The notes beneath the pieces were generated by a model. The model worked only from the letters and a program-made list of their open reading frames with translations, did not search any database and was not told where the DNA came from. 64,000 nucleotides of DNA from Candidatus Thorarchaeota archaeon (GTDB taxonomy: Archaea > Asgardarchaeota > Thorarchaeia > Thorarchaeales > Thorarchaeaceae). Of this stretch, positions 1 to 64,000 are shown in pieces. The stretch covers positions 42,052 to 106,051 of the forward strand of contig RDOC01000005.1 in NCBI GenBank assembly GCA_011364985.1. The letters run 5' to 3'. Both the position numbers and the translations under genes were made by a program. The first letter of the stretch is position 1. Each line of letters starts with the position of its first letter.

Positions 1-436
1 TCAAGGGTACAAGTAGAATCAGGAAGGTGCGCACAAGATCACGCATAAAGACTAGATTTGGGTTACGACGATTTGCAACTTCTAGAACGAGCCAGCTGCC
101 ATATGCGAAAGGGAGTAAGAGCTTTAAAACTAGAGCAATTGTGGACCAAGGATTTCCAACGTTAATAACACCATAGGAACACATTGCCCCTGGACAGTAG
201 GGAACCAGCGACTGCAGCATCCAGAAAAACACTGGAACATTGAGTAGACGAGCAGCAAGTACGATTATTCCAATCATACCTAGAAGATAGTAACGTTGTT
301 CGGCAGCTAGCTGCTGTTCGTTGTTCCCGGTTGTTTTTTCCAGAATCTCTGATGACACATAGCCACCATATAGCGCAAGTGCTAATGACAATACACCAAT
401 GACAAGAACCACCACTGTTGTAACAGTAACAATCAT
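1..436 (-). CDS. Multi-pass membrane protein with a CPGAMC motif (partial, runs off window start)
   Basis: Not in the ORF track. My translation from ATG at 436 gives MIVTVTTVVVLVIGVLSLALALYGG...FFWMLQSLVPYCPGAMCSYGVINVGNPW...; the frame stays open to the window edge and has several hydrophobic helices. Confidence 0.75.
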   Translation of the reverse strand, partial: MIVTVTTVVVLVIGVLSLALALYGGYVSSEILEKTTGNNEQQLAAEQRYYLLGMIGIIVLAARLLNVPVFFWMLQSLVPYCPGAMCSYGVINVGNPWSTIALVLKLLLPFAYGSWLVLEVANRRNPNLVFMRDLVRTFLILLVPL

Positions 437-576
437 TGGATATCACACTTGAGGACATTTTGGATTCCAAACCAGCACTAAAGCGTTCCGAAAACCATAC
501 CATTCAGTTATGGGTATTGCTTAGGTGTACTAGAGAAAAGATTGAAACTAACTCCTCATGATCGAGAGCATCTTTG

Positions 577-903
577 AGCTACCCTGGTACTTCCGCGGAG
601 GCAGGAATATCGCTAAGACAGAGTCCAGTTATTGTTATCAAGAATACACAACTGCATTAGTCTCATAAACAGAAGCAATTGCTGGCATCTGTCGCAGAAA
701 GAGATGAGATTCTCTTTCAAAGAGCGGTCTATGACAATTACATGGCAGACGGAATGCAAATGGCAGCACGGGGCCACACGGGTTCAGCTATTGGGTTTCC
801 TTGTAGATATTCGCATAGTAGCTTAGACAATAATGCTAGAGGATGTAGCAAATGCCATCAGATTGCTTCTTGAGTTCTTGGCTGTTTCAAGGGAATTGCA
901 TTA
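577..903 (+). pseudogene. Remnant of an M42-family (TET/glutamyl) aminopeptidase C-terminus
   Basis: Reads YPGTSAEAGISLRQSPVIVIKNTQLH*SHKQKQLLASVAERDEILFQRAV...AIGFPCRYSHS, then after a frameshift near 829 IMLEDVANAIRLLLEFL. This matches the M42 C-terminal pattern (IG.P.RY.HS...D...A..LL). In-frame TAG at 658-660; the N-terminus is missing. Confidence 0.7.
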
Positions 904-1290
904 GTCACAAGATTCTAGTGGTATCACGCGAACTCGCATATGGTCTCTGCTGACCACCTTTACATCTACTCCGGTCGGTATTTCACCTTCATCACATCTA
1001 GCATCCCAAATCTCAGCTCCAACCTTAATCTTCCCCGAACGCTGTGTTACGGGTTCTATGACCTTCCCCATCATTCCTTCGAGGTTGTAGAGCATGTAGC
1101 TGCCATCTTGGAGGGATGGGTACACCAAGTAGTACTTCACTGCGACAAAAATAGCAGCCCCAATAATCAGGGCAATAGTAGCATAGACGACAAGATCGGG
1201 TATGAAATAGTATACAAGGACAATTGCTATTGGGACTAGAATAAGTTCATCTATCGTTATCACTATGAATTTGACTTTTGCTGATACCAT
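901..1290 (-). CDS. NfeD-family small membrane protein (C-terminal OB-fold)
   Basis: Two N-terminal TM helices, then G..G.V..P....GKIKVGAEIWDAR....IP.G..VKVV. Confidence 0.85.
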   Translation of the reverse strand: MVSAKVKFIVITIDELILVPIAIVLVYYFIPDLVVYATIALIIGAAIFVAVKYYLVYPSLQDGSYMLYNLEGMMGKVIEPVTQRSGKIKVGAEIWDARCDEGEIPTGVDVKVVSRDHMRVRVIPLESCD

Positions 1291-1629
1291 TGCTCTCAGG
1301 TTTACATTGATTCCTTAGCAGAAAAGGGTTTGTGAAAAGGGCAACGAAATGCCGTAGTGAGTCTTACCGCATCATTGAATAGTCGTGTCGATTGTATCTG
1401 ACATTCAGCCACTCTTTTGAAGATCGAAATGATCCAAGTCATGGCCAGCGCTGCACTGCTGTCTGCTTTACTTACGTTCCTATACCAGCAAGAGAGCATT
1501 TGAATACAACGAGTTCTTTATGAGAATCCTTGTTGGTGCATATGCCGCACCAGCTTTCATTGCAAGCTACTTTAGAAGAGCAGAAGATAACAGGAAGGAG
1601 ATATCATCTGTAGAGTCGGCAGTCTAGTT

Positions 1630-1661
1630 CAAGAGAAACAAAGAGGGGAAAGAACCCCTCT
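1630..1661 (-). terminator. Hairpin plus U-tract downstream of the MFS gene
   Basis: AGAGGGG (1642-1648) and CCCCTCT (1655-1661) form an inverted repeat, followed on the minus strand by TTGTTTCTCTT, 8 nt past the MFS stop. Confidence 0.6.
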
Positions 1662-1668
1662 CGTATCT

Positions 1669-3024
1669 CTAAGAGGCCCCTATCGCTTGGTCTCCAACCT
1701 CGCCGGTTCTAATCGCCAGAGTAAGTATCAGGGCCACAACAAAGAAGGCGATGGAAACAGGATACATCAGAGTTATGCTTGTTATATCAAAAATCACGCC
1801 GGTCGCAAAGGGTCCAAAGATTGCAGCACTCATGCTTGCAAAGTAGTACAAACCGGTTCCTGCACCGAGCCGTTTTTGTCCAAGCAACTGCCAAACTATG
1901 ACTATGCTGTTCACATTCACCATTGCCCAACCAACTCCAGCGACTACAAGAATACCCAGAATAGTGTAATAGTCGCTCACAACCCAAAGAGCCACTAGAG
2001 CAGCAAGCATTATGACTAGGCCACCAAGAATTGTTTTCTTTCTTCCAATTCTGCCTGCAATGAATCCTGCTGGAACTGCAAATATAACAAAGGCCAACGC
2101 AATGCCATTGAGAAGGAAGGAAGCATCTGCTGTTGCGAAACCTAGGACTTCTTTCCCATACTTTGTGAACCAAGTTTCTATGGCGTTATAGCCAAGGAAC
2201 CAGAAGAAGATAGCACCAAGGATAGCTATGGCAGATTTATCATCTGAGAAGGACACCTGCCGCATAGCTTCGAGTATTCCAATTTCCTCTTGCTCTTCTT
2301 CTTCTTCTCGTTTAGGAGAATCTGTTTCCTTTATGACTAGGAAAAGCACAATTACTGCAATAATCATGATTAGAGAAGTGGTTACAAAGGCCAGTACTGG
2401 TCCGATTTGCCAAATTTGAACATGAAATATACTGGCCAAGTTCGTGTCTCGAATCTTGTATATTTGGGATGCAACAGCATAAGCATAGATGGCTCCGATA
2501 CCGCCCATGAGATTGATAACCCCATTGGCTTTTGACCGGTGCTCTGAAGGCACTAGGTCGGGCATGAGAGCTACTACTGGCGCACGATAGAAGGCCATAG
2601 CCACATTGAATACGGTAATCATTCCAAACATAACCCAGAACATAGAAGCTGCCCAACCGTACGCAATTAGCGAGAAGTAAATTGCAGCAATTGGTGTTCC
2701 AATCAGAATATAGGGCATTCTTCTACCCCATCTCGTGCGTGTCTTGTCTGAACGGGCACCTATGTATGGTTGGAGAAACAAGGCAAGAATATTATCCAAC
2801 ACCATTATCGCACCGATAATGGTGTTCTCAAAATCGCCTGAGATGAAAGCCGGGAGGAAGTCTGCAGGGAGGTAGCTGTTGTAAACGCTCCAGCTTACAC
2901 CTGTAGTGAAAAAGCCAAGGCCAATAGCAAGAACATAGAGCCACCGCATCTTTGGTGCCTCATTTGCATTGGTTTCACCGACTTCATCGTCTGCAACGGA
3001 TTCATTTTCATCCTCGTATGTCAA
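1669..3024 (-). CDS. MFS transporter (SLC45/GPH-like sugar transporter)
   Basis: About 12 TM segments; QPYIGARSDKTRTRWGRRMPYI motif A variant. Confidence 0.9.
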   Translation of the reverse strand: MTYEDENESVADDEVGETNANEAPKMRWLYVLAIGLGFFTTGVSWSVYNSYLPADFLPAFISGDFENTIIGAIMVLDNILALFLQPYIGARSDKTRTRWGRRMPYILIGTPIAAIYFSLIAYGWAASMFWVMFGMITVFNVAMAFYRAPVVALMPDLVPSEHRSKANGVINLMGGIGAIYAYAVASQIYKIRDTNLASIFHVQIWQIGPVLAFVTTSLIMIIAVIVLFLVIKETDSPKREEEEEQEEIGILEAMRQVSFSDDKSAIAILGAIFFWFLGYNAIETWFTKYGKEVLGFATADASFLLNGIALAFVIFAVPAGFIAGRIGRKKTILGGLVIMLAALVALWVVSDYYTILGILVVAGVGWAMVNVNSIVIVWQLLGQKRLGAGTGLYYFASMSAAIFGPFATGVIFDITSITLMYPVSIAFFVVALILTLAIRTGEVGDQAIGAS

Positions 3025-3210
3025 CTTGTACCGCTCCTTCCGAAAGAAAGCTGATTAACAAGCGCTTTCAGGAAATCTTGAGTGCACAATCGGATATATG
3101 AATGATGGCAAGGAAACCAATAGGAAGATCTTAGAAACGGGGAAGGTTCTTCTCGTAGTGTTTCGAGAGCAGTCCAGAATCAGTTCATCATTTCCAGTTC
3201 ACGAGGATGT

Positions 3211-4062
3211 ATGACACAGATGAGAATTCGAAATATGAATACAAACGACCTTGGCTTTGCTATAAGCCTAACAGAACAGGAGAAATGGGGTAGTATTAGA
3301 GAGGATTTTCAGGAACTCCTGCTTTTCGACCCAAATGGATCCTTTATTGCAGAAATGAATGGCGAACCAATCGGAATGGTATGCGCAATTTCCTATGGGT
3401 CCTTTGGATTCATTGGAAACCTGATAGTCCGATCAGAATATCGAAAGAGCGGCTATGGAACAACTCTGATGAGTCATGCCATCGCGTATCTCAAAGGGAA
3501 AGGAACAGATACTGTAATGCTTGATGCAGTACAGAAAGCAGTACCTTTATACAAGAAGCTAGGTTTCAAAGAGATGTGCAACTCACTTAGGTACGAGGGA
3601 CGCGTTGAGCCAGAGACTTCCAGCAATTCTCGGGATATGGAAGACAAGGATATGATGCACATTCTAGGGATTGACAGGAAGCACTTCGGAGCCAATAGAT
3701 TTCTTTTCCTTGGGAGCAGTTTGTCCAGGGACCCAGATTTGGCCCGTGTTATTGAAGTGGGAGGCAGAATAGTTGGTTACATAATGGGAAGTAAGCGGCA
3801 TGGGTTTGTTAGGCTGGCACCATGGATAATCTCGGAGTGCCCTGAGCTTGCCAATGAGATGCTACGCGATTTTGCAGTACGTGTAGAAGGAAAGCAGATC
3901 AAGCTAGGAGTTCTCGAATCTAATACTCATGCTGTAAAAGTCATGAAGGCCCACGCGTTCTATCAGAAGAGCTATTCTGTTCGAATGGTCCTTGGCGCTT
4001 TGCCGAGAGATATGCAACCGTCAAACGCAGTATATGCAATAGGGTCCGCTATGCGTGGATGA
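3211..4062 (+). CDS. GNAT N-acetyltransferase (two-domain, YitH-like)
   Basis: IGNLIVRSEYRKSGYGTTLM acetyl-CoA-binding motif; AVPLYKKLGF. Confidence 0.9.
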   Translation: MTQMRIRNMNTNDLGFAISLTEQEKWGSIREDFQELLLFDPNGSFIAEMNGEPIGMVCAISYGSFGFIGNLIVRSEYRKSGYGTTLMSHAIAYLKGKGTDTVMLDAVQKAVPLYKKLGFKEMCNSLRYEGRVEPETSSNSRDMEDKDMMHILGIDRKHFGANRFLFLGSSLSRDPDLARVIEVGGRIVGYIMGSKRHGFVRLAPWIISECPELANEMLRDFAVRVEGKQIKLGVLESNTHAVKVMKAHAFYQKSYSVRMVLGALPRDMQPSNAVYAIGSAMRG

Positions 4063-5233
4063 CCATTTTCTTTCGTCGTGACCTCATTCTCTCAATCCTA
4101 GCCCCTAAGTTAACCTCACTAATACGATTCGCCACAAATGGTGACGCAGCTATTAGGGCAACAGCAAGGAGCCAGACTACGGAGATATCGATTGTTGCAT
4201 GGCTATAGGTTCCCTGAACAAACATCTCAATCATAGTGCGATATGCATTGGAGAAGGGCACATACTCGTTGAGAACTGTGAAGCCCATTCCGGTCAAAGA
4301 TAGTGGTGCGATCCCACCTCCAGTGATCCAGTAAAAGAGAGCAACCAGTGCGCAAAGTGGAACAACATACACCGAGTTTCTTGCCATCGACCCTAATATT
4401 GTTCCCACGCCTGCAGTAAAGATAGCCAATGGTAGCGTCATCGCAAGGAACGTGAGTATGTCACCTCTAGGTAGAACACCATATAATCCCCATCCCAGAA
4501 ACAACACCGCTGGAATGGAAATGTAGCTTAGAACTGCTCCACTCAACATTTTTCCAGCATAGATCGCATATGGAGACCGATTGGAGAGTGTGAGTTCCTC
4601 GATTGTGCTCTGTTCATACTCTTGTGCTGTCGCTGATGCTGCAAGGAACATTCCTCCAAAAGATATGCCGTATACCATAACTGTCCATGCCATATACGCC
4701 AACCTTGGAGGAGTATACTCATTCAACAGTTCTACATTGAAATCGACTTTCGCATCCTCAGTGAGATAGGTCTGATAGAAGATGTCAAGCTTCCTGATGA
4801 CAGGCATACGTAGGTTCTTTGTCATGTCCTCGTGGGCATTGTTAACCATAATGTGGATACTAGTTGATTGGTTATTTTGAAGAGCTTCTTCAAATCCTTC
4901 AGGGATCGTAATCACAAGCAGAATCTCACCAGTTTCAAATAGGCGGTTCGCAGTATCGCTATCCAGCTCAACTAGCCTCAAGCTGGGAGGAATTGGATCA
5001 TGCGTTCCCAGAATCTCAATCAATCCATTTGTGTAGAATTCGGGATTCTGTTCCTCAACCACAAGAGCAGTATCAACACCCGGTCCGGCATATACTCCGC
5101 CCATTAGCAGCACGAAAGCGGAGTAGTATAGTAGAGGAAAGAGTATGACAAATCCCAGCCGCTCCTTGTTTCTGAGCCAAGTCTTGATCTCTTTCACAAA
5201 TGATGCACGAAGTACTCTGGACCGATCACTCAT
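4049..5233 (-). CDS. ABC-2 type transporter permease
   Basis: N-terminal TM, extracellular domain (ITIPEGF), five C-terminal TMs; lies in an operon with an ATPase. Confidence 0.9.
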   Translation of the reverse strand: MSDRSRVLRASFVKEIKTWLRNKERLGFVILFPLLYYSAFVLLMGGVYAGPGVDTALVVEEQNPEFYTNGLIEILGTHDPIPPSLRLVELDSDTANRLFETGEILLVITIPEGFEEALQNNQSTSIHIMVNNAHEDMTKNLRMPVIRKLDIFYQTYLTEDAKVDFNVELLNEYTPPRLAYMAWTVMVYGISFGGMFLAASATAQEYEQSTIEELTLSNRSPYAIYAGKMLSGAVLSYISIPAVLFLGWGLYGVLPRGDILTFLAMTLPLAIFTAGVGTILGSMARNSVYVVPLCALVALFYWITGGGIAPLSLTGMGFTVLNEYVPFSNAYRTMIEMFVQGTYSHATIDISVVWLLAVALIAASPFVANRISEVNLGARIERMRSRRKKMVIHA

Positions 5234-6363
5234 GAACGCTCAACCTCCTGTGCCATTAGCTTCGTGGAAAGAAGTGTGAACACTATCCACATTGTCAGTA
5301 GAGCAACCATGCCAAATAGAAGCCCAGACATAGTATCATAGAAGAACACACGAGCCCACATGCTTATAGAATGAGTCGTTGGAAGCATCATCACCAGAGC
5401 TCTGAGCTCTCTTGGCATCAAACCAATTGGGGCAAGGCCACCTCCAGCAAGAAAACAAACAACGCTGAATAGAACCGAGAAAAGGATTGCAGTTTCCCTC
5501 TTTTTAGACCGAAGACCAATAATATCGCCTATAGGTACAAGGACCAAGATAGAGAGCAAGAGGATTAGTCCAAGTATTACCGGATTGCCAGCAGGAAGTG
5601 TTCCGGTGCCAAGCAGGATAACTGGCACAGTAATCAAGAGCACAAAAAGAGAGCGGGGAATTGCAGCAATCGTGTGGGCAACCACTATGGCAATTCTACT
5701 CGTTGGCGAGTTCAATGTATCATAAACTGCCTTTGTTTCAAAATCAGATGCGGTAGCAAGGGCTTGCCCAGTGACAGAGCAGACAATGACAGATAGAACT
5801 ACTGCTACTGCATACATATAGGCGAGGTTTGACGGAGTTACGTCTAGATTCAGAGTTTCATTGAGAGCAACCCGTGCATCAGATTGATCGTATTCTGGAT
5901 AGATTGCACCCTGATTATAGAGAAGAACTGCAGCCTCAATTCTATGCACATAATTCTTGACAACATCATCATTCAGATTGACTATGTAGATGACAACTAC
6001 CGCTTTAATGCCCGCAGTTATGTTTACTCCAAACCCTTCAGGGATTAGAACATATGCAATAAGTTCGCCGCTTTGAAATAAGTCCATTGCAGTCGCAGAA
6101 TCATACCGGCTCATTTTGAACCAAGTATGATTCGTAGTAGAAACCATATTCTCTAGGATGAGGGCCATATCTTCTGCTTGTGTTGATGAGTCTTCGACAA
6201 CAAGTCCACAGACAAAGGATTCACCTCCTCCAACTTGAGCCCACATGATTGCATAGACCAATGCGAGCACAAATGGAACTATCAGGCTGGGGGCAACGAA
6301 TCTTGGGTCTCTTTTTGCTTGCTTCAGGTCCTTCCTTACTATGGCGGCAATCTCCCTTAGCAA
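5230..6363 (-). CDS. ABC-2 type transporter permease
   Basis: AIVRKDLKQAKRDPR start, YVLIPEGF, LPTTH motif; paralog of the adjacent permease. Confidence 0.9.
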   Translation of the reverse strand: MLREIAAIVRKDLKQAKRDPRFVAPSLIVPFVLALVYAIMWAQVGGGESFVCGLVVEDSSTQAEDMALILENMVSTTNHTWFKMSRYDSATAMDLFQSGELIAYVLIPEGFGVNITAGIKAVVVIYIVNLNDDVVKNYVHRIEAAVLLYNQGAIYPEYDQSDARVALNETLNLDVTPSNLAYMYAVAVVLSVIVCSVTGQALATASDFETKAVYDTLNSPTSRIAIVVAHTIAAIPRSLFVLLITVPVILLGTGTLPAGNPVILGLILLLSILVLVPIGDIIGLRSKKRETAILFSVLFSVVCFLAGGGLAPIGLMPRELRALVMMLPTTHSISMWARVFFYDTMSGLLFGMVALLTMWIVFTLLSTKLMAQEVERS

Positions 6364-6365
6364 CT

Positions 6366-7328
6366 CTAATCCCTCAACTTTGATCCTGTTATCGTCAGAA
6401 ACACATCACCCAGAGAGGGCTCTCTCAGGGAGGCCTGCTTAACCCTCAGGTTGCGCTTTGTGAGTCGTTCGATTACTATTGGAAGATCAGAATGACCTGA
6501 CTGACTCCGAATCCATGCCGTTCGGGGGCCTCCATCAAGAGGCGCACTTACTTTCTCAACCTCCAGTTTTAGCTCCCCAGCGAGCCACTCGGCACCAAGA
6601 GCAGAGTCCATGTTCTCGACTAGGACCTCAATGAGATACTCACCCACATATTCGCGCTTCAGGTCGTTTGGTGTGCCTTCAGCCACCAGTTTCCCATTAT
6701 CAATTATTATTACTCGATCGGCTAATGCTTCGCTCTCATCCATGTAATTTGTACAAAAAAGAACGGTACGCCCTTCATCCCGCATCTTCCGGACCTGATT
6801 CCAAATCAGATTTCGGCTTTGAACATCGACACCAAGAGACATCTCGTCAAGAATGACAAGCTTGGAGTCATGTAAAATCGACCGGACTAGAGCAAGACGA
6901 CGCTTCATACCTCCGGAATAGGTCTTCACCAAGTCATCTTTACGATTGGTAAGTCCAGCGATCTCAAGCATTGATGCAACACGTGAATCAACTTCGGTTT
7001 CAGGCACTCCATATAGGTGTGCATGGTATACCAGAGATTCTTGTGCGGTGAGGTCTTGATATAATGCGGTTTCCTGTGGCATGAAGCCAATCAACTGACG
7101 AATCTTGGAGAGGTTCTTTGATACTTCGTAACTATGAATCTTGACACTTCCAGAACTGGGCTTGAGAATTCCTGTAATCAGTTTGACAGTTGTTGATTTT
7201 CCTGCACCATTGGGACCAAGGAGGCCAACTATTTCACCCTGCTCAACTGAGAATGAGAGGTCATCCAAGGCTTTTCTTTGCTCACCATAGATATGGGTAA
7301 GGTTTGAAATTTCTATCATCGAAGGCAA
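6366..7328 (-). CDS. ABC transporter ATP-binding protein (DrrA-like)
   Basis: Walker A GPNGAGKST, signature YSGGMKRR, Walker B LVILDE, C-terminal EPSLGDVF. Confidence 0.95.
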   Translation of the reverse strand: MPSMIEISNLTHIYGEQRKALDDLSFSVEQGEIVGLLGPNGAGKSTTVKLITGILKPSSGSVKIHSYEVSKNLSKIRQLIGFMPQETALYQDLTAQESLVYHAHLYGVPETEVDSRVASMLEIAGLTNRKDDLVKTYSGGMKRRLALVRSILHDSKLVILDEMSLGVDVQSRNLIWNQVRKMRDEGRTVLFCTNYMDESEALADRVIIIDNGKLVAEGTPNDLKREYVGEYLIEVLVENMDSALGAEWLAGELKLEVEKVSAPLDGGPRTAWIRSQSGHSDLPIVIERLTKRNLRVKQASLREPSLGDVFLTITGSKLRD

Positions 7329-7437
7329 CTAACCACCAACATATCCTTCAGCAATCGAGAATATGAAATTCGTGTCACTCCAGAGGTAACAACGAGAGAT
7401 TCATATCCAGAGAGGGTCATCTCAATGAGGAAGGATA

Positions 7438-7743
7438 TTGACACTGGAATATATTTTGCAGCCACGAGTTTTGGTTGTTTTGAAAGAATTAAACTGGGGA
7501 GACCGATTTGAGAGTGATCTCCAACAGAAGATTTCTGAGATATCAGGTGGACCTGAGAGTCTGGCCGATATTAGGAATGAGCTATTGAAGAACGGACTGA
7601 TTTTACAATTGAAGGGAGGACAAGGCAGCCCGTATCTGTCACTGACCTATAAGGGCCAGCTCATAGTCGATCGGCTCCTTGAAACAGAAGAGATGCTCGC
7701 TTCAGAGGATGTTGACCAGTCTGGAGCGTTACCCCAAGAGTGA
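7438..7743 (+). CDS. Small winged-helix protein
   Basis: ELLKNGLI...YLSLTYKG wing pattern; preceded by a purine-rich SD-like stretch. Confidence 0.6.
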   Translation: MTLEYILQPRVLVVLKELNWGDRFESDLQQKISEISGGPESLADIRNELLKNGLILQLKGGQGSPYLSLTYKGQLIVDRLLETEEMLASEDVDQSGALPQE

Positions 7744-7782
7744 CAAGGTCTTGAAAAGGATGCAAAGCTATCTCTAGTTGGT

Positions 7783-8622
7783 ATGGCAATGTCAGATGAT
7801 GAAATCGTTTCGCAAATGATGAGTCTTGGATTGCACCTAAACGAAGCAAAAGCATACAAGGCTCTTGTTACCATCGGACAGAGTACAGCTCGAGATGTTG
7901 CTTCCAGTTCTGGGATTCCTAGGAGCAAGGTGTATGACGTACTGTACTCACTTGAGAACAAGGGACTTGTTCGAAGAATCCTTGGAAGCGAACCAACAGA
8001 ATTTAGACCATATCCTCCGAAAGAGGCGATTCCCCTTCTTCTTGAGAAAATCCAGCAGTCAGGTAAGCTTGTACAGAGAACGTTGGAGAGCTTGGAGAAC
8101 GAGAGAGGCATTGAGGGTAGAGAGTTAGTGTACACAATAGAGGGGAATGATCAGATTAGAATTGAAGTTCGAAGCTTAATCAACAATGCAAAGAAACAGG
8201 TGTTTATTTCGACTCTGAACCCTGCCATACTCAGTCTTGCAAGGCCAGCCTTAGCAAATGCAAAGAAGCAGGGTATAGAAATCAGTCTTGTCACATCACG
8301 CAACTTCATCGAAGAATGGCCCGAGTTCAAGCACTATGTAAACATGACAGATCTGGCAGACGTAAGCCCGCCTGGGATTATGGAGCAGATGAGTGCAGTT
8401 CTACAGGACGATTCAGTTATCGATGCAGGATGGAATCCAACACAGATGGGAATTGTTATTGCGGATAACACAGAGAGTATCGCATTCTTTGGCAGCCATA
8501 GAAACCAATCCAAGCCATGGGCATTGACCGTTCGCGTTCCGATGATTGTTATCTTGCAAAAACATGTGATATCAGCCGTCCTCGCCCAGATAGTACGATT
8601 TCTTGAAGGAAGCGCCAAATGA
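7783..8622 (+). CDS. TrmB-family transcriptional regulator
   Basis: LGLHLNEAKAYKAL...SGIPRSKVYDVLYSLENKGLV is a typical TrmB HTH. Confidence 0.92.
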   Translation: MAMSDDEIVSQMMSLGLHLNEAKAYKALVTIGQSTARDVASSSGIPRSKVYDVLYSLENKGLVRRILGSEPTEFRPYPPKEAIPLLLEKIQQSGKLVQRTLESLENERGIEGRELVYTIEGNDQIRIEVRSLINNAKKQVFISTLNPAILSLARPALANAKKQGIEISLVTSRNFIEEWPEFKHYVNMTDLADVSPPGIMEQMSAVLQDDSVIDAGWNPTQMGIVIADNTESIAFFGSHRNQSKPWALTVRVPMIVILQKHVISAVLAQIVRFLEGSAK

Positions 8623-8721
8623 GCAGTTATAGGATAACTTATCCTAGTACCTGCTGAGAGTAAGTTCATATTTGAAAGAGGCCATTCTTTCTTGCTGCTC
8701 CTGATTGGAGGAAAAAGAGGA

Positions 8722-9534
8722 TTGAAGAAACCGCTTCTCAAGGTTCTTAGGTGTCCAAAATGCCAGAGGAGCCTATTCATATCTGAGAATAATGCGAATC
8801 TAAATGAAATTCACGAAACGACCTTAGCGTGCGAGAAGGGTCACATTTGGAAGGTAGAGGATGGAATTCCTTCTCTTGTGTTTCCGTCCGTTAGTTCCAA
8901 GGATGCAAAATGGATTGCCCAATATGAAGAAATGGCCGAGAGCTACGATGATCTTGTCAAGCAGTACGATGATTGGCTTGGCATAGATATGATGAAAGAA
9001 CGAGAGAGAATTGTTCGTTTCGTTCCGATAGAGGCACCTGTAAAGATACTGGATGTAAGCATTGGAACTGCAGCCACCTTTATTGCTTTGTACAATGCAT
9101 TCCAAGGAAAACAGATGGAACGTTTCAATCTTCATGGGCTCGATCTCTCTCTTGGCATGCTCAAGGTGGCGAAACAGAAGATAGAGAAAAGAAGCTTGGA
9201 CATCAGTCTCGTTCACGGGAACGTATTCAATATTCCATACAAGAACAACTCGTTCAACATCGTCTATCATAGTGGGGGTATCAATACATTCTCAGATATT
9301 GGCCTAGCATTGAACGAGATGCTCAGAGTTGTACGGTCCGGTGGAATTGTTGTAGTTGTTGATGAGGGGTTGTCTCCAGACATGCGTGAAAGCGAGAAAG
9401 GGAAGGAGATTATAAGGACCAATAGTTTATTTGCAGCAAGGCCACCCATCGCATACTTGCCTGAGAAGGTAAAGGATGTTGAAATGAACTATATCATGAA
9501 TGGGACGTTCTATGAGGTTGTATTCAGAAAATAG
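8722..9534 (+). CDS. Class I SAM methyltransferase (UbiE-like) with N-terminal Trm112-like Zn domain
   Basis: N-terminal LRCPKC...LACEKGH.W.VEDGIP; ILDVSIGTA motif I, GLDLSLGML, ALNEMLRVVRSGG. Start placed at the TTG at 8722 after an SD. Confidence 0.85.
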   Translation: MKKPLLKVLRCPKCQRSLFISENNANLNEIHETTLACEKGHIWKVEDGIPSLVFPSVSSKDAKWIAQYEEMAESYDDLVKQYDDWLGIDMMKERERIVRFVPIEAPVKILDVSIGTAATFIALYNAFQGKQMERFNLHGLDLSLGMLKVAKQKIEKRSLDISLVHGNVFNIPYKNNSFNIVYHSGGINTFSDIGLALNEMLRVVRSGGIVVVVDEGLSPDMRESEKGKEIIRTNSLFAARPPIAYLPEKVKDVEMNYIMNGTFYEVVFRK

Positions 9535-9564
9535 ATGAGTCTGTTAATAGAAAATAGTCTGTGC

Positions 9565-9675
9565 TCATGTGGCTTCCCACAAGAGCACTTGTTCGCATGT
9601 GGCACAACGATGATCGGCTTTCTCGTTGCGACTGGGATGATGAGTAGTTCGAATGAATTCCTTTTGGTCATTCAT
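9565..9675 (-). CDS. 36-aa peptide (micro-ORF D, CxxC)
   Basis: MNDQKEFIRTTHHPSRNEKADHRCATCEQVLLWEAT*; GAGGT SD 10 nt upstream. Confidence 0.35.
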   Translation of the reverse strand: MNDQKEFIRTTHHPSRNEKADHRCATCEQVLLWEAT

Positions 9676-9681
9676 AGCGGA

Positions 9682-9774
9682 CTATACCTCTTTGTAAAGA
9701 TATGAATGTGCAAGCGCCTTGGTCGAAACATGCTGCTTGACACGTCGATCATATTCTTTCTTAACTGGAAACAT
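9682..9774 (-). CDS. 30-aa peptide (micro-ORF C)
   Basis: MFPVKKEYDRRVKQHVSTKALAHSYLYKEV*; GGAGGT SD 7 nt upstream; similar to ORFs A and B. Confidence 0.55.
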   Translation of the reverse strand: MFPVKKEYDRRVKQHVSTKALAHSYLYKEV

Positions 9775-9779
9775 CGAGC

Positions 9780-9887
9780 TTACCTCCTGTATGCAAGCGC
9801 GTACCCAATAGCATCGGTCGAAACAACCTTTGCCATTTTCGAATTCCTTGTTCCACTTCTGAATAGGGCATTCTTCTCAATTGCCAT
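9780..9887 (-). CDS. 35-aa peptide (micro-ORF B)
   Basis: MAIEKNALFRSGTRNSKMAKVVSTDAIGYALAYRR*; GAGGT SD 8 nt upstream. Confidence 0.55.
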   Translation of the reverse strand: MAIEKNALFRSGTRNSKMAKVVSTDAIGYALAYRR

Positions 9888-9889
9888 TT

Positions 9890-9997
9890 TTACTTACCTC
9901 GTGATGCGTATGAGTAGTAGAGTGCCTCATTCCAGTGATAGTTCGAAGTTGATGCATATTGGAGTTCTTCACTTCGATTACTTGTTTCTTGGACCAA
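9890..9997 (-). CDS. 35-aa peptide (micro-ORF A, TTG start)
   Basis: MVQETSNRSEELQYASTSNYHWNEALYYSYASRGK*; GGTGA SD 6 nt upstream; shares the C-terminal motif with B and C. Confidence 0.5.
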   Translation of the reverse strand: MVQETSNRSEELQYASTSNYHWNEALYYSYASRGK

Positions 9998-10054
9998 TCT
10001 TGCTCACCAATCCTTGTGTGAACCAGTTGAGTTCGCATGTTTCCATACAAAGTC

Positions 10055-10155
10055 TACATATATAAAGGTTTGTAAACCAAACCATTTGTAACTAAAACCA
10101 TTTTAATACGTACTTTTTTTGTCTTACATGGTTCCTACGATAAACCTTTTAAAAT
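10055..10155. promoter_or_regulatory. AT-rich divergent promoter region with TATA box and candidate operator repeats
   Basis: Minus-strand TTTATATA (10066-10059); palindrome GGTTT-GT-AAACC (10067-10078); three AAACC(A/T)TTT direct repeats (~10079, ~10096, ~10142). Confidence 0.55.
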
Positions 10156-10158
10156 GGA

Positions 10159-10941
10159 TTGCGCATAAAATACAAAGAACAAAGAACGAATTGGGATGAT
10201 AGATTGACGAAATATGAAGTGACTGACGCCCTTGAGGGAATTGAACTCACGGAAGAGGGCAAACAGGAAATGCGCGACATCGTGTTCATTCACGATAAAG
10301 AACGTGGGGAAATCATAGACGACCAAGTAAGACATTTCATCATCCAAATCCTGAAGCGCGGAATTGACGATATGCTGACGACTGAAACCAAGGACCCAAG
10401 TACAGGGGGAACTATTAGGATTCAGAGAGAAATAAAGCGATATGCAATGTCGGTTGTGGAGATTGTCAGAATGGCAAAGAGGTATAACGACATTGACAAT
10501 GTGACCAAAAATCAAGTTTATCACCACCTGCCAAAACTCATTGAAGCGGGCTTTGTAGTCAAATATGGAACCGTTGTAACTGGAAAAAGAACAACGGATT
10601 ACTACCGAAGAACGGCAAAGGGCTTTGTTCTTGCTACGAGCCAATCGACTATGAATGAAGCGTTAATGAAGAGGAAAGCAGAAAGTCATGTCGAGAAGTT
10701 CTCAATCTTTGATATTACTCTTTCAGAGGCCCAGAAGAAGGAACTAGTGGGCCTGCTGTTTGAAGCAGCCAAGATAGAGAAGAAAGGCGTATCGGAAATC
10801 GCCAAGCTCGTGAAGGGGGACGTCGCCGATAAGGAGATACTATCGATGTACGAGGATTTGGTTATGCTATATGCCCTTGGTGATGAGAACTGGTTACAAA
10901 TTCATAGAAGGATACGGGAAATTCTCCTTCCAAACAAATAA
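10159..10941 (+). CDS. Winged-helix (ArsR-like) transcriptional regulator
   Basis: NQVYHHLPKLIEAGFV...TTDYYRRTAK helix-wing motif. Confidence 0.8.
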   Translation: MRIKYKEQRTNWDDRLTKYEVTDALEGIELTEEGKQEMRDIVFIHDKERGEIIDDQVRHFIIQILKRGIDDMLTTETKDPSTGGTIRIQREIKRYAMSVVEIVRMAKRYNDIDNVTKNQVYHHLPKLIEAGFVVKYGTVVTGKRTTDYYRRTAKGFVLATSQSTMNEALMKRKAESHVEKFSIFDITLSEAQKKELVGLLFEAAKIEKKGVSEIAKLVKGDVADKEILSMYEDLVMLYALGDENWLQIHRRIREILLPNK

Positions 10942-10973
10942 CCATTAGTCGATATCATCGAAATGGGAAAAAT

Positions 10974-11210
10974 TCAACAGGTCGCACATACATTCGTCTG
11001 AGTCTCACCTACACCCTCAATCGCCTTGAGTTTTTCCACAACGTAGATACTCATGTCATCGTTAGACTTGAATTCTGCCTTGACAATGATGTCAAAAGCG
11101 CCGAATATTATGAATGCTTCTTTCGTTTCGTCAAGTGCGATGATTTTGTCCAGAACATGCCGATTGGACATCCCTTCTATCTTGATCATGATATAAGCTG
11201 TGATTGTCAT
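10974..11210 (-). CDS. Stand-alone Lrp/AsnC ligand-binding (RAM) domain protein
   Basis: AYIMIK...FGAFDIIVKAE...LKAIEGVGETQT; likely start is MTITAY at 11210. Confidence 0.88.
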   Translation of the reverse strand: MTITAYIMIKIEGMSNRHVLDKIIALDETKEAFIIFGAFDIIVKAEFKSNDDMSIYVVEKLKAIEGVGETQTNVCATC

Positions 11211-11313
11211 TGGATTGACCTCGCAGGTGTTTCTTTTGGACGATACGATCTGCACTTATCCTTTACTAATTGGCTGCGCAGTAGTGATGAATCTGTGAGT
11301 GCTATTGAATGTG

Positions 11314-11691
11314 CTAAAGCCGCCTCATTAGTTGAATTGCAGTCTTCGCCAAATCAACAATGGTGAGCTCTGGTACGGAGTCAGGAGTGGCCCAAGCAAT
11401 TGCCCAAGTGTCATCTTCTACAAGAGCCATTAGGAGATGACCTTGGTCCTTGTCCGCAGTTGCTATGTACGATTCGTCATCGGCAGCTACCAATCTGTAG
11501 GTCACACCACCTACCGAAATAGAGGAGGCTCCTGACGATGATGCAGTGGCTAAGGATTCTGTGGCATCGACAAGGTTATTCCAGTTTCTGGTAACCCAAA
11601 TGATCTCACCGTTCTTCATAATCGCGAAAGCCTGAATCTTCGGATTATGGGAATACAGAAGTTTCCACTCATTATCGATAGTCATGTCCAT
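11314..11691 (-). CDS. Profilin-like protein (divergent paralog)
   Basis: AFAIMKNGEIIWVTRNW...SISVGGVTY...GHLLMA...WAIAWA; aligns with the adjacent profilin. Confidence 0.75.
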   Translation of the reverse strand: MDMTIDNEWKLLYSHNPKIQAFAIMKNGEIIWVTRNWNNLVDATESLATASSSGASSISVGGVTYRLVAADDESYIATADKDQGHLLMALVEDDTWAIAWATPDSVPELTIVDLAKTAIQLMRRL

Positions 11692-11796
11692 TTTGATTTC
11701 ACCAGAATGCAGCTATATTCTTGGACACCTAGAACTCACAAGATGGGTCGGACGGATTGCATTGGCCAGATAGACAGCCCATCTCAGACTGCCTTC

Positions 11797-12177
11797 TTAG
11801 ATTTTGCCTTTCAGTGATTTTGCAGCACGATCAACATCGACATAGATTCCGTCTGGAGCAGCTTCTGCCGCAGCCCAAGCAACAACGAACTTGTCGCCCT
11901 CGATTTTGGCTAAAACCAAAATGCCGCTTCCTTGAACATTTCTGGCTACGAGACTATCGGGAGTTGTCCGAATTGTGCTGTATTTCACCTGATTCTGCAT
12001 GACACTTGCAGCACCACTGCCAACTGCCTTGCCAAGCTGAGCTGCATCGGCTGTGAGGTCCCAGTTGTTTGACTGCCAAAGGACCTGGCCGGAGGTAGTG
12101 ATTACTCCAAAGGCTTGAACCATGTTTCCGCTGTCATTGTAGGCTTGTGTGTATGCATCCATAACTGGATCTGACAA
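11797..12177 (-). CDS. Asgard profilin
   Basis: AFGVITTSGQVLWQSNNWD...QVKYSTIR...LVARNVQGSGILV fits the Asgard profilin pattern (G.I..Q..NW, KY, N..G.G); 126 aa. Confidence 0.85.
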   Translation of the reverse strand: MSDPVMDAYTQAYNDSGNMVQAFGVITTSGQVLWQSNNWDLTADAAQLGKAVGSGAASVMQNQVKYSTIRTTPDSLVARNVQGSGILVLAKIEGDKFVVAWAAAEAAPDGIYVDVDRAAKSLKGKI

Positions 12178-12351
12178 TATTATTCACCCCATGTTATACA
12201 CGGTTTCTGGAAAGAAAGAAACAGTGTTACCATAAAAAGGAATTCTTGATAGCCTTCTAAAAGTATCTTAGTCGGCAGTTGCCTAACATATTTTGAGAAA
12301 TCTCATCATACTGGGGTCACACTCATATGTTCCGAACACATATTGGGAATC

Positions 12352-12654
12352 ATGAGCCACGGACCGATCTGGGAGAACAACGATGGGGTCATCATAAAGA
12401 TACTGGTTAGGCCGCGCTCGAAAGAGCGAGCTGTCATTTCTGAGCTCACTGACGAGTATTTGGCCATCAATATCAGAGCTCCAGCAAGAGAAGGAAAGGC
12501 AAATATCGAACTCCTGAAACAATTGGCGAAACTCCTTCACGTGTCAACAGCCAACATAGAGATAATATCAGGTCATAAATCCCGAGAGAAGACCATCAAA
12601 GTAATCGGGATTCAGAAAGAACAAGTTGTCAAGCTGGTCACAAACGATAAATAA
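12352..12654 (+). CDS. DUF167 / YggU family protein
   Basis: VRPRSK...APAREGKANIELLKQLAK...IISGHKSREK. Confidence 0.92.
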   Translation: MSHGPIWENNDGVIIKILVRPRSKERAVISELTDEYLAINIRAPAREGKANIELLKQLAKLLHVSTANIEIISGHKSREKTIKVIGIQKEQVVKLVTNDK

Positions 12655-12751
12655 TCGCAAGCCTGAGATTTCCTTCACAGGAGTTCCCCTGTATTGCATC
12701 GTATCTGCTTCATGCAACAGATGTATGCTCGCTTAGCTAGGAGGATAACTA

Positions 12752-14974
12752 GTGGACCAGACCCCAAGAACAACGAAAGCACTTCTCTTGGGCATCTTTG
12801 GAGCTGGCGCCTTCTATGCTGCACTTGTAGCTTTTCAGGGGAAATGGGACGATCCAAGTGTACTTATTGCAATTCTTGTTGAGTGTGGATTGCTCTATGG
12901 ATCATTGTATAGAAAAGCACCCGAAATCCCTGAAATTCTCACATTCTTATTGGCAGCCCTGCTCCTGCCAATCTTCTCAGCTCTTCTCGGAATCCTCACT
13001 GAGATCACGATAATGGCGTCAGCTGGACTGATCATCTATCCTGCTGTTATGAGCAGGCCAAGATTCCCCTTAACCAAGAGAGCGGTGACTTCTGGAATTA
13101 TCATTGGTGTAATCATGACTTTCTTGGGGATCTATCTCGCGCTAAAAATCGGTGTGGTCTATTTCATCGGAGCTGAGCTACTTGGTGCCTTGCTTCTTGG
13201 TGCATATGGCAGATATACTCCAGAGGAGAATACAATTGTTGTTTCCATAGCAAACAGCTCAGCATACATCTCTGTGGGCGTCCTAGTCGCCTTTCCTGCA
13301 ATTGCAATCTTCACTCCACCCAGTTACGCAGACGCAGTAATCACATATCCCTTCATAGTCATCGTCACAGGCCTTAGCGCACTCTTTGGGTTGATTCTCT
13401 TGTTTCCATTCAGAGAGCAATTTGAAAAAGATCCATGGCCCCAAGTTGTTCCTCAAGCTAACTGCATTGTATCCCTCGCTGCAGATCCCAACTCAAAGGA
13501 GAATGTAGTTGGAGGAATGGTGACAAGTGCGTCTTGGATGGGGACCACACGGTTCTTAGAGAGCATCACAGCCTCAAATCTGTCTTCACTCCCCCAAGCA
13601 TTGGCACCTATTATCCCTGCAGCAGGAAATGTGCCAAATTGGATTGGAGTGACGAATTCCCCATTGCTTGCAGGAGTCGGATACTTCGTTGGATGGAAAA
13701 GGACACTCACGATAGCCCTCGGCACTCTAGTGACGGTGCTAATCTGGGTGCTTGTAGAAGGTGCAACACCAATCGAGTACGGGGAACACCTGCATCGTCC
13801 CGAGATAATCTACTTGGTTCTAGGAGTCTTCGTGGCAGTCATTCTCAATGATATAGTTTCTAGTAGGGCAAAGGACCTGACACCCGAGGAATTTGAGAAG
13901 CAGGCAAGAAACCACAAGAATACTCTGAATGGGAAGAGCCAAGAGATGCATCTAATCGATAAGCCGCATAAGGCAGAAGAGATTCAGGAGCTACTCCGAG
14001 TAAGAACGGAACTCTTCAGCATAGAAGCTCTGATGGAAGAGATCCGATGGATGGTAAAAGATCCTAGAGGTTACATGAGAAGCAAGAGAGGGAGATTGCC
14101 ACCTTGGGTCGCTTTCACGTCACTAGCTCTCTTCGTAGTTGTGGGCATAGTTGTCTTCTCAGCTCTCAGACCTTTTCTGAACATCAGTATTCCGTGGCTA
14201 TTATTCTTGATTGGAGCACCATTAGCAATGGTCTCGGCCTATTTCACCGCCAGAGCTATCAGCGAAACGGGTATGCTCGCCGGGTATATCTCAGATATCA
14301 TTGCCATCCCTGCCATTCTGTTGTTCCGAACGACATTCCAATCGATAACGACATTCATGGCGATGCTTGGGGGTCTTCAAGATGCTGCAATAGCCCTGTT
14401 AGTGCATCTAAAGCTGGGCAGAATCACTGGAGTGAAGGCGAGAAGCATTGTGAAGGCAGTTGCAATTGGAATGGCGCTAGGAACGTCGATTGGCTCCATG
14501 ATAACCTATCTCTTGTACCGAACTTATGGTTTCGGCGGAGCTGAATTCCCTGCCCCTGTTTCACAGCTGTTCGGTTTTCTGGTCACTAGTATCACACATA
14601 TTGGCAATTTCCAACTACCAGGAGCGGACCAGCTGCCCGGTATGCCCATCTACCTCGCATTTGCATATCTCATGACTTTCGCTATAATTGGATATATTGC
14701 TGGAAGAGAACTCAATCGAAGAGGGTTTAGCGCAATTAGCTTGGCTGTGGGCTTGCTGATACCGCCAACTACATCAGTCACATTGCTAATTGGTGGAGCC
14801 TTGCACTACTGGGTCGACAGAAAGAAGAGGGCAGAGGCTCTTAACTCCGAAGCGATTGCAGCTTGCGAGAAGTCTGTGGAGAAGACGAGCCAAGTCCTGA
14901 GTGGAGTTGTAGCTGGAGAGGCTATTGTCACCGTGTTTGTTGTTGTATTGGCTGCCTTCGCAATGATTATCTAG
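12752..14974 (+). CDS. OPT-family oligopeptide transporter-like membrane protein
   Basis: LTKRAVTSGIIIG...YLALKIG, ENTIVVSIA, PAPVSQLF, SGVVAGEAI motifs; many TMs. Confidence 0.8.
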   Translation: MDQTPRTTKALLLGIFGAGAFYAALVAFQGKWDDPSVLIAILVECGLLYGSLYRKAPEIPEILTFLLAALLLPIFSALLGILTEITIMASAGLIIYPAVMSRPRFPLTKRAVTSGIIIGVIMTFLGIYLALKIGVVYFIGAELLGALLLGAYGRYTPEENTIVVSIANSSAYISVGVLVAFPAIAIFTPPSYADAVITYPFIVIVTGLSALFGLILLFPFREQFEKDPWPQVVPQANCIVSLAADPNSKENVVGGMVTSASWMGTTRFLESITASNLSSLPQALAPIIPAAGNVPNWIGVTNSPLLAGVGYFVGWKRTLTIALGTLVTVLIWVLVEGATPIEYGEHLHRPEIIYLVLGVFVAVILNDIVSSRAKDLTPEEFEKQARNHKNTLNGKSQEMHLIDKPHKAEEIQELLRVRTELFSIEALMEEIRWMVKDPRGYMRSKRGRLPPWVAFTSLALFVVVGIVVFSALRPFLNISIPWLLFLIGAPLAMVSAYFTARAISETGMLAGYISDIIAIPAILLFRTTFQSITTFMAMLGGLQDAAIALLVHLKLGRITGVKARSIVKAVAIGMALGTSIGSMITYLLYRTYGFGGAEFPAPVSQLFGFLVTSITHIGNFQLPGADQLPGMPIYLAFAYLMTFAIIGYIAGRELNRRGFSAISLAVGLLIPPTTSVTLLIGGALHYWVDRKKRAEALNSEAIAACEKSVEKTSQVLSGVVAGEAIVTVFVVVLAAFAMII

Positions 14975-15939
14975 GCTCCCTGGTCAAGATACTCAGCAAG
15001 GCTCTGAAGAAATCGGGGAAAGTCATTCTTGCTCATCGATGCTCCCGCTGCGGCAGGATGACCACCACCCTGACCTCCGTCGATGGAAGGAAGTATTGCG
15101 TTCATGGCCTTGTTAAGATCGATGTTGCATTGACGCCTGCGGATACTGCAGTCCATATCGTCCCCTGAAGACCGTGCGCTGATACCAATCATCGAGTTTG
15201 TCAAATAGGCTGCGAACTTTGCGCTTTTCCCACGATAGCCATTGACAGGCATATCGAGGACGTAGCCAATTAGGTTCATTTTCCTAGCATTCTTCTGGAC
15301 ATATCGGAACACCTCATGCTCAATTCGGGTTGCCTTCAGTGCCAAATCCACTATATCATTCATTGAGCTTGGCTCAATTCCCATTGTCAACTGGCGAACT
15401 AGGTCCTTCGACTCTCTTCGATAATCAATCTCCTGAAGGGCCTGAACAAGAATCCCAGCTTCAAGGTACAGAGTCCTTTTGTCATAATCGTCGAAGTGCT
15501 TCTTGCAGAAGGGAGTATCATCGCAGTAGTCACCTATGGCGCCATAAAGGGCTAAACGGAGAGCATGCTCTGGGAGCTCTTCGGCAAACTTTCTGAATAC
15601 AAGCTCAGCTGCGCAGGGTCCGACTTCATGGAATAGGTCAACTCGATCGGACAGTTTCTTCTTTTGTCTTGCTGTCAAGGGATGATGGTCAGTCCAGTGG
15701 ATTCTTGTTGAATCAGAGAATTTATCAAGAGCCCTTAGAATATCATCGAATCGCTTGCTATTTATTGCTATGTCACTGATATGAACCACATCGGATTGGT
15801 CCTTTGCCACACGGTACAGGTCTTGATGAATCTGAGAAGGTTTTGTGAAGTAAAGATCAGCTCTAGGAAATGCGAGAAGTGCGATGGCACCTGAAGTTAT
15901 TCCATCAAGGTCTCCATGAGTTAGTACTACATTCACCAT
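14971..15939 (-). CDS. DHH/DHHA1 family phosphoesterase
   Basis: THGDLDG, SDI, WTDHH, GGGHPAAAGA. Confidence 0.92.
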   Translation of the reverse strand: MVNVVLTHGDLDGITSGAIALLAFPRADLYFTKPSQIHQDLYRVAKDQSDVVHISDIAINSKRFDDILRALDKFSDSTRIHWTDHHPLTARQKKKLSDRVDLFHEVGPCAAELVFRKFAEELPEHALRLALYGAIGDYCDDTPFCKKHFDDYDKRTLYLEAGILVQALQEIDYRRESKDLVRQLTMGIEPSSMNDIVDLALKATRIEHEVFRYVQKNARKMNLIGYVLDMPVNGYRGKSAKFAAYLTNSMIGISARSSGDDMDCSIRRRQCNIDLNKAMNAILPSIDGGQGGGHPAAAGASMSKNDFPRFLQSLAEYLDQGA

Positions 15940-15964
15940 TTCAAAACCATCCTAGTATGCGACT

Positions 15965-17356
15965 TTATCGGTAGGTTTCTTCAAGAGCTTTATCCCATTC
16001 ATCCTTTTCTTCGCCATGTTCTCGCCGTTTTTGAGCCTCCTTGCGAGCCTTCTCACGTGCCCTGCGCTTCTCTTTGGCTTCCTTCTTGAGTTGTTCAATT
16101 CTTCTTTTATGTCGCTTTTGCTCCTCTTCTTCTTCTTTGGAGAGTTTGGGTTCTTCCACGACTTCTCGCTTAGAGAACCAAGTAATCACCATAGCTGCAA
16201 AGGGGAATAATAGAGCAATAGGAACGAGAAGGAGAAGCGTCATCTCGGGTTGAAGAATCTCAACACTATTCTGGATTCCAATTGGCAGATTCAGTATAGT
16301 TGTAAGGACTGATGGACTGATGAGCAGGAATGATACAGCGACCACACTTAGAAATCTAATTGCAGACCCCATTATCGTTGAACCAATGATGTATCCAGAA
16401 GAGGGAGAAGCAGCCTTTGCAGTTAGCTCATCCCTTGCCCTCGAATCTGAGGTAAGAATGTCATCAACGTAGTTCTGTAATCTCCGAACGTCTGATATGG
16501 CATCTAAGTTTTCAAGCGCATCTTTACTTCCAACAACTTTCCGTTCAATAGCTTCTCGGAGGAAGGAGAAAGCTGTGGCTCCTGAAGACCTGCTCATGGC
16601 TGTCAAACTCACTTTGTCACCGCGCTCAATAGCATCAACCTTGCGCGTGGCTTGTCTGAGCGCCAGTAGCTGCTTTCGCAAGGTTTCTTCTCGCTCTTCG
16701 ACTGGCTTGCCCACCGAGTGGCTGTAAATCATCTGGTAGCTGGTTTCAAGATAGGCAAAGGAAATCAATGCAAGTATCTGCACTGGATGGAAGAGAAACA
16801 CCAGGAAGTCAGCAGGGAATACTTCAAAATTGGGGATGAGATGTCCACGGAAAGCTGCCAAGATCAAAATGAGCTGCATCGACACGAATGCACCACTAGC
16901 GTACTTGTGTTCCATTCTGAACAGGCTTTGAAGAAACAGGGCAATACTGACTCCTGCACATAAGAAATAGAGAAAGAGGAAAGCGTTGTCCCATAGACTA
17001 AGAAGAATTCTTTCGAGATCGCCTTGAAATTGAGCCATCACCTGGTTGATGTTTGTAAGTGGACCTCTCACACCATAGGGCTGCATATACCACATTCTGA
17101 GAACAAGCGTATTGTACAAACCAGTGACCAGGGTCCCAGGGTTTGCTCCTGTGAATACAATAACAAGGGCGGATAGGAGAACTATTGAAGCAAAGAAGAA
17201 TATCAATGAAAGAAGGCGGAATACTGTGACCACAAACTCGTATGGAGCAGCCCAATGCCAGACGTCATTTACGTCCATTGCACTGTAAACGAGGAATGCC
17301 ATTGCGGCAAAGGTGACAATGGAGGCGAATCTGAGAATCCAAGTCACGATCCTCAA
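15965..17356 (-). CDS. Multi-pass membrane protein with charged coiled-coil C-tail (MoxR operon member)
   Basis: About 8 TMs and an E/K/R-rich tail; overlaps the DUF58 stop by 4 nt. Confidence 0.8.
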   Translation of the reverse strand: MRIVTWILRFASIVTFAAMAFLVYSAMDVNDVWHWAAPYEFVVTVFRLLSLIFFFASIVLLSALVIVFTGANPGTLVTGLYNTLVLRMWYMQPYGVRGPLTNINQVMAQFQGDLERILLSLWDNAFLFLYFLCAGVSIALFLQSLFRMEHKYASGAFVSMQLILILAAFRGHLIPNFEVFPADFLVFLFHPVQILALISFAYLETSYQMIYSHSVGKPVEEREETLRKQLLALRQATRKVDAIERGDKVSLTAMSRSSGATAFSFLREAIERKVVGSKDALENLDAISDVRRLQNYVDDILTSDSRARDELTAKAASPSSGYIIGSTIMGSAIRFLSVVAVSFLLISPSVLTTILNLPIGIQNSVEILQPEMTLLLLVPIALLFPFAAMVITWFSKREVVEEPKLSKEEEEEQKRHKRRIEQLKKEAKEKRRAREKARKEAQKRREHGEEKDEWDKALEETYR

Positions 17357-18675
17357 AACATTGCCACTCCCCTTTGTTTTGCTTCCTCGTAGGTCTTTAT
17401 GATTGTTGGAAGAAAGTCCTCAGGCCCAACATTGACAACAGAGATGTTGAATTTGGCCAAAGCCCGCGAGATCTTCCTTCTTCTCTCCCATAGCTCTTCA
17501 GATACTGCTTCCGAAAGCACTTTTTCTACAGGACCAAATTGTCCGACAGGTGCCTCAAACCATGGGCCAAACGGACTAATGACTTGCGCACGGTGTCCAT
17601 TTGCCACAATCGTTTTCATGGCGTTTAGCAATGGAGCAGGACTTTCCTCCATATCTGTGAAGAATATGAAGAGAGATCGCTTTCGAGTCTGTTCCACCAC
17701 GTAGGAAACCGCTGACTCATAGTCGCCCCATCCCGAAGGACTGGCCATTGCCAACGACTCCAGAACGTTATACATGTGATTAGGAGATGTAGCTGGGGGC
17801 ACATAGGAGTGAACAATCTCGCTGAAGACACAAGTTCCAACCAGATCCTTCCTCTCAAGTCCAAGATGTGTCAGGAGCACAGCCGCTCGGATGGCATATT
17901 CCAGCTTTGTGTTCTCAGGATATCCATTACCCATACTCCCGCTTGTATCAACCATGCAGACGACTTGAATGTTCTTCTCCTGTTCGAATTGTCTTACAAC
18001 AAGGTCCCCACGTTTTGCACTTGTCTTCCAGTCTATCAGCCTGAACGGGTCACCAGGCACATACTCACGAAATCCTGCAAAATCCGTACCCATTCCAACA
18101 ATCTTGGTACGATGCGCACCAAACATCAGTCCAAGTTGTCGCTGCTTTCCAAGGGCCTCCATTCGACGTACATCTTTCCAAGTCGGATATACCAGAATTT
18201 CCGTTTCAGCTTCCAGAGTTCGCTTATAATAGTGTAGCCCTAGTCGATCACGCATGACCACGTCTGTAGGTCCAAGATTGTACCGCCCGCGCATTCGTGC
18301 CTGTAAAATATAAGAAAAAGTGATGCTGCTTCCGGGCTCGATCCGACTAGCAATGAAATTCTCTCCGATTGCCAGTATCCAAGTTTCAGGATACTGGTCC
18401 CAGATCTCGATGAAATCGAAGTGCCTTCGTGACGTGTTATGAACAGTAACACGCACACGTACGAAATCTCCGGAGAAGACCTTGACTTTGTCAATCTCTC
18501 TGTCAATCTGTATTCCTGCGATATTAGCTGTGAGTGCGAAAAGAGGCAGTGTTACAACTAGGCCTATGATTAGATAAACGCCAAGGGTTGTGAGGTAGAA
18601 ATTCGCCCACACAAAGCCACTTGTTACTAGAAGTACTCCGGAGAATACTACCGCAAAGCCTCTTTGAGTAATCAC
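17353..18675 (-). CDS. DUF58 (vWA-like) domain protein
   Basis: DFAGFREYVPGDPFRLIDWKTSAK; MIDAS-like DTSGSM. Confidence 0.93.
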   Translation of the reverse strand: MITQRGFAVVFSGVLLVTSGFVWANFYLTTLGVYLIIGLVVTLPLFALTANIAGIQIDREIDKVKVFSGDFVRVRVTVHNTSRRHFDFIEIWDQYPETWILAIGENFIASRIEPGSSITFSYILQARMRGRYNLGPTDVVMRDRLGLHYYKRTLEAETEILVYPTWKDVRRMEALGKQRQLGLMFGAHRTKIVGMGTDFAGFREYVPGDPFRLIDWKTSAKRGDLVVRQFEQEKNIQVVCMVDTSGSMGNGYPENTKLEYAIRAAVLLTHLGLERKDLVGTCVFSEIVHSYVPPATSPNHMYNVLESLAMASPSGWGDYESAVSYVVEQTRKRSLFIFFTDMEESPAPLLNAMKTIVANGHRAQVISPFGPWFEAPVGQFGPVEKVLSEAVSEELWERRRKISRALAKFNISVVNVGPEDFLPTIIKTYEEAKQRGVAMF

Positions 18676-18713
18676 ATCACATCTTCTCCGTGATAATCAC
18701 AGGTCAGGAGCAT

Positions 18714-19700
18714 TTATCGTGGAATATCCACTTCGCCCAGAATTCGGGACACAACACGCTCAACAGTCAATCCTTCCAGCTCTGCCTCTGGCTTCAGAAT
18801 CAGCCTGTGATTGAGAGTTTGAACGGTCAGTCTCCGGACATCCTCAGGAATGACATAGTCACGACCATGCATTGCCGCCCTTGTCTTTGATGCATTCATT
18901 AGCACTAGTGAAGCTCTTGGCGATCCGCCCAAGAGTACCTGGGGGTCGTTTCGTGTTCTGATGATTATATCACGAATGTAGTTTATGATATCCTCCTCAA
19001 GGAACACTGTTCGGCAGGCATTCTGCATTCTCACAATTGTTGCCGGGTCAGCCAGTACACGCAGGTCCATGACTTCGCCAACATGTTTCCTACGAATGAC
19101 CTCAGCCTCTTCATTGGTTGTTGGGTAATCAAGAATCAACCTAAACATGAATCGGTCAAGTTGCGCCTCAGGAAGCGGATAGGTACCTTCCTGTTCCACA
19201 GGATTTTGCGTGGCGATTATCAGGAATGGCTTGGGCAGTTTCCGGGTTACTCCTTCAATGGACACTTGGCGTTCTTCCATGACCTCAAGAAGTGCGCTTT
19301 GCGATTTCGGAGGACATCGGTTAATTTCGTCGGCCAAGACCAAGTTTGAGAAGACTGGTCCTTTTCTGAACCAGAATTCCCCTGTCCGTTGGTTGAAGAC
19401 ATTGCTTCCGAGCAAATCTGCAGGAAGTGTGTCAACAGTAAGCTGAATGCGTTTGAATGCGCAACCAAGAATGGATGCAAAGGTCCGTGCCATATAGGTC
19501 TTTGCCAGTCCTGGAACGCCTTCCAAAACAACATGACCATCAGACAGGAAAGCAATCAGCACATCACGCATTATCTCCGTTTGCCCTACAACACGACGAG
19601 CACACTCATGAAGTATCTCCTGGCTGGAGGCCTTTACCTCATCAATGGTCATCGTCGGTAGACCGGCAACTTCAGTTTCTGTCTGTTCTTCTGTTGTCAA
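18714..19700 (-). CDS. moxR: MoxR-family AAA+ ATPase
   Basis: LEGVPGLAKT, LADEINR.PPKSQSALLE, ATQNPVEQEGTYPLPEAQLDRF. Confidence 0.96.
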   Translation of the reverse strand: MTTEEQTETEVAGLPTMTIDEVKASSQEILHECARRVVGQTEIMRDVLIAFLSDGHVVLEGVPGLAKTYMARTFASILGCAFKRIQLTVDTLPADLLGSNVFNQRTGEFWFRKGPVFSNLVLADEINRCPPKSQSALLEVMEERQVSIEGVTRKLPKPFLIIATQNPVEQEGTYPLPEAQLDRFMFRLILDYPTTNEEAEVIRRKHVGEVMDLRVLADPATIVRMQNACRTVFLEEDIINYIRDIIIRTRNDPQVLLGGSPRASLVLMNASKTRAAMHGRDYVIPEDVRRLTVQTLNHRLILKPEAELEGLTVERVVSRILGEVDIPR

Positions 19701-19713
19701 TTTTATTTCTACC

Positions 19714-21102
19714 TCACTTTGACTTTGTATCGATTAGTAATGATTGAATATTACGCATGAAAAAGAAGAGATCCATCATCTCATTCTCCTTAACTTTCAT
19801 CCTTGGGTTTGAGGATATCTCTTCTATTCTCCTGATGGCCCGAAAGAACTCCTCTTGCTTCATCTTTGAGTCCTTATATTGTATGAGCTCCCAGAGCTTT
19901 TGGATGCTAAACTCCGTCCATCGGTTTTTCCGAGTAAGGTCTCTTCTTAGTCGTCTGTAAAGCATCTTGACAACCCGACCATAGTTACCCTCTTTTCTGT
20001 AATAGACCATCCGTTCGCTGAAGTAGGTCTGACCACGTCGCAGGAATACTTCTGACACACTCTTTACCTCAGGCTTCTTAGGGTCAGGAAGATACTTGCG
20101 AATACCCAACACTGTGCTTAGAGGATAGAGAGGGGCTAGCAAAGGAATGGCTGACAGCCATAATGCTCTCCCAAGATAAAGACCAAAGATGAACTCTGGG
20201 GAGTTCCATGGAACAGCAAGGAGATTCTCGCTAAATGCGATTGTGTAGTTTCTCTGACCCTGGGATAACCAGTTGATAATGTTTGAACCGAATCTTTGGT
20301 TGTCAGGAAAGCGATCCCACATGTCATTGGTGAATACACTGGGATCGCTTAGAGCTACTAATCTACCGCCGCCTGGGATGAATGTGGAGAAATCAATTGC
20401 TCCAACAACTGGTAGTACACCCGCCATTGTATCGTTTTTGGGCCAAGGATATTTGTCAGTAACATTGACTTCAACCCATGCTCGATTAGTTGTCCATGCT
20501 ATTCCAAGATTTCCGAGGAGAGAATATGGGTTGAGTGTCGATGCCCAATTCAGATGGAGTTCGCTAATCCCTTGAGTTATAGGATGAGGCACAAAGCTTT
20601 TGATTACTGGAAGCCGTGGGTCCTTGTCATAAGAATCTATATCCAGAAGAACTCCTTCGGTGAAGGTTAGTAAACCGGTGAAGTTCGTTCCAGTAATTGG
20701 TGAGGAAATATCTCTGAAGAGAAAATCATTGAATAAGCCCAAGGAATCGTTGGCAGTCCCAAAATCATCAGCTATGAGCACACCGCCGCCTGTTGATAGA
20801 TGCTGGAATATCACAAGTACCATGTCCGTAGAGAAGTCTATGACCGGACCAGCAATGACTAGCACTGCAGACCCTTGGTATCTGCCAAGGACACTCATGG
20901 AGGACTGGATGGACTTAACATCATAACCGGACTCATTGATGGCCGTGCTAAACTCGCTGTATCCGTTCCATCCTTCATTGTATATACTGAAATCATGTGT
21001 ATACACCTCCGTAATTCCTACAACAGTGGTGCCAGCAAGGAGACCTATCGGAGCCCAGCTTAGAATAAATAGAATCACTTGAACTGTTTCTTTCCAGCCC
21101 AT
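19714..21102 (-). CDS. DUF4350 (GATase-like) membrane-anchored protein
   Basis: FSIYNEGWNGYS, GGGVLIADDFGTAN, GRLVALSDPSVFTN motifs. Confidence 0.85.
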   Translation of the reverse strand: MGWKETVQVILFILSWAPIGLLAGTTVVGITEVYTHDFSIYNEGWNGYSEFSTAINESGYDVKSIQSSMSVLGRYQGSAVLVIAGPVIDFSTDMVLVIFQHLSTGGGVLIADDFGTANDSLGLFNDFLFRDISSPITGTNFTGLLTFTEGVLLDIDSYDKDPRLPVIKSFVPHPITQGISELHLNWASTLNPYSLLGNLGIAWTTNRAWVEVNVTDKYPWPKNDTMAGVLPVVGAIDFSTFIPGGGRLVALSDPSVFTNDMWDRFPDNQRFGSNIINWLSQGQRNYTIAFSENLLAVPWNSPEFIFGLYLGRALWLSAIPLLAPLYPLSTVLGIRKYLPDPKKPEVKSVSEVFLRRGQTYFSERMVYYRKEGNYGRVVKMLYRRLRRDLTRKNRWTEFSIQKLWELIQYKDSKMKQEEFFRAIRRIEEISSNPRMKVKENEMMDLFFFMRNIQSLLIDTKSK

Positions 21103-21116
21103 TAGTCACACCTTTC

Positions 21117-21503
21117 TTACGCCGACAGCGTTTTACCTTCTATTCTTGGATACAAATCACTGAAAGTCTTGATGACCACTTCATAGCGTTCCCGTGATAT
21201 CACGTGGTTGGAGAAACGAGCCTCCAAATAGATGTCAACAAACTCGTCTACGATTACGCTATCAAGAAGCAATGATTTCGAAACACGATCCAAGAATTCG
21301 TGCGCAGTTTCAGAGTGCATCCTTTCAGTTCCTGTCTTCCGACCGCACATCTGTTCAAAAGTGCGATAGGCAAGCGTTATCGCTGCATCATATTTGCCAG
21401 CATCAGCCAGCTTCTTGATGTTCCTAAGCTTTGAAGGAATGTCCACACTCTCCTCTCTCGGCGTCCGAGAGAATCTGCCTCTGAGGGAGTCCATTAAGCC
21501 CAT
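21117..21503 (-). CDS. Stand-alone DUF4129-like protein
   Basis: SETAHEF...YLEARFSNH; close paralog of the giant protein's C-terminal domain. Confidence 0.85.
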   Translation of the reverse strand: MGLMDSLRGRFSRTPREESVDIPSKLRNIKKLADAGKYDAAITLAYRTFEQMCGRKTGTERMHSETAHEFLDRVSKSLLLDSVIVDEFVDIYLEARFSNHVISRERYEVVIKTFSDLYPRIEGKTLSA

Positions 21504-21514
21504 ATCATCACCTT

Positions 21515-24500
21515 CTATTCTGTAATTACAACAACCGCCTCGATTCGTGGATAGAGGTCGGTAAGAACACGCATCGTGTTTTCGTAGCGCGAACGCGAAA
21601 CCTCATGGTCCGAGAAGCGCGCCTCTTCGTAGGCTTCAAGCAACTCGCTAACAGAAGCAAGGTCCAGCGGGATTTGCTCCAACGTACGAGTCACAAAATC
21701 CCGAGCTGTCTCAGAAAGACGGCGCTCGGAGCCTATCTTAGTGCCGCATAACGCCTCAAAGGTATGGTACGCGAGATTTATCGCGGCACTGAATTTGCCA
21801 GCATCTGCGAGTTTCTTGATGTTACGCAGGCGCTGCGATATACTCCCATCTTCAAGACTTGACTTACCCCTTCCATATCCTTTCATGAAGTAAATGTAGA
21901 TAAAAATGACAACTATCGCAGCACCAAGAAGTGCGAAAGGAACGAGGAAGTCAAGTGTATCGAGAAAGCCACCTTCAGGCTCTCTAATCTGAACCGTGAA
22001 TTCTATTGATGAGATGTTCTCGACATACTGTGAGAGTAATGTGACAGAGAATGTAAAGTCTGCCGGGTTTTGAATCGCGGCAACAGGGAATGTGGCAATG
22101 CCTGAGGTGTCCGTCTGCCGAATTACGGTATCTGTTCCGTTTAGATTGAATTCAACTCTCCGGTTAGCAATAGCTATACCTTGGTCATCGGTTAGTTCTG
22201 CAGAAACGGTGAACTCCAGACCAGGGCTGACTCGTCGAGGAGTTCTTCCGAAATCAAACACAACCTGACAGAAAATGTGCATCGAATCAGGCGTTTCCGC
22301 AGTCGTACCTCTGAGATACAGTTCGGTGTCGCCATCATATTCAACACTTACTACATATCGACCGCTTGCTGCCCAAGAAAGTGGTACTGTTATTTCAACA
22401 TCAGCCCAGTCAGCTGCTGCCATTAGGAGAGTCAGGAGAAAAGTATCATTCAGGTAAACATCCAACTCAGCATCATGAATGGCGTGGCCATCTGCGTCCT
22501 GCAATCGAAGAACTAGCGTGAAGTTCTCGCCGGGTTGGATCTCAACACTTCGTGGAAAGCTCACGAATAGTACTGTGTCAATACTCACTGTAATGAACCA
22601 AGGAGTTGGGACCCCTGAACGCTCAAAGAAGCTACCAGCTGGCACATCGATTGTAATATTGTAGGAACCAGGAGCTGCATCATCAGGGACAAGCAAATCA
22701 ACACTGAAGCGCCCATCAGTCCCGGTAACGATTGAGTCAATTGGATTGCCATTCTCAAGGATATTGATTGAAACAGTATGAGCCGGAAATCCTCCATGCC
22801 ATACGATACCAGATATTGTGATAGTATCTCCACGGTCGGCCATAAAGATAGTCTGAGTGTCGAGCTCAAGTGCAACAAGATCCCAAACTTCTATATCAGC
22901 AGGAGGAGTCGCTGCTTCCTCAAATGCCAGACTTGGCCGGACAAATACTACATAGTACTGGCTGATTCCAACAGGATGACTCCAGTCAATGGCGTGTACA
23001 TGAGAGAAATTGCCTGAAACAGTATCAACAATAGTAATTGTCTGGAGGATTGTGTCAGTTCCATTGTCCCAATGAATTTCTACATCATAACCGACCATGG
23101 GTGTTCCATCATCAAACTGAAGCGTTCCTGAAATGATGACGGAGCCACCTCGGTAGACCATGCTTGTATCAACATCCGCAGTAAGATTCACAACATATTG
23201 CATGATATCAACATCAATGGATGTAGCCGTGTTCCCACTGATCCAGTGAATAAGAGGCGTGTATCTCGCGGAAACCGAATGAGTGCTCGGAGTTGTTGAT
23301 TCTGGAATTTGCCATGTGATAGAGAAAGACCCATCAGCCGAAGTAATACCATAAGCAACTGGAGAGCCATCAAAGAGAAGCTCTATTGTACCACTGGCGA
23401 CAGGTGCCAAATTGATTGAGTATAAAAGTGAACCCGATATAGAAAGCGTCTGTAGGATGTAATAGCTTGTGGACCCTACCGAGAATCCATTGATTTCTGT
23501 CTGCCATTGTAGCAGGGTTAGAGAGTCATGAACAGACTCGGTTGAGTCTAGAGTAAGATTGCCTGCATATCGCCCGTAGATTTCAATACCTGTGCGCAGG
23601 GTATCATAATCCATTTCTGAGTAGTAAAACGTGAATTCACCGGTTGTGTTGGTAACCACTGTGTCAAGTGGCCACTCGGTCCCATTATACCAGAAGAGGT
23701 CAACGAAGACACCATCAATAGGCAAGCCACCAATTGTGTAGTATAGGTGAATGTGGATTGCCAAGGTTTCGTTTTGATATACTGGGTTCGGATTGGCTGC
23801 GACAACTAGAGTCACTGCGTACCTCTGAGCAACCACTGGAAGTGCGCTAGTCGTTGCGTTAGCGTTCAAAGGATCAGTACTTGTGTAGTTGCACTTGAAG
23901 TAGTAGGTGCCCTCAGTGTCCCCCGGCACTGTGAAGAAGTGTGTGTGGTAGAAATAACCTGTACCGTCAGTAGATGGACTTGCAATGAGTGCCCATTGGC
24001 CGGTTGCAGACGAAGCGATATATACATTGACCGTTTCGCTAGATAACGGGGGAGAGCCACCTAAGAAGGTCAAAAAACCATCGATTAACACTCCTTGGTC
24101 GAGATATACAGCGGACGGAACAGATGCATTGATTTCCAATGTATATAGAACTACATTGGCCTGTTGAGTTCCAGAAGTTGCATTCTCCCAGAGCGAGTTT
24201 GACGCTGTATATTCGGTCCATACGTAGATGGCACCCAAAGCGTCAGTCAATGTAAAATCGTATTGAGAATTGAAGACCCCAAAACCATTTGTCATCGCAT
24301 AGTCAACAAGCTCAGTCCCGTTCTGCCAATAGTAGTGAACGGCAATCGTGGCTCCTGGAATAGGATTCCCGTTAAGCTGGAAGGATAGAGTTCCTGAAAC
24401 AGAGAGGGTTTCATTCAAGTGATATTCGGCACTAATAGGATTCACAGTGAGATTGAGCTGATACAACTGAAGAGTGAGGGAAGGAACCAATGTGGCGGAA

Positions 24501-27500
24501 GCGTTGCTATATGCATGACTTGGAGAGGTGAAGTTGACATAGACATTTACAGTATCAGGACCATCTGTGAGAGAGAGAGGATAGTAGAAGGTATAGTAGC
24601 CGGAGACATTTGTGACACTGGTGAAGACTAGTGTGTGCGTGCTATTCCGCCAATAAATGTAGATTGTCTGAGATGAAAGAGGTTCTGTTGAATTGAGTAG
24701 TCTGCCATATATGTAGGCGGTTTCGTTCAGATGGTAGATTGAGCTGCCTGAATAGACTGTGAGTGTTGTGGGGTGGGAATCAACAACCGGGTAGAGATGA
24801 TTGGACTCTGCATCCCTCACATTGGCGGAGGAGATCGAACAGTTGGCAAAAAGTGTGGCATTACCATGTTCGTGATTCAATGGCACTTCAAAGTAGCAAA
24901 GATATCCACCTGTGACATTTGTTGTAATAGATTGGATTTTGTAGATTCCTGTGGAGTTGTGCCACCAGATATCTACGGTCTCACCTGCTAATGGGAGCGG
25001 AGCTGGCTGCCATTCTGGTAGAAAGAGGTTTCCCTGGATAGTAAAAGTTCCCAAGACATAGACAGGATCCGGATCTGCCTGAATTGTTAGCGTTGAATCC
25101 CATAATTTGACTTTGATGCTTCGCCCTGTTGATTTTTTATCCTCATAGACAGTATCAGGAGAGGTATAGTTACTCCAATAGGAAACTAAGCCCTCGTAGC
25201 CAAGGGGTACATTATAGACGAACTCGTAGTAGCCACCCACCACCGTGGCATTGGAACCGATGTTAATCAAGGTAAGTCCGTTATCCCACCAGATATCCAC
25301 TGTTCTACCCATGAGCCCAGTACCATTGACTCCATCTGTGAGCCAGCCATAAATTATGATGTCATCGAGAAGATGAACTGGGTCTGGATACTCGGGGATT
25401 GAAAACATTGTCAGGTCAACTGGCCGCATACCAATAGTGACATTCAGGGCTTCTGAGCAATCAGAGATTCCTGAAACAGTTGATAGCCATGTTACATTTG
25501 CTTCCACCTGTCCAAGGGGATAGCTGCTTGGAACGAGATAATCAAACTCGAAGTGAGCAGTGGAGTTGGTGATCCTTGAACCAAGATGACTATTATTTAG
25601 GTACAAGTTGACTGATTCAAAGGGCAATGGTGTGCCATTCATCAGCTCAAGGTAGCCCTCATAATGAAGCATCGCCCCCCGATAGGCAGGAGTGGGGGAT
25701 ATATACAGGTTAAGCAAAGCTAATCCAATGATCGTGACTGTTGAGTTCTCCTCTGAGCGATTAGGGAAGTACTTGTAGAAACCAGTATCAGGGTCTATTT
25801 CACCGCCATAGTACGACCAGACCTCATGAGGGCCTGGTGACATCAAAACCGCATCGAAGGGATCAACATATGCGTCATAAGAATAGGTGCCATTAAATTG
25901 GATTGTTGCATTTCCGAGATTAACACCATCCCAAATTATCTCCATCTGGTCATTAATGAGGGTCGTACCATCTATCGGCTGTCCTTGGCTATCGGTCATT
26001 CTCCCGTGCACACGTACTGTATCGTTCCAATGCACAGTATAATTGTCAAGACCAAGTCGGATGTCTAACTCAATTATCTCAGCTTGCGTTTGAATTGGCT
26101 CACTAGGCGCACTGACCATCATGGGATTTGGACTATCCACGGCAGACACGTACGTATAGTTCATCACCGTAAATGTCGAGAGACTCCAAGTTGCGGATAT
26201 GTTATGAACTCCCAGAGTGGATCCGGATGGAAAAGCATAGGTGAAGGTGGCAAATCCCGACGCGTCAATTGTTTTACTCCCAATATAGACTCCCTCGTCA
26301 TAGAAGTTGATTATTTCAGGAGTTGTTACCTGCTGGAAATCAATGAAAAGCGTAGCAACAAGATCGAAGGGATCTCCAATTAGTGCCCAAGGTTCAGCTA
26401 GCAGAGGTGCAATCAGCAGCTCAGCATTCTGGGCACCCGTGTTCTCAGGGATTTCTCCACCGCCTAACTCACCCGGCAGAGGAATAGGAATGACCTGAAT
26501 CCATTCGCCTCCTTCGGAATGACCTAACATTGGTATAAAGACCTCTGCCCAGAACATCATGTGTCGCACTTGGATGGCACGATATCCACCCATGGCTGTA
26601 CCTACGGAATAACCAAGAGCAGGTCTTGCTGGAACTCCCAAGTATCTCATGAACACGCAATAGGCAGTGACGAAATCCATGGGAAGGCCGCCGCCCCGCT
26701 CCAGAAACCAGTCGGTCACTTCTTGATCTGAGGAGGGGCGATCATTGTAGTTCTCAATCATAAGCTCGAAGGTGGTTCTGAAGTAAGATTCCACATCAAA
26801 TGCAAGCTCATAGGCGTTTCCCGTGCCAACGAAAGGGGTGATATTCTGTCGAACACTGTCGCTTAAGGGGAGAACAGCAGAAAGGTCCGTGAAGAATGGA
26901 GAAACGGAAGGGGGTGCGAGAAACCCATCAAGAGCACGATTTGCGACTTCTAATAGATCTTGAACGCTGTAGGTTACTTCATAGCTAACGATTATTGTGC
27001 TGTTTGGCACACCCTCTATGAGGGGGCTAAAGAGAACAGAACCATAGTCATCATATTCTAGATCGTAGCTAATGAGGCGAGAGGGGTCATGTGATATATA
27101 CGAACCATCAAGGAACTCGCCTGTTTCGAAAGAGTCCTCGATAATGAATATTTCAGGGAACAGTGTAGGAAGTTCTATGCTACCGACACCAGGTCCTGCT
27201 GTCACGTTTAGATAAACACGGTAGACAGTAGTATTGAGAGCTTGGGCTTCAGTATCTGTTATCAGAATCTGGTCAAGTGTGGTGTAGAGAGAAAAAGAGG
27301 TTTTTGACCAACCTGAACCGTCATAAGAATCGTATGACGTGCTTCTCCAGAGCTGGGGTGGATCTTCAGGAGAAACAAAGAAGACGGTGCCATTTAACTG
27401 ATTCAACAGGTCCTCAGGTAGGAAATCATTCAAGTTAAAATTAGTGTAGTTGACATTTTGGAACCAATTTGTACGACCACCAGTCCAATTGATGTTATAA

Positions 27501-27883
27501 GGCCAATTGATCACTTCGTCGTACTCATAGTGTGGATTGTACTGGCGTACTTGATTAAACTGAACAAGGAGGAAAGTATAGCTGCCCCAGACAATCATTG
27601 CAACTAGAACAAGGGAGCTAATGATTGTCATAGCGCCCATCTTTCGACGGTCGCTGGTTATTGCGGCACACAATGGTCTAAACCTCGTAAGTAGAGCCCC
27701 TCCCTTGACATACGAGAGAGTCTCATCGAAGATGGTGACTTCCTTGCCTTGATTCGTCCATGTCAAGCAATTAAAGGATTTCTCAGACCTGCTGTCTCTC
27801 TCATAAATCGAAAGGGTAGAAATCGTTTCATCACCGGAGATAGGATGACCGAGTCGATGAAAGCATACTTTGGGACCATACAA
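21515..27883 (-). CDS. Giant membrane-anchored surface protein: transglutaminase-like domain + ~14 Ig-like repeats + TM + DUF4129
   Basis: LWRSTSYDSYDGSGW (TgpA/DUF3488-like) and LGVPARPALGY...WAEV (TGase fold). ~100-aa beta-rich repeats, many N-x-S/T sequons, C-terminal TM. True start is probably near 27640-27700. Confidence 0.88.
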   Translation of the reverse strand: MYGPKVCFHRLGHPISGDETISTLSIYERDSRSEKSFNCLTWTNQGKEVTIFDETLSYVKGGALLTRFRPLCAAITSDRRKMGAMTIISSLVLVAMIVWGSYTFLLVQFNQVRQYNPHYEYDEVINWPYNINWTGGRTNWFQNVNYTNFNLNDFLPEDLLNQLNGTVFFVSPEDPPQLWRSTSYDSYDGSGWSKTSFSLYTTLDQILITDTEAQALNTTVYRVYLNVTAGPGVGSIELPTLFPEIFIIEDSFETGEFLDGSYISHDPSRLISYDLEYDDYGSVLFSPLIEGVPNSTIIVSYEVTYSVQDLLEVANRALDGFLAPPSVSPFFTDLSAVLPLSDSVRQNITPFVGTGNAYELAFDVESYFRTTFELMIENYNDRPSSDQEVTDWFLERGGGLPMDFVTAYCVFMRYLGVPARPALGYSVGTAMGGYRAIQVRHMMFWAEVFIPMLGHSEGGEWIQVIPIPLPGELGGGEIPENTGAQNAELLIAPLLAEPWALIGDPFDLVATLFIDFQQVTTPEIINFYDEGVYIGSKTIDASGFATFTYAFPSGSTLGVHNISATWSLSTFTVMNYTYVSAVDSPNPMMVSAPSEPIQTQAEIIELDIRLGLDNYTVHWNDTVRVHGRMTDSQGQPIDGTTLINDQMEIIWDGVNLGNATIQFNGTYSYDAYVDPFDAVLMSPGPHEVWSYYGGEIDPDTGFYKYFPNRSEENSTVTIIGLALLNLYISPTPAYRGAMLHYEGYLELMNGTPLPFESVNLYLNNSHLGSRITNSTAHFEFDYLVPSSYPLGQVEANVTWLSTVSGISDCSEALNVTIGMRPVDLTMFSIPEYPDPVHLLDDIIIYGWLTDGVNGTGLMGRTVDIWWDNGLTLINIGSNATVVGGYYEFVYNVPLGYEGLVSYWSNYTSPDTVYEDKKSTGRSIKVKLWDSTLTIQADPDPVYVLGTFTIQGNLFLPEWQPAPLPLAGETVDIWWHNSTGIYKIQSITTNVTGGYLCYFEVPLNHEHGNATLFANCSISSANVRDAESNHLYPVVDSHPTTLTVYSGSSIYHLNETAYIYGRLLNSTEPLSSQTIYIYWRNSTHTLVFTSVTNVSGYYTFYYPLSLTDGPDTVNVYVNFTSPSHAYSNASATLVPSLTLQLYQLNLTVNPISAEYHLNETLSVSGTLSFQLNGNPIPGATIAVHYYWQNGTELVDYAMTNGFGVFNSQYDFTLTDALGAIYVWTEYTASNSLWENATSGTQQANVVLYTLEINASVPSAVYLDQGVLIDGFLTFLGGSPPLSSETVNVYIASSATGQWALIASPSTDGTGYFYHTHFFTVPGDTEGTYYFKCNYTSTDPLNANATTSALPVVAQRYAVTLVVAANPNPVYQNETLAIHIHLYYTIGGLPIDGVFVDLFWYNGTEWPLDTVVTNTTGEFTFYYSEMDYDTLRTGIEIYGRYAGNLTLDSTESVHDSLTLLQWQTEINGFSVGSTSYYILQTLSISGSLLYSINLAPVASGTIELLFDGSPVAYGITSADGSFSITWQIPESTTPSTHSVSARYTPLIHWISGNTATSIDVDIMQYVVNLTADVDTSMVYRGGSVIISGTLQFDDGTPMVGYDVEIHWDNGTDTILQTITIVDTVSGNFSHVHAIDWSHPVGISQYYVVFVRPSLAFEEAATPPADIEVWDLVALELDTQTIFMADRGDTITISGIVWHGGFPAHTVSINILENGNPIDSIVTGTDGRFSVDLLVPDDAAPGSYNITIDVPAGSFFERSGVPTPWFITVSIDTVLFVSFPRSVEIQPGENFTLVLRLQDADGHAIHDAELDVYLNDTFLLTLLMAAADWADVEITVPLSWAASGRYVVSVEYDGDTELYLRGTTAETPDSMHIFCQVVFDFGRTPRRVSPGLEFTVSAELTDDQGIAIANRRVEFNLNGTDTVIRQTDTSGIATFPVAAIQNPADFTFSVTLLSQYVENISSIEFTVQIREPEGGFLDTLDFLVPFALLGAAIVVIFIYIYFMKGYGRGKSSLEDGSISQRLRNIKKLADAGKFSAAINLAYHTFEALCGTKIGSERRLSETARDFVTRTLEQIPLDLASVSELLEAYEEARFSDHEVSRSRYENTMRVLTDLYPRIEAVVVITE

Positions 27884-27943
27884 CTTCTTCGGTAAAACTA
27901 ATACTGTACCATGTTCTCAATATAAGGAAAAAGAGGCCCTGTA

Positions 27944-29479
27944 ATGCAACTCAAGGATTGGTCATGGATAGGTGATTGGACTGAAAGAAGAGCATTGCTG
28001 ACTCCAAAAAGAGTGGCAATACTCGACAATATTCAGCATAAGAAATATACATTCGAAGAAATGAATAAACGGGCGAATCAAGCAGCGAGAGTGCTACTTG
28101 ACTCAGAGGTACGAAAGGGAGATCGCGTGGGAGTCTATTCAAAGAATAGGTTCGACTTTCTTGACATCCTGTTTGCTTGCGGCAAGATAGGAGCCATCCT
28201 GACTCCATTCAACGTTCGACTTACCAAAACCGAGATTGAATATCTTCTAAAGAAAACGGGCCCTTCCATGCTATTTTACGATCCCAATTTGGAAAGGCAG
28301 TTTGGGGAGCTCCGCCCTCTATTCGAAAAGGAGCGTATAGTGGTTATGGGTAACAAGACAGTTGATGGCGATCCGGATATTTACTCACTCATGACCAAAA
28401 GAGCTGCTGGTACAGTGGAACACCCAACAATCACAATGAACGACCCATACTTGATTGTCTTCACTGGAGGAACTACAGGATTGCCCAAAGGAGCGGTTCT
28501 ATCACACGGTCTGGTGTTTTGGAACTCCGTTAACACGATTGTATCATGGGGACTACAAGCGGATGATATACAGCCATTGCTCTACCCCCTCTTTCATACA
28601 GGAGGGATCAATGTGCTGCTCATACCATTCTATCATCTTGGAGCATTGAGTATCATCATGGGAGACTTTGACCCTGAAGAAACATTACGAGTAATCGAGA
28701 AGGAAAAATGCACAATCGTGATTGGTGTCCCCACTATGTACAACATGATGTCACAATCGCCAAGTTTCAAGCAGACAAGCTTTGAGCATGTACGAATACT
28801 GATGAGTGGAGGGGCTCCATGTCCTGTTGCGATAATGGAGAAATACTGGGAGCGTGGCAAAATTCTGAAAATGGGGTACGGACTCACCGAAGTGGGACCT
28901 AACAACTTCTGCTTGCCCGAAGAAGCCGTTAAGGAAAGACCCACATCAGTGGGTTTTCCCGTTTTCCATTGCGATATGACGATAGTTGATGATGATAATA
29001 ATGCGGTTGAAGACGGAGAGGTAGGTGAGTTATTGCTGAGAGGACCACATACATTCAGTGAATACTGGGAAGAACCTGAAGAAACAGCCAAAGTGATAGA
29101 AAAGAATGGATGGGTTCACACTGGAGACCTAGCGATTCGAGACAAAGAGGGGTTCTACTATATTGTCGGTCGCAAGAAAGACATGTTCATCAGTGGCGGC
29201 GAAAATATCTTCCCAACAGAAATCGAAGAGATACTTTTCAAACACGCCAAGGTTTCGGAAGCAGCAGTAATAGGAGTTCCCGACGATAAATGGGGCGAAG
29301 TTGGGAAAGCATTCATTGTATTAAGAAGCGGTGAGTCAATGACAGAAGATGAAATTCGGAAGTACTTGGATGGAAAGATAGCACGATATAAGACACCCAA
29401 GTACTACGAGTTTCGCGAAGACTTACCGAAGAGTGCTGCTGGCAAGATTCTGAAAAGGGAATTGGAGGGGAAGTCATGA
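27944..29479 (+). CDS. Long-chain acyl-CoA synthetase (AMP-binding)
   Basis: FTGGTTGLPKG, GYGLTE, HTGDL, GRKKDMFISGGENIFP, GKILK. Confidence 0.95.
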   Translation: MQLKDWSWIGDWTERRALLTPKRVAILDNIQHKKYTFEEMNKRANQAARVLLDSEVRKGDRVGVYSKNRFDFLDILFACGKIGAILTPFNVRLTKTEIEYLLKKTGPSMLFYDPNLERQFGELRPLFEKERIVVMGNKTVDGDPDIYSLMTKRAAGTVEHPTITMNDPYLIVFTGGTTGLPKGAVLSHGLVFWNSVNTIVSWGLQADDIQPLLYPLFHTGGINVLLIPFYHLGALSIIMGDFDPEETLRVIEKEKCTIVIGVPTMYNMMSQSPSFKQTSFEHVRILMSGGAPCPVAIMEKYWERGKILKMGYGLTEVGPNNFCLPEEAVKERPTSVGFPVFHCDMTIVDDDNNAVEDGEVGELLLRGPHTFSEYWEEPEETAKVIEKNGWVHTGDLAIRDKEGFYYIVGRKKDMFISGGENIFPTEIEEILFKHAKVSEAAVIGVPDDKWGEVGKAFIVLRSGESMTEDEIRKYLDGKIARYKTPKYYEFREDLPKSAAGKILKRELEGKS

Positions 29480-30498
29480 CACTGATTGGAATAGAAGCAA
29501 TTGGAACCTACATACCTTCAGAGAGACACACAGCTGAGTATATCTCTGAGCAGTCTGGAACTCCTGTGAATATCATTAAGACAAAGATGGGAATGTTAAG
29601 TAAATCAGTACCTGGGCCTGATGACCACACTGTAGCTATGGGAGTAAAAGCGGCAAAAATCGCAGTTGAGAGAGCTGGTATTGATCCGACTACGGATATT
29701 GACCTAGTGATTTGGGCTGGAGAAGTGTATGCGGAGCACCCGATGCAAACCTATGCAATCAAGTTTCAGAACGAAGTCGGAGCCGAAAAGGCGTGGGCCT
29801 TCGATGTCAATCAACGATGCGGCACTGTTGTAGTGGCAATGATTCTCGCGAAGTCCTTGATGCAAACACAGGGATACAAGCGTGTGTTGATTGGTAGTGG
29901 ATATAGAAACTGTGACCTAATCGACTACTCGAATGTTCGTACAAGATTCATGTATGACTTGGCAGCAAGTGGCGTTGCCATGATTCTTCGAAATGATTAC
30001 CCGCAGAATGTAGTTCTTGAGGGTAGTGTCATCTCAGATGGCAGATTCTCAGAGGATGTATACGTTCCCGCGGGTGGAACTGTCATGCCGATTTCATGTG
30101 AAGCAATAGAGAGAAAATTACAGTACCTTGACGTAACTGATCCAGTGAGACTAAAAGAGCGACTAGATGAACTCTCGATGACCAATTTCCTCAAAGTGAT
30201 AGACGACTCCCTAGAGAGAAGCGGTTTCAAGAGAGAGAATATTGACTATCTTGGTCTTATTAGGATGAAAAGAAGTGCGTTTGAATATGTGGCGAACGAA
30301 CTTGGGGTTCATCCCTATCATCAGTCCACCTACTTTGAGGAATGGGGCCATATGGGCCAGAACGACTCAATTATCTCTCTTGAAGAAGGTCTGAAGAGTG
30401 GTAAGATAAGAGGTGGGGATGTTGTTGTGCTCACTGCCGCAGGAATTGGCTGGTCATGGAATGCTATGACAATAAGATGGGGAACTATGGGAGAATGA
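29476..30498 (+). CDS. 3-oxoacyl-ACP synthase III (FabH)-like condensing enzyme
   Basis: AFDVNQRC (catalytic Cys), WGHMGQND, AAGIGWSW. Confidence 0.88.
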   Translation: MTLIGIEAIGTYIPSERHTAEYISEQSGTPVNIIKTKMGMLSKSVPGPDDHTVAMGVKAAKIAVERAGIDPTTDIDLVIWAGEVYAEHPMQTYAIKFQNEVGAEKAWAFDVNQRCGTVVVAMILAKSLMQTQGYKRVLIGSGYRNCDLIDYSNVRTRFMYDLAASGVAMILRNDYPQNVVLEGSVISDGRFSEDVYVPAGGTVMPISCEAIERKLQYLDVTDPVRLKERLDELSMTNFLKVIDDSLERSGFKRENIDYLGLIRMKRSAFEYVANELGVHPYHQSTYFEEWGHMGQNDSIISLEEGLKSGKIRGGDVVVLTAAGIGWSWNAMTIRWGTMGE

Positions 30499-30923
30499 AA
30501 AAAACAGAAATGACAAGATACTTTGACCTGTCAATTGGGCAGTATGCTGAAGTAGTTCACACAGTAACTGAGGAAGACATCAAGGTATTCGGGGACCTGA
30601 GTGGAGATTACAACCCCTTGCACTTCAATGAGAATTGGGCGCGGACAACGATGTTCAAGGGAAGAATCGCCCATGGCATATTGACCGCAGCCTATATCAG
30701 TGCTGCAATTGGGATGAAACTGCCGGGTCCCGGTACGATATATCTTAGCCAGAGCATGAAATTCCTTTATCCAGTACGGATTGGGGACACAATCACTGCT
30801 CGAGTAGAAATCATTGCTTTGAATGATGAAAAGCAGCAGGTGACTTTGAAGACTATATGTACAAACCAGAATCTGAATGTCGTCCTCGATGGAGAGGCAT
30901 TGATTATGCTTATGAGGCAGTAA
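30495..30923 (+). CDS. MaoC-family (R)-specific enoyl-CoA hydratase (PhaJ-like)
   Basis: SGDYNPLH...FKGRIAHG...LPGPGTIYLSQ...PVRIGD; ATGA overlap with the upstream stop. Confidence 0.93.
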   Translation: MKKTEMTRYFDLSIGQYAEVVHTVTEEDIKVFGDLSGDYNPLHFNENWARTTMFKGRIAHGILTAAYISAAIGMKLPGPGTIYLSQSMKFLYPVRIGDTITARVEIIALNDEKQQVTLKTICTNQNLNVVLDGEALIMLMRQ

Positions 30924-31024
30924 ACTGCTGCAAATGCCCAGTGTGGTACAATCTGAAGCATCCAAATCAGTACCAAAACGCACAACAGCAACAGACAGAT
31001 GAAGCAGTATGGAGATTTGACAAC

Positions 31025-31630
31025 TTGGAAGTGGTGAAAAAGATTGCTTATTTTGCTGAGCGTCATATGATCAGTGAGACCAGAAGTGCCCACGAATTTG
31101 AGCACGTTAAACGAGTATATGGTATCGCGATGAGCATTGGAAACAAGATTGGTGCAGATCTCAAAATATTGAGTGCTGCTGCCCTCTTACATGACATAGG
31201 AAGGTCAAAGGAGGAGAAGTACGGAATTTCTCATTCAATCCTTTCAGGTGAGATGAGTGAAGAGATACTTCGTAACGTGGGATATGACGATGATGAGATA
31301 GCGCGCGTAAAGACAGTGATTAGAACTCATAGGTATAGTGAGGACCTTCATCCCACATCACTAGAAGGAGAGATTCTCAGTGATGCAGACAAGCTTGATG
31401 CATTGGGTGCCATTGGGATATTCAGAGGAATTGCCCAAGCAACTGTATGTAAATCAGGTATTGAGGGATTCCTGAAGCATTCAGATGAGAAACTGCTTAA
31501 GCTTCATGAGTTGATGCATACTGAAGAGGCCAAAGAACTGGCAGAAAGAAGACACGCCATTATCGCCAGTTTTGTAAAAGAACTCAGAAATGAATTGAAG
31601 CAAGCATCACGGATTTCTTTCCATGAGTAG
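31025..31630 (+). CDS. HD-domain phosphohydrolase
   Basis: AHEFEHVKRV, AALLHDIG, SDADKLDALGAIG; start uncertain (TTG at 31025 after GGAGA). Confidence 0.88.
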   Translation: MEVVKKIAYFAERHMISETRSAHEFEHVKRVYGIAMSIGNKIGADLKILSAAALLHDIGRSKEEKYGISHSILSGEMSEEILRNVGYDDDEIARVKTVIRTHRYSEDLHPTSLEGEILSDADKLDALGAIGIFRGIAQATVCKSGIEGFLKHSDEKLLKLHELMHTEEAKELAERRHAIIASFVKELRNELKQASRISFHE

Positions 31631-32194
31631 TTCAAGATACGACTTCCGAATGGATGGTGAACCATCAAGCCCAAGTCTCTTTAAGATCGCAAAGATATCA
31701 TCTCGAGCTGATTCTATCTTAGATTCGTCAAAGACGAGTCGTTCCAGCTCCAGAAATGTACCAACATCAATCACATCATCAATGCTAATTGAAATATCAT
31801 TGATCTTGTAGAAAGATCGATTCTTGATGATTCTTGCCACCTCCTTGAATCCCAAGTGTCCAAGTAGTAGTTCGGCATTGTTCTCATCTTCAAGTCCAAT
31901 AGAGATCTCAGTTCTTGTCTTGGAGATTAAATCGAGCTTGGAACCCTTGTAGGTCATCTCTTTAAGCGGTCCAAAGTAAGGCATCTCAACATGAGCATTC
32001 GAATGCGGTGTTCTGACCCTTATTCGAAGCGCTTCATCTGTTTCCGAAAAAGACTTGCAGGGATGGTCATAGTAGGTGTCTATTTGCCTCTCCACGTTGG
32101 TCTTCCGAGCACCAATATCAGCCAAGGCGAGTCTGATTTTCTCAGGGTCATCAATAGCTATTTTCACTTCTACTTCAACAGGTAGTTGGCTCAT
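31607..32194 (-). CDS. cyaB: CYTH-domain protein (class IV adenylate cyclase/CyaB-like)
   Basis: EVEVK, QIDTYY, DEALRIR, GTFLELE, RKSYLELL. Confidence 0.88.
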   Translation of the reverse strand: MSQLPVEVEVKIAIDDPEKIRLALADIGARKTNVERQIDTYYDHPCKSFSETDEALRIRVRTPHSNAHVEMPYFGPLKEMTYKGSKLDLISKTRTEISIGLEDENNAELLLGHLGFKEVARIIKNRSFYKINDISISIDDVIDVGTFLELERLVFDESKIESARDDIFAILKRLGLDGSPSIRKSYLELLMERNP

Positions 32195-32309
32195 CTGAGT
32201 AGCGCCCCTAAGTTATCGTCAATACAACGTTCAAGTTAGGTCTTTTCTTTATTTCCGAAGGATTTTGAAGAGCCACAATTCACATAACAGCTAGCAATTC
32301 ATTGGTACA

Positions 32310-33569
32310 GTGTGCGTCAAGGTGTCACGAGTAAAGTCTTTCAAATGTGCAAAATGCCAAAACGAATATACTGAGGATACTGTACCACCAAATGATGGAT
32401 GTGGAGGGCGGATTGATATCGAGTTTGACTTGGAGGTTGCCAAGGAGCACTTCAGCAGAGAAAGCCTAGAGAGAAGCAGGGGAGGCCTCTGGAAGTACTT
32501 CGAGTTGATGCCCCTCAGACGTCGCCGCAACATTGTGACTCTTGGAGAAGGAAACACGCCCTTAATCAAGACCGCAGCCCTCGGTCAAGAGATGGGTCTG
32601 AAGGACTTATACTTGAAGTTAGAGACCATGTGCCCATCCGGCTCTTTCAAAGACCGTCCAATTTGTGTGGGCGTTAGTCGAGCGAGTGAAGATGGTGCAA
32701 AAACCGTTGTAGCAGCTTCTTCAGGAAATGCAGCAGCTTCGATGTCGACCTACGCAGCAAGAGCTGGTTTGAGAGCTGTGGTGTTCGTTCCTGACGATGC
32801 TCCGTCGGAAAAGCTAATTCATCTAAGGACACTTGGAGCAGAGGTATTTAGGATTAAGAAAGCCACTAGGGGTATTGACTCCACTACAACCCTGCTACAA
32901 GCAGCCTGTGAAAAGCTCGGATGGACACCCACACCATCTTTCGGCCCATTCAACTGCTTCCAGTTTGAAGGTACAAAATCACTTGGCTATGAGATAGCAG
33001 AGCAGAGGAACTGGAGTGTCCCCAACTGGATCCTCTTTCCCACTGGTAGCGGAGGGCTTATGGCAGGCTCCATGAAGGGGTTGTGGGAGTTCCGGGAGAT
33101 GGGTCTTATAGATAGTCTTCCGAAGGGAGTGGTTGTTCAACCTGATGGTTGCTCCCCAATTGTAAGGGCTTTCAAGGAAGGCCACGACCCGTTAGATATT
33201 CAACCTTGGGACTCGAATGAAACCGTTGCAGGAGGTCTAGCGGATCCGTTCCCGTGGGATGGCGACGCATCGTTGAAGTATCTTCGATTGTCCCATGGCC
33301 ACGCTGTTTCTGTACCGGACGCTGAAATCGAACGGCATCTGGTCCTTCTAGGAAAGCTGGAAGGAGTGTTTGCAGAACCAAGCGGTGTAGCAGCCTTGGC
33401 TGGTCTAAGGCAGCTCTTGGATGAAGGAATGATTGACAGGTCGGACAGCGTTGTGGTACCGATAACGGGAATAGGATTCAAAGACCTTTCAACTCCGGAC
33501 AGACTTACACCCTCAGTGAAACTGATTAGTCCTAATGTTGAGGAACTGAGGAAAGCCCTAAAGACCTGA
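32310..33569 (+). CDS. thrC: Threonine synthase (PLP-dependent)
   Basis: TLGEGNTPL, PSGSFKDR (PLP Lys), SSGNAA, PTGSGG, ITGIGFKD. Confidence 0.85.
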   Translation: MCVKVSRVKSFKCAKCQNEYTEDTVPPNDGCGGRIDIEFDLEVAKEHFSRESLERSRGGLWKYFELMPLRRRRNIVTLGEGNTPLIKTAALGQEMGLKDLYLKLETMCPSGSFKDRPICVGVSRASEDGAKTVVAASSGNAAASMSTYAARAGLRAVVFVPDDAPSEKLIHLRTLGAEVFRIKKATRGIDSTTTLLQAACEKLGWTPTPSFGPFNCFQFEGTKSLGYEIAEQRNWSVPNWILFPTGSGGLMAGSMKGLWEFREMGLIDSLPKGVVVQPDGCSPIVRAFKEGHDPLDIQPWDSNETVAGGLADPFPWDGDASLKYLRLSHGHAVSVPDAEIERHLVLLGKLEGVFAEPSGVAALAGLRQLLDEGMIDRSDSVVVPITGIGFKDLSTPDRLTPSVKLISPNVEELRKALKT

Positions 33570-33584
33570 TAGACAGGTGATCGA

Positions 33585-34556
33585 ATGTCCATCAAGGAAC
33601 ATAGACAGAAGGCGAAAGATCTCGCCAAGGAATACGGATACTTGCCGTACATGATTGAGAGATATCTAGCACTCTGGGGTCAAGATGAAACACTGGAGTT
33701 CCTCAAGGCATGTGAACGGCCAATTAGGACATCAATAAGGACAAATACGCTCAAGATAACCGTACAGGAACTGAAGGAAAGACTGGAGAAGAAAAACGTT
33801 TCATTGGAAGGTGTCCCTTGGATGAGAGAGAGCCTTTGGGCTGATTTTCGAAATGGATCTCCAGGCGCGTTCTTCGAACATATGCTTGGATTCTACTACG
33901 TGCAGAATGTACCATCGATGACAGCTAGTGCAGTGCTTGACCCCAAGCCGGGAGAAACCGTCGTTGACCTTGCAGCCGCGCCAGGCGGGAAGACCACTCA
34001 TCTTGCACAACTAATGGAGAACACTGGTATGATCTTTGCCATTGAGTATGACAGAAATAGAATTGCTAGCCTAGAGGCCAATATTCAGAGATGCGGTGTA
34101 ACCAATACGATTGTAATGAGAGGAGATGCCAAGAAGCTGGATGAATTGCGCATTGAACCGGATAAAATCATGCTTGATGCGCCCTGTTCAGGCGAAGGCC
34201 TTATTCCCTTAGACTCTAACAGAAAAACCAGCAAGTCGATGGCTGACATTCGTTTTTGTGCAACCCGAGAAGGAAACATGCTTGATGCTGCAGTCAGGTC
34301 ATTAGCCCCTGGTGGAACAATGGTCTATTCAACGTGTTCCATAGCTCCTGAAGAGAATGAATATGTTGTGGATGATATCCTGCGAAGATATTCAGAGATT
34401 AATATAGTTCCAACGGATCTTGACTTTGGAATCTCTGGATATACTGAACCTTATGGCGTTCATCTTGACAAGTCCTTATCGCTAGCAAGAAGATTTCTGC
34501 CGCATCTGCATGATTTCGAGGGATTCTTCATTTGCAGGCTAAGAAAGGATACTTAA
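33585..34556 (+). CDS. NOP2/RsmB-family RNA m5C methyltransferase
   Basis: DLAAAPGGKT, DAPCSGEG, VYSTCSIAPEENE. Confidence 0.95.
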   Translation: MSIKEHRQKAKDLAKEYGYLPYMIERYLALWGQDETLEFLKACERPIRTSIRTNTLKITVQELKERLEKKNVSLEGVPWMRESLWADFRNGSPGAFFEHMLGFYYVQNVPSMTASAVLDPKPGETVVDLAAAPGGKTTHLAQLMENTGMIFAIEYDRNRIASLEANIQRCGVTNTIVMRGDAKKLDELRIEPDKIMLDAPCSGEGLIPLDSNRKTSKSMADIRFCATREGNMLDAAVRSLAPGGTMVYSTCSIAPEENEYVVDDILRRYSEINIVPTDLDFGISGYTEPYGVHLDKSLSLARRFLPHLHDFEGFFICRLRKDT

Positions 34557-34641
34557 CTGAGTGATTTAATGAATGAAGTATTTCCCTTAAATGGAAACAA
34601 TGGTGAATCTTATATAAAGAGTGAAACGGAGTGCCAAGTAG

Positions 34642-35415
34642 TTGACCACCAGGATCGTAGATATCAATACAAAAGGGCTATCGAAGTCCTTTGGTAGCAT
34701 TGTAGCGTTGAAAGACCTCAATCTTGAAGTGAATAAGGGGAGCATCTTTGGATACCTTGGGCCAAACGGTGCAGGAAAAACAACGACTGTACGAATACTG
34801 TCTGGGCTTTTGAAAGCAAGCAGTGGCAATGCAACAGTGTGTGGTTTTAATGTGAACTCCCAGAGGGATGAGATAAAGGCTGTCACGGGATTGCTACCGG
34901 AGGCTCCAGGATTGTACTCAAAGCTATCAGCTGTGGAATTCCTAGAGTTCATAGGTGCTCTGAATGATCTCTCAGGCAGTACTCTCAAGAACAGAATAGA
35001 CCGCCTAATGGGGATTCTCGGTCTGGAAGGGAGGCAGGATGATTTACTGGAGAGCTACAGCTCGGGTATGAAGCAGAAAGTCCTAGTTGCATCGACAATA
35101 CTCCATGAACCTAGGCTTGTGTTTCTTGATGAGCCTACTTCCAGACTTGACCCTGCAGCAAGTGCGCTTGTGAAAGAACTCATTCTAGCCATGGCAAAAG
35201 AAACTGAAACCACCTTCTTCATCTGTACGCACATGACTGATTTTGCAGAAGATGTCTGCGAGATTATCGGTATTCTGAATGAGGGCATTCTGACAGCACT
35301 TGGAGCACCACAGGGGATTATAGATGATGCACAGGCAAAGGACCTTGAAGAAGCATACCTAAAGATTGTTGGAGGAGAGGTTGACAGAGAATCACTCCTA
35401 AGCTGGAGGAAATAG
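34642..35415 (+). CDS. ABC transporter ATP-binding protein
   Basis: GPNGAGKTT, YSSGMKQK, LDEPT, CTH. Confidence 0.93.
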   Translation: MTTRIVDINTKGLSKSFGSIVALKDLNLEVNKGSIFGYLGPNGAGKTTTVRILSGLLKASSGNATVCGFNVNSQRDEIKAVTGLLPEAPGLYSKLSAVEFLEFIGALNDLSGSTLKNRIDRLMGILGLEGRQDDLLESYSSGMKQKVLVASTILHEPRLVFLDEPTSRLDPAASALVKELILAMAKETETTFFICTHMTDFAEDVCEIIGILNEGILTALGAPQGIIDDAQAKDLEEAYLKIVGGEVDRESLLSWRK

Positions 35416-35640
35416 TGTGGCTAGGAAATGACTTGCCGTGGCAAAGCCGAGTTCATGGTTCAGACTACCAGATTCCGCTCCTTCAGAAAAATGATACCTG
35501 TGATATGATCGGTAGTCACTGCAATAGAAGTCGGTATCTTTGGTCTGTTATCGATAATAGTCTGAGACACATTACCAATAATCGGGCTGTTTGCTGTTGT
35601 TACTGACACATTGCGTCCGTCCCAGCTAGAGGCATGACTT
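35416..35640 (+). pseudogene. Probable decayed permease N-terminus
   Basis: One frame reads AEFMVQTTRFRSFRKMIPVI*SVVTAIEVGIFGLLSIIV*DTLPIIGLFAVV: hydrophobic, stop-interrupted, and directly behind an ABC ATPase that has no permease. Confidence 0.45.
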
Positions 35641-35690
35641 CCGACATGTCCTTAAGATACAATTCCGCTATGTTATTGAAGCTGACAGTC

Positions 35691-36227
35691 ATGCCTATTG
35701 AGATGGTAGACTCCGTAGAATGGTCTGAGATCAGTAAACTGATTGATGGCGAATTTGGGGAGGGTGTCACAAAGAAACTGCTAGGAAAACGTGTTCCAAT
35801 AACACTGCAGAAGAATGGTAAGCGTCAGTTCTTTCTTGTACCTGCAAATTGGATGAAATTACTAGAAAAGATTGACCAATTCGAAATCAGTTCTCTAGGA
35901 TTGAAAATGGGAGAATTGGTGAAAGAGAGATTTCGATTTAGTCTCCAAGCTCTTGATATCATTGCAAAGACCACAGACCACAAGGTCACCGTTTCAAGGA
36001 AAGGGGCTGAAGCCTTTACATACGGAAGAAGCATACTCAAGGAGTCCGTTCTGAATCTACAGCGTGGTCTTGAAAAAGGGAGCAGAGTTCTTGTGATTAG
36101 TGAAGAAGGCGACTGTCTTGGTGTTGGGTCATTAACTATAGATTCCAATAAACTTGGCCGCCTTTCAAAGGACAAGCTGGTTGTTAAGAACATCACTGAC
36201 GTAGGGGCGTACGTAAGAGGTGCCTAG
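35691..36227 (+). CDS. NIP7-like PUA-domain ribosome biogenesis protein
   Basis: SLGLKMG...FRFSL...AEAFTYGRSILKESV...KNITDVGAYVR; close to nop2. Confidence 0.8.
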   Translation: MPIEMVDSVEWSEISKLIDGEFGEGVTKKLLGKRVPITLQKNGKRQFFLVPANWMKLLEKIDQFEISSLGLKMGELVKERFRFSLQALDIIAKTTDHKVTVSRKGAEAFTYGRSILKESVLNLQRGLEKGSRVLVISEEGDCLGVGSLTIDSNKLGRLSKDKLVVKNITDVGAYVRGA

Positions 36228-36979
36228 ACGAACATGTCAGTCGATCTGTCAGAAGACTCGATTGATTGCCGCATCTTCTCCAGACGCTCAATCTCACGAG
36301 ACTCCTCAAGCAGCTGGTCAACATTGGCCTCTAGGCCATAGACCTCATTGATTTTCTCAAGCATTGTTGCAGCAGACTTTGGATCAGGTCGCCCACGAGC
36401 TGCGTATGTAAGAAGACCGATTGCCGCTGCATCACGCATCTCAAGCTCAGCGAGAAGCAGAGCGAGAGGCCCTGCAACGAAGAGGCCCTCTTCAAGAATA
36501 GGGACGGACCACTTGTCCAGAATCTGTCTATATGCAGTGGTGGGCACACAACGCATTTCATCATCGTCTTCCTTGAAGCTTGCATCAAGGCCGCCGAGCA
36601 GAAGCGCCTCTTCGAATTTGTTCTCTACAATCCATTCCGCAAGTCTGTCAATCCAGCCCCATTGTTCAGAACTGTGGGGTTGGAATCTTGGTACGAGGAA
36701 TACCATCCTTTGCTTCTTGTACCAGTACAGCTCAAAGGGTAGAACAAGTCGATCATTCTCCATGGAAACAAAAAGCGGCAACATATCGCTCTTGATGAAG
36801 CCTATTCTATCTGCCTCAAGAGCTCTGGCAAGATGAGCTGTACTAAGGAAGCCCACTTCACCAAGACCATGAAATCCGCAAACGAATGTTGAGCTAGGAG
36901 GAACCTTGAATCCTCCCTTTAGAATCACTTCGAATGTTGAATCTCGAGTTGCAACAAATGCCATTAGTTCATACCTCAA
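36224..36979 (-). CDS. PAC2-family proteasome assembly chaperone
   Basis: GFHGLGEVG, LLGGLD, GPLALLL, PDPKSAA; C-terminal ...MFV. Confidence 0.88.
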   Translation of the reverse strand: MRYELMAFVATRDSTFEVILKGGFKVPPSSTFVCGFHGLGEVGFLSTAHLARALEADRIGFIKSDMLPLFVSMENDRLVLPFELYWYKKQRMVFLVPRFQPHSSEQWGWIDRLAEWIVENKFEEALLLGGLDASFKEDDDEMRCVPTTAYRQILDKWSVPILEEGLFVAGPLALLLAELEMRDAAAIGLLTYAARGRPDPKSAATMLEKINEVYGLEANVDQLLEESREIERLEKMRQSIESSDRSTDMFV

Positions 36980-37563
36980 CTGTCAACAAATCGACAATAT
37001 TGTACGGTATCTGTTACTCGTGCAGAGGGCAGATTGCTTTTTACTCTATGTATAACTCACTTCTTGTGAATCACAAGAGCAAGAAACCTCCATGTTCCGA
37101 TCATCTGCTGCCAGTGTCACCACCTCTCGTATTCCATGGGATTGTGATGTCGCAGAGCAAGTAAACATGCAATATCCAACGAAGAATATGTGAGGGGTAT
37201 GAAATTGCTTTGCTAGAACATTACAGACACTTATCAATATCAGACATCTGCTAGGAACACAGGAGTAGGAGTAAATCATGTCTTCCGAAGTGACTTAGGG
37301 AAAGGACATCGAATGATCCTATGACAATGATTGGATGTGTAGAGAGCCTAATGAGGACCATCCATCAATATAGTATGTGTTTGCATAAGATAAGCTAGAG
37401 ACAGTCCCTCGTTGCACCACAAGTAAGGAAATGCCAAGCATGACAGAAAAAGAAAGGCTTTTTCGAATAAAGAGAGCTTGCTTGCAATTCTGAACGAATA
37501 ATCCAATAATAGGAAAACCTAATAGGATACGATAGCTGTTCATTGGTTATGCGCATTCAATAG

Positions 37564-39795
37564 GTGGGGATTGGAATGAGCACACTTAAGGAACTGGAGT
37601 ATGCACAGGTGTCTCCGCGGCTGCTTGAGATACTTAGGCGGCAGGGGCTTGCAAGACTCACAGAGTTCCAGTCCAATGCAATTGCGGCCGACCTGATGAG
37701 AGGAAAGAGCCAGATTCTGGTCACCTATGACTATGGTGAAGCATATCAGATTGCTGAGATTGCGCTACTGAATCGGGTGTCTTCTGACTTCAGGACCCGA
37801 GCTATAGTGCTCTGTCCAAATCCACATCAAGCAGAAAGAGCACATTATTCGCTAGGGCAGAAGTGTAGGAAACTGGGAATAGATGTCACTCTGATTACAA
37901 GAAGAAGCATAGCCACCAGAGAAAGCCTGAAAACAGGACGGGTCACTATTGCTACCTATAGATCTCTTGACATCGCTTTGAGAACAAATCCGGATATTGT
38001 TGAAGGCGTTGAATTCGTTCTAATCGATCGACTCGACCTTATAGGCCAGCCACGCCTTGGAGGAAGGCTGGAATCGGTATTAGTTGCGTTAATGGGAGAA
38101 GATAGGGCAGTACAGTACACAGCGATATGTCCGCCCGTAGCAGACATTGAAGACCTTGGAATCTGGCTCGGGGCTCAAATCATTGAGGACAAGAAGGCAG
38201 ATGTGAAGAGAATATTCAGCGTCAAGGCCTTCGATACAGCCTCTGAATCACTCACCGAGCTGACAGAGTTTGTGCATTATAGACGCGGTCAGGTGATGAT
38301 ACTCTGTGGGAATAACGAAAGCGCTGAATCTCTTGCTTTTCAACTCGCGGGCCTGTCTGAAACAAAAGAGAGCACTTCACTTGATCTCAGACTGAGCCCA
38401 GAACATCGTGATGATTTGCGGGATTTGTCTAGAGAGATAGTCAAATTCTATCCGGATTGTGAGCAGACCAAGTTGCTTGCTAGGCTTGTATTAAGAGGAA
38501 TAGCATTCTTCCACGAAGGCGTTTCCAAGTCACAGAGAAGGCAGCTCTCGGATGCTTGGGAGAAAGAGCTGTTGCCAGTGATTGTAATGCCCACTCGTTT
38601 CACAATTGCCAGTGGATTCAGAGCGACAGTTGTTTTACTTATTGGGGTGTTCATGCAGGAGTTCGGAGAGGAATTATCAGGGGAGGATGGAGTAACGATG
38701 TTATCTGAGTGGCAGCTTTGTGAGGTGCTTCATTCAGCAGGAAGGCGTGGCTTAGACAATGAGGGTTTCGGAATCGTGGTTGTTGATAAGGAATCCGAAC
38801 GAGAAAGGGTCTTGGCAAAGTACTTTTCCCAAGATACAGATCGAAACATTAGACCTCGTCTGAGTGAAGTCGACAGCGTCATGGACAATCCTGATAATAT
38901 CCAAGATCTTGTGCTCGGGCGTCTTTGCGGAGGCTCGGAAGAGAATCAAGACCCCTTTTCAATTGTCAATCGTACTTTTTGGGCATCAGCCCATCGGGTT
39001 GTAGATGTTTCAAAAGAAAATGCGGGAAAGGTCGATGAATCACTGGTTGATAGCTACATTTCAATGAGGACGACAAAGTCGACAGAGAATAGAGCAGAAG
39101 AGATACCTGATGAGAGTGTTAGGCTAGTATCGGTCAGCCCTGTAAAGATAGAAGGACTTGTTCGCAGCGGCAGTCGTGAAATATGGCATTATGTTTCACT
39201 GAAGTCAACAGACGGAGTAGCCTGCTCATGCGAATCTTGGAAGTATCAAGGAATACGAAGACATCGGCTTTGTAAACATCTTGTGAAGTTCGCCAGATAC
39301 TCACTTCGCGACAAGAAGACAAGACAGTATGCGGCTGGAGTTGTCACTCAGTCCTTAAGAAGTCTTGAGCTTCTGGGAGATCTGGAATCTGAAGGCCTGA
39401 TTCGTAGAGCGGGCAAAGAAGTGTTTTGTACAGACCTAGGCAGAGATGTGACATACCTTGGCGTTCCCGTTCGAGACGCCCGAAGCATCATCAAGGAGAT
39501 TGAAAGTGGAAAAGGAGATCTCAAAGCTGTGCTGCTTAGAGCCACTGCAGCGCGGTCAGGAATACCCAAGAGCCTAATATCACGAGTCTTGGAAAGACTA
39601 CCTACGAAAAGCATGAACGTACTCATCGGTCATCGCGATGACTTGCCGGGAATTGTTGAGAATTGCCTTGAAGAGATTGATTATGTTATTGCTATCATTC
39701 TCAAACTTACAGAAAACAAGAGGCACGGACAAATTCGGAGAGAGGCTCAAGACTTGGGTAGGAATCTTGCTATGCTTATTGAGTCCAGCAGGTAA
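37564..39795 (+). CDS. Hel308/Ski2-like SF2 helicase homolog with degenerate ATPase motifs and a SWIM Zn finger
   Basis: Q-motif LTEFQ, GIAFFHEG and AGRRGLD are retained. Walker A and B are replaced by TYDYGEAY and IDRLD. SWIM motif CSCESWKYQGIRRHRLCKH. Confidence 0.8.
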   Translation: MGIGMSTLKELEYAQVSPRLLEILRRQGLARLTEFQSNAIAADLMRGKSQILVTYDYGEAYQIAEIALLNRVSSDFRTRAIVLCPNPHQAERAHYSLGQKCRKLGIDVTLITRRSIATRESLKTGRVTIATYRSLDIALRTNPDIVEGVEFVLIDRLDLIGQPRLGGRLESVLVALMGEDRAVQYTAICPPVADIEDLGIWLGAQIIEDKKADVKRIFSVKAFDTASESLTELTEFVHYRRGQVMILCGNNESAESLAFQLAGLSETKESTSLDLRLSPEHRDDLRDLSREIVKFYPDCEQTKLLARLVLRGIAFFHEGVSKSQRRQLSDAWEKELLPVIVMPTRFTIASGFRATVVLLIGVFMQEFGEELSGEDGVTMLSEWQLCEVLHSAGRRGLDNEGFGIVVVDKESERERVLAKYFSQDTDRNIRPRLSEVDSVMDNPDNIQDLVLGRLCGGSEENQDPFSIVNRTFWASAHRVVDVSKENAGKVDESLVDSYISMRTTKSTENRAEEIPDESVRLVSVSPVKIEGLVRSGSREIWHYVSLKSTDGVACSCESWKYQGIRRHRLCKHLVKFARYSLRDKKTRQYAAGVVTQSLRSLELLGDLESEGLIRRAGKEVFCTDLGRDVTYLGVPVRDARSIIKEIESGKGDLKAVLLRATAARSGIPKSLISRVLERLPTKSMNVLIGHRDDLPGIVENCLEEIDYVIAIILKLTENKRHGQIRREAQDLGRNLAMLIESSR

Positions 39796-39870
39796 GCTTT
39801 TTACGGGCATCTAATGGTCGAGGCCTATGTTCAGGACATCTTGCATGTCCCTTTCTGCGGTGATGTATTC

Positions 39871-41019
39871 ATGAAGCTTTTCGAACACGAGGCGAAAGAG
39901 ATCTTCCGAACCTTTGGAATGCCTCTTCCGCTTGGAGGAGTTGCCTATACCCCCGAAGAGGCAAGAACCAGAGCGATAGAAGTAGGAAAACCAGTTGCCG
40001 TGAAGGCACAAGCACTCACTGGCAAAAGAGGAAAAGCAGGCGGGGTGAGATTTGCTAATACGCCGGAGGAAGCAGAAGCCCTAGCCAAGGACATCCTTGC
40101 CATGCGTATCAATGACTTGCCTGTGAAATCGATTCTTGTTGAAGAGAAACTGAGCATTCAACAAGAGATCTACGCTGGAATAACTGTTGATAGAAATGAG
40201 CGCAAGTATGTGGTCATTGGCAGTGCAGCTGGGGGAATGTCTATTGAAGAGCTAGCCGAGACAAGTCCGGGAAAAATAATCAAAAGACATGTAGACCCCT
40301 TAGGAGACCTCCAAGCATACGAAGCCCGTGAGATTGCAATAGACATGGGGTTCAAAGGAAAGCAAATCAATAGCCTTGCAGGATTGTTTCTCAAGCTATG
40401 GAGTATTGTTGAGGAGTATGATGTTGAACTAACAGAGATTAACCCCTTAATACTCACGACCGATGGTAGATTCCTCGCCGCAGATGCACGTCTGAATATT
40501 GATGATAATGCGTTGTTCCGGCATAAGAAACTCATTGAGAACATGAAGCGTGATACGGTGGAACAAAACGAGAGAGAGAAGCTGGCCACCGCAGAAGGAA
40601 TGGCCTATGTGGAACTGGACGGGGACATCGCATGCATATGCAATGGCGCTGGACTTACAATGGCGACACTTGATGCAGTTTCGATATATGGAGGAAAGGC
40701 TAGCACGTTCCTTGATCTAGGAGGAGGCGCCGACGCTGAGAGAGTAGAGAAAGGCGTTGAGATAGCAATGAAATATGACAAGGTGAAAGCCATCTTGGTG
40801 AATATCATGGGAGGAATCACCCGTTGTGATGACGTTGCAAATGGAATTGTGTCAGCAAAACAGGATGGGGATATTACTGTACCACTAGTGATACGAATGG
40901 TAGGAACAAATGAAGAAGAGGGACAGAGAATTCTGAACGAAGCTGGAATCCCGTTTCTCCAGACAATGGAGGAGGCAGCTCAGAAAGTTGTTACTCTTGC
41001 CGAGGGAGAGGATGCATAG
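39871..41019 (+). CDS. sucC: Succinyl-CoA synthetase beta subunit
   Basis: MKLFEHEAK, GKRGKAGGV, EINPL, NGAGLTMATLD, FLDLGGG, GGITRCD; GGTGA SD before 39871. Confidence 0.96.
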   Translation: MKLFEHEAKEIFRTFGMPLPLGGVAYTPEEARTRAIEVGKPVAVKAQALTGKRGKAGGVRFANTPEEAEALAKDILAMRINDLPVKSILVEEKLSIQQEIYAGITVDRNERKYVVIGSAAGGMSIEELAETSPGKIIKRHVDPLGDLQAYEAREIAIDMGFKGKQINSLAGLFLKLWSIVEEYDVELTEINPLILTTDGRFLAADARLNIDDNALFRHKKLIENMKRDTVEQNEREKLATAEGMAYVELDGDIACICNGAGLTMATLDAVSIYGGKASTFLDLGGGADAERVEKGVEIAMKYDKVKAILVNIMGGITRCDDVANGIVSAKQDGDITVPLVIRMVGTNEEEGQRILNEAGIPFLQTMEEAAQKVVTLAEGEDA

Positions 41020-41889
41020 ATGGCAGTATTGATAGACAAGAATTCAAGGGTCCTTGTTCAGGGTATCACGGGTTCACAGGGGACTTTCCATACAAAGGCA
41101 ATGCTGGACTATGGCACCAATATCGTGGCTGGAATGACACCAGGCAAACTGGGAGAAGAGGTATACGGTGTTCCCGTTTACGACAGCGTTAAGCAAGCCA
41201 AAAGGGAAATGGATGTCACGGCCTCTATCATCTTTGTTCCTGCACCCTTCGCAGGAGATGCCGCTCTTGAGGCGATTGCAGCAGACTTGAATCCTGTAGT
41301 TGTAATCACTGAACATGTTCCTGTACAAGATGAGATGCGAGTCATTCATGTTGCAAGAGCCAAGGGAATCAGCATGATTGGTCCAAATACGCCAGGTATT
41401 ATCACACCTGGAGCAAAGCAGAAAGTCGGAATAATGCCAGGTCATGTATTTGCCGATGGGAAGGTGGGCCTTATGTCAAGGAGCGGTACTCTCACCTATG
41501 AGATAGCTGCGGGCATGACGAATGCAAATATCGGCATTTCCACAGCGATTGGTCTTGGAGGAGACCCCTGTGTTGGACTGACAACGATAGAAGCCGTCAA
41601 GATGTTTAGTGAAGACAAGGACACAAAGGCGATGGTGCTCGTTGGTGAGATCGGCGGTGATGCTGAGGAAAAGGCTGCTGCATACATGAAAGACCATGTT
41701 GACAAGCCTGCTGTGGCATTCATTGCAGGAAGAACTGCACCGCCAGGAAAACGAATGGGGCACGCTGGTGCCATCATCAGTGGGAGTACCGGGACCGCAG
41801 CAGCGAAGATTGCAGCATTCAAGGATGCAGGAATTCCCGTTGGTGACAAGCCAAGTGATGTGGCTAGGCTGCTTGAAGAGATACTCTGA
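41020..41889 (+). CDS. sucD: Succinyl-CoA synthetase alpha subunit
   Basis: VLVQGITG, SRSGTLTYE, GEIGG, RMGHAGA (phospho-His). Confidence 0.97.
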   Translation: MAVLIDKNSRVLVQGITGSQGTFHTKAMLDYGTNIVAGMTPGKLGEEVYGVPVYDSVKQAKREMDVTASIIFVPAPFAGDAALEAIAADLNPVVVITEHVPVQDEMRVIHVARAKGISMIGPNTPGIITPGAKQKVGIMPGHVFADGKVGLMSRSGTLTYEIAAGMTNANIGISTAIGLGGDPCVGLTTIEAVKMFSEDKDTKAMVLVGEIGGDAEEKAAAYMKDHVDKPAVAFIAGRTAPPGKRMGHAGAIISGSTGTAAAKIAAFKDAGIPVGDKPSDVARLLEEIL

Positions 41890-42002
41890 AGCAGAGTAGA
41901 AATCTGTGGAAAGAGCACAAGCTTTTAAAACAGAATCCAGCAGGAAACCAGAGCGGGCTCACTAGAGACTATGTCCGCAGCTAATGGAAAGAGGTCCGAG
42001 AT

Positions 42003-42161
42003 ATGCCAGTTGCTGATATCGAAAAGCGCAGACTAGCACAACACTACCTGCTCTACAAGTCAATATGCAGATACTGTGGAGCGACTAATCCACTTAAGGC
42101 TAAGAAGTGCAGGAAATGTAAGAACAAGGACCTCAGGCCAAAGAGGCGGTCAAAGAGATAG
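42003..42161 (+). CDS. rpl40e: 50S ribosomal protein L40e
   Basis: Not in the ORF track: MPVADIEKRRLAQHYLLYKSICRYCGATNPLKAKKCRKCKNKDLRPKRRSKR (52 aa). Confidence 0.93.
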   Translation: MPVADIEKRRLAQHYLLYKSICRYCGATNPLKAKKCRKCKNKDLRPKRRSKR

Positions 42162-42187
42162 TCTACTTGCGCCCGTGGCGAGAATGA

Positions 42188-42294
42188 GGGCGGGTGGTCT
42201 AGCTGGCTATGACGTCGCCTTCACACGGCGAAGGTCAGGGGTTCGAAAACCTGCAGGATTTACCTGCGTGTTGAAACTCCCCTCCTGCCCACCA
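42188..42294 (+). tRNA. tRNA-Val(CAC) with a 30-nt intron in the T-loop (42248-42277) and encoded CCA
   Basis: Acceptor GGGCGGG/CCTGCCC-A-CCA; anticodon stem TCGCC/GGCGA with loop TTCACAC; T-stem AGGGG/CCCCT. Removing the intron restores TTCGAAT; BHB motif present. Confidence 0.93.
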
Positions 42295-42324
42295 TAAGCA
42301 TGAATTGTACTGAGAGGCTCAAAA

Positions 42325-42540
42325 ATGCCAAAACAAATGACCGATGTCAATAAGTTTCTCGGGATGACAGAGGACGCTATCGAATGCAGAGTGAAGAGAG
42401 GTTCAGACCACGTTAAGCTGAAACTACGCACAAAGAGATACCTCTACACAATAATCCTTGAGCCTCAAGAAGCAGAGTCTGTTCTGCAGAATGTGAAGTG
42501 CCAGATAGTTGAGGCCAGACCAAAGATCAAAGAAGACTAG
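42325..42540 (+). CDS. rpl38e: 50S ribosomal protein L38e
   Basis: MPKQ...CRVKR...VKLKLRTKRYLYT. Confidence 0.9.
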   Translation: MPKQMTDVNKFLGMTEDAIECRVKRGSDHVKLKLRTKRYLYTIILEPQEAESVLQNVKCQIVEARPKIKED

Positions 42541-43802
42541 ATTTCAATCACGTCATTGATATCCGGGATATTTGCTCTTCTGCCCTTTTTCTTCAATATA
42601 TCTGCTAATGCATCACAAGACTCCGATTCTCCATGAACTATGTGGAACTTAGGATTGCCAGGAATGCGTTCCAATAGGTCAACCAGTCCAACCGAGTCCG
42701 AGTGAGAAGAGAGATGATGCATTCTCACTTCTGCTTTGACCTCGAATTCGCGGCTTCCAACACTGACCTTCTTCGTTGCCAGAAGCTCTGCTCCCGGCGT
42801 GCCTGGAATCTGAAAACTCACAAAGATGATTGAATTCTTAGGGTTATCATGAAGGAGCTTGAAGTAGAGGTGAGATGCTCCCCCCTTCAACATTCCAGCT
42901 GGTGAAACGATTATCCCACCACTTTCTGCTGCTTTCTTCCGGTCTCGATTGTCATGAACAATTCTCGTGCGACTTACTGCTCTAGTAAAGGATTGAGGGC
43001 TTTGAAGATACTCGGGATGTCTGACCAGAATATCATTGACTTGGCGTGCCATTCCATCAATATAGACTGGGAATTTTCGGGAGATTTCACTCTGTTCAAG
43101 GATACACATAATCTCCTGACTTCTTCCCACGGCAAAGGCAGGAATTAGGACAGTTCCGCCCCGTTCCACTGTTTCAAGCACAGTTTCAATCAAAGCCTGT
43201 GTTATCTCGGCTCGGTCCGGATTTATTCGACGTGCATAGGTGCTCTCCGTGATTACAACATCGTGCTTTGGAAGATTCTTTCTTGCTCCCAAATTTAGCT
43301 TGGACTCGGTTGCATTGAAATCTCCGGTGAAAAGCACACGTTTGCCGTTCACGCGGATAGAAACCATAGCGCTACCAGGAATATGTCCAGCATTGAATAG
43401 TGTCAGTTCAAAATGACGACCAAGAGGAACCGTTTCTTCATATGCGGTGGCATCGCACTGCCTTTTCACCAAAGCAATATCCTTTCGTGTGTAAGGAAGG
43501 CGACCTCTTGAGATATTATGGAGGTCTCTAAGAAGCAACACACTCAGGTCGCGGGTAGCCGGAGTGCAGTATAGAGAGGCCTCTGTGTTGGAAAGAATCC
43601 GCGGAATACCACCTGAATGATCAAGATGAGCGTGAGTGAGTGCTACTCCCTGCATATCATCAAGAGAGACCATATCAGGAAAACTTGGGGGATCGGTGAA
43701 TTTCACACCGTAATCGATCATTACACTTTCATCATGGTGTTCCAAGAAGAACCCCGATCGTCCAATTTCTCTGCATGAACCGAGAAATGTCAATTGCGCC
43801 AT
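42537..43802 (-). CDS. MBL-fold beta-CASP ribonuclease (aCPSF2-like, no KH domains)
   Basis: LGSCREIGRS, THAHLDHSG, AGHIPGS, TGD, ESTY, SSHSD, VHGE; start MAQLTF at 43802. Confidence 0.9.
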   Translation of the reverse strand: MAQLTFLGSCREIGRSGFFLEHHDESVMIDYGVKFTDPPSFPDMVSLDDMQGVALTHAHLDHSGGIPRILSNTEASLYCTPATRDLSVLLLRDLHNISRGRLPYTRKDIALVKRQCDATAYEETVPLGRHFELTLFNAGHIPGSAMVSIRVNGKRVLFTGDFNATESKLNLGARKNLPKHDVVITESTYARRINPDRAEITQALIETVLETVERGGTVLIPAFAVGRSQEIMCILEQSEISRKFPVYIDGMARQVNDILVRHPEYLQSPQSFTRAVSRTRIVHDNRDRKKAAESGGIIVSPAGMLKGGASHLYFKLLHDNPKNSIIFVSFQIPGTPGAELLATKKVSVGSREFEVKAEVRMHHLSSHSDSVGLVDLLERIPGNPKFHIVHGESESCDALADILKKKGRRANIPDINDVIEI

Positions 43803-43998
43803 TAATAGAAACTTCCTAGGAGGTCGCCTTTCATATGTAAGAAAAGCCTTCCGAATTGCGACATCAATTTCAGGATTTTCAAAAAGAACAGAATACCATG
43901 AATCGGGCGGAAAATGGAGCCTCTGCATTCTCGATAAAAAGCGAAATCTATATCAGTTGTAATCAGCTGATGCTTATTGTCATAGTATTTGACAGCAC

Positions 43999-44325
43999 GT
44001 GGAGAGGCTAAGGGTGACAGACGATAAGAACAAGGAAAAGCCTAAGACTGTCAATGGCGGCAATTCAGTGATTCTTGTTGGGAATAAGAATGTCATGTCC
44101 TACGTCCTAGCATGCGTAACACTATTCAACAAAGGAGCGAAAGAGGTTGTAATTAAGGCTCGAGGCAGGCTAATCAGTCGTGCGGTAGATGTCGCAGAGA
44201 TTACAAGAAATAGATTCATCTCCGAGTTGGTAGTCAAGAGCATTGAAATTGGAACCACAACTGTGCAGACAGACAAGGGCAGCGACCTAAATGTATCAAC
44301 GATTGATATAACTCTCTCCAAATAG
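43999..44325 (+). CDS. albA: DNA/RNA-binding protein Alba
   Basis: [14 protein letters not shown]...[16 protein letters not shown]...VSTIDITL. Confidence 0.95.
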
Positions 44326-44398
44326 TATAACTAGTGTGAAGTCGTTTCTCACCCAAGGCCAAGCCGTTGCTGGCATTCGAAGCGGTGAGGAACAATCA

Positions 44399-44983
44399 AT
44401 GAAGCTACCTGTATGTATCTTTGACATAGAATCCGATATGCTGTGTTCAAACTGCCAGGACCGACTTGATCGGGGCGAGATAACTAGATTCGACATTGAC
44501 TTCTCCAAATGGCTATTGGATCGCCTGAGGAAATACCCACCCTTAGAAGACTTGAGCCTGCAGAGAGCCATCAAAACAGCCAATCACTTGATTCTTGTGA
44601 CTAAGAAGAAAAACGCGCATATTCTCGAATCATTGGAGCCGTTGGTTGCAGAGATGCAACAGACTTTCGGAGAACTCTTGATTTTTGAGCAACCGCTAAA
44701 ACTCCGTAGGGTCGTCAGACAGCTTATAGACCCAGCAATGGAGGTGGGTGTCAATAGCCTGTACCTACCGGATGGAACTCGTGAGAGTATTGTAATGTTG
44801 AGAAACGACGACAAAGAGAAGATCCTTTTCTCAAAGGAGAGCCTTAGAGATATCGCATCCGCTGTGCTTGGAGAACCAGTACTCTTTCAATATCAAGATG
44901 ATCGTGTTGAGAAGGTCGATGACACGAAGGATTCCTTTGATGAAAAAATGAAGGAGTTCTCGTTTCGTCAAAAACGACGGTGA
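44399..44983 (+). CDS. Archaeal NusA-like KH/Zn protein
   Basis: MKLPVCIFDIESDMLCSNC...GEIT..D; GVNSLYLPDG; usual neighbour of alba. Confidence 0.75.
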   Translation: MKLPVCIFDIESDMLCSNCQDRLDRGEITRFDIDFSKWLLDRLRKYPPLEDLSLQRAIKTANHLILVTKKKNAHILESLEPLVAEMQQTFGELLIFEQPLKLRRVVRQLIDPAMEVGVNSLYLPDGTRESIVMLRNDDKEKILFSKESLRDIASAVLGEPVLFQYQDDRVEKVDDTKDSFDEKMKEFSFRQKRR

Positions 44984-44984
44984 C

Positions 44985-46322
44985 TCAGACACGATTGATG
45001 GGATGATTCTTCATAATTTCACGTAGGATTACCGTGGCATAGGAGCCCTTTCGAAGTCTAAATCTCAGTCGTAATTCCGAGCCCGAGCAAGATGCTTCAA
45101 GTGCTTGTGGACGAATTGAAACCAAATGGAACCCTCCAGAGGAGTCCAACGCCCGCATCTCGCGATTCTTGAAATCCAATAGATGAATTCCTTCCTCTTT
45201 GAGAATCTGTAACAGCATTTCCGTTTGGACTGAAGAAGGTGTTTTCGTTGCATAGCCGGGAAGAGGTGCTGCAAGCCCAAAGCATCCTGCTGCAACACTC
45301 TCAACTCGGGAAGCCAGATTCTTCTGGGTCGTATATAGCCATGAATCCCGCCCAGAATGCGTTTCATCGAGCTGTATTATGAAGTCTCCAAGCTGGGGCA
45401 TTTCGAGGTCGAGACCTTTCCTAGCCCGCATACTGATTAGTCTGTTGAACAAATAGGACTGAAAGGAATGGATGAAGAACGTAAGAACGCGAGAAGGGAC
45501 CTTAGAGAAGGCCGCTTGATAATCATTGGGGTTCTTGGCAAGATAGTGAAGCATATCACGCTCGTACCTTAAATCCTCTGGGAACTCATCAATAGTAGAT
45601 GGGCTTGGAACAAGGGAATCGGCAAGGTCAGTTCGAGCTTCGGTCAGGCCTTCTGGTTCGTAGGGACTTGTTTGGGTAAGGAGTACACGAGCAGCCTGCT
45701 CATAGTCTTTCTTCACAAGCCACTTTCCTACTAGGTGGGTCACTGGCCTTGTAACCCCAAATCTCTGCACACCAAAATAATTGAGCAGAGGATGATTCTT
45801 GATCTTCTCTACGACTGAATAAGCCGCCTCGCAAGACGTTTCTATATTTGCGAGAAGAATCGTGAATCGGTTCCCCCATAGATCCCCGACCTGAACCGGA
45901 CGACTCGTATATACAGGGTTTCGCATGAGAATATGGACTAGATTTACTTGGTCAAGCCGCCTCGAAGCACCACGTGGGATAGACATGATCTGTGTGGTAA
46001 TAGCACGTTTGTCTTTTAGTCCGGCATAGGTGACAAGATGTTGTGGAATCCCAAGCTCAGACGCAATGATTTCAGAAACGTCCATTGTAGACAGGCCCAT
46101 CTTCTGAACCGTGAAACTCACAAACTTCTTCTTCTTCCCCAAAGGGGGCAAATTTGCTTGCTCAGTGTTCCAGTCTATGACTTCAAGAATTTCTCCATTA
46201 GGTCGAATTTCTTCCACTACGAAGTCTTCGAAACGAGTCTTCAGTTTGCCTCCGATTCCTGAACCAGAGATGCTATACGATTCCATCCCCATTGATTTTT
46301 CGAACTCGGCAATTGATTCCAT
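44985..46322 (-). CDS. truD: tRNA pseudouridine(13) synthase TruD/Pus7
   Basis: EDFVVEE, YAGLKDKRAITTQ, GNRFTI, NYFGVQRFG, KGSYATVILRE. Confidence 0.95.
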   Translation of the reverse strand: MESIAEFEKSMGMESYSISGSGIGGKLKTRFEDFVVEEIRPNGEILEVIDWNTEQANLPPLGKKKKFVSFTVQKMGLSTMDVSEIIASELGIPQHLVTYAGLKDKRAITTQIMSIPRGASRRLDQVNLVHILMRNPVYTSRPVQVGDLWGNRFTILLANIETSCEAAYSVVEKIKNHPLLNYFGVQRFGVTRPVTHLVGKWLVKKDYEQAARVLLTQTSPYEPEGLTEARTDLADSLVPSPSTIDEFPEDLRYERDMLHYLAKNPNDYQAAFSKVPSRVLTFFIHSFQSYLFNRLISMRARKGLDLEMPQLGDFIIQLDETHSGRDSWLYTTQKNLASRVESVAAGCFGLAAPLPGYATKTPSSVQTEMLLQILKEEGIHLLDFKNREMRALDSSGGFHLVSIRPQALEASCSGSELRLRFRLRKGSYATVILREIMKNHPINRV

Positions 46323-46332
46323 TTGAAAATCC

Positions 46333-46701
46333 TCACAATAGCTTGAGATTTCCTGTAATCCTGTCAATCTCCTCAGCCTTACCAGGCCCAATTCCAATGA
46401 CTGTTGTAGTACCAGGAGGCAGCTCTGTCATACCAGCATCTTGTATCACAGCAAAGGGCATCTTGAGGTCAATAGCAACATTGCGAAGCTCTAGTAGTTC
46501 CTCCTCAGAAGAGACCTTAACAACTACCTTCTTCTGTCCTTCCTTAAACCAAGCTTTCCAGATGTCTTTAGAACAAGCACGAACATGTTCAGCTGCGGTG
46601 ACAGATCCATGAGCCACTTGGACGGCTGTCTTTCCTTTGCTCATTGCTAGGTCGGTTCTCACGGCAATTATCTGTTTGTACTTGAATTCTCTTGCAGTCA
46701 T
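46333..46701 (-). CDS. pth2: Peptidyl-tRNA hydrolase Pth2
   Basis: KQIIAVRTDLAMSKGKTAVQVAH, GQKKVVVK, DAGMTELPPGTTTVIGIGP. Confidence 0.96.
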   Translation of the reverse strand: MTAREFKYKQIIAVRTDLAMSKGKTAVQVAHGSVTAAEHVRACSKDIWKAWFKEGQKKVVVKVSSEEELLELRNVAIDLKMPFAVIQDAGMTELPPGTTTVIGIGPGKAEEIDRITGNLKLL

Positions 46702-46773
46702 CTTGATGCCTTCCAGTTGATTTGAGATGCAAGAGGAGAAATAAAAAAGGGTCGTTTTGACTATGCAGATGAG

Positions 46774-47988
46774 ATGAAACAATCACATTACGATGTCTCA
46801 GTGGTTGGCGCCGGTCCAGCAGGATTGATTGCTGCTGAGAAAATCGCCAGTGAAGGCAATAGCGTGGTTGTTTTCGAGGAACATCAAAGGATTGGAGAAC
46901 CCGACCATTGTGCTGGGCTGCTAAGTACCTCTGGTCTTCAGGCTCTAGAATTAAGTCCACCAAAAGGTATGATTCAAAATCATGTTCTTGGAGCACGGTT
47001 GTTCTCTCCATCTGGTGACCATATTACGATAGAGAGAGGAAAACGAGAAGCGCTGGTTATTCATCGTCCAAGATTCGATTCATGGCTGGGGGAGTTAGCA
47101 AAGGGCGCAGGTGCAACCATTGAAACGAGCGTCAAAGTTGTTGATGTTGGTAAGGACGAAAGCGGTAATCGAATGCTAAGCCTCAGAAGAGCAACTGAAT
47201 CTACCAGAATTTCTTCTTCAATTATTGTGAACGCTGAAGGTCATCGTGGCATTCTGTCAACCAAGCTGGGAATTCCAACGGTTCCTCGGAAGTCGAAGTT
47301 TCCGGCGTATCAGTTCGAAGTTGAGGACGCAGATGTGGAGGATGACTTTGTGGAGATGTATTTTGGCAGACAGGTCGCTCCAGGTTTTTTCGCGTGGCTG
47401 ATACCACTTGGAAATGGAAAGGCACGAATTGGATTGGCTGCAAAAGACCAACCAAGGAAACGCCTTGAAGGAATTATGCGTTTTCACAAAGGCCTCAAGG
47501 ACAAACTGCAAAATGCAACCATTTCCAGAGGTTTTGGTGGTGTGGTGTTATTAGGGATGCCAGTAAGTCCAACCTACGCAGAAAGAGCACTGGCTGTCGG
47601 TGACGCTGCGGGGATTGTTAAGCCGACAACTGGAGGCGGAGTAATCTTTGGAGGCGTTGCATCTCGTGTAGCAGGAAGAATAGTGAATGAGGCCTTGAAG
47701 AAGAACGACTACTCCACAGAGATGCTTCAGAAGTATGACAGTGGATGGCGGAGCCTTCTAATTAATGACCTTCGCTCAATGAATTTTACACATAGAATTC
47801 TCTCATCATTAGCCGATAAGGGACTGAATTCTTTGTTTAGGGACATCCGCGACCTCGACCTAATATCCACTATAAGAAAGGAAGGAAATATGGACATGCA
47901 GGGACGAGTCATTGGAAGACTGCTGACTCAACCGATAGCCCTGCTCGCTGGTCTGAAGGCAATCAGGTACTTCTGTTCAATTCCATAG
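46774..47988 (+). CDS. Geranylgeranyl reductase family flavoprotein
   Basis: VVGAGPAG, PDHCAG, FFAWLIP, VGDAAGIVKPTTGGG. Confidence 0.9.
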   Translation: MKQSHYDVSVVGAGPAGLIAAEKIASEGNSVVVFEEHQRIGEPDHCAGLLSTSGLQALELSPPKGMIQNHVLGARLFSPSGDHITIERGKREALVIHRPRFDSWLGELAKGAGATIETSVKVVDVGKDESGNRMLSLRRATESTRISSSIIVNAEGHRGILSTKLGIPTVPRKSKFPAYQFEVEDADVEDDFVEMYFGRQVAPGFFAWLIPLGNGKARIGLAAKDQPRKRLEGIMRFHKGLKDKLQNATISRGFGGVVLLGMPVSPTYAERALAVGDAAGIVKPTTGGGVIFGGVASRVAGRIVNEALKKNDYSTEMLQKYDSGWRSLLINDLRSMNFTHRILSSLADKGLNSLFRDIRDLDLISTIRKEGNMDMQGRVIGRLLTQPIALLAGLKAIRYFCSIP

Positions 47989-48042
47989 GCCAATGGCACA
48001 CCTTTATGAGCAATATAGCGAGTCCATCAGCAGGAGCGTCAA

Positions 48043-49413
48043 TTGATGGACTCATCGAACGAAGGTCGGATTCTCTCTAAGGCCATAGGGATATTGGAGA
48101 AACTACCCGTCTGTGATCAATGTCTTGGAAGACAGTTTGCATGGCTGAGCACAGAAACCTCCAATCGCGAGCGCGGACGATCAATCAAGCTCCTTATATC
48201 AATGATAGCGGATGAAAATATGAAATCAGGGAAGAGAGAAGAAGGAATCCGCCTATTGAAATTGCTAGCTTCAATAGGTAGTTTTCATCCAGCCATAGAA
48301 ATTGCATCCAGATATTCGATTGAAATTGACCCCAAAAAAAAATGTGCATTATGCACTCATCAAGGAAGGAGCATCTTCGATATCATTCCATCCATTGCTC
48401 AGCGATTTATGACGGACGTTCAGGAAATTGAGTTCTCAAGCTTCTTGGTAGGATGCAAACCCATTTCGGAAATGATGGAACGTGAAGATGAAATCAGAGC
48501 GGAAATGGGTCTTCTTCATGGAGAGACGTTAAAGGCTGATTTCAATCGTGAACTCGGGAAGCATCTGAGTCGCCTTCTTCCACAAGACACTAACTTTGGA
48601 CAGCCTGATGTTGTCCTTGTATATGATATGTTGGAGGACAAATTGGACATAAGATTGAATCCTATCTTTATCGAGGGCAAATATAGAAAATTGAAGAGAG
48701 GAATTCCGCAAAGCAGATGGGAATGCAGCAAATGCAGAGGAAAGGGATGTGCTAGCTGTCGGCAGACGGGGCGAATGTACCCCGACTCAATATCCGAGTA
48801 TATTGGAGAGCCAATCTTGTTAGCGGTTCAAGGGACCAAATACAAGTTTCATGGTGCAGGAAGAGAGGATATTGATGTTCTGATGTTGGGAACAGGCCGA
48901 CCCTTTGTCGTTGAAGTATCAGAACCAAAGATTCGAAGTCTGGACTTGGGGAAGATAGAGAAGAAGATCAACAGATTGTCGAGAAAGAAGGTAGAAGTGA
49001 TGGACCTTCGGTTGTCTAGCAGATCCGTTGCCCAAAAGTACAAAGAAGATGCATCGAATAATGTCAAGGAATACGAAGCGATCATCCGAACATCCGAACC
49101 TGTTACACAGAGGGCTCTTCAAGAAACCGCCGAGAAACTAAGTGGTGCAACTATCATGCAACAAACACCGGAGCGAGTATCTCATCGAAGAAGTGACCTT
49201 GTGAGAGAAAAGCAAATACACAAAGTCGAATTGACTCCACGAAGGGATAGGAGAATTAAGGCATTTTTTAGGGTTCAAGGTGGGACGTATATCAAAGAAC
49301 TGATTTCGGGCGATGACGGACGGACCACACCCTCTCTCTCGGAGCAGCTTGGAACGTCTTGTCAGTGTGATGAGCTTGATGTTGTTAGGATTTGCAACAG
49401 CCACACACCATAA
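48043..49413 (+). CDS. pus10: tRNA pseudouridine(54/55) synthase Pus10
   Basis: CDQCLGRQF, GKYRKLKRGIPQ, HGAGREDIDV, GGTYIKELISGDDGRT. Confidence 0.96.
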   Translation: MMDSSNEGRILSKAIGILEKLPVCDQCLGRQFAWLSTETSNRERGRSIKLLISMIADENMKSGKREEGIRLLKLLASIGSFHPAIEIASRYSIEIDPKKKCALCTHQGRSIFDIIPSIAQRFMTDVQEIEFSSFLVGCKPISEMMEREDEIRAEMGLLHGETLKADFNRELGKHLSRLLPQDTNFGQPDVVLVYDMLEDKLDIRLNPIFIEGKYRKLKRGIPQSRWECSKCRGKGCASCRQTGRMYPDSISEYIGEPILLAVQGTKYKFHGAGREDIDVLMLGTGRPFVVEVSEPKIRSLDLGKIEKKINRLSRKKVEVMDLRLSSRSVAQKYKEDASNNVKEYEAIIRTSEPVTQRALQETAEKLSGATIMQQTPERVSHRRSDLVREKQIHKVELTPRRDRRIKAFFRVQGGTYIKELISGDDGRTTPSLSEQLGTSCQCDELDVVRICNSHTP

Positions 49414-49510
49414 TCCTTAAGTGGTGACCCAGGAGGTGATGCTGGACCTCAAGCACCAATTATGTCTAGAAGAGTTGAGGTTCAGTTCAGAAGCAGTAAG
49501 TTGATGCCCC

Positions 49511-49807
49511 ATGGTTAAGAAGAGTCATGGGTACCGTGCCCGAACCCGTAGTTTGATGAGCAAGAGAATTAGAGAACGAGGAATGAGTTCACTTAGTCAG
49601 CTTCTTGTTGACTACGAGATCGGTCAGAGAGTAGACATAGTCATAAACCCAAGCGTTCACAAGGGAATGCCCCATCGCAGATATCACGGTCGAACGGGTA
49701 TTGTGACCGATATGAGAGGACGCGGCGTTGTCGTAGAGGTCAAGCTTGGAAGAGCAACAAAGACCTTGATTGTACGCCCCGATCATCTTCAACCTAGTAG
49801 AGGCTGA
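49511..49807 (+). CDS. rpl21e: 50S ribosomal protein L21e
   Basis: SHGYRARTR...KGMPHRRYHGRTG...VRPDHL. Confidence 0.97.
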   Translation: MVKKSHGYRARTRSLMSKRIRERGMSSLSQLLVDYEIGQRVDIVINPSVHKGMPHRRYHGRTGIVTDMRGRGVVVEVKLGRATKTLIVRPDHLQPSRG

Positions 49808-49815
49808 GAAAAGAG

Positions 49816-50151
49816 ATGCCAAAAGAAATACTAAGTGAAGAGGAAGTTCCCATACCGAGAGTCAAGAAACTACTCTCCCAGCGTGCAAAGGAAGGCGAGC
49901 TTTCCTTCCAGCAGACAATCACCTTGGAGCATGCTTCAGCCTTCTCCAAAATGGCACCTGCTGTGGCAGATAAGCTTACCGAAAGGCTGATGAAGAACTA
50001 TGATATTTCTCGCGCGCTAGCAGTCCAAGTCATTAATATAGCACCCACAACGGCAGAGGAGATGAGAACCATATTGGATGTGCGTTCGACGGACCTGACT
50101 GGTGAACAGATACAAGAAATCGTCGAGATTATTGAAAAAGCAGTTTCATAG
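49816..50151 (+). CDS. rpo4: RNA polymerase subunit Rpo4 (RpoF)
   Basis: ELSFQQTITLEHASAFSK...INIAPTTAEEMRTIL; conserved position after rpl21e. Confidence 0.92.
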   Translation: MPKEILSEEEVPIPRVKKLLSQRAKEGELSFQQTITLEHASAFSKMAPAVADKLTERLMKNYDISRALAVQVINIAPTTAEEMRTILDVRSTDLTGEQIQEIVEIIEKAVS

Positions 50152-50239
50152 TACTAGATTCCCTTCATAGGACGATTACTTTTTATCCGTACCATACTAT
50201 CTCATCTACAATGCAGCCCCATAGAAGGAGAAAAGGAAG

Positions 50240-50836
50240 ATGGAAGGACCCCCAGACAAGATGTTTGAAACACATGCATATGTTCTGGCAGTCATTCCAC
50301 CAAAGGCGTATCTGCGTGACTCCAGACCGCGGGGAGAAACTACTGCACAGTGTGTAGGAGAATCATACTTCACACTATTAGAAGTGGTTCCACAACATGG
50401 AGCAACACTTCATCCTCAGGAACGACTCTCAATTGAGAAAAATGCTAAAAGCAAGATTGACCATGTGAAACGTCGCATTTTCTACGAGGATTTGGCACCA
50501 GAAAGCGCGGCAGAACTTCCTTTCGTCATTGAGATAATTGTTACGAAGCATGAACGGAAATTTGTACAATTCTTCAATGAAGCACCTCCTATAACAACTC
50601 GTCAGCACTCACTACAATTACTTCCGGGGATTGGTCAGACCTTGATGTGGGCAATTCTCGAAGAGAGAAAGAGAGAACCCTTCAAGAGCTTTGAAGACAT
50701 TGCATCTAGAACCAAGCTTCAGAATCCCAAAAAGGTCATTTCAGCCAGAATCATGGACGAGCTCAGAGAAGAAGTGAAGCGATGGTTGTTCGTGAGACCG
50801 CCTCGACGGGACGAGGAGAGAGAACGGCCTAGGTGA
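50240..50836 (+). CDS. DUF655 putative RNA-binding protein (HhH)
   Basis: VGESYFTLLE, FFNEAPPITTRQHSLQLLPGIG. Confidence 0.93.
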   Translation: MEGPPDKMFETHAYVLAVIPPKAYLRDSRPRGETTAQCVGESYFTLLEVVPQHGATLHPQERLSIEKNAKSKIDHVKRRIFYEDLAPESAAELPFVIEIIVTKHERKFVQFFNEAPPITTRQHSLQLLPGIGQTLMWAILEERKREPFKSFEDIASRTKLQNPKKVISARIMDELREEVKRWLFVRPPRRDEERERPR

Positions 50837-50842
50837 TCTGAG

Positions 50843-51721
50843 CTGTCAGAAGAAGACATCAAGCTTCTACTCAGAAAATACTCAGTCAGACCAACAAGGA
50901 AGCTCGGACAAAGTTTCCTTATTGATAAACAAGTAGCAGGTGAAATCATTGAATTTGCATACATCACAAAGGAAGATACCGTTCTGGAGATTGGCGGTGG
51001 ATTTGGCTGCCTAACTGAGCTGCTTGCAAAGCAGGCAAAGCAAGTCTATGTCTTCGAAATAGAGAAAGGACTTGTAAGAGCACTAAATGACCTTCTTGAT
51101 GAGAAAGACAATGTAACGATTATTGACGGAGATGCATTGGCCTCAGAATTGCCTTCAGCCAACAAGGTCGTTTCGAATTTACCCTACAAGATATCATCGC
51201 CTATCACCTTTAGACTACTTAGGGAGTTACGAATGGACCTTGCTGTTTTGATGTATCAGAAGGAACTAGTTGATCGTATGATGGCATCTCCAGGCTCGCC
51301 TGAATACTCTAGGTTCTCCATTGGGATACAATACTTGGCAGAAGTGGAGCCTGTCCTTGAGGTTCCCTCCACCAAGTTTTACCCGGTGCCGGCAGTAGAT
51401 TCCACGGTCATTAGAATGCGTGTTCGCAAGAACGGGCCCTTTGCCGAGGATCCTGATGTGTTCTTTTGGATGATTCATGGTATCTACTCATACCCCAATA
51501 AGCTGCTCCATAGAGCCCTGCGGATCTGGTGTCGCAACTTGGGTAAAGAGAAGGAAATGGTGAGTTCTATAATTTCCAAGACTGATGGAGTAGTTACAGG
51601 CAAGGAGCGTCTTCGTACACTATCGCAGAAGGAATTGATTTCTTTGGCAGATGCTATTTTGGAGTTGACTCAAGAGGGGGTTCTTCACTTTCCGGATGGT
51701 ACAGAGAATGCAGCACGATGA
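50843..51721 (+). CDS. rsmA: 16S rRNA dimethyladenosine transferase KsgA/Dim1 (probable CTG start)
   Basis: The frame extends ~98 codons upstream of the listed ORF: LSEEDIKLLLRKYSVRPTRKLGQSFLID...VLEIGGGFG...FEIE. Downstream SNLPYKISSP, MYQKE, P.PAVDS. Confidence 0.92.
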   Translation: MSEEDIKLLLRKYSVRPTRKLGQSFLIDKQVAGEIIEFAYITKEDTVLEIGGGFGCLTELLAKQAKQVYVFEIEKGLVRALNDLLDEKDNVTIIDGDALASELPSANKVVSNLPYKISSPITFRLLRELRMDLAVLMYQKELVDRMMASPGSPEYSRFSIGIQYLAEVEPVLEVPSTKFYPVPAVDSTVIRMRVRKNGPFAEDPDVFFWMIHGIYSYPNKLLHRALRIWCRNLGKEKEMVSSIISKTDGVVTGKERLRTLSQKELISLADAILELTQEGVLHFPDGTENAAR

Positions 51722-52301
51722 AATCGAATTGCATTTTTGTCCTGATGTATATCCGCCCGCGGAAGACACCTACCTTCTTTTAGAAGCAATCGACATTACC
51801 AGTGAAGACGTGTTTCTTGAAGTAGGAAGCGGTTCGGGGCTCATCTCGGTGATTGCGGCACGGCACGCAAAGCTTGTGGTCGCATCAGACATCTCACTCT
51901 ATGCCATTCGAAACACCAAACAGAATCTTGAGCTGAATAAGGTACGACACAAGAGCGACGTCATTCAAATGGACCTTCTTGCAGGCCTGTCATCGAAACC
52001 TCGCTTCTCAGTTATTGCATTCAATCCTCCTTACCTTCCAAGTGATAATCATATTACGGAGATGGATCATGCTCTAGTTGGAGGACCATTGGGTATCGAG
52101 GTCACAGAACGTTTTCTTGAACAAGCAGTGTTTCTTCTCAAACCTAATGGGAGGCTATATGTTGTAGTGTCCTCACAATCAGACATTGGCAGAATACGGA
52201 AGGCCATGCGGAAGTGCGGCTTCAGGGTTAGAACTGCAGCTTCGACACGAATCTTCTTTGAAGTACTCGAAGTACTGGAAGGAATATCCGTCGAAGGTTA
52301 G
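51708..52301 (+). CDS. HemK2/MTQ2-family protein methyltransferase
   Basis: VYPPAEDTYLL, LEVGSGSG, FNPPYLP. Confidence 0.93.
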   Translation: MQHDEIELHFCPDVYPPAEDTYLLLEAIDITSEDVFLEVGSGSGLISVIAARHAKLVVASDISLYAIRNTKQNLELNKVRHKSDVIQMDLLAGLSSKPRFSVIAFNPPYLPSDNHITEMDHALVGGPLGIEVTERFLEQAVFLLKPNGRLYVVVSSQSDIGRIRKAMRKCGFRVRTAASTRIFFEVLEVLEGISVEG

Positions 52302-52374
52302 ACGGAAACCGTTTTATGATAGCCACGCTCACAGCCGCAGAGACCTGAGAGCTGATTGCTGGAGGATTAAAGAG

Positions 52375-53190
52375 ATGTCCGACAAGAAGGACGAGAAGAA
52401 GACTACAAAGAAATCAAAGAAGACCACAGAGAAACCTGCCAAGGCTACGATCAAGAAAAAGACAGTAGCAAAGAAAGCAGAAGATGTGGTGAAGGAAGGT
52501 AGTCTAATCTACGTTGATTACATTGGCAGAACAAAAGGAGATGGGAAGGTCTTCGATCTCACCATTGAAGAGGTGGCCAAGAAGGAGGGCTTATTCAGAG
52601 AGGATGATAGATATGAACCAATCCTGGTTTCTGTTGGTTCGAACTGGTTACTGGAAGCAATTGAAGAAGAACTCGTTGGAATGAAGATCGACCAGACAAA
52701 GACTATCGAGATACCTCCAGAACGTGGAGCGGGAAAGAGAGACCCATCACTCATCAAGATGATCGCAAAAGCCAAGCTTGAGAAGCAAGGGGTAAGGATT
52801 GCTATTGGCGAGAAGATAACCTTTGGACGGGAACAGGGAGTAATCACTCAGATTCTTGGACGCACAGCTAGGGTTGACTTCAATCCCCCGATGGCAGGAA
52901 AGACCTTGACTTTCGATGTAACTGTCAAAGGGATTGTGAGCGAACCTGATGAGAAGGTGTTTGCGGTACTTAAGAGAAGAATACCTGCGATTCCGAGAGA
53001 CAAATACAGTGTGTCCGTCAAATCCAAATCTGTGACCATTGATATGCCAATGGAATCAAGATACATCGAGGGAATTCAGTATGCAGAGATCGGTGTAGCG
53101 ATGGATACATTGAAAGTGATTCCAGAAGCAAAAAAGGTTGACATAGTCATTACATACGAGAGGCCAAAGAAGCCTGAAACGGAAGTATAG
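52375..53190 (+). CDS. Long-type archaeal FKBP peptidyl-prolyl isomerase with a Lys-rich N-tail
   Basis: VDYIGR..DGKVFD, IPPERGAGKRDP, VDFNPPMAGKTL. Confidence 0.9.
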   Translation: MSDKKDEKKTTKKSKKTTEKPAKATIKKKTVAKKAEDVVKEGSLIYVDYIGRTKGDGKVFDLTIEEVAKKEGLFREDDRYEPILVSVGSNWLLEAIEEELVGMKIDQTKTIEIPPERGAGKRDPSLIKMIAKAKLEKQGVRIAIGEKITFGREQGVITQILGRTARVDFNPPMAGKTLTFDVTVKGIVSEPDEKVFAVLKRRIPAIPRDKYSVSVKSKSVTIDMPMESRYIEGIQYAEIGVAMDTLKVIPEAKKVDIVITYERPKKPETEV

Positions 53191-53301
53191 TGACTTAGTG
53201 GCAGAATACACCACAAAGAAAGGTTTTAATAGAAACCCCTGGGAGGTCTTTCTGTCACTAGTTCTTCTTCCTACAATTCACTGATAGGGAGTTTTCAAGA
53301 T

Positions 53302-53940
53302 ATGGAACATGGAATGCAGCCACCGGCTGAACTGAAGACGGGAACCACCACCGTAGCATTGACTGCAAAAGACTCTGTTGTTCTAGCGAGCGACCAGAGG
53401 GCTACGATGGGACTATTGATCGCCAACAAGAAGGCAAAGAAGATCTATAAGATCACAGATCGCATTGGGGCGACAATTGCCGGATCCGTAGCCGATGCCC
53501 AAGCAATAATGGACTTGCTGAAGGCAGAAGCGAAACTCTTTGAAATTCAGCGCGGTCGACCCATGAGCGTAAAGGCTCTGACACGGCTTCTTAGCAATAT
53601 CATGTTCCAAGGAAGAGGACTCTACATGCTTGGGTGTCTCGTAGGTGGGTACGACGAAGATGGTCCCCAGGTATTCTATACTGACTACATAGGTTCCGTT
53701 CTCTCTGACAAATACACATCCTCCGGATCAGGGTCACCAGTAGCCCTTGGTGTATTGGAAGCAGAGTATCAGGAAGACCTGCCAAAAGCAAAGGCCATCG
53801 AGTTGGCAATACGTGCAGTTGCAGCCGCAATGGAGCGTGATGCCGCTTCAGGTAACTCTATTCTTGTCAGTGTAATTGACAAAGATGGTTATACAGAATT
53901 GCCCAAGGATAAAATCCTGAAGATCTGGAAGAAACAGTGA
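53302..53940 (+). CDS. psmB: Proteasome beta subunit
   Basis: Propeptide ...LKTG/TTTV, ASDQRAT, GSVADAQ, GSGS, RDAASG. Confidence 0.97.
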   Translation: MEHGMQPPAELKTGTTTVALTAKDSVVLASDQRATMGLLIANKKAKKIYKITDRIGATIAGSVADAQAIMDLLKAEAKLFEIQRGRPMSVKALTRLLSNIMFQGRGLYMLGCLVGGYDEDGPQVFYTDYIGSVLSDKYTSSGSGSPVALGVLEAEYQEDLPKAKAIELAIRAVAAAMERDAASGNSILVSVIDKDGYTELPKDKILKIWKKQ

Positions 53941-54059
53941 TTGAGTCTGTTCTGCCCCGTAGTTACGGGCTAGATACTACGCAGAATTCCGCTTTCGAAG
54001 GCAAACCACAATGTGGTCTGAAATGAAGGTCTAGCGCAATATACGTGAAGTGATTCTAT

Positions 54060-55970
54060 ATGTCTTCTAACAACGATGAATATGTCGATATCCGAGAAGC
54101 AGTGCTAAAAGCACTTCCCCGGTCTGCAGCCGTTACTACCGTGGAATACGAGGGGCCAGAGATCGCCATCTATTCCAAGGCACCCAAGATACTGCTTGAT
54201 GATGGGGATAAGATAAAGGCATTAGCTCGAAAAATGAGAAAACGTCTTGTTGTTAGATCCGCACCTGAAGTTAGACTGCCACATGAGGAAGCCGAAAAGA
54301 CAGTAAGGCAACTAGTGCCAGAAGAGGCTGAGATCACTTCTATCGATTTTGATGAGTCACGAGGAGAAGTTGTTATTGAGGCGCAAAAACCAGGCTTGGT
54401 TATTGGCCGTAGTGGATCTACTCTTCGTGAAATCACGCGGCAGACCTTCTGGCGCCCCAATGTGATGCGCACACCTCCTATCGAAAGCAAACTTATCAAG
54501 CAGATTAGATACATCGTTCAATCTGAAGCAGCCAATCGCAATAGAATGTTCCGTGACATAGGACAGAGGATACACAGACCCGCACTTTTGAACAATGGAT
54601 GGATTAGGTTGACAGCTTTTGGAGGCTTTAAGGAAGTAGGACGTCAATGTATGTTCCTTCAAACCTCTGAGAGCAATGTCCTGATAGAATGCGGTGTCAA
54701 TGTAGGGGCACCTTCCAGAGCTTATCCTCGTCTGGATATGCCCGAGTTCAACCTCAACGAAGTTGATGCTGTTATCATCACTCACGCTCACCTTGACCAC
54801 TGCGGGATGGTGCCATTCCTCTACAAATACGGGTACCGTGGGCCAATCTACATGACTGCGCCGACCCTAAATCTATCGACCCTTCTTCAGCTCGATTATC
54901 TTGATGTTGCAGAAAGAGAAGGGAAGCTCAGACCATATCGTGACCGAGACGTGAAAGAATCAATTCTTCATACAGTTACGCTAAACTATGGCGAAGTGAC
55001 GGATATTGCTCCTGATGTGAGACTTACCCTGCATAATGCAGGACACATTCTAGGGTCCGCTATTGTTCATCTACATATTGGAGATGGGCAATACAATCTT
55101 GCATACACTGGGGATTTCAAGTTTGGCAGAACCCGATTGCTTGAGCCTGCTACGTTCACCTTTCCAAGGCTTGAAACATTGATTGTAGAGAGCACGTATG
55201 GACATCCAACGGATAAGATGCCTCCAAGGCAAGAGGTTGAACGTAAGTTTGCCTCCATTATTAAACGTACCATTGAACGTGGAGGGAAAGTGCTAATCCC
55301 AGTACTCGCAGTAGGACGCGCACAGGAGATTATGTTAGTACTGGAGGACTTGGTGACAAAGAAACGCATTCCAAAGATTCCAGTCTATATTGAAGGGATG
55401 ATTGCTCAGGCTACAGCAATACACACAACTCATCCGGATTTTCTTAGCAAAAAGATTCGTGAGATGGTGTTCCATCAAGGCGTGAATCCCTTCCTAAATG
55501 AGATTTTCAATGCAGTCGATAATCCAGATCAACGAGAAGAGATTGTTGAGGGCGAGCCATGCGTAATTATGGCCACTTCCGGAATGCTTGCAGGAGGACC
55601 CAGTGTAGAGTACTTTAGACTCCTTGCTCCGGATGAGAAGAACACACTTGTGTTCGTTTCATATCAGGGAGAACAAACACTGGGTCGGCGAATACAGAAG
55701 GGATGGAAAGAGGTACAGATGAGGAATCGGGAAGGACAAACCACTGTCGTGCCTGTCAACATGGAGGTTGAGACTGTTGAAGGATTCTCTGGTCACTCTG
55801 ACAGAAAACAAATCCTGAACTTTGTGAAACGTGTGAATCCGGTCCCAGAACGAGTACTCACATGCCACGGCGAGGCCTCAAAATGCATGAACTTGGCTTC
55901 GACTATTCACAAATCATTGAATATTGATACAAAGGCCCTTCAAGTCACGGAAACCATCAAGCTGCGATAG
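54060..55970 (+). CDS. fttA: aCPSF1/FttA beta-CASP ribonuclease (transcription termination factor)
   Basis: N-terminal KH domains (EGPEI, KPGLVIG), THAHLDH, AGHILGS, GFSGHSD; follows psmB. Confidence 0.96.
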   Translation: MSSNNDEYVDIREAVLKALPRSAAVTTVEYEGPEIAIYSKAPKILLDDGDKIKALARKMRKRLVVRSAPEVRLPHEEAEKTVRQLVPEEAEITSIDFDESRGEVVIEAQKPGLVIGRSGSTLREITRQTFWRPNVMRTPPIESKLIKQIRYIVQSEAANRNRMFRDIGQRIHRPALLNNGWIRLTAFGGFKEVGRQCMFLQTSESNVLIECGVNVGAPSRAYPRLDMPEFNLNEVDAVIITHAHLDHCGMVPFLYKYGYRGPIYMTAPTLNLSTLLQLDYLDVAEREGKLRPYRDRDVKESILHTVTLNYGEVTDIAPDVRLTLHNAGHILGSAIVHLHIGDGQYNLAYTGDFKFGRTRLLEPATFTFPRLETLIVESTYGHPTDKMPPRQEVERKFASIIKRTIERGGKVLIPVLAVGRAQEIMLVLEDLVTKKRIPKIPVYIEGMIAQATAIHTTHPDFLSKKIREMVFHQGVNPFLNEIFNAVDNPDQREEIVEGEPCVIMATSGMLAGGPSVEYFRLLAPDEKNTLVFVSYQGEQTLGRRIQKGWKEVQMRNREGQTTVVPVNMEVETVEGFSGHSDRKQILNFVKRVNPVPERVLTCHGEASKCMNLASTIHKSLNIDTKALQVTETIKLR

Positions 55971-55984
55971 GATGGCAGCTGCAT

Positions 55985-56386
55985 CTAGAACCGTACGAAG
56001 GAGGGTGTAACAATGATGCAACCGTCATTGACCAAAGCAATGTCAGCCTGATATCCTCTTGTTGCACCACGGATTCGTTCAACAATTCTTTTTAGCTCCA
56101 AGTATCTTTGTTCCTGACCATCATTGAGAGATGAGATATCAAGAAGAACGATATTCCCCTCCCGAATCTGGTCTACAATGTAATGTACGTCCTCTAGTGA
56201 TTCAAGACGCTTCGAGCGAATAAAGATGGAATCCAGCTCCACAAGCCTTCTGCAATCCCTCATTGGATCAGGTTCAGTCAATCCTGTTGCCGGCGAAAAA
56301 ACCCCCAGACCAGAGCGCTTTTGGCTCTCAGGCGAATGGCCTTCAGCACCTTCTTCTTTGCCTCTCAGTCGAGATAGGAATTTCAT
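55985..56386 (-). CDS. sepF: Cell division protein SepF (archaeal type)
   Basis: Amphipathic N-terminus MKFLSRLRG; LESLEDV...QIREGNIVLLDI...DIA...IIVTPS. Confidence 0.85.
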   Translation of the reverse strand: MKFLSRLRGKEEGAEGHSPESQKRSGLGVFSPATGLTEPDPMRDCRRLVELDSIFIRSKRLESLEDVHYIVDQIREGNIVLLDISSLNDGQEQRYLELKRIVERIRGATRGYQADIALVNDGCIIVTPSFVRF

Positions 56387-56536
56387 TCAGATACACCTCT
56401 GACTTGTCCTCAAAAGAATCGTAGAAGAAGAAAAGAGCGAGTATTATCATGGACTCTCTCTTAAAGCTAAGTTTTATACCGCCTCTCAGCAATCACGAGA
56501 GAATGTAGTCATTCCTAAGACTAGTGGGGACGTACT

Positions 56537-59185
56537 ATGCGAGAGTTGCAGAATCAGCTAAAGGCCTTGGGAAATCGGTATGCAGTGGAGATGTTGGAGA
56601 TTCTGAATCCACACATGGGAGAAATCATTCCAAGCCTCGGCTGGGATGGGATCATTGATGGTATACTGCAGCTTCAGGGTATCGAGAAACCAGCTGATAG
56701 AAACGGGGAAAGAAGAACACAAGAAGAGGCTCGCTATCAGAAGTTTAGGCGGAAGTTCGTTTCTGGAGGGACTCTCTATGAAACAATGAATAAACTAATC
56801 AATGTGGGATTCGTAAGCGCTGAGGGAGCAAGAGGACGAAAGAACCGTCAGTTCAGAATCACTTACGCTGGAAGACTAGCCCTATCTGCAATCACAGGAA
56901 TGAGAGGACCTATCATTCCGAATACGGAGGTACGAGAAGCCGCTCAGGTTTTGCTTCGCCATAAGAACTTTACGACCTTACTGCCTGCACAGAAGAAATT
57001 CTTGGACGAAATTGGCGTCGTGGACAGGAACCTGATAATACAGATGCCACCAGGATCAGGAAAGACCTTCTTAGCAATGATTACGATCTTGATACGACTC
57101 CAAAGGGGCATTAGATGCCTGTACTTCAGTCCGTACACGTCATTGAATAGTCAGGTGATAGAGGAATACGAAAAGCTTTTCCAAAGCCTAGGTTATACAG
57201 TGGCAAGACATGATGGACGCCACAGGTCTACATCAGAGAAACTTGAAAGGGCAGACCTAGTTGTCAGTATCATCGAGTCAGTGCTAACAGCAGCTATGGG
57301 CAATGAGAAATGGATGCAAAAGATTGATCTCATCGTCATTGATGAGTTTGCTGAGATGGACTCCCAAATCATCGAATTTGATGCGCAAAGCATCGGAACT
57401 GACAGGAGTACGAAACTGGATGTTCTTGTGACCCACCTTAAACAGAAAGCTCAGTTGATTGCTTTGTCATCCAGATTCGGCGAAACTGAGGAGGCCAGTG
57501 ATTGGCTGGAGGCCGATGTATTTAGACCAAGTGTACGTCTTACACCAGATGAATACATAGTCACCATGGGAGATGTCGGAGTAGAGATAGGCAGCGCAGA
57601 TGGAACACATTGCGCTCGATTCAAGAGCCAGGACATGGTCGGCTGTGTTTTGGAACACATGGGGGACTATCAGGAAAAGGCCGTCTTGGTGGTTGCAGGC
57701 TCAAGACTTGGTGCCGAGTTCATGGCTCAGGAACTAATCAAGTCGCATCCTCGCCATGTGGGTGAAGAAACAATATCAACGATTATTGGTCAAGAAGGTG
57801 AATTACCAGTCACAATGCGGCTGAAAGATTGTCTGACCAAAGGTGTAGCGTTCCACCACTCTGGTCTTGACCCAGAGGTACGTGAACGACTTGAGAGAAG
57901 TATCAAAGAAGGAGCTGTCAAGACCGTAGTGTCCACAACGGGGATAACTTCAGGCATGAGCTTTCCCTTTGATTCTGTAATCATTCTGATTGGCTTTGGG
58001 CTGTTCTTCTTCATTAGCAGGTCGAAATACCTTCAGATTGCAGGAAGAATCGGAGAGTATTATTTGGCACGCAAGGGAGGAAGTGTATATCTTGTTTTTG
58101 AAAGCCCTACAAGGCAATTTCCCGATGCTGAGAAGCTAGAAGAAATGTTGCTTCATAAGCCTCTATCACCTCTTACGCCCGGCCAAATCTATCCATCATT
58201 GGCTGCTAGCATAGTAATGAAGAATGCAGCCACTCGGCGTGAATTCTCAATGGCCAAAGCCAAGAACGAGTTCATGAGATTCGTTACAGGAACTTTTCGT
58301 GGCTCTGTCGATGAAAGATACTCGGAGGACATGGAAGGGCTCTTCACGGAGCTCTTCTTATGGCTCGTTAAGGCAGGGCTCATGGAGTCAAGGGAGAAGG
58401 AGTTCAAGTTGACAAGAGAAGGACGTGCTGTAATCGCCGCAGGTCTAGATCCCATCAACTATGTGACGTTAAGAAAGGACCTATATGCCGTTGACAGAGG
58501 TACAAATGATATCCAGATTATCGATCTACTACTTCGGTTCAGTGTTCCTCAAGCTGTGAGACCGAGAGCGCTAATCCCAGAAGACATCGAAATAAGGCTC
58601 GCTGGCTTTGAACCGCCCTCAGAGAGATACCATAGCTTCAAGCAAAAGCGTGACGAGTTCAAGAAACTTGTGCTTGGTGGCTGGGTAGATGAACAGGATA
58701 TTTCAACCATCATAGGTCATGCCTTGAATGAAACTAAGCAAACGACGAAAGGTGGAACTCCGCCAGTGGGCAGTGATTTTGGGGAAGGAGATGTTCAAAT
58801 GCTGGTTGGCATATGCAGCGATATTGCCCTAAGCATGAGCAGCTTCTATGAGAAGATAAAGAGGAGGGATGCGGCGAAGCGTTTGAAGATCATGAGTGTG
58901 CAGCTGCTTCATGGGGTAAGAAACGATCTTGCCTCTACAGATCTTTTTGACCTAGTACTTCTGGCAGAAGATGGTTTCCCTGAGCGGATGCTTACCAGAT
59001 CTGAGATACGGACGTTATACGACAGAGGATATCGTTCCATATCCGATGTTGTGAGGAAGGATATCGACCGAGAAAAGAGCGGGTTTGCACGAGATAGATT
59101 CGCTGCCAACTGTGGTTTCGAGAACACATTTGCGAAAAGAGTATACCGTGCGGCCATGGACCACGTGAAGGCACAGTTGTCTTGA
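56537..59185 (+). CDS. Ski2/Hel308-like SF2 helicase with N-terminal winged-helix
   Basis: LLPAQ, MPPGSGKT, IVIDEFA, ALSS, GVAFHHSGL, QIAGRIG; N-terminal LKALGN...GTLYETMNKL..GFV...ITYAGR. Confidence 0.88.
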   Translation: MRELQNQLKALGNRYAVEMLEILNPHMGEIIPSLGWDGIIDGILQLQGIEKPADRNGERRTQEEARYQKFRRKFVSGGTLYETMNKLINVGFVSAEGARGRKNRQFRITYAGRLALSAITGMRGPIIPNTEVREAAQVLLRHKNFTTLLPAQKKFLDEIGVVDRNLIIQMPPGSGKTFLAMITILIRLQRGIRCLYFSPYTSLNSQVIEEYEKLFQSLGYTVARHDGRHRSTSEKLERADLVVSIIESVLTAAMGNEKWMQKIDLIVIDEFAEMDSQIIEFDAQSIGTDRSTKLDVLVTHLKQKAQLIALSSRFGETEEASDWLEADVFRPSVRLTPDEYIVTMGDVGVEIGSADGTHCARFKSQDMVGCVLEHMGDYQEKAVLVVAGSRLGAEFMAQELIKSHPRHVGEETISTIIGQEGELPVTMRLKDCLTKGVAFHHSGLDPEVRERLERSIKEGAVKTVVSTTGITSGMSFPFDSVIILIGFGLFFFISRSKYLQIAGRIGEYYLARKGGSVYLVFESPTRQFPDAEKLEEMLLHKPLSPLTPGQIYPSLAASIVMKNAATRREFSMAKAKNEFMRFVTGTFRGSVDERYSEDMEGLFTELFLWLVKAGLMESREKEFKLTREGRAVIAAGLDPINYVTLRKDLYAVDRGTNDIQIIDLLLRFSVPQAVRPRALIPEDIEIRLAGFEPPSERYHSFKQKRDEFKKLVLGGWVDEQDISTIIGHALNETKQTTKGGTPPVGSDFGEGDVQMLVGICSDIALSMSSFYEKIKRRDAAKRLKIMSVQLLHGVRNDLASTDLFDLVLLAEDGFPERMLTRSEIRTLYDRGYRSISDVVRKDIDREKSGFARDRFAANCGFENTFAKRVYRAAMDHVKAQLS

Positions 59186-59195
59186 GGAGACACAT

Positions 59196-59702
59196 TTAGG
59201 CTTTACCAAAATCCCATACTGCATCATTTACATGATGCTTTGAAAGGACTACCTTCCCCCCCGATGCAGAACGCATATCTTCGGATGACATCAGAGAAAC
59301 GCCCACTGCTAAGGGTTTTCCATGTCGCTCGTCCACAACTGCTACAATAGATCCTTCTGCAATGCTATTATCAATCTTGGTCACTCCGGGACGCATAATG
59401 TCAGCACCATTAACAACATACTTCACAGCCCCCATATCCACTGTGATGTGAGGAATCTGAACATAACCTTCTAGGAGGGCGTATAGGGTCGGAATAAGTC
59501 GTTTTTCTAACTCAAAGAAGATTATTGACCCATCAAGAAGGAGCACTGTAGTACCTTCATCCAATAATCCCTCCTCAAGGTTGGTCTTGTCGTCAAGATT
59601 CTCTACAGAAACTCCAAGGTCATCCTCTATCTGCTTCAAACGAGCCCGTCTGTCCCTCTTCTTTAGAAGATGACGCTTTTTTAGTCTTTCAATCTTTGGC
59701 AT
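59196..59702 (-). CDS. PUA-domain RNA-binding protein (MCT-1/Tma20-like)
   Basis: IPTL...VDMGAVKYVVNGADIMRPG...HHVNDAVW. Confidence 0.92.
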   Translation of the reverse strand: MPKIERLKKRHLLKKRDRRARLKQIEDDLGVSVENLDDKTNLEEGLLDEGTTVLLLDGSIIFFELEKRLIPTLYALLEGYVQIPHITVDMGAVKYVVNGADIMRPGVTKIDNSIAEGSIVAVVDERHGKPLAVGVSLMSSEDMRSASGGKVVLSKHHVNDAVWDFGKA

Positions 59703-59845
59703 CCTATGGTGAAGCTATCGTTATCCCTTTTGAAAGCTATGGATATGTGTGTAACTGCATCGTCATGTTTTTAAGCCACAGTCGAAAGAGAGCCCGAGTG
59801 CCCGGATTCAAGGTCCGGGACGATACTTCTGTGTTGGTGAAATTC

Positions 59846-60106
59846 GTGAATGCAGGTCGGCCAATGGAGCTACTCCAGAAATCGATAGGGGCTCAAGTGC
59901 TTGTGGAGCTCAAAGGAAGAAGAAAGATCAAGGGACGCTTGCTCGGATTCGACCAGCACTTGAATCTCGTCCTCGAGGGCGCAGATGAAATCTACATGAA
60001 TCCTGAAACTGAAGAAGAAATTGTGACACACATTGAGAACGTCGTTGTTCGAGGCGATAATGTTGTCATAGTTTCGCCACCCCCGAAAAAGAGCAAGAAG
60101 GAGTAG
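59846..60106 (+). CDS. Sm-like archaeal protein (SmAP1)
   Basis: RPMELLQKSIG...VELKG...GRLLGFDQHLNLVL...VVRGDNV; GTG start after a GGTGA SD; precedes rpl37e. Confidence 0.95.
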   Translation: MNAGRPMELLQKSIGAQVLVELKGRRKIKGRLLGFDQHLNLVLEGADEIYMNPETEEEIVTHIENVVVRGDNVVIVSPPPKKSKKE

Positions 60107-60113
60107 GCGATAA

Positions 60114-60302
60114 ATGGGTAAAGGCACGCCATCAAAGGGTAAGAAGAACAATCCACATCACATTAGATGCAGAAGATGCGGTCGTAGGTCTTACCATGTG
60201 AGACACAAGCAGTGTGCAGCCTGCGGATACGGTGCCTCAGCCAAAATTCGTCAATATAGTTGGTCTCACAAGAAGTACTATGGTCCTCGAATAAAGGGAT
60301 AA
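60114..60302 (+). CDS. rpl37e: 50S ribosomal protein L37e
   Basis: MGKGTPS...[13 protein letters not shown]...CAACGYG. Confidence 0.97.
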
Positions 60303-60324
60303 GCAGTTTCGGCTGTTTTTCTCT
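60301..60324 (+). terminator. UUCG hairpin plus U-tract after rpl37e
   Basis: AAGCAGT-TTCG-GCTGTTT followed by TTCTCT. Confidence 0.6.
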
Positions 60325-60439
60325 AATTCGAAAGCTCAGAAAGCAAGCCAATCATCTTCTGTCGGTTTGAAGCTACTTCATTGCATCAATAGCTTATTCT
60401 CAGAGAAATCCTATATATTATGACCTTCTTGAAATCGTA

Positions 60440-60599
60440 ATACTTCAGGAATACAACGACGAGTCCGACTGCACGATTGACATGTGCTCTCCATAGCCGT
60501 TCTCGGGCTCCCCACCTGGCTGTGGGTCGTCAGGATGGTTGGGTCCTGTCTGGAGAGGTCCGTGAGGAGGGTGATACCATGAATTCCTTGAGAATTCAC
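60440..60599 (-). pseudogene. Frameshifted remnant of a cassette anchor (third copy)
   Basis: IHGITLLTDLSRQDP, then after a 1-nt deletion NHPDDPQPGGEPENG, versus LHDILLEVDLSRHDPNHPDDPPLSGDPEEG in the 61261-62106 ORF. Confidence 0.75.
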
Positions 60600-61271
60600 C
60601 TAGTCTAATTCCACATCATTATTAGAAACAGAAGTGCTTTGTTCTGACGCATTTTGTGAAATGATGAGCAGGTACCCTCCGCCTACACAAATGATGACTG
60701 GAACCAAGAAACCAATAAGCAGGGAATAGGTCAGACACAAGGCAGGCATGAATACCATCAGCAGCATCACGAAGCTGCACAGAATGATCACAGCAATCAT
60801 ATACAGCCTGACGCTCTTAAGAGCCGAGGCAGAGAATTCTGGTGTCGGAGGCTTCGGAAGTTCACCCTTGGTCCTGCCTTTTGTGATAGAGGAAATCTCT
60901 CGTACTTTCGCCCAGGTAAGCAGAATAGGTGCAGCGAAACAGAATAATACAGTAAATGGAGTAATTGGTGTCAGAGATGGTTCCAATTCCAGTAGCATGG
61001 AGAATGAGGCGAGAATTCCGAATTCAATCAAAACCCACCCCCAAATGAATAGACTCAACCAAATAGCCCACCACTTCTTTATGTCTTCACGATAGAGCCT
61101 GTAAACTCCTCTGGCGAAACCAAAGGCGGACTTCTTTGTATCACTGCCCTTCATTTGTTTCTCAGATTCCTCCACTGTCTGATCAACAATCTCGTTTCCG
61201 AGAAAGGCGATCAAAACGCCCGCGATAAGTACCGACTGAATAATGAGGTTCATTTTATAATCAAGCTCCAT
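60600..61271 (-). CDS. Membrane protein, candidate cognate immunity/partner of the 61261-62106 cassette
   Basis: About 5 TMs; start overlaps the upstream cassette stop by 11 nt. Confidence 0.7.
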   Translation of the reverse strand: MELDYKMNLIIQSVLIAGVLIAFLGNEIVDQTVEESEKQMKGSDTKKSAFGFARGVYRLYREDIKKWWAIWLSLFIWGWVLIEFGILASFSMLLELEPSLTPITPFTVLFCFAAPILLTWAKVREISSITKGRTKGELPKPPTPEFSASALKSVRLYMIAVIILCSFVMLLMVFMPALCLTYSLLIGFLVPVIICVGGGYLLIISQNASEQSTSVSNNDVELD

Positions 61272-62106
61272 AATTATAGAAGTGCGGTGCGTATATGGTC
61301 ACAAAAACGACAAACAGCAGTACAAAGACAAACCTGCTCCATTTTGTGAATTGGATGGCAGCCTTGATCGCTTCGAATGTCGTCTTCATGGCCCAGGCAA
61401 GGGTCTTTAGAATCGCTGTGGCTCCAATGCCCCCTATGGTTTTTAATCCTGCTGCGATGCATAAACAAGATATTCCTAAGGTGAGAAAGAACCAAGCAGC
61501 TGCTCCTGCTGCCCATATGCCATTATCCACTAACAAATGTGCATTCCACCATGCCAACCCGAGTGTGATAGCCATGACACCCACCACAACTGCAATTTCA
61601 CCCCAACCTGTCGGAATCTTCTCAGCTATAGCGCATGCTAATATCAATGCGTAAATCCATCCGTAAATCCCGGCCATGAATGCCCCTATCCACATTGCGT
61701 TAATGAAGTCGTCCTCATTGAGTCCCATTGAGTCTGATTCATACACCACTGTGTCGCCCAAGAGGTCCACAGCCATGTGAAAGATGGTCTGAGTAACTAC
61801 CAAGAAGTGCAGTAACGGCCACGGACCTGTCCATTCAGTCTCAACCTCTTCCGTAGCATCTGATAGATGGGTGTCCACCTCGGCCTGCGTTCTTGGTGAG
61901 AATCCTTGTTCTGTTCCATCGAAGTCATTGCCCTCCTCGGGGTCTCCGCTGAGCGGCGGGTCGTCAGGGTGATTGGGGTCGTGTCTGGAGAGGTCCACCT
62001 CCAGCAGGATGTCGTGGAGGCGAATATACAGTTGGGTGTATCTACTGTAAAGGCAGTTCATGCCTCTTGCATTCTTGATAATCAATTCAAATGGAACTCT
62101 TACCAA
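61261..62106 (-). CDS. Variable multi-TM C-terminal cassette (candidate orphan toxin CT)
   Basis: Anchor DLSRHDPNHP...TGPWPLLH...HMAVDLL, then 4-5 Gly/Ala-rich hydrophobic helices; the N-terminal start is doubtful. Confidence 0.7.
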   Translation of the reverse strand: MVRVPFELIIKNARGMNCLYSRYTQLYIRLHDILLEVDLSRHDPNHPDDPPLSGDPEEGNDFDGTEQGFSPRTQAEVDTHLSDATEEVETEWTGPWPLLHFLVVTQTIFHMAVDLLGDTVVYESDSMGLNEDDFINAMWIGAFMAGIYGWIYALILACAIAEKIPTGWGEIAVVVGVMAITLGLAWWNAHLLVDNGIWAAGAAAWFFLTLGISCLCIAAGLKTIGGIGATAILKTLAWAMKTTFEAIKAAIQFTKWSRFVFVLLFVVFVTIYAPHFYNYGA

Positions 62107-62635
62107 GAATTGACCTTGCGGCCTCGCCTATGGCATCATCTCTATCACTCAAGTAGCGTATCAGTCTCCCATAATCTGCTTTCAGCAATCTCCTATCATG
62201 GATACATCTTTCTATCTCAAGGTTGAGAATTGCTTCTGAGAAAGGCACCATCTTCGCTCTGGCCTGAAGATAGCCTTCAAAGGTCTTCAATGGGTCTACA
62301 TCTGCTCTCATATGAAAGAACCCCGGCAGAACTCTTGTCATGGCAAACAGGGCAAAGAGTACAATGGCTCCATACACACGAAATATCAGGTATCCACTCA
62401 AAGTGACTAAAGCTAGCTGCGCCAACGTACTCGCCCACCATCGCTTCGCATATTCGTTCGTCCTTGAACGGCGTGATTGAATCATGGCCTCATACACTTC
62501 TGGATCATCTGGAAACTCCATTCTGAACGTCGTTGCTTTGTCGAATGCTCTGTCTGACCACCAGAGAAGCGCGGCAGAAAGAACAATGAGGCCAAAGCCC
62601 AAGAACTGTTCAACCTGTGTGCCTAGCTCCTGCAT
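62087..62635 (-). CDS. Membrane protein, candidate orphan immunity/partner gene
   Basis: About 3 TMs plus a soluble C-terminus; the ATG directly abuts the TAG of an upstream cassette remnant (TAGATG). Confidence 0.7.
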   Translation of the reverse strand: MQELGTQVEQFLGFGLIVLSAALLWWSDRAFDKATTFRMEFPDDPEVYEAMIQSRRSRTNEYAKRWWASTLAQLALVTLSGYLIFRVYGAIVLFALFAMTRVLPGFFHMRADVDPLKTFEGYLQARAKMVPFSEAILNLEIERCIHDRRLLKADYGRLIRYLSDRDDAIGEAARSILGKSSI

Positions 62636-62758
62636 CTAGATGCCCCCATAATAGCATTCATAGTGATGGTATGCTGCCATTCCGAATATCGCCATCAGTA
62701 GCAATACCACTAATCTAGTGAACTTTAAGGTTTTGCAAAATCCTCTGATGACTAGCTT
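62636..62758 (-). pseudogene. C-terminal 40-codon remnant of another cassette
   Basis: KLVIRGFCKTLKFTRLVVLLLMAIFGMAAYHHYECYYGGI* resembles the 61261 ORF end (QFTKWSRFVFVLLFVVFVTIYAPHFYNYGA*); no anchor and no plausible start. Confidence 0.6.
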
Positions 62759-62764
62759 CTACTG

Positions 62765-63214
62765 CTATTCCTCCTCATCCATAGGGTATTCCAACTTCAC
62801 TATTCCGCTCTCCACGAAGTCCTTCAACCTATCCTTCACATCTGGACGTTTAAATCGACTTCTAAGAAGAGGGTACTTCATCATGAAGAACATGATGAAT
62901 CCAATGAAGGTCACCAACACAAAGCCACTGATGATGATGACACCCCCTCCTGAGATATAGAGTATGTTGATGATTCGATTCCAAGCCTCAGGATCATGCT
63001 TGTACCGTTCATAGATGCTTTTCCTAACGCCTGTCAGCTCCAATACTCCTTCTTGGTGACCGCGTTGAGATATCCACTCATTCTTAATTCCCTGTATAAC
63101 CGGTCTTTCCAGTGCTTCGCTAATCTCCTGTAATATAGTCCCGAGAACGAAGACCAATATACCTGTCCCTCCAACTGACCACAGGTATGTCAAGAATCCC
63201 AATAAATCCTGCAT
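62765..63214 (-). CDS. Membrane protein, candidate cognate immunity/partner of the 63231-64000 cassette
   Basis: 2-3 TMs; GAGGTGAG SD; starts 16 nt after the cassette stop. Confidence 0.72.
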   Translation of the reverse strand: MQDLLGFLTYLWSVGGTGILVFVLGTILQEISEALERPVIQGIKNEWISQRGHQEGVLELTGVRKSIYERYKHDPEAWNRIINILYISGGGVIIISGFVLVTFIGFIMFFMMKYPLLRSRFKRPDVKDRLKDFVESGIVKLEYPMDEEE

Positions 63215-63230
63215 GTGCTCACCTCACAGA

Positions 63231-64000
63231 TCATGATCCTGCCAGATTCCAATAATACATCATAGCTACCAGGGACGCCGCGATCATAGTACCAATAAAG
63301 AATGCAGTGAATCCTCCAAACGAAACACCTATCTTCGTTCCTGGGCTGTATCCCAAACGGTCTTGAGCAAATCGGAACATGTCTGACGCTTTCTGTTGGA
63401 CTTCATTATTGAAGTTTTTCTTGCCCCGCTGATTAAGGGCGTCAAACACCATCGCGCCTATGCCCAACCAAAACACAAATGCTACGGAAATTCCGAACTG
63501 TTCTCGCAACCTCTCGCCTAACCACCATGCTCCAGCAAGAGTTACAGCTGCACACAAGATTCCTATACTTAATACCCCGAGTGAAAAGCTCGAATCGACC
63601 ACCATGAAAGAATAAAGCGCTGCATTGAATCCCTTGGAAATAGCTGTAGCAACTACCGCATCCAATCCGAGCATGAGTGCAGCCATCACGATCTCCCATT
63701 GCTCCTCCGTAATTCCAAATAGCTGTAGAGCCCATGTGATAAGAAATAGGTCTACGATGTTGATATTTCTAAGCAAGTCGATTGTGATATGGACAATACA
63801 GGAAAACGTGCTTGTTGGATCTAATACTATCAGATGAAAGAGGGGCCACGGTCCGGTCAAGTCGAATCTGACCAGTTCCTGAGCAGCCGTACATAGATCA
63901 TTGTCGCATTGTTGAAGATTGGCTTCTGTTGCAATTCCTTTCGTCGTCCCATCATAGATTTGCTCCTCGCCGGGGTGGTTGGGGTCGTGTCTGGAGAGGT
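63231..64000 (-). CDS. Variable multi-TM C-terminal domain with conserved anchor (partial, frame open past window end)
   Basis: The frame continues upstream of the listed ORF: LSRHDPNHPGEEQIYDG...VRFDLTGPWPLFH...HITIDLL, then hydrophobic helices. Confidence 0.75.
   Translation of the reverse strand, partial: LSRHDPNHPGEEQIYDGTTKGIATEANLQQCDNDLCTAAQELVRFDLTGPWPLFHLIVLDPTSTFSCIVHITIDLLRNINIVDLFLITWALQLFGITEEQWEIVMAALMLGLDAVVATAISKGFNAALYSFMVVDSSFSLGVLSIGILCAAVTLAGAWWLGERLREQFGISVAFVFWLGIGAMVFDALNQRGKKNFNNEVQQKASDMFRFAQDRLGYSPGTKIGVSFGGFTAFFIGTMIAASLVAMMYYWNLAGS

Follow-up and report, generated by a model that had tools for sequence, protein, structure and literature searches.

We analyzed a 64,000-nucleotide stretch (hereafter the window) of a Candidatus Thorarchaeota genome, in which an apparent intergenic gap of 620 bp is occupied on the minus strand by four unannotated micro-ORFs: A (positions 9890-9997, 35 amino acids, TTG start), B (9780-9887, 35 amino acids, basic with a charge of +5, a single helix predicted), C (9682-9774, 30 amino acids, basic, a paralog of B), and D (9565-9675, 36 amino acids, mildly acidic). 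The ORF listing and the sequence both agree with the first-pass annotation, made from the letters alone, in placing these ORFs at such positions with gaps of only 2-6 nt. The flanking genes, both on the plus strand, also have the layout described there: a winged-helix regulator of 260 amino acids (10159-10941) is divergent from the peptide operon, and a class I SAM methyltransferase of the UbiE/Methyltransf_11 type (8692-9534) converges on it.

Organization of the micro-ORF operon

Each micro-ORF has its own Shine-Dalgarno (SD) sequence on the minus strand: GGTGA for A (10008-10004, 6 nt ahead of the start), GAGGT for B (9900-9896, 8 nt), GGAGGT for C (9787-9782, 7 nt), and GAGGT for D (9690-9686, 10 nt). 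These motifs, the TATA box, and the DNA words GTTTCGACC and GCGCTTGCA common to B and C had all been listed in the first-pass annotation and were located in the sequence. The SDs of B, C, and D are embedded in the terminal codons of the ORF before. For example, the terminal codons of B, AGG AGG TAA, contain the SD of C, and the overlap of stop and SD reads AGGAGGTAA for YRR-stop and GAGGTATAG for V-stop. Such overlaps of stop, SD, and start were found family-wide, either as YRR-stop (AGGAGGTAA) or as YR-stop (AGGTAG, with the ATG 6 nt on), which bears out the earlier remark that the last residues of one peptide are dictated by the SD of the next. Because the SDs lie within the last codons of the preceding ORFs, the peptides are probably produced by coupled translation in near-equal amounts, and this anatomy suggests that A-D may act together.

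In the genome that contains the window, 4% of all ATGs and approximately 20% of long ORFs have an SD-like word ahead of them. When both strands of the whole 1.7-Mb assembly were scanned for SD-bearing ORFs of 26-42 codons, one chain of at least three such ORFs was detected, namely A-D with its four links. Considering the rarity of SD-like words and the uniqueness of this chain, the array is beyond what would be expected by chance.

The TATA box of the peptide operon (TTTATATA, 10066-10059, minus strand) is preceded by a putative operator region (10067-10102, minus strand) composed of a palindrome and a weaker copy. The palindrome, GGTTTG-GTTTA-CAAACC (10083-10067), is perfect and occupies the BRE position directly next to the TATA box, and the weaker copy (AATGGTTTTAGTTACAAA, 10102-10085) is located upstream of it. 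At the other end, a predicted RNA hairpin (GTGCTC-T-TGTGG / GAAG / CCACA-T-GAGCAC, 9561-9588, minus strand), supported by covariation, includes the stop codon of D (TGA, 9567-9565) and is followed by a T-rich tract (9556-9546). Judged from its sequence, the minus strand of 9565-10066 is a self-contained transcription unit, with a BRE/TATA promoter, four micro-ORFs, and an end formed by the hairpin and T-tract.

Two other readings of the same DNA were considered and rejected. A plus-strand ORF of 119 amino acids (9706-10065) has no Pfam match, and its frame, antisense to the micro-ORFs, is broken in relatives, where the median longest open stretch is 60 of 108 codons. A single polyprotein produced by read-through does not fit the window, in which A and B, as well as B and C, sit in different frames. 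In some relatives the micro-ORFs share one frame and are separated by single stops.

Conservation of the micro-proteins and of their 3' end

Alignment of A, B, and C showed that they are paralogs, in agreement with the tandem duplication proposed for them. B and C follow the common pattern MALAK...ST.AI..Y.YRR. The consensus of B is MAxxKNTxN...AKVxSTxAIGYAYxYRR, with the conserved tail ST.AIGYA.AYRR, and that of C is MALAKxxxxK...ISTxAIxHxYxYR; most of the conservation falls in the last 14 codons or so, and the Ser-Thr and Tyr positions are invariant. A, with the tail ...NEALYYSYASRGK, is an extra paralog seen in the genus of the window only. D is unrelated to A, B, and C and has a variable N-terminal part and a fixed tail, T.E[EQ]VL[LM]WEAT. 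The sequence comparisons thus identify B + C + D as the core, ancestral unit and A as a genus-specific duplicate.

To examine the distribution of the family, we searched six-frame translations of 301 genomes of the phylum with a profile of A/B/C. Matches were detected in 67 of the 76 genomes of the window's family (Thorarchaeota), with up to ten copies per genome, and in only one of the 225 genomes elsewhere in the phylum, where the match was weak. All of the listed matches are open frames without internal stops, roughly 30-70 codons long (mostly 31-55). In the orthologous region of a congeneric genome (G016) with 70% nucleotide identity, all four frames are kept, with lengths of 35, 35, 30, and 37 amino acids, and A begins with ATG instead of TTG.

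The first-pass annotation had proposed a check of codon-level conservation, and this check showed that synonymous change exceeds non-synonymous change: across orthologs, pN/pS ranges from 0.34 to 0.41 for the C-terminal parts and from 0.5 to 0.8 for the N-terminal parts, and the pairwise dN/dS of B against the congeneric ortholog is 0.09. It had also held that conserved frames and SDs should be lacking in orthologous regions if the peptides were not real; we found that frames, lengths, starts, and SD spacing persist in more than 60 genomes despite heavy sequence turnover. No Rfam match was detected in 9000-10700, and outside the hairpin no nucleotide-level conservation beyond the coding pattern was found. 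On these sequence comparisons, A-D are real genes, and the micro-protein family to which they belong is confined to Thorarchaeota.

The 3' end of D has a further property. The hairpin takes in the nine terminal codons of D together with the stop codon and the 6-9 bases that follow. Among 39 distinct sequences, 83% of hairpin cells are paired, compared with 27-51% when the partner strand is slid, and 18 double-sided changes were counted, compared with 6.4 in shuffles, none of which (0/500) reached 18. Two of the covariations, GTG/CAC to GTA/TAC and CTC/GAG to CTT/AAG, are synonymous in D, and a third, TGG/CC to TTG/CA, turns Trp into Leu. Synonymous divergence is lowered in the hairpin segment (pS 0.35 vs 0.65), and the tail of D is kept even in two loci where the hairpin is rebuilt differently (L056 and L088). 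The pattern of substitution therefore shows two real constraints on the 3' end of D, one on the peptide tail and one on the RNA hairpin, and together they explain nucleotide matches of 87-93% across genera. The hairpin and T-tract may form a terminator-like or stabilizing 3' end.

The predicted products are small and charged. B and C carry mean net charges of +5.2 and +6.3 and D one of -1.1, none of A-D has a signal peptide, and AF2 predicted a single helix for residues 2-32 of B (pLDDT 73). Over 18 residues, the hydrophobic moment reaches 0.31-0.36 at best (z of -0.2 to -0.5 against shuffles), and in general it does not exceed that of shuffled sequences (z of about 0 to -0.5), which argues against a membrane activity like that of phenol-soluble modulins (PSMs) or bacteriocins. 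A complex predicted for B + D + C from family alignments scored 0.02, an uncontrolled value that speaks neither for nor against binding.

Among 1.84 billion representative proteins, 16 matches were found at E <= 0.001, all 29-49 amino acids long and unnamed or "hypothetical". Pfam and NCBIfam, searched with A-D and two paralogs, yielded nothing beyond a chance match of D to the ZNF598 zinc finger (E 0.05), a PDB profile search only POP7 at chance level (E 0.34), and a feature search of the ESM Atlas IS66-TnpB fragments at 0.82, which is within the noise range. No database family describes these peptides, and no paper on them was found in a full-text literature search. D is not considered to be a zinc finger, since its Cys/His ligands are not conserved; the CxxC of the window becomes I-T-R or similar in relatives. 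A toxin-antitoxin pair is also unlikely because several cassettes are without D.

The divergent regulator, its putative operator, and transporter-linked cassettes

As suggested by the first-pass annotation, homologs of the divergent regulator were used to find comparable loci. A B-C(-D) cassette lies divergently upstream of the regulator in 41 of 54 loci; in several of the others, the upstream sequence is missing or the regulators are more distant paralogs. Across these loci the regulator proves to be a genuine and conserved partner of the cassette. Pfam gave only below-threshold matches of the regulator to PadR/HTH_20. Its AF2 model (pLDDT 82) has a wHTH domain and a C-terminal helical dimerization domain, as in regulators of the PH1932/Phr type (PDB 1uly, 2cwe, and 2p4w). 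In a Foldseek search, PH1932 (1uly/2cwe) was matched with E-values of 7-8e-9 and TM scores of 0.49/0.62, well ahead of PadR, and the Pyrococcus heat-shock regulator Phr was found lower in the list.

Like Phr, the regulator of the window faces a palindromic site that overlaps the promoter of its presumed target. Unlike PH1932, it has an extra N-terminal segment of approximately 45 residues and a long beta-hairpin insertion in the wHTH, and sequence identity to the PH1932/Phr type is only 19%. The presumed targets also differ, being micropeptides and an MFS pump here and chaperones for Phr-type regulators. The recognition helix, TKNQVYHHLPKL, is nearly invariant among the homologs of the regulator.

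The pattern of operator plus TATA box was found at 53 sites in 43 of 81 family genomes, compared with a single site for a control pattern. The operator is conserved across genera along with the gene pair of cassette and regulator, and in some genera a second copy is present between the promoter and the first SD. In the genome of the window it occurs once, at the locus described here. Considering its position and predicted fold, the regulator is probably a repressor of the operon that binds this putative operator.

Among 32 operator sites examined, peptide ORFs follow 23, including one locus (L171) where an MFS gene comes after the peptide, and one orthologous MFS_1 transporter follows 8. The MFS_1 ortholog in the genome of the window is without the operator.

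Three further cassettes are present in the genome of the window: B-C-D at C20:41652-41986, B-C at C15:203990-204199, and B-C followed by a D-like ORF at C4:6009-6218. They have in common a promoter of approximately 90 nt that is 91-93% identical, in which the palindrome, GTCACA-N4-TGTGAC, differs from that of the window, and the tails of their B peptides are identical (…ALYQAYLYRR). Dispersed copies are likewise homogenized in other genomes, and the regulator-linked copy is distinct. The sister cassette of the C15 type lies directly upstream of an MFS_3 transporter gene. In the 30 MFS_3 loci that were fetched, B-C is 14-50 nt upstream of the MFS_3 gene in 12, and family peptides are present within about 530 nt upstream in 22, which represent four genera; 5 of the 8 loci without a peptide match had at least 1,000 nt of upstream sequence. 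The query used detected an MFS_3 partner in 7 of 16 genera, and the peptides occur in nearly all genera.

Each cassette class has its own conserved neighborhood across genera. For the class of the window, this is a block of TrmB, methyltransferase, cassette, regulator, AsnC-type domain, and profilin. In most genera the methyltransferase converges on the cassette from a distance of 30 nt. Across 43 cassettes, no common neighbor enzyme was found, only class-specific synteny, and the two convergent genes downstream of cassette classes are unrelated to each other.

Proposed function and comparison with known systems

Our best explanation for the locus as a whole, which we regard as having an even chance of being correct, is a micro-protein operon of Thorarchaeota with coupled translation, repression by a PH1932-like protein, and intracellular peptides linked to transporters. 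According to this model, a PH1932/Phr-like protein would bind the GGTTTG-N5-CAAACC palindrome that abuts the TATA box and block TBP/TFB, so that the operon would be off until a signal releases the regulator. Coupled translation would then yield the peptides in near-equal amounts, and the hairpin of D would end or stabilize the operon mRNA. The peptides would act by binding a larger partner, which may be a transporter or a polyanion (RNA, DNA, or the ribosome), without lysis of membranes and without enzymatic maturation.

The functional part of this model is more tentative. Two independent MFS links, the strong positive charge of the peptides, their lack of amphipathicity, and the fixed core-genome positions of the cassettes favor intracellular partner binding. 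The function that we consider the likeliest, conceivable although the balance on its own leans against it, is that the peptides are inducible small basic helices acting inside the cell in a transporter-linked response. A broader proposal appears improbable to us: that several cassettes under repressor control constitute a lineage-wide system of leaderless cationic peptides handled by co-regulated MFS transporters. The peptides would then leave the cell as a signal or weapon, or would modulate the pumps directly. If it were true, this would be the first peptide-based system of communication or transport control to be described in an Asgard archaeon. Even more speculative is a variant for the C-type peptides, which in most genera end in x-Tyr-Arg-COOH, an ending that we take to resemble the HbYX tail of the proteasome ATPase PAN; such peptides might dock on the 20S proteasome. 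The ending of C in the window, …YLYKEV, does not fit such a tail.

Among the rival explanations, the one that survives best is that the peptides are leaderless and exported, as a signal or as an antagonist similar to bacteriocins or PSMs, and are pumped by the co-regulated or co-operonic MFS under control of the repressor. Three or four tandem, related, cationic peptides of 30-36 residues, each with its own ribosome-binding site (RBS) and without a signal peptide, would suit such a role, as would the multicopy nature of the family, its fast-evolving N-terminal parts, the presence of the same operator at the MFS_1 gene, and the co-operonic position of the sister cassette with MFS_3, which is named a "transmembrane secretion effector". 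We nevertheless consider export unlikely. The hydrophobic moment is at the level of shuffled sequences, unlike that of PSMs and leaderless bacteriocins; the cassettes occupy fixed syntenic positions in the core genome across genera rather than patchy accessory islands; no immunity gene is evident; and 9 of the 16 genera yielded no MFS_3 partner. To our knowledge, peptides of 30 residues are also rarely the cargo of MFS pumps.

Leader or arrest peptides that act in cis offer a different way of connecting the cassettes to the pumps: the conserved C-terminal segment would sit in the ribosomal exit tunnel and adjust how strongly a gene further down, for instance that of the MFS pump, is expressed. 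The concentration of conservation in the last 14 codons or so, a peptide length close to that of the tunnel, and the location of B-C in the sister class 14-50 nt upstream of an MFS gene are consistent with this idea, and leader peptides ahead of efflux genes are a known theme in bacteria. However, the cassette of the window and those of classes II and III end in a hairpin and T-tract and converge on the next gene, and thus have no downstream gene to regulate. Furthermore, the D peptide is conserved even where the hairpin changes (L056), and three or four coupled ORFs exceed the needs of an attenuator. A role in cis is therefore considered quite improbable.

Still less credit is given to the suggestion, made in the first-pass annotation, that the peptides are RiPP-like precursors; their maturation would fall to the neighboring methyltransferase or to enzymes encoded elsewhere. 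In its favor are the paralogy of several short precursors, the invariance of the Ser-Thr and Tyr positions, and the SAM methyltransferase that in most genera converges on the cassette from a distance of 30 nt. On the other hand, the methyltransferase accompanies only the cassette class of the window, and its adjacency carries little weight because the gene order of the whole block is conserved; the neighbors of other cassettes are unrelated, so that the cassettes examined have no modifying enzyme in common. The architecture is also inverted relative to most RiPPs, with conservation in the C-terminus instead of the leader and with a variable N-terminal part, and no RiPP family was matched in Pfam or NCBIfam. 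Neither the RiPP claim nor the proposed link to the methyltransferase, which is one of synteny only, was upheld. As for the ABC-2 exporter that was also mentioned as a partner, the gene is indeed present nearby, but nothing connects it to the peptides. The ABC-2 system lies 2.2 kb off and is separated from the operon by three genes on the other strand. Finally, we give almost no credibility to the view that the locus is a structured non-coding RNA or a set of chance intergenic ORFs. The cross-genus nucleotide conservation of the 3' hairpin would fit it, but more than 60 genomes keep the frames, lengths, starts, and spacing of the SDs, there is an excess of synonymous over non-synonymous change, and Rfam yielded no match.

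Asgard archaea are the closest relatives of eukaryotes known so far, and their micro-proteins of fewer than approximately 40 residues are mostly overlooked in annotation. Nearly every genome of this family keeps several copies of the peptides, one of which is in the conserved block near profilin genes. The locus connects tiny proteins genetically to MFS transporters and offers a compact, testable circuit made of a presumed repressor, its putative operator, micro-ORFs with probable translational coupling, and a dual-coded, terminator-like end. The 3' end of D in particular is a clean example of one sequence under the constraints of both a peptide tail and an RNA hairpin. Should the peptides turn out to act as signals, as modulators of pumps, or as binders of nucleic acids, Asgard cell biology would gain a layer specific to this lineage.

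Several known systems resemble the locus in part. The psm-alpha operon of Staphylococcus aureus contains four tandem genes for phenol-soluble modulins of approximately 21 amino acids, each with its own RBS, whose products are strongly amphipathic, membrane-active helices exported by the ABC system Pmt. The locus described here is similar in its tandem paralogous micro-ORFs, individual RBSs, lack of signal peptides, control by a DNA-binding regulator (presumed in our case), and link to a transporter. Unlike PSMs, the A-D family is hydrophilic and strongly cationic, has no excess of hydrophobic moment, includes an acidic third member, and is linked to MFS instead of ABC transporters; there is no sequence similarity between them.

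Leaderless multi-peptide bacteriocin operons, such as those of aureocin A70, garvicin KS, and enterocin L50, also encode three or four related cationic peptides of 30-44 amino acids side by side and without a leader. Such operons belong to the accessory genome of single strains, also carry genes for ABC export and immunity, and encode hydrophobic peptides rich in Trp and Gly, whereas cassettes of the present family belong to the core genome and are syntenic across an archaeal family. No immunity candidate was found here, and searches of Pfam, NCBIfam, and PDB profiles revealed no similarity of A-D to bacteriocin families.

A third comparison is with small modulators of transporters, including MntS-MntP, SgrT-PtsG, and AcrZ-AcrB, which are encoded by single genes and are often embedded in the membrane. 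Like MntS, SgrT, and AcrZ, the peptides described here are very small and share their regulation or their transcript with a transporter. Unlike them, they are encoded in multicopy cassettes of three peptides.

Gene neighborhood of the peptide cassette

Of 54 related loci, 45 were found to have a profilin homolog adjoining the divergent winged-helix regulator, and the peptide cassette is thus part of a conserved block that has cytoskeletal genes among its members. In the window, the profilin-like genes form a tandem pair (11314–11691 and 11797–12177, both on the minus strand), for only one gene of which a match to Pfam Profilin, a weak one, was detected (E = 0.0075).

An ABC-2 type exporter operon is also present in the window (4049–7328, minus strand), which encodes a DrrA-like ATPase (6366–7328, minus strand) and two ABC2_membrane_3 permeases (5230–6363 and 4049–5233, minus strand). 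This operon is divergent from a small ORF and a TrmB-family regulator (7438–8622), and no link between the window's exporter operon and the peptides was found.

A second promoter type in the same genome

Three further peptide cassettes are located in the same genome, at the sites designated C20 (L044 5653–6100), C15 (L045 5900–6200) and C4 (L046 5920–6370). They have in common a promoter of approximately 90 nt, with 91–93% identity, which contains the palindrome GTCACA-N4-TGTGAC together with GCTATATATA. This promoter is a second putative switch, distinct from that of the window cassette. Divergent from the C20 cassette and approximately 100 nt from its promoter is an 85-amino-acid ORF (L044 6091–6348, plus strand), for which no Pfam family was detected; this ORF is a possible partner gene of the C20 cassette class.

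The C4 cassette has a D-like ORF (L046 6225–6368, plus strand) that ends in ...TLGEMLALEAIKASLSFL instead of ...WEAT-stop, and is a divergent, C-terminally extended D. In the same locus, a stretch at about 6400–6560 (minus strand) resembles the 5'-part of a tRNA (GCCGAGATAGCCAAGC...GGTTCGAG...). Neither ARAGORN nor Rfam gave a match for this stretch, which may represent an intron-rich or split tRNA, or else nothing.

Variation among related loci

In G003, a complete-contig relative, the locus linked to the regulator (L007 1631–2440, plus strand) has only one peptide, the divergent MALAKKHKK...MYRVSFRR (1318–1437, minus strand), which lies behind the window-type operator and is convergent with a P-type ATPase gene, not with the methyltransferase gene. 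Start codons vary as well: CTG, TTG or GTG replaces ATG at the conserved MALAK position of C-type ORFs in several genera (L019 1614–1703, L027/L028/L030 and L063 2093–2176), and a TTG start is also found in B in part of the window's genus.

In two other relatives, G004 and G015 (L011/L012 1517–1995), a window-type operator and TATA box are followed by a leader of approximately 480 nt and then by an MFS_1 gene. No recognizable family peptides were found in this leader, inside which degenerate micro-ORFs or an RNA element may be present.

In some genera, finally, the operator recurs as AATAGTTTG-N5-CAAAC downstream of the TATA box and ahead of the first Shine–Dalgarno sequence; this second copy was noted upstream of the first peptide ORF in L073, L077, L083, L084, L087 and L094. 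Such a position of the second copy suggests that the double operator would add a roadblock to promoter occlusion.

Follow-up and report, generated by a model that had tools for sequence, protein, structure and literature searches.

Organization of the locus

The DNA analyzed here, referred to as the window, is a stretch of 64,000 nucleotides from a Candidatus Thorarchaeota archaeon, and the elements of the array described below lie on its minus strand. The open reading frames listed for this region in a previous sequence-only reading were all present as described. The first is CT-1 (63231-64000; ORF 63231-63998, open at the window end), which consists of an anchor, LSRHDPNHP (63972-63998), an acidic linker, a TGPWP neck (about 63843-63857) and a hydrophobic tip of four segments. 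It is followed by its partner P1 (62765-63214), a protein of 149 aa with two transmembrane (TM) segments, and by remnant A (62636-62764), which preserves ~40 codons from the end of a class-6 tip that has otherwise been deleted. The partner of this deleted tip, P2 (62087-62635), is intact and stands as a solo partner; it has 182 aa, two TM segments and a C-terminal RDDxIG tail. CT-3 (61261-62106) is a 5'-truncated but intact cassette made up of ~35 aa of body end, the anchor HDILLEVDLSRHDPNHP (about 61969-62020), the linker and a WTGPWP neck that leads into a membrane tip of four helices. The partner of CT-3 is P3 (60600-61271), with 223 aa and four TM segments. The array ends distally, next to the L37e gene, in remnant B (60411-60599), whose earlier description as an anchor remnant was correct: it is an anchor stub, ITLLTDLSRQDP, that passes through a frameshift into the linker, NHPDDPQPGGEPENG.

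Tips and partners are tightly coupled, as had been claimed. The TGA of CT-1 is separated from the ATG of P1 by a 16-nt gap with a Shine-Dalgarno-like GGTGAG, the stop codon of remnant A is fused to the start codon of P2 (TAGATG), and the stop of CT-3 and the start of P3 overlap by 11 nt. Hydrophobicity analysis gave 4-5 hydrophobic segments per CT and 2-4 per partner. CT-1 and CT-3 can be aligned over their first ~80 residues only, with 38% identity (position 63998 of CT-1 being homologous to 61992 of CT-3), and they diverge after the motifs LSRHDPNHP, TGPWPL[FL]H and H..[IV]DLL that had been recognized in both. This divergence was correctly read, but the two are variants of one module and not different toxin domains, and the proposed aromatic and glycine-rich tail is a modest trend (F/W/Y/H make up 23% of the last 10 residues against 15% overall).

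The window end is also the end of contig C18, and CT-1, thereby cut at its anchor, may be one of the cassettes or else the live tip belonging to the unassembled parent. The extension past 64000 that had been suggested stops at this contig end; full-length parents with the same anchor were found in relatives. In another assembly a Logan contig is likewise broken at this anchor, and the recurrent assembly breaks in Thorarchaeota MAGs can be attributed to the anchor repeat. A second, related array was located at the start of contig C16 of the same genome. One metagenome contig joins 62018 to 63961, and it was rejected as a case of recombination at the anchor because its short side is 32 nt, the positions are non-homologous and the join is out of frame. 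The window stretch was covered by no contig from two metatranscriptome runs of the same study, which says nothing about expression.

Comparison of the cassettes with related sequences

All three tip-partner units have counterparts elsewhere. The CT-1 tip is 42.5% identical to a cassette of genome G015 (L028:5702-6577), in which the gene after a CT-1-class tip is 24% identical to P1 (E 4e-11). Remnant A aligns with the extreme C-termini of class-6 tips, with identities of 78% in G073 (over 37 aa), 68% in G004 and 64% in G002, and the segment first noted as a "CT remnant" at 62636-62758 is hence a genuine tip C-terminus. P2, in turn, resembles the partners that follow class-6 tips (54% identity in G073, 33% in G004, 29% in G002, 28% in G009 and 25% in G015). 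CT-3 and P3 are 79 and 67% identical, respectively, to their copies in C16, and P3 shares 23-26% identity with the proteins that accompany CT-3-class tips in G016, G073 and G074. Remnant B matches the C16 junction between P3' and the next anchor with 78% nucleotide identity over 133 nt (31 exact). The dN/dS values were 0.33-0.43 for CT-3 and 0.31-0.55 for P3, and both tip and partner are thus under purifying selection (dN/dS 0.3-0.55). Among partner classes, hhalign gave a weak match between the P2 class and class 0 (probability 40%) and no match between the P3 class and the P2 class.

Parent proteins in relatives

The parents found in relatives are proteins of 1,060-2,120 aa in which the same anchor is followed by a variable four-helix membrane tip of ~170 aa, and their body is present in 35 of the 87 genomes of the order. 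Four frames of 1,162-1,303 aa have in common a body of ~850-900 aa (45-55% identity) and the anchor, after which their tips are unrelated. The short frames retain nested 3' pieces of the body (positions ~670-850, 735-850, 775-850 and 795-850), every one of them ending at the anchor. In the MAG of a close relative, EAX95, a full-length parent has a C-terminus that is 73% identical to CT-3 over 279 aa. Downstream of this parent come first a gene with 59% identity to P3 and then an anchor stub resembling remnant B. The large exported protein with a swappable tip that had been predicted upstream was therefore found in relatives, where in EAX95 it has a tip of the CT-3 class and a partner of the P3 class, but not in this assembly. 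Since the parent body is absent from this 74%-complete assembly, the link between cassettes and parent is drawn from relatives and synteny; the parent of this genome probably lies in a C1-C2 gap.

The N-terminus of the parents is a signal-peptide-like or anchor helix, and their body comprises a clan-CD (caspase-like) domain and beta-sandwich (lectin-like) repeats, with Pfam DUF2341 and Glce_b_sandwich in some of them. Residues His106-Gly107 and Cys141 are invariant in 24 parents. In the model of the domain, strands 100-104 and 135-138 precede the His-Gly and the Cys, so the predicted N-terminal domain agrees with clan CD, in which the His-Gly and Ala-Cys of the catalytic dyad each come after a hydrophobic beta-strand of an alpha/beta fold. 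Foldseek placed CHAT (8tl0, E 5e-4), MALT1 and the MARTX CPD at the top of the matches for this domain. The TM-scores of these matches were low, and a PDB profile search with the parent gave no match.

Junction survey and identity break at the anchor

The junction motif, R[IV]HD...DL.RHDP, was found in 139 frames at 55 loci. The tips of these frames span 155-200 aa, and nearly all of them have a TM protein of 100-240 aa within -60 to +80 nt downstream. When 100 tip-partner units were compared, they formed 28 clusters, and tip class was associated with partner class (table [[4779, 11], [105, 55]], odds ratio 228), also between genomes. The classes of CT-1/P1, CT-3/P3 and remnant A/P2 recur paired in other genera, which bears out the conservation of pairing expected from the first reading.

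The anchor marks a sharp break in identity. The bodies of parents P0031 and P0169 (a same-genus G065 parent) are 84% identical and their tips are unalignable; identity is 0.87-0.97 up to RIHDINVVADLS and ~0.2 beyond it. The search with the anchor across relatives revealed similar bodies with different tips, and the decoupling of body and tip was confirmed. Upstream of the anchor, identity follows the genome (0.62-0.63 within and 0.45-0.51 between genomes), and downstream it follows the tip class (0.48 vs. 0.30). Tip classes are common to several genera, and anchors are homogenized within genomes. The survey also contained many broken cassettes. In C16 a decayed class-8 tip lies beside an intact partner, and in the window remnant A and the intact P2 correspond to a tip that was deleted and a partner that was kept. 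Outside the arrays, solo partner genes were not found in this genome (74%-complete assembly) with these queries.

Family and structure searches

Pfam, NCBIfam and PADLOC searches with all the window proteins gave nothing above the cut-off. Rows for Prominin, DUF3185 and Ni_hydr_CYTB were below threshold and were judged chance matches on hydrophobic segments. The anchor matched no curated family, in agreement with the earlier reading, in which it was not recognized from any known family, and the family scans found no similarity of tips to known toxins or of partners to known immunity families. Among 1.84 billion representative proteins there were only 262 matches, always C-terminal. For the CT-3 tip, the best Foldseek match in pdb had E = 1 and the wide VIA-align search returned helical bundles of a designed or generic kind, with Z about 10 or less; Atlas feature and structure searches yielded no usable match for the tip or for P2. 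The predicted complex between the membrane part of CT-3 and P3 scored 0.21, against a mark of 0.32, and counts neither for nor against their pairing. The tip sequence has four transmembrane segments and a basic cytoplasmic loop, and the tips obey the positive-inside rule with an N-out topology (K+R 5.0 inside vs. 1.9 outside). In these features they look like ordinary co-translationally inserted polytopic anchors in the membrane of the producer.

Discussion

In our opinion, the window probably holds that part of a cassette array which lies farthest from the promoter, and the array would belong to a polymorphic surface-protein system specific to Thorarchaeota, in which tip and partner would act as effector and protector. 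The cassette architecture itself is very likely, given the sequence comparisons above. The parent, as known from relatives, is an exported protein that begins with a signal or anchor helix and contains a clan-CD peptidase-like domain and beta-sandwich repeats, the last of which ends in the conserved anchor ...MR[IV]HD....DL[ST]RHDP. What comes after the anchor is one hypervariable module, in which an acidic linker containing DG[TS] leads through a WTGPWP..H...H..VDLL neck to a four-helix membrane bundle of ~170 aa; the gene of a class-specific small membrane protein follows directly. Tip and partner would be exchanged between the parent and the 5'-truncated cassettes by homologous recombination at the anchor, after which displaced tips would decay and partner genes would remain intact. 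The window contains CT-1/P1, cut by the contig end, remnant A/P2, with its tip deleted, CT-3/P3, an intact truncated cassette, and a terminal anchor stub. The tip may be a strain-specific membrane effector that acts against related cells or between them, and the partner may be its cognate protector; the caspase-like domain possibly processes or releases the parent protein.

Polymorphic toxin systems with orphan CT/immunity arrays (CdiA-CT/CdiI, Rhs-CT/RhsI and MafB/MafI) were defined by Zhang et al. (2012; PMC3482391), and orphan modules are functional (Poole et al., 2011; PMC3150448). Many polymorphic toxins contain a caspase-like peptidase for release (PMC3482391). In archaea, the classical systems are rare and seem to derive from bacteria (PMC3482391). 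The Thorarchaeota system resembles those of Zhang et al. (2012) in having a large exported protein, seen in relatives, whose conserved body passes at a sharp junction into a hypervariable C-terminal module; a small gene, directly downstream, that is specific to the tip class and co-varies with it; 5'-truncated cassettes, in the window and C16 arrays, with a piece of body as recombination handle and a common junction; and tips that decay and partners that persist, together with a caspase-like domain of the releasing-peptidase kind. On the other hand, nine parents examined with Pfam have no FHA, YD or VENN elements. The haemagglutinin/FHA repeats, VENN pre-toxin motif and CdiB transporter of CdiA/CdiB contact-dependent inhibition were not found in them, the junction being R[IV]HD...DL.RHDP instead, and neither were the YD repeats and PxxxxDPxGL core end of the Rhs/YD-repeat toxins. 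Nor were T5, T6 or T7 secretion partners found with Pfam. Of a dedicated delivery route only the signal-peptide-like N-terminus was seen, and an unsystematic look beside the parents showed no secretion-system gene. Furthermore, the partners belong to new families of membrane proteins and are encoded by an Asgard archaeon, and toxicity and immunity are putative here.

A function of tip and partner as an antagonistic pair similar to toxin and immunity protein, suggested by analogy of layout, is plausible but not quite probable. Among the known pairs, CdiA-CT(EC93)/CdiI(EC93) and the pore-forming colicins have a hydrophobic membrane-acting C-terminal module and an adjoining small integral-membrane protector, and the cassettes likewise have a hydrophobic C-terminal module beside a gene for a small membrane protein. 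In colicins, the pore domain is a soluble bundle of ten helices that encloses a hydrophobic hairpin and inserts later. Unlike these, the Thorarchaeota tips look polytopic and co-translationally inserted, and sequence or fold similarity to them was not found. The pore formation and toxicity suggested in the first reading received no support from these searches. It counts against a toxin that all tips are one homologous four-helix membrane module, unlike the many diverse and unrelated enzymatic domains of classical polymorphic toxins, and also that tips obeying the positive-inside rule are expected of an anchor in the cell's own membrane and no delivery route is known. In this regard, we can offer tentatively an archaea-native and Thorarchaeota-restricted effector/protector system, in which the four-helix bundle would reach neighbors through membrane contact, vesicles or fusion and would either kill cells without the cognate partner or mark non-kin.

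Non-lethal self or kin recognition, close to the receptor variation named as the alternative in the first reading, has also to be considered, although we find it rather unlikely. Tip and partner would then be a lock-and-key membrane identity pair to which the cassettes supply new identities, with matching pairs as a 'self' signal at cell-cell contact or membrane exchange. In Proteus mirabilis, identity arises from co-varying regions of a large protein, IdsD, and a small integral-membrane partner, IdsE, which meet in the membrane; the Ids system requires type VI secretion and is not known to have cassette arrays. The likeness to the Thorarchaeota pairs lies in this co-variation and in the location of the variation in transmembrane helices; homology between them was not seen. 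One homologous tip module with many allelic classes (28 clusters in the 100 units) and co-varying membrane partners, no toxin-like fold found and tips that resemble resident membrane domains all agree with recognition, and a beta-sandwich, lectin-like body suits contact at the cell surface. However, this body is exposed yet conserved and the variable part is buried, which argues against recognition at the surface, no transfer machinery is known, and the persistence of intact partners whose tips are decayed or deleted is a better match to protection from the tips of others.

It is improbable that the tip serves simply as the polytopic anchor of a surface protease or lectin, with the small protein as an assembly or stabilizing subunit and the arrays as decaying duplicates. 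The positive-inside topology, the generic helical bundle, the many broken cassettes and the failure of the searches to find toxin or immunity homology all agree with such a protein, but the sharp anchor break between 84%-identical bodies, the cross-genus tip classes with anchors homogenized within genomes, the purifying selection on truncated cassettes and the retention of partners without tips would be left unexplained. In the scenario that the first reading named as refuting its own, the anchor-bearing ORFs would all be complete, stand-alone genes of a paralogous membrane-protein family without a parent. This is very improbable and already largely refuted by the nested frames, the EAX95 parent and the anchor break: gene callers annotate many of these ORFs as proteins of 250-460 aa, ~25 of the best 150 database matches start at the conserved anchor Met and in-frame TTG and ATG codons lie close to the 5' end of CT-3, but the short ORFs are 5'-truncated frames with nested body pieces of variable length and no conserved start, the same tip classes occur on full-length parents, and the tip topology would presumably break the positive-inside rule without an exported body.

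The effector/protector system that we favor has an archaeal counterpart in layout. In the VARTIG modules of Thermococcales, whose function is unknown, the C-terminal part of a large secreted protein is hypervariable and recombines, and small membrane proteins particular to each subfamily come after it (Makarova et al., 2021; PMC8416519). Both are archaeal modules in a polymorphic-toxin layout, but the variable part is an extracellular Ig domain in VARTIG and a membrane four-helix bundle here, the Thorarchaeota system has 5'-truncated cassette arrays and a caspase-like body, and protein families and phylum differ. We found no paper describing the Thorarchaeota cassette system, nor any that combines 'Thorarchaeota' with 'polymorphic toxin', and the main survey of polymorphic toxins in archaea (Makarova et al., 2019; mBio, PMC6509191) might list the family. 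Judged by its sequences, the system is built from undescribed families, hypothetical in the databases, and is confined to one Asgard lineage. The junction profile is a means of locating such loci.

Even if it were non-antagonistic, the system would illustrate clearly how, in nature, cassettes can vary a transmembrane domain together with its membrane partner. If the tips act on other cells, it would show how Asgard archaea compete or recognize kin, and if tip and partner are indeed effector and protector, this would be the first native Asgard system of cell-cell conflict or recognition. A regular exchange of membrane proteins between Asgard cells would then be implied, which would bear on the models of cell-cell intimacy before eukaryogenesis.

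Organization of the array

All the open reading frames (ORFs) that the sequence-only reading had placed in the array are present on the minus strand of the window. They comprise two tip-bearing ORFs, CT-1 (63231-63998, open at the window end) and CT-3 (61261-62106), the genes of three small membrane partners, P1 (62765-63214), P2 (62087-62635) and P3 (60600-61271), and remnant B, an anchor stub in a 62-codon ORF (60411-60599). The three tight junctions described in that reading were also recovered: GGTGAG lies inside the 16-nt gap between CT-1 and P1, remnant A (a tip end) meets P2 at TAGATG, and CT-3 overlaps P3 by 11 nt. As had been proposed, CT-1 and CT-3 are alignable over their first ~80 residues only, with a common anchor, TGPWP and H..[IV]DLL. 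This common part is followed by 4-5 hydrophobic segments in both, and the partners have 2-4.

The window covers positions 42052-106051 of contig C18, which terminates at window position 64000, and CT-1 is therefore cut within its anchor; a break at this very point also occurs in another public assembly. The G+C content of the CT-3 anchor and linker (0.52 in 61500-62000) is the highest of any 500 nt in the last 14 kb (rest ~0.45-0.47). None of the five window proteins was recognised by Pfam, NCBIfam or PADLOC, and the database relatives of CT-3 are all annotated as "hypothetical protein" and all from Candidatus Thorarchaeota.

The array adjoins a housekeeping cluster (56537-60302), whose genes were named by eye only: a Ski2-like helicase-sized ORF (56537-59185, plus strand), a 168-aa ORF (59196-59702, minus), a 136-aa Sm-like-looking ORF (59696-60106, plus) and a small Cys-rich basic ORF resembling ribosomal protein L37e (60114-60302, plus).

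Parent genes in related genomes

When all 87 genomes of the order were searched in six frames, 24 proved to contain CT-3-like junctions, often arrayed and sometimes ending open frames of 1,000-1,300 aa. Four of these frames have a common body of ~850-900 aa (45-55% identity); beyond the anchor they diverge. The large parent gene with a swappable membrane tip, which had been postulated from the window, thus exists in relatives as full-length frames that end in the anchor and differing tips. The body occurs in 35 of the 87 genomes, including G065 of the window's own genus, and was not found in the 74%-complete assembly of the window's genome. Short "orphan" frames retain nested 3' pieces of the body, each ending at the anchor, and hence are 5'-truncated copies of the parent end, not independent genes. 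Some 25 of the 150 top-scoring database proteins begin exactly at the conserved anchor Met (DMRIHD, profile position 19), a residue exemplified in L004:418-645 on contig C16 of the window's genome; this reflects either a habit of gene callers or a real internal start giving stand-alone tips.

In the Thorarchaeota MAG GCA_011365025.1 (EAX95), the terminal tip of the 1,077-aa parent P0163 aligns with CT-3 at 73% identity over 279 aa. The gene directly behind it matches P3 (59% identity) and is followed by an anchor stub resembling remnant B. The CT-3/P3/stub block of the window is therefore a live parent end in a related genome. At the same EAX95 locus, three tip/partner pairs (L068:5856-9767, minus) have the opposite orientation and face the full-length parent (L068:10001-13234, plus) head-to-head, and in G038 (contig C56) a truncated copy lies inverted upstream of its parent. 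We infer that the inverted EAX95 anchors could allow tips to be swapped by inversion, shufflon-like and without loss, instead of by deletion. Directly beside the inverted cassettes is a DUF4258/DUF2283 gene pair (L068:5082-5563, precomputed Pfam), which we take to resemble a small toxin-antitoxin module.

Recombination at the anchor

Identity upstream of and within the anchor tracks the genome (0.62-0.63 within genomes vs. 0.45-0.51 between them) regardless of tip class, while identity in the linker and neck tracks tip class (0.48 vs. 0.30) regardless of genome. Across 23 full-length parents from the database, body identity hardly correlates with tip identity (r = 0.18). The two most similar parents, P0031 and P0169 (the latter from G065), have bodies 84% identical and unalignable tips; compared in successive segments, they have an identity of 0.87-0.97 as far as RIHDINVVADLS, which falls to ~0.2 immediately after it. 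Exact matches among the anchors of the window's genome span 15-31 nt.

The stretch is covered by two marine-sediment metagenome run entries, which are equal in size and may be a single data set deposited twice. For both window anchors, several metagenome contigs join the same anchor to differing neighbours, which explains the assembly breaks and suggests more copies than in the MAG. Two contigs place a canonical body end on the anchor of CT-3 (...SNPLLEMRV|HDILLEV...), and others carry differing linkers after that of CT-1. One further contig joins 62018 to 63961, skipping 1,942 nt; the positions are non-homologous, the join is out of frame and its short side measures 32 nt, so that a chimera induced by repeats, or else a further copy, is the probable source.

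Tip-partner pairing and decay

A junction HMM (consensus ...RVIKYV.ILGYRYSSY.LVDMRIHDINVVADLNRHDP - linker - YWTGWWPLLH...H.TVDLLG) identified 139 junction-bearing frames at 55 loci. Tips extend uniformly 155-200 aa after the junction, and almost every one has, a few bases downstream, a gene for a protein of 100-240 aa with 2-4 transmembrane segments. The 100 complete units fall into 28 tip and 56 partner BLAST clusters. Tips are similar in 55 of the 66 partner-similar pairs, an odds ratio of 228, with the association also holding between genomes and with a P-value overstated by non-independent kin. The CT-1/P1 pair recurs in G015, CT-3/P3 in G016, G073 and G074, and the C16 tip at 4149 with its partner in G003. 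A profile of junction plus tip (44 diverse sequences) had 262 matches among 1.84 billion representative proteins, always C-terminal, in proteins of ~250-460 or ~1,100-2,100 aa.

Several otherwise unrelated partner classes have a common tail motif, R-[DN]-D-x-[IVL]-G-x-[AF]-[AFR], seen in P2 (62087-62635), in L004:5091-5585 on C16 and in many partners at other loci, and absent from P1 and P3. An hhalign comparison of two classes gave a weak match (probability 40%). The motif may form a common cytoplasmic interaction helix.

Remnant A preserves the final ~40 codons of a class-6 tip, at 78% identity to G073, and P2 matches partners of class-6 tips (54, 33, 29, 28 and 25% identity); P2 is thus a partner that has outlived its tip. 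On C16, a class-8 tip is broken by stops and its class-8 partner is intact. Remnant B carries a frameshift in its anchor. Judged from dN/dS (0.33-0.43 for CT-3, 0.31-0.55 for P3), intact copies of both genes are under purifying selection.

Structure of tip and body

The CT-3 model is confident in the membrane part only (residues 125-271, pLDDT 85-95), a bundle of four long helices in which short amphipathic helices separate the last two. Its comparison with the PDB gave nothing specific (Foldseek best E = 1; VIA-align, generic or designed bundles only, Z no higher than about 10). Among the 55 tips whose four segments are clear, K+R averages 5.0 in predicted cytoplasmic loops vs. 1.9 outside, and the ~33-aa loop 3 has 4.2. 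This charge pattern agrees with an N-out topology for a domain that follows an exported body, as in an ordinary co-translationally inserted anchor. Gly/Ala content is 20% in tips and 13% in partners.

In the N-terminal domain of the parents (pLDDT-77 model), His106-Gly and Cys141 (numbered as in the EAX95 parent) are invariant, each preceded by a beta-strand, and in structure the domain comes closest to the caspase-fold proteases CHAT, MALT1 and MARTX CPD. Some parents contain DUF2341, Glce_b_sandwich or fn3 Pfam domains. Since the pre-anchor sequence repeats an internal body motif (the second HMM match is weak), the anchor most likely represents the last strands of the final beta-sandwich repeat.

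Siting of the arrays

The start of C16 holds a second array of the same kind, with copies of CT-3 (79% identical) and P3 (65-67%). Downstream of it, an ORF of 461 aa that carries a radical-SAM-like CxxxCxxC motif overlaps a following 445-aa ORF (L004:7761-10467); they could be a peptide-maturation or cofactor pair. In the window's genome, the sequences flanking the EAX95 parent locus have counterparts (~80% nucleotide identity) where contigs C1 and C2 end, and these ends contain no cassette parts; the parent locus of this genome therefore probably lies in a gap between C1 and C2 that is not assembled. The arrays on C18 and C16 may represent additional loci; alternatively, CT-1 could be a live tip. 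The EAX95 flanks are quite unlike those of the window's array, so that arrays occupy several genomic sites.

Possible function

The literature search found no paper on a Thorarchaeota tip/partner system; Makarova et al. (2019) was outside its coverage. Classical polymorphic toxins are rare in archaea, and caspase-like releasing peptidases have been noted among polymorphic toxins (Zhang et al., 2012, PMC3482391). An analogous archaeal module is VARTIG of Thermococcales, whose variable part is, in contrast, an Ig domain (PMC8416519).

The evidence for a cassette architecture that recombines at the anchor is strong. What tip and partner do is a more tentative matter. All tips form a single homologous module, their topology is that of an ordinary anchor and no delivery route for them is apparent, which would suit non-lethal recognition by tip and partner, an unlikely reading all the same, as well as a purely structural role, which we consider very improbable. 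Given the layout, the co-varying tips and partners, and the partners that survive when their tips are lost, we favour, with a confidence just short of even, an effector/protector pair of the toxin/immunity kind.
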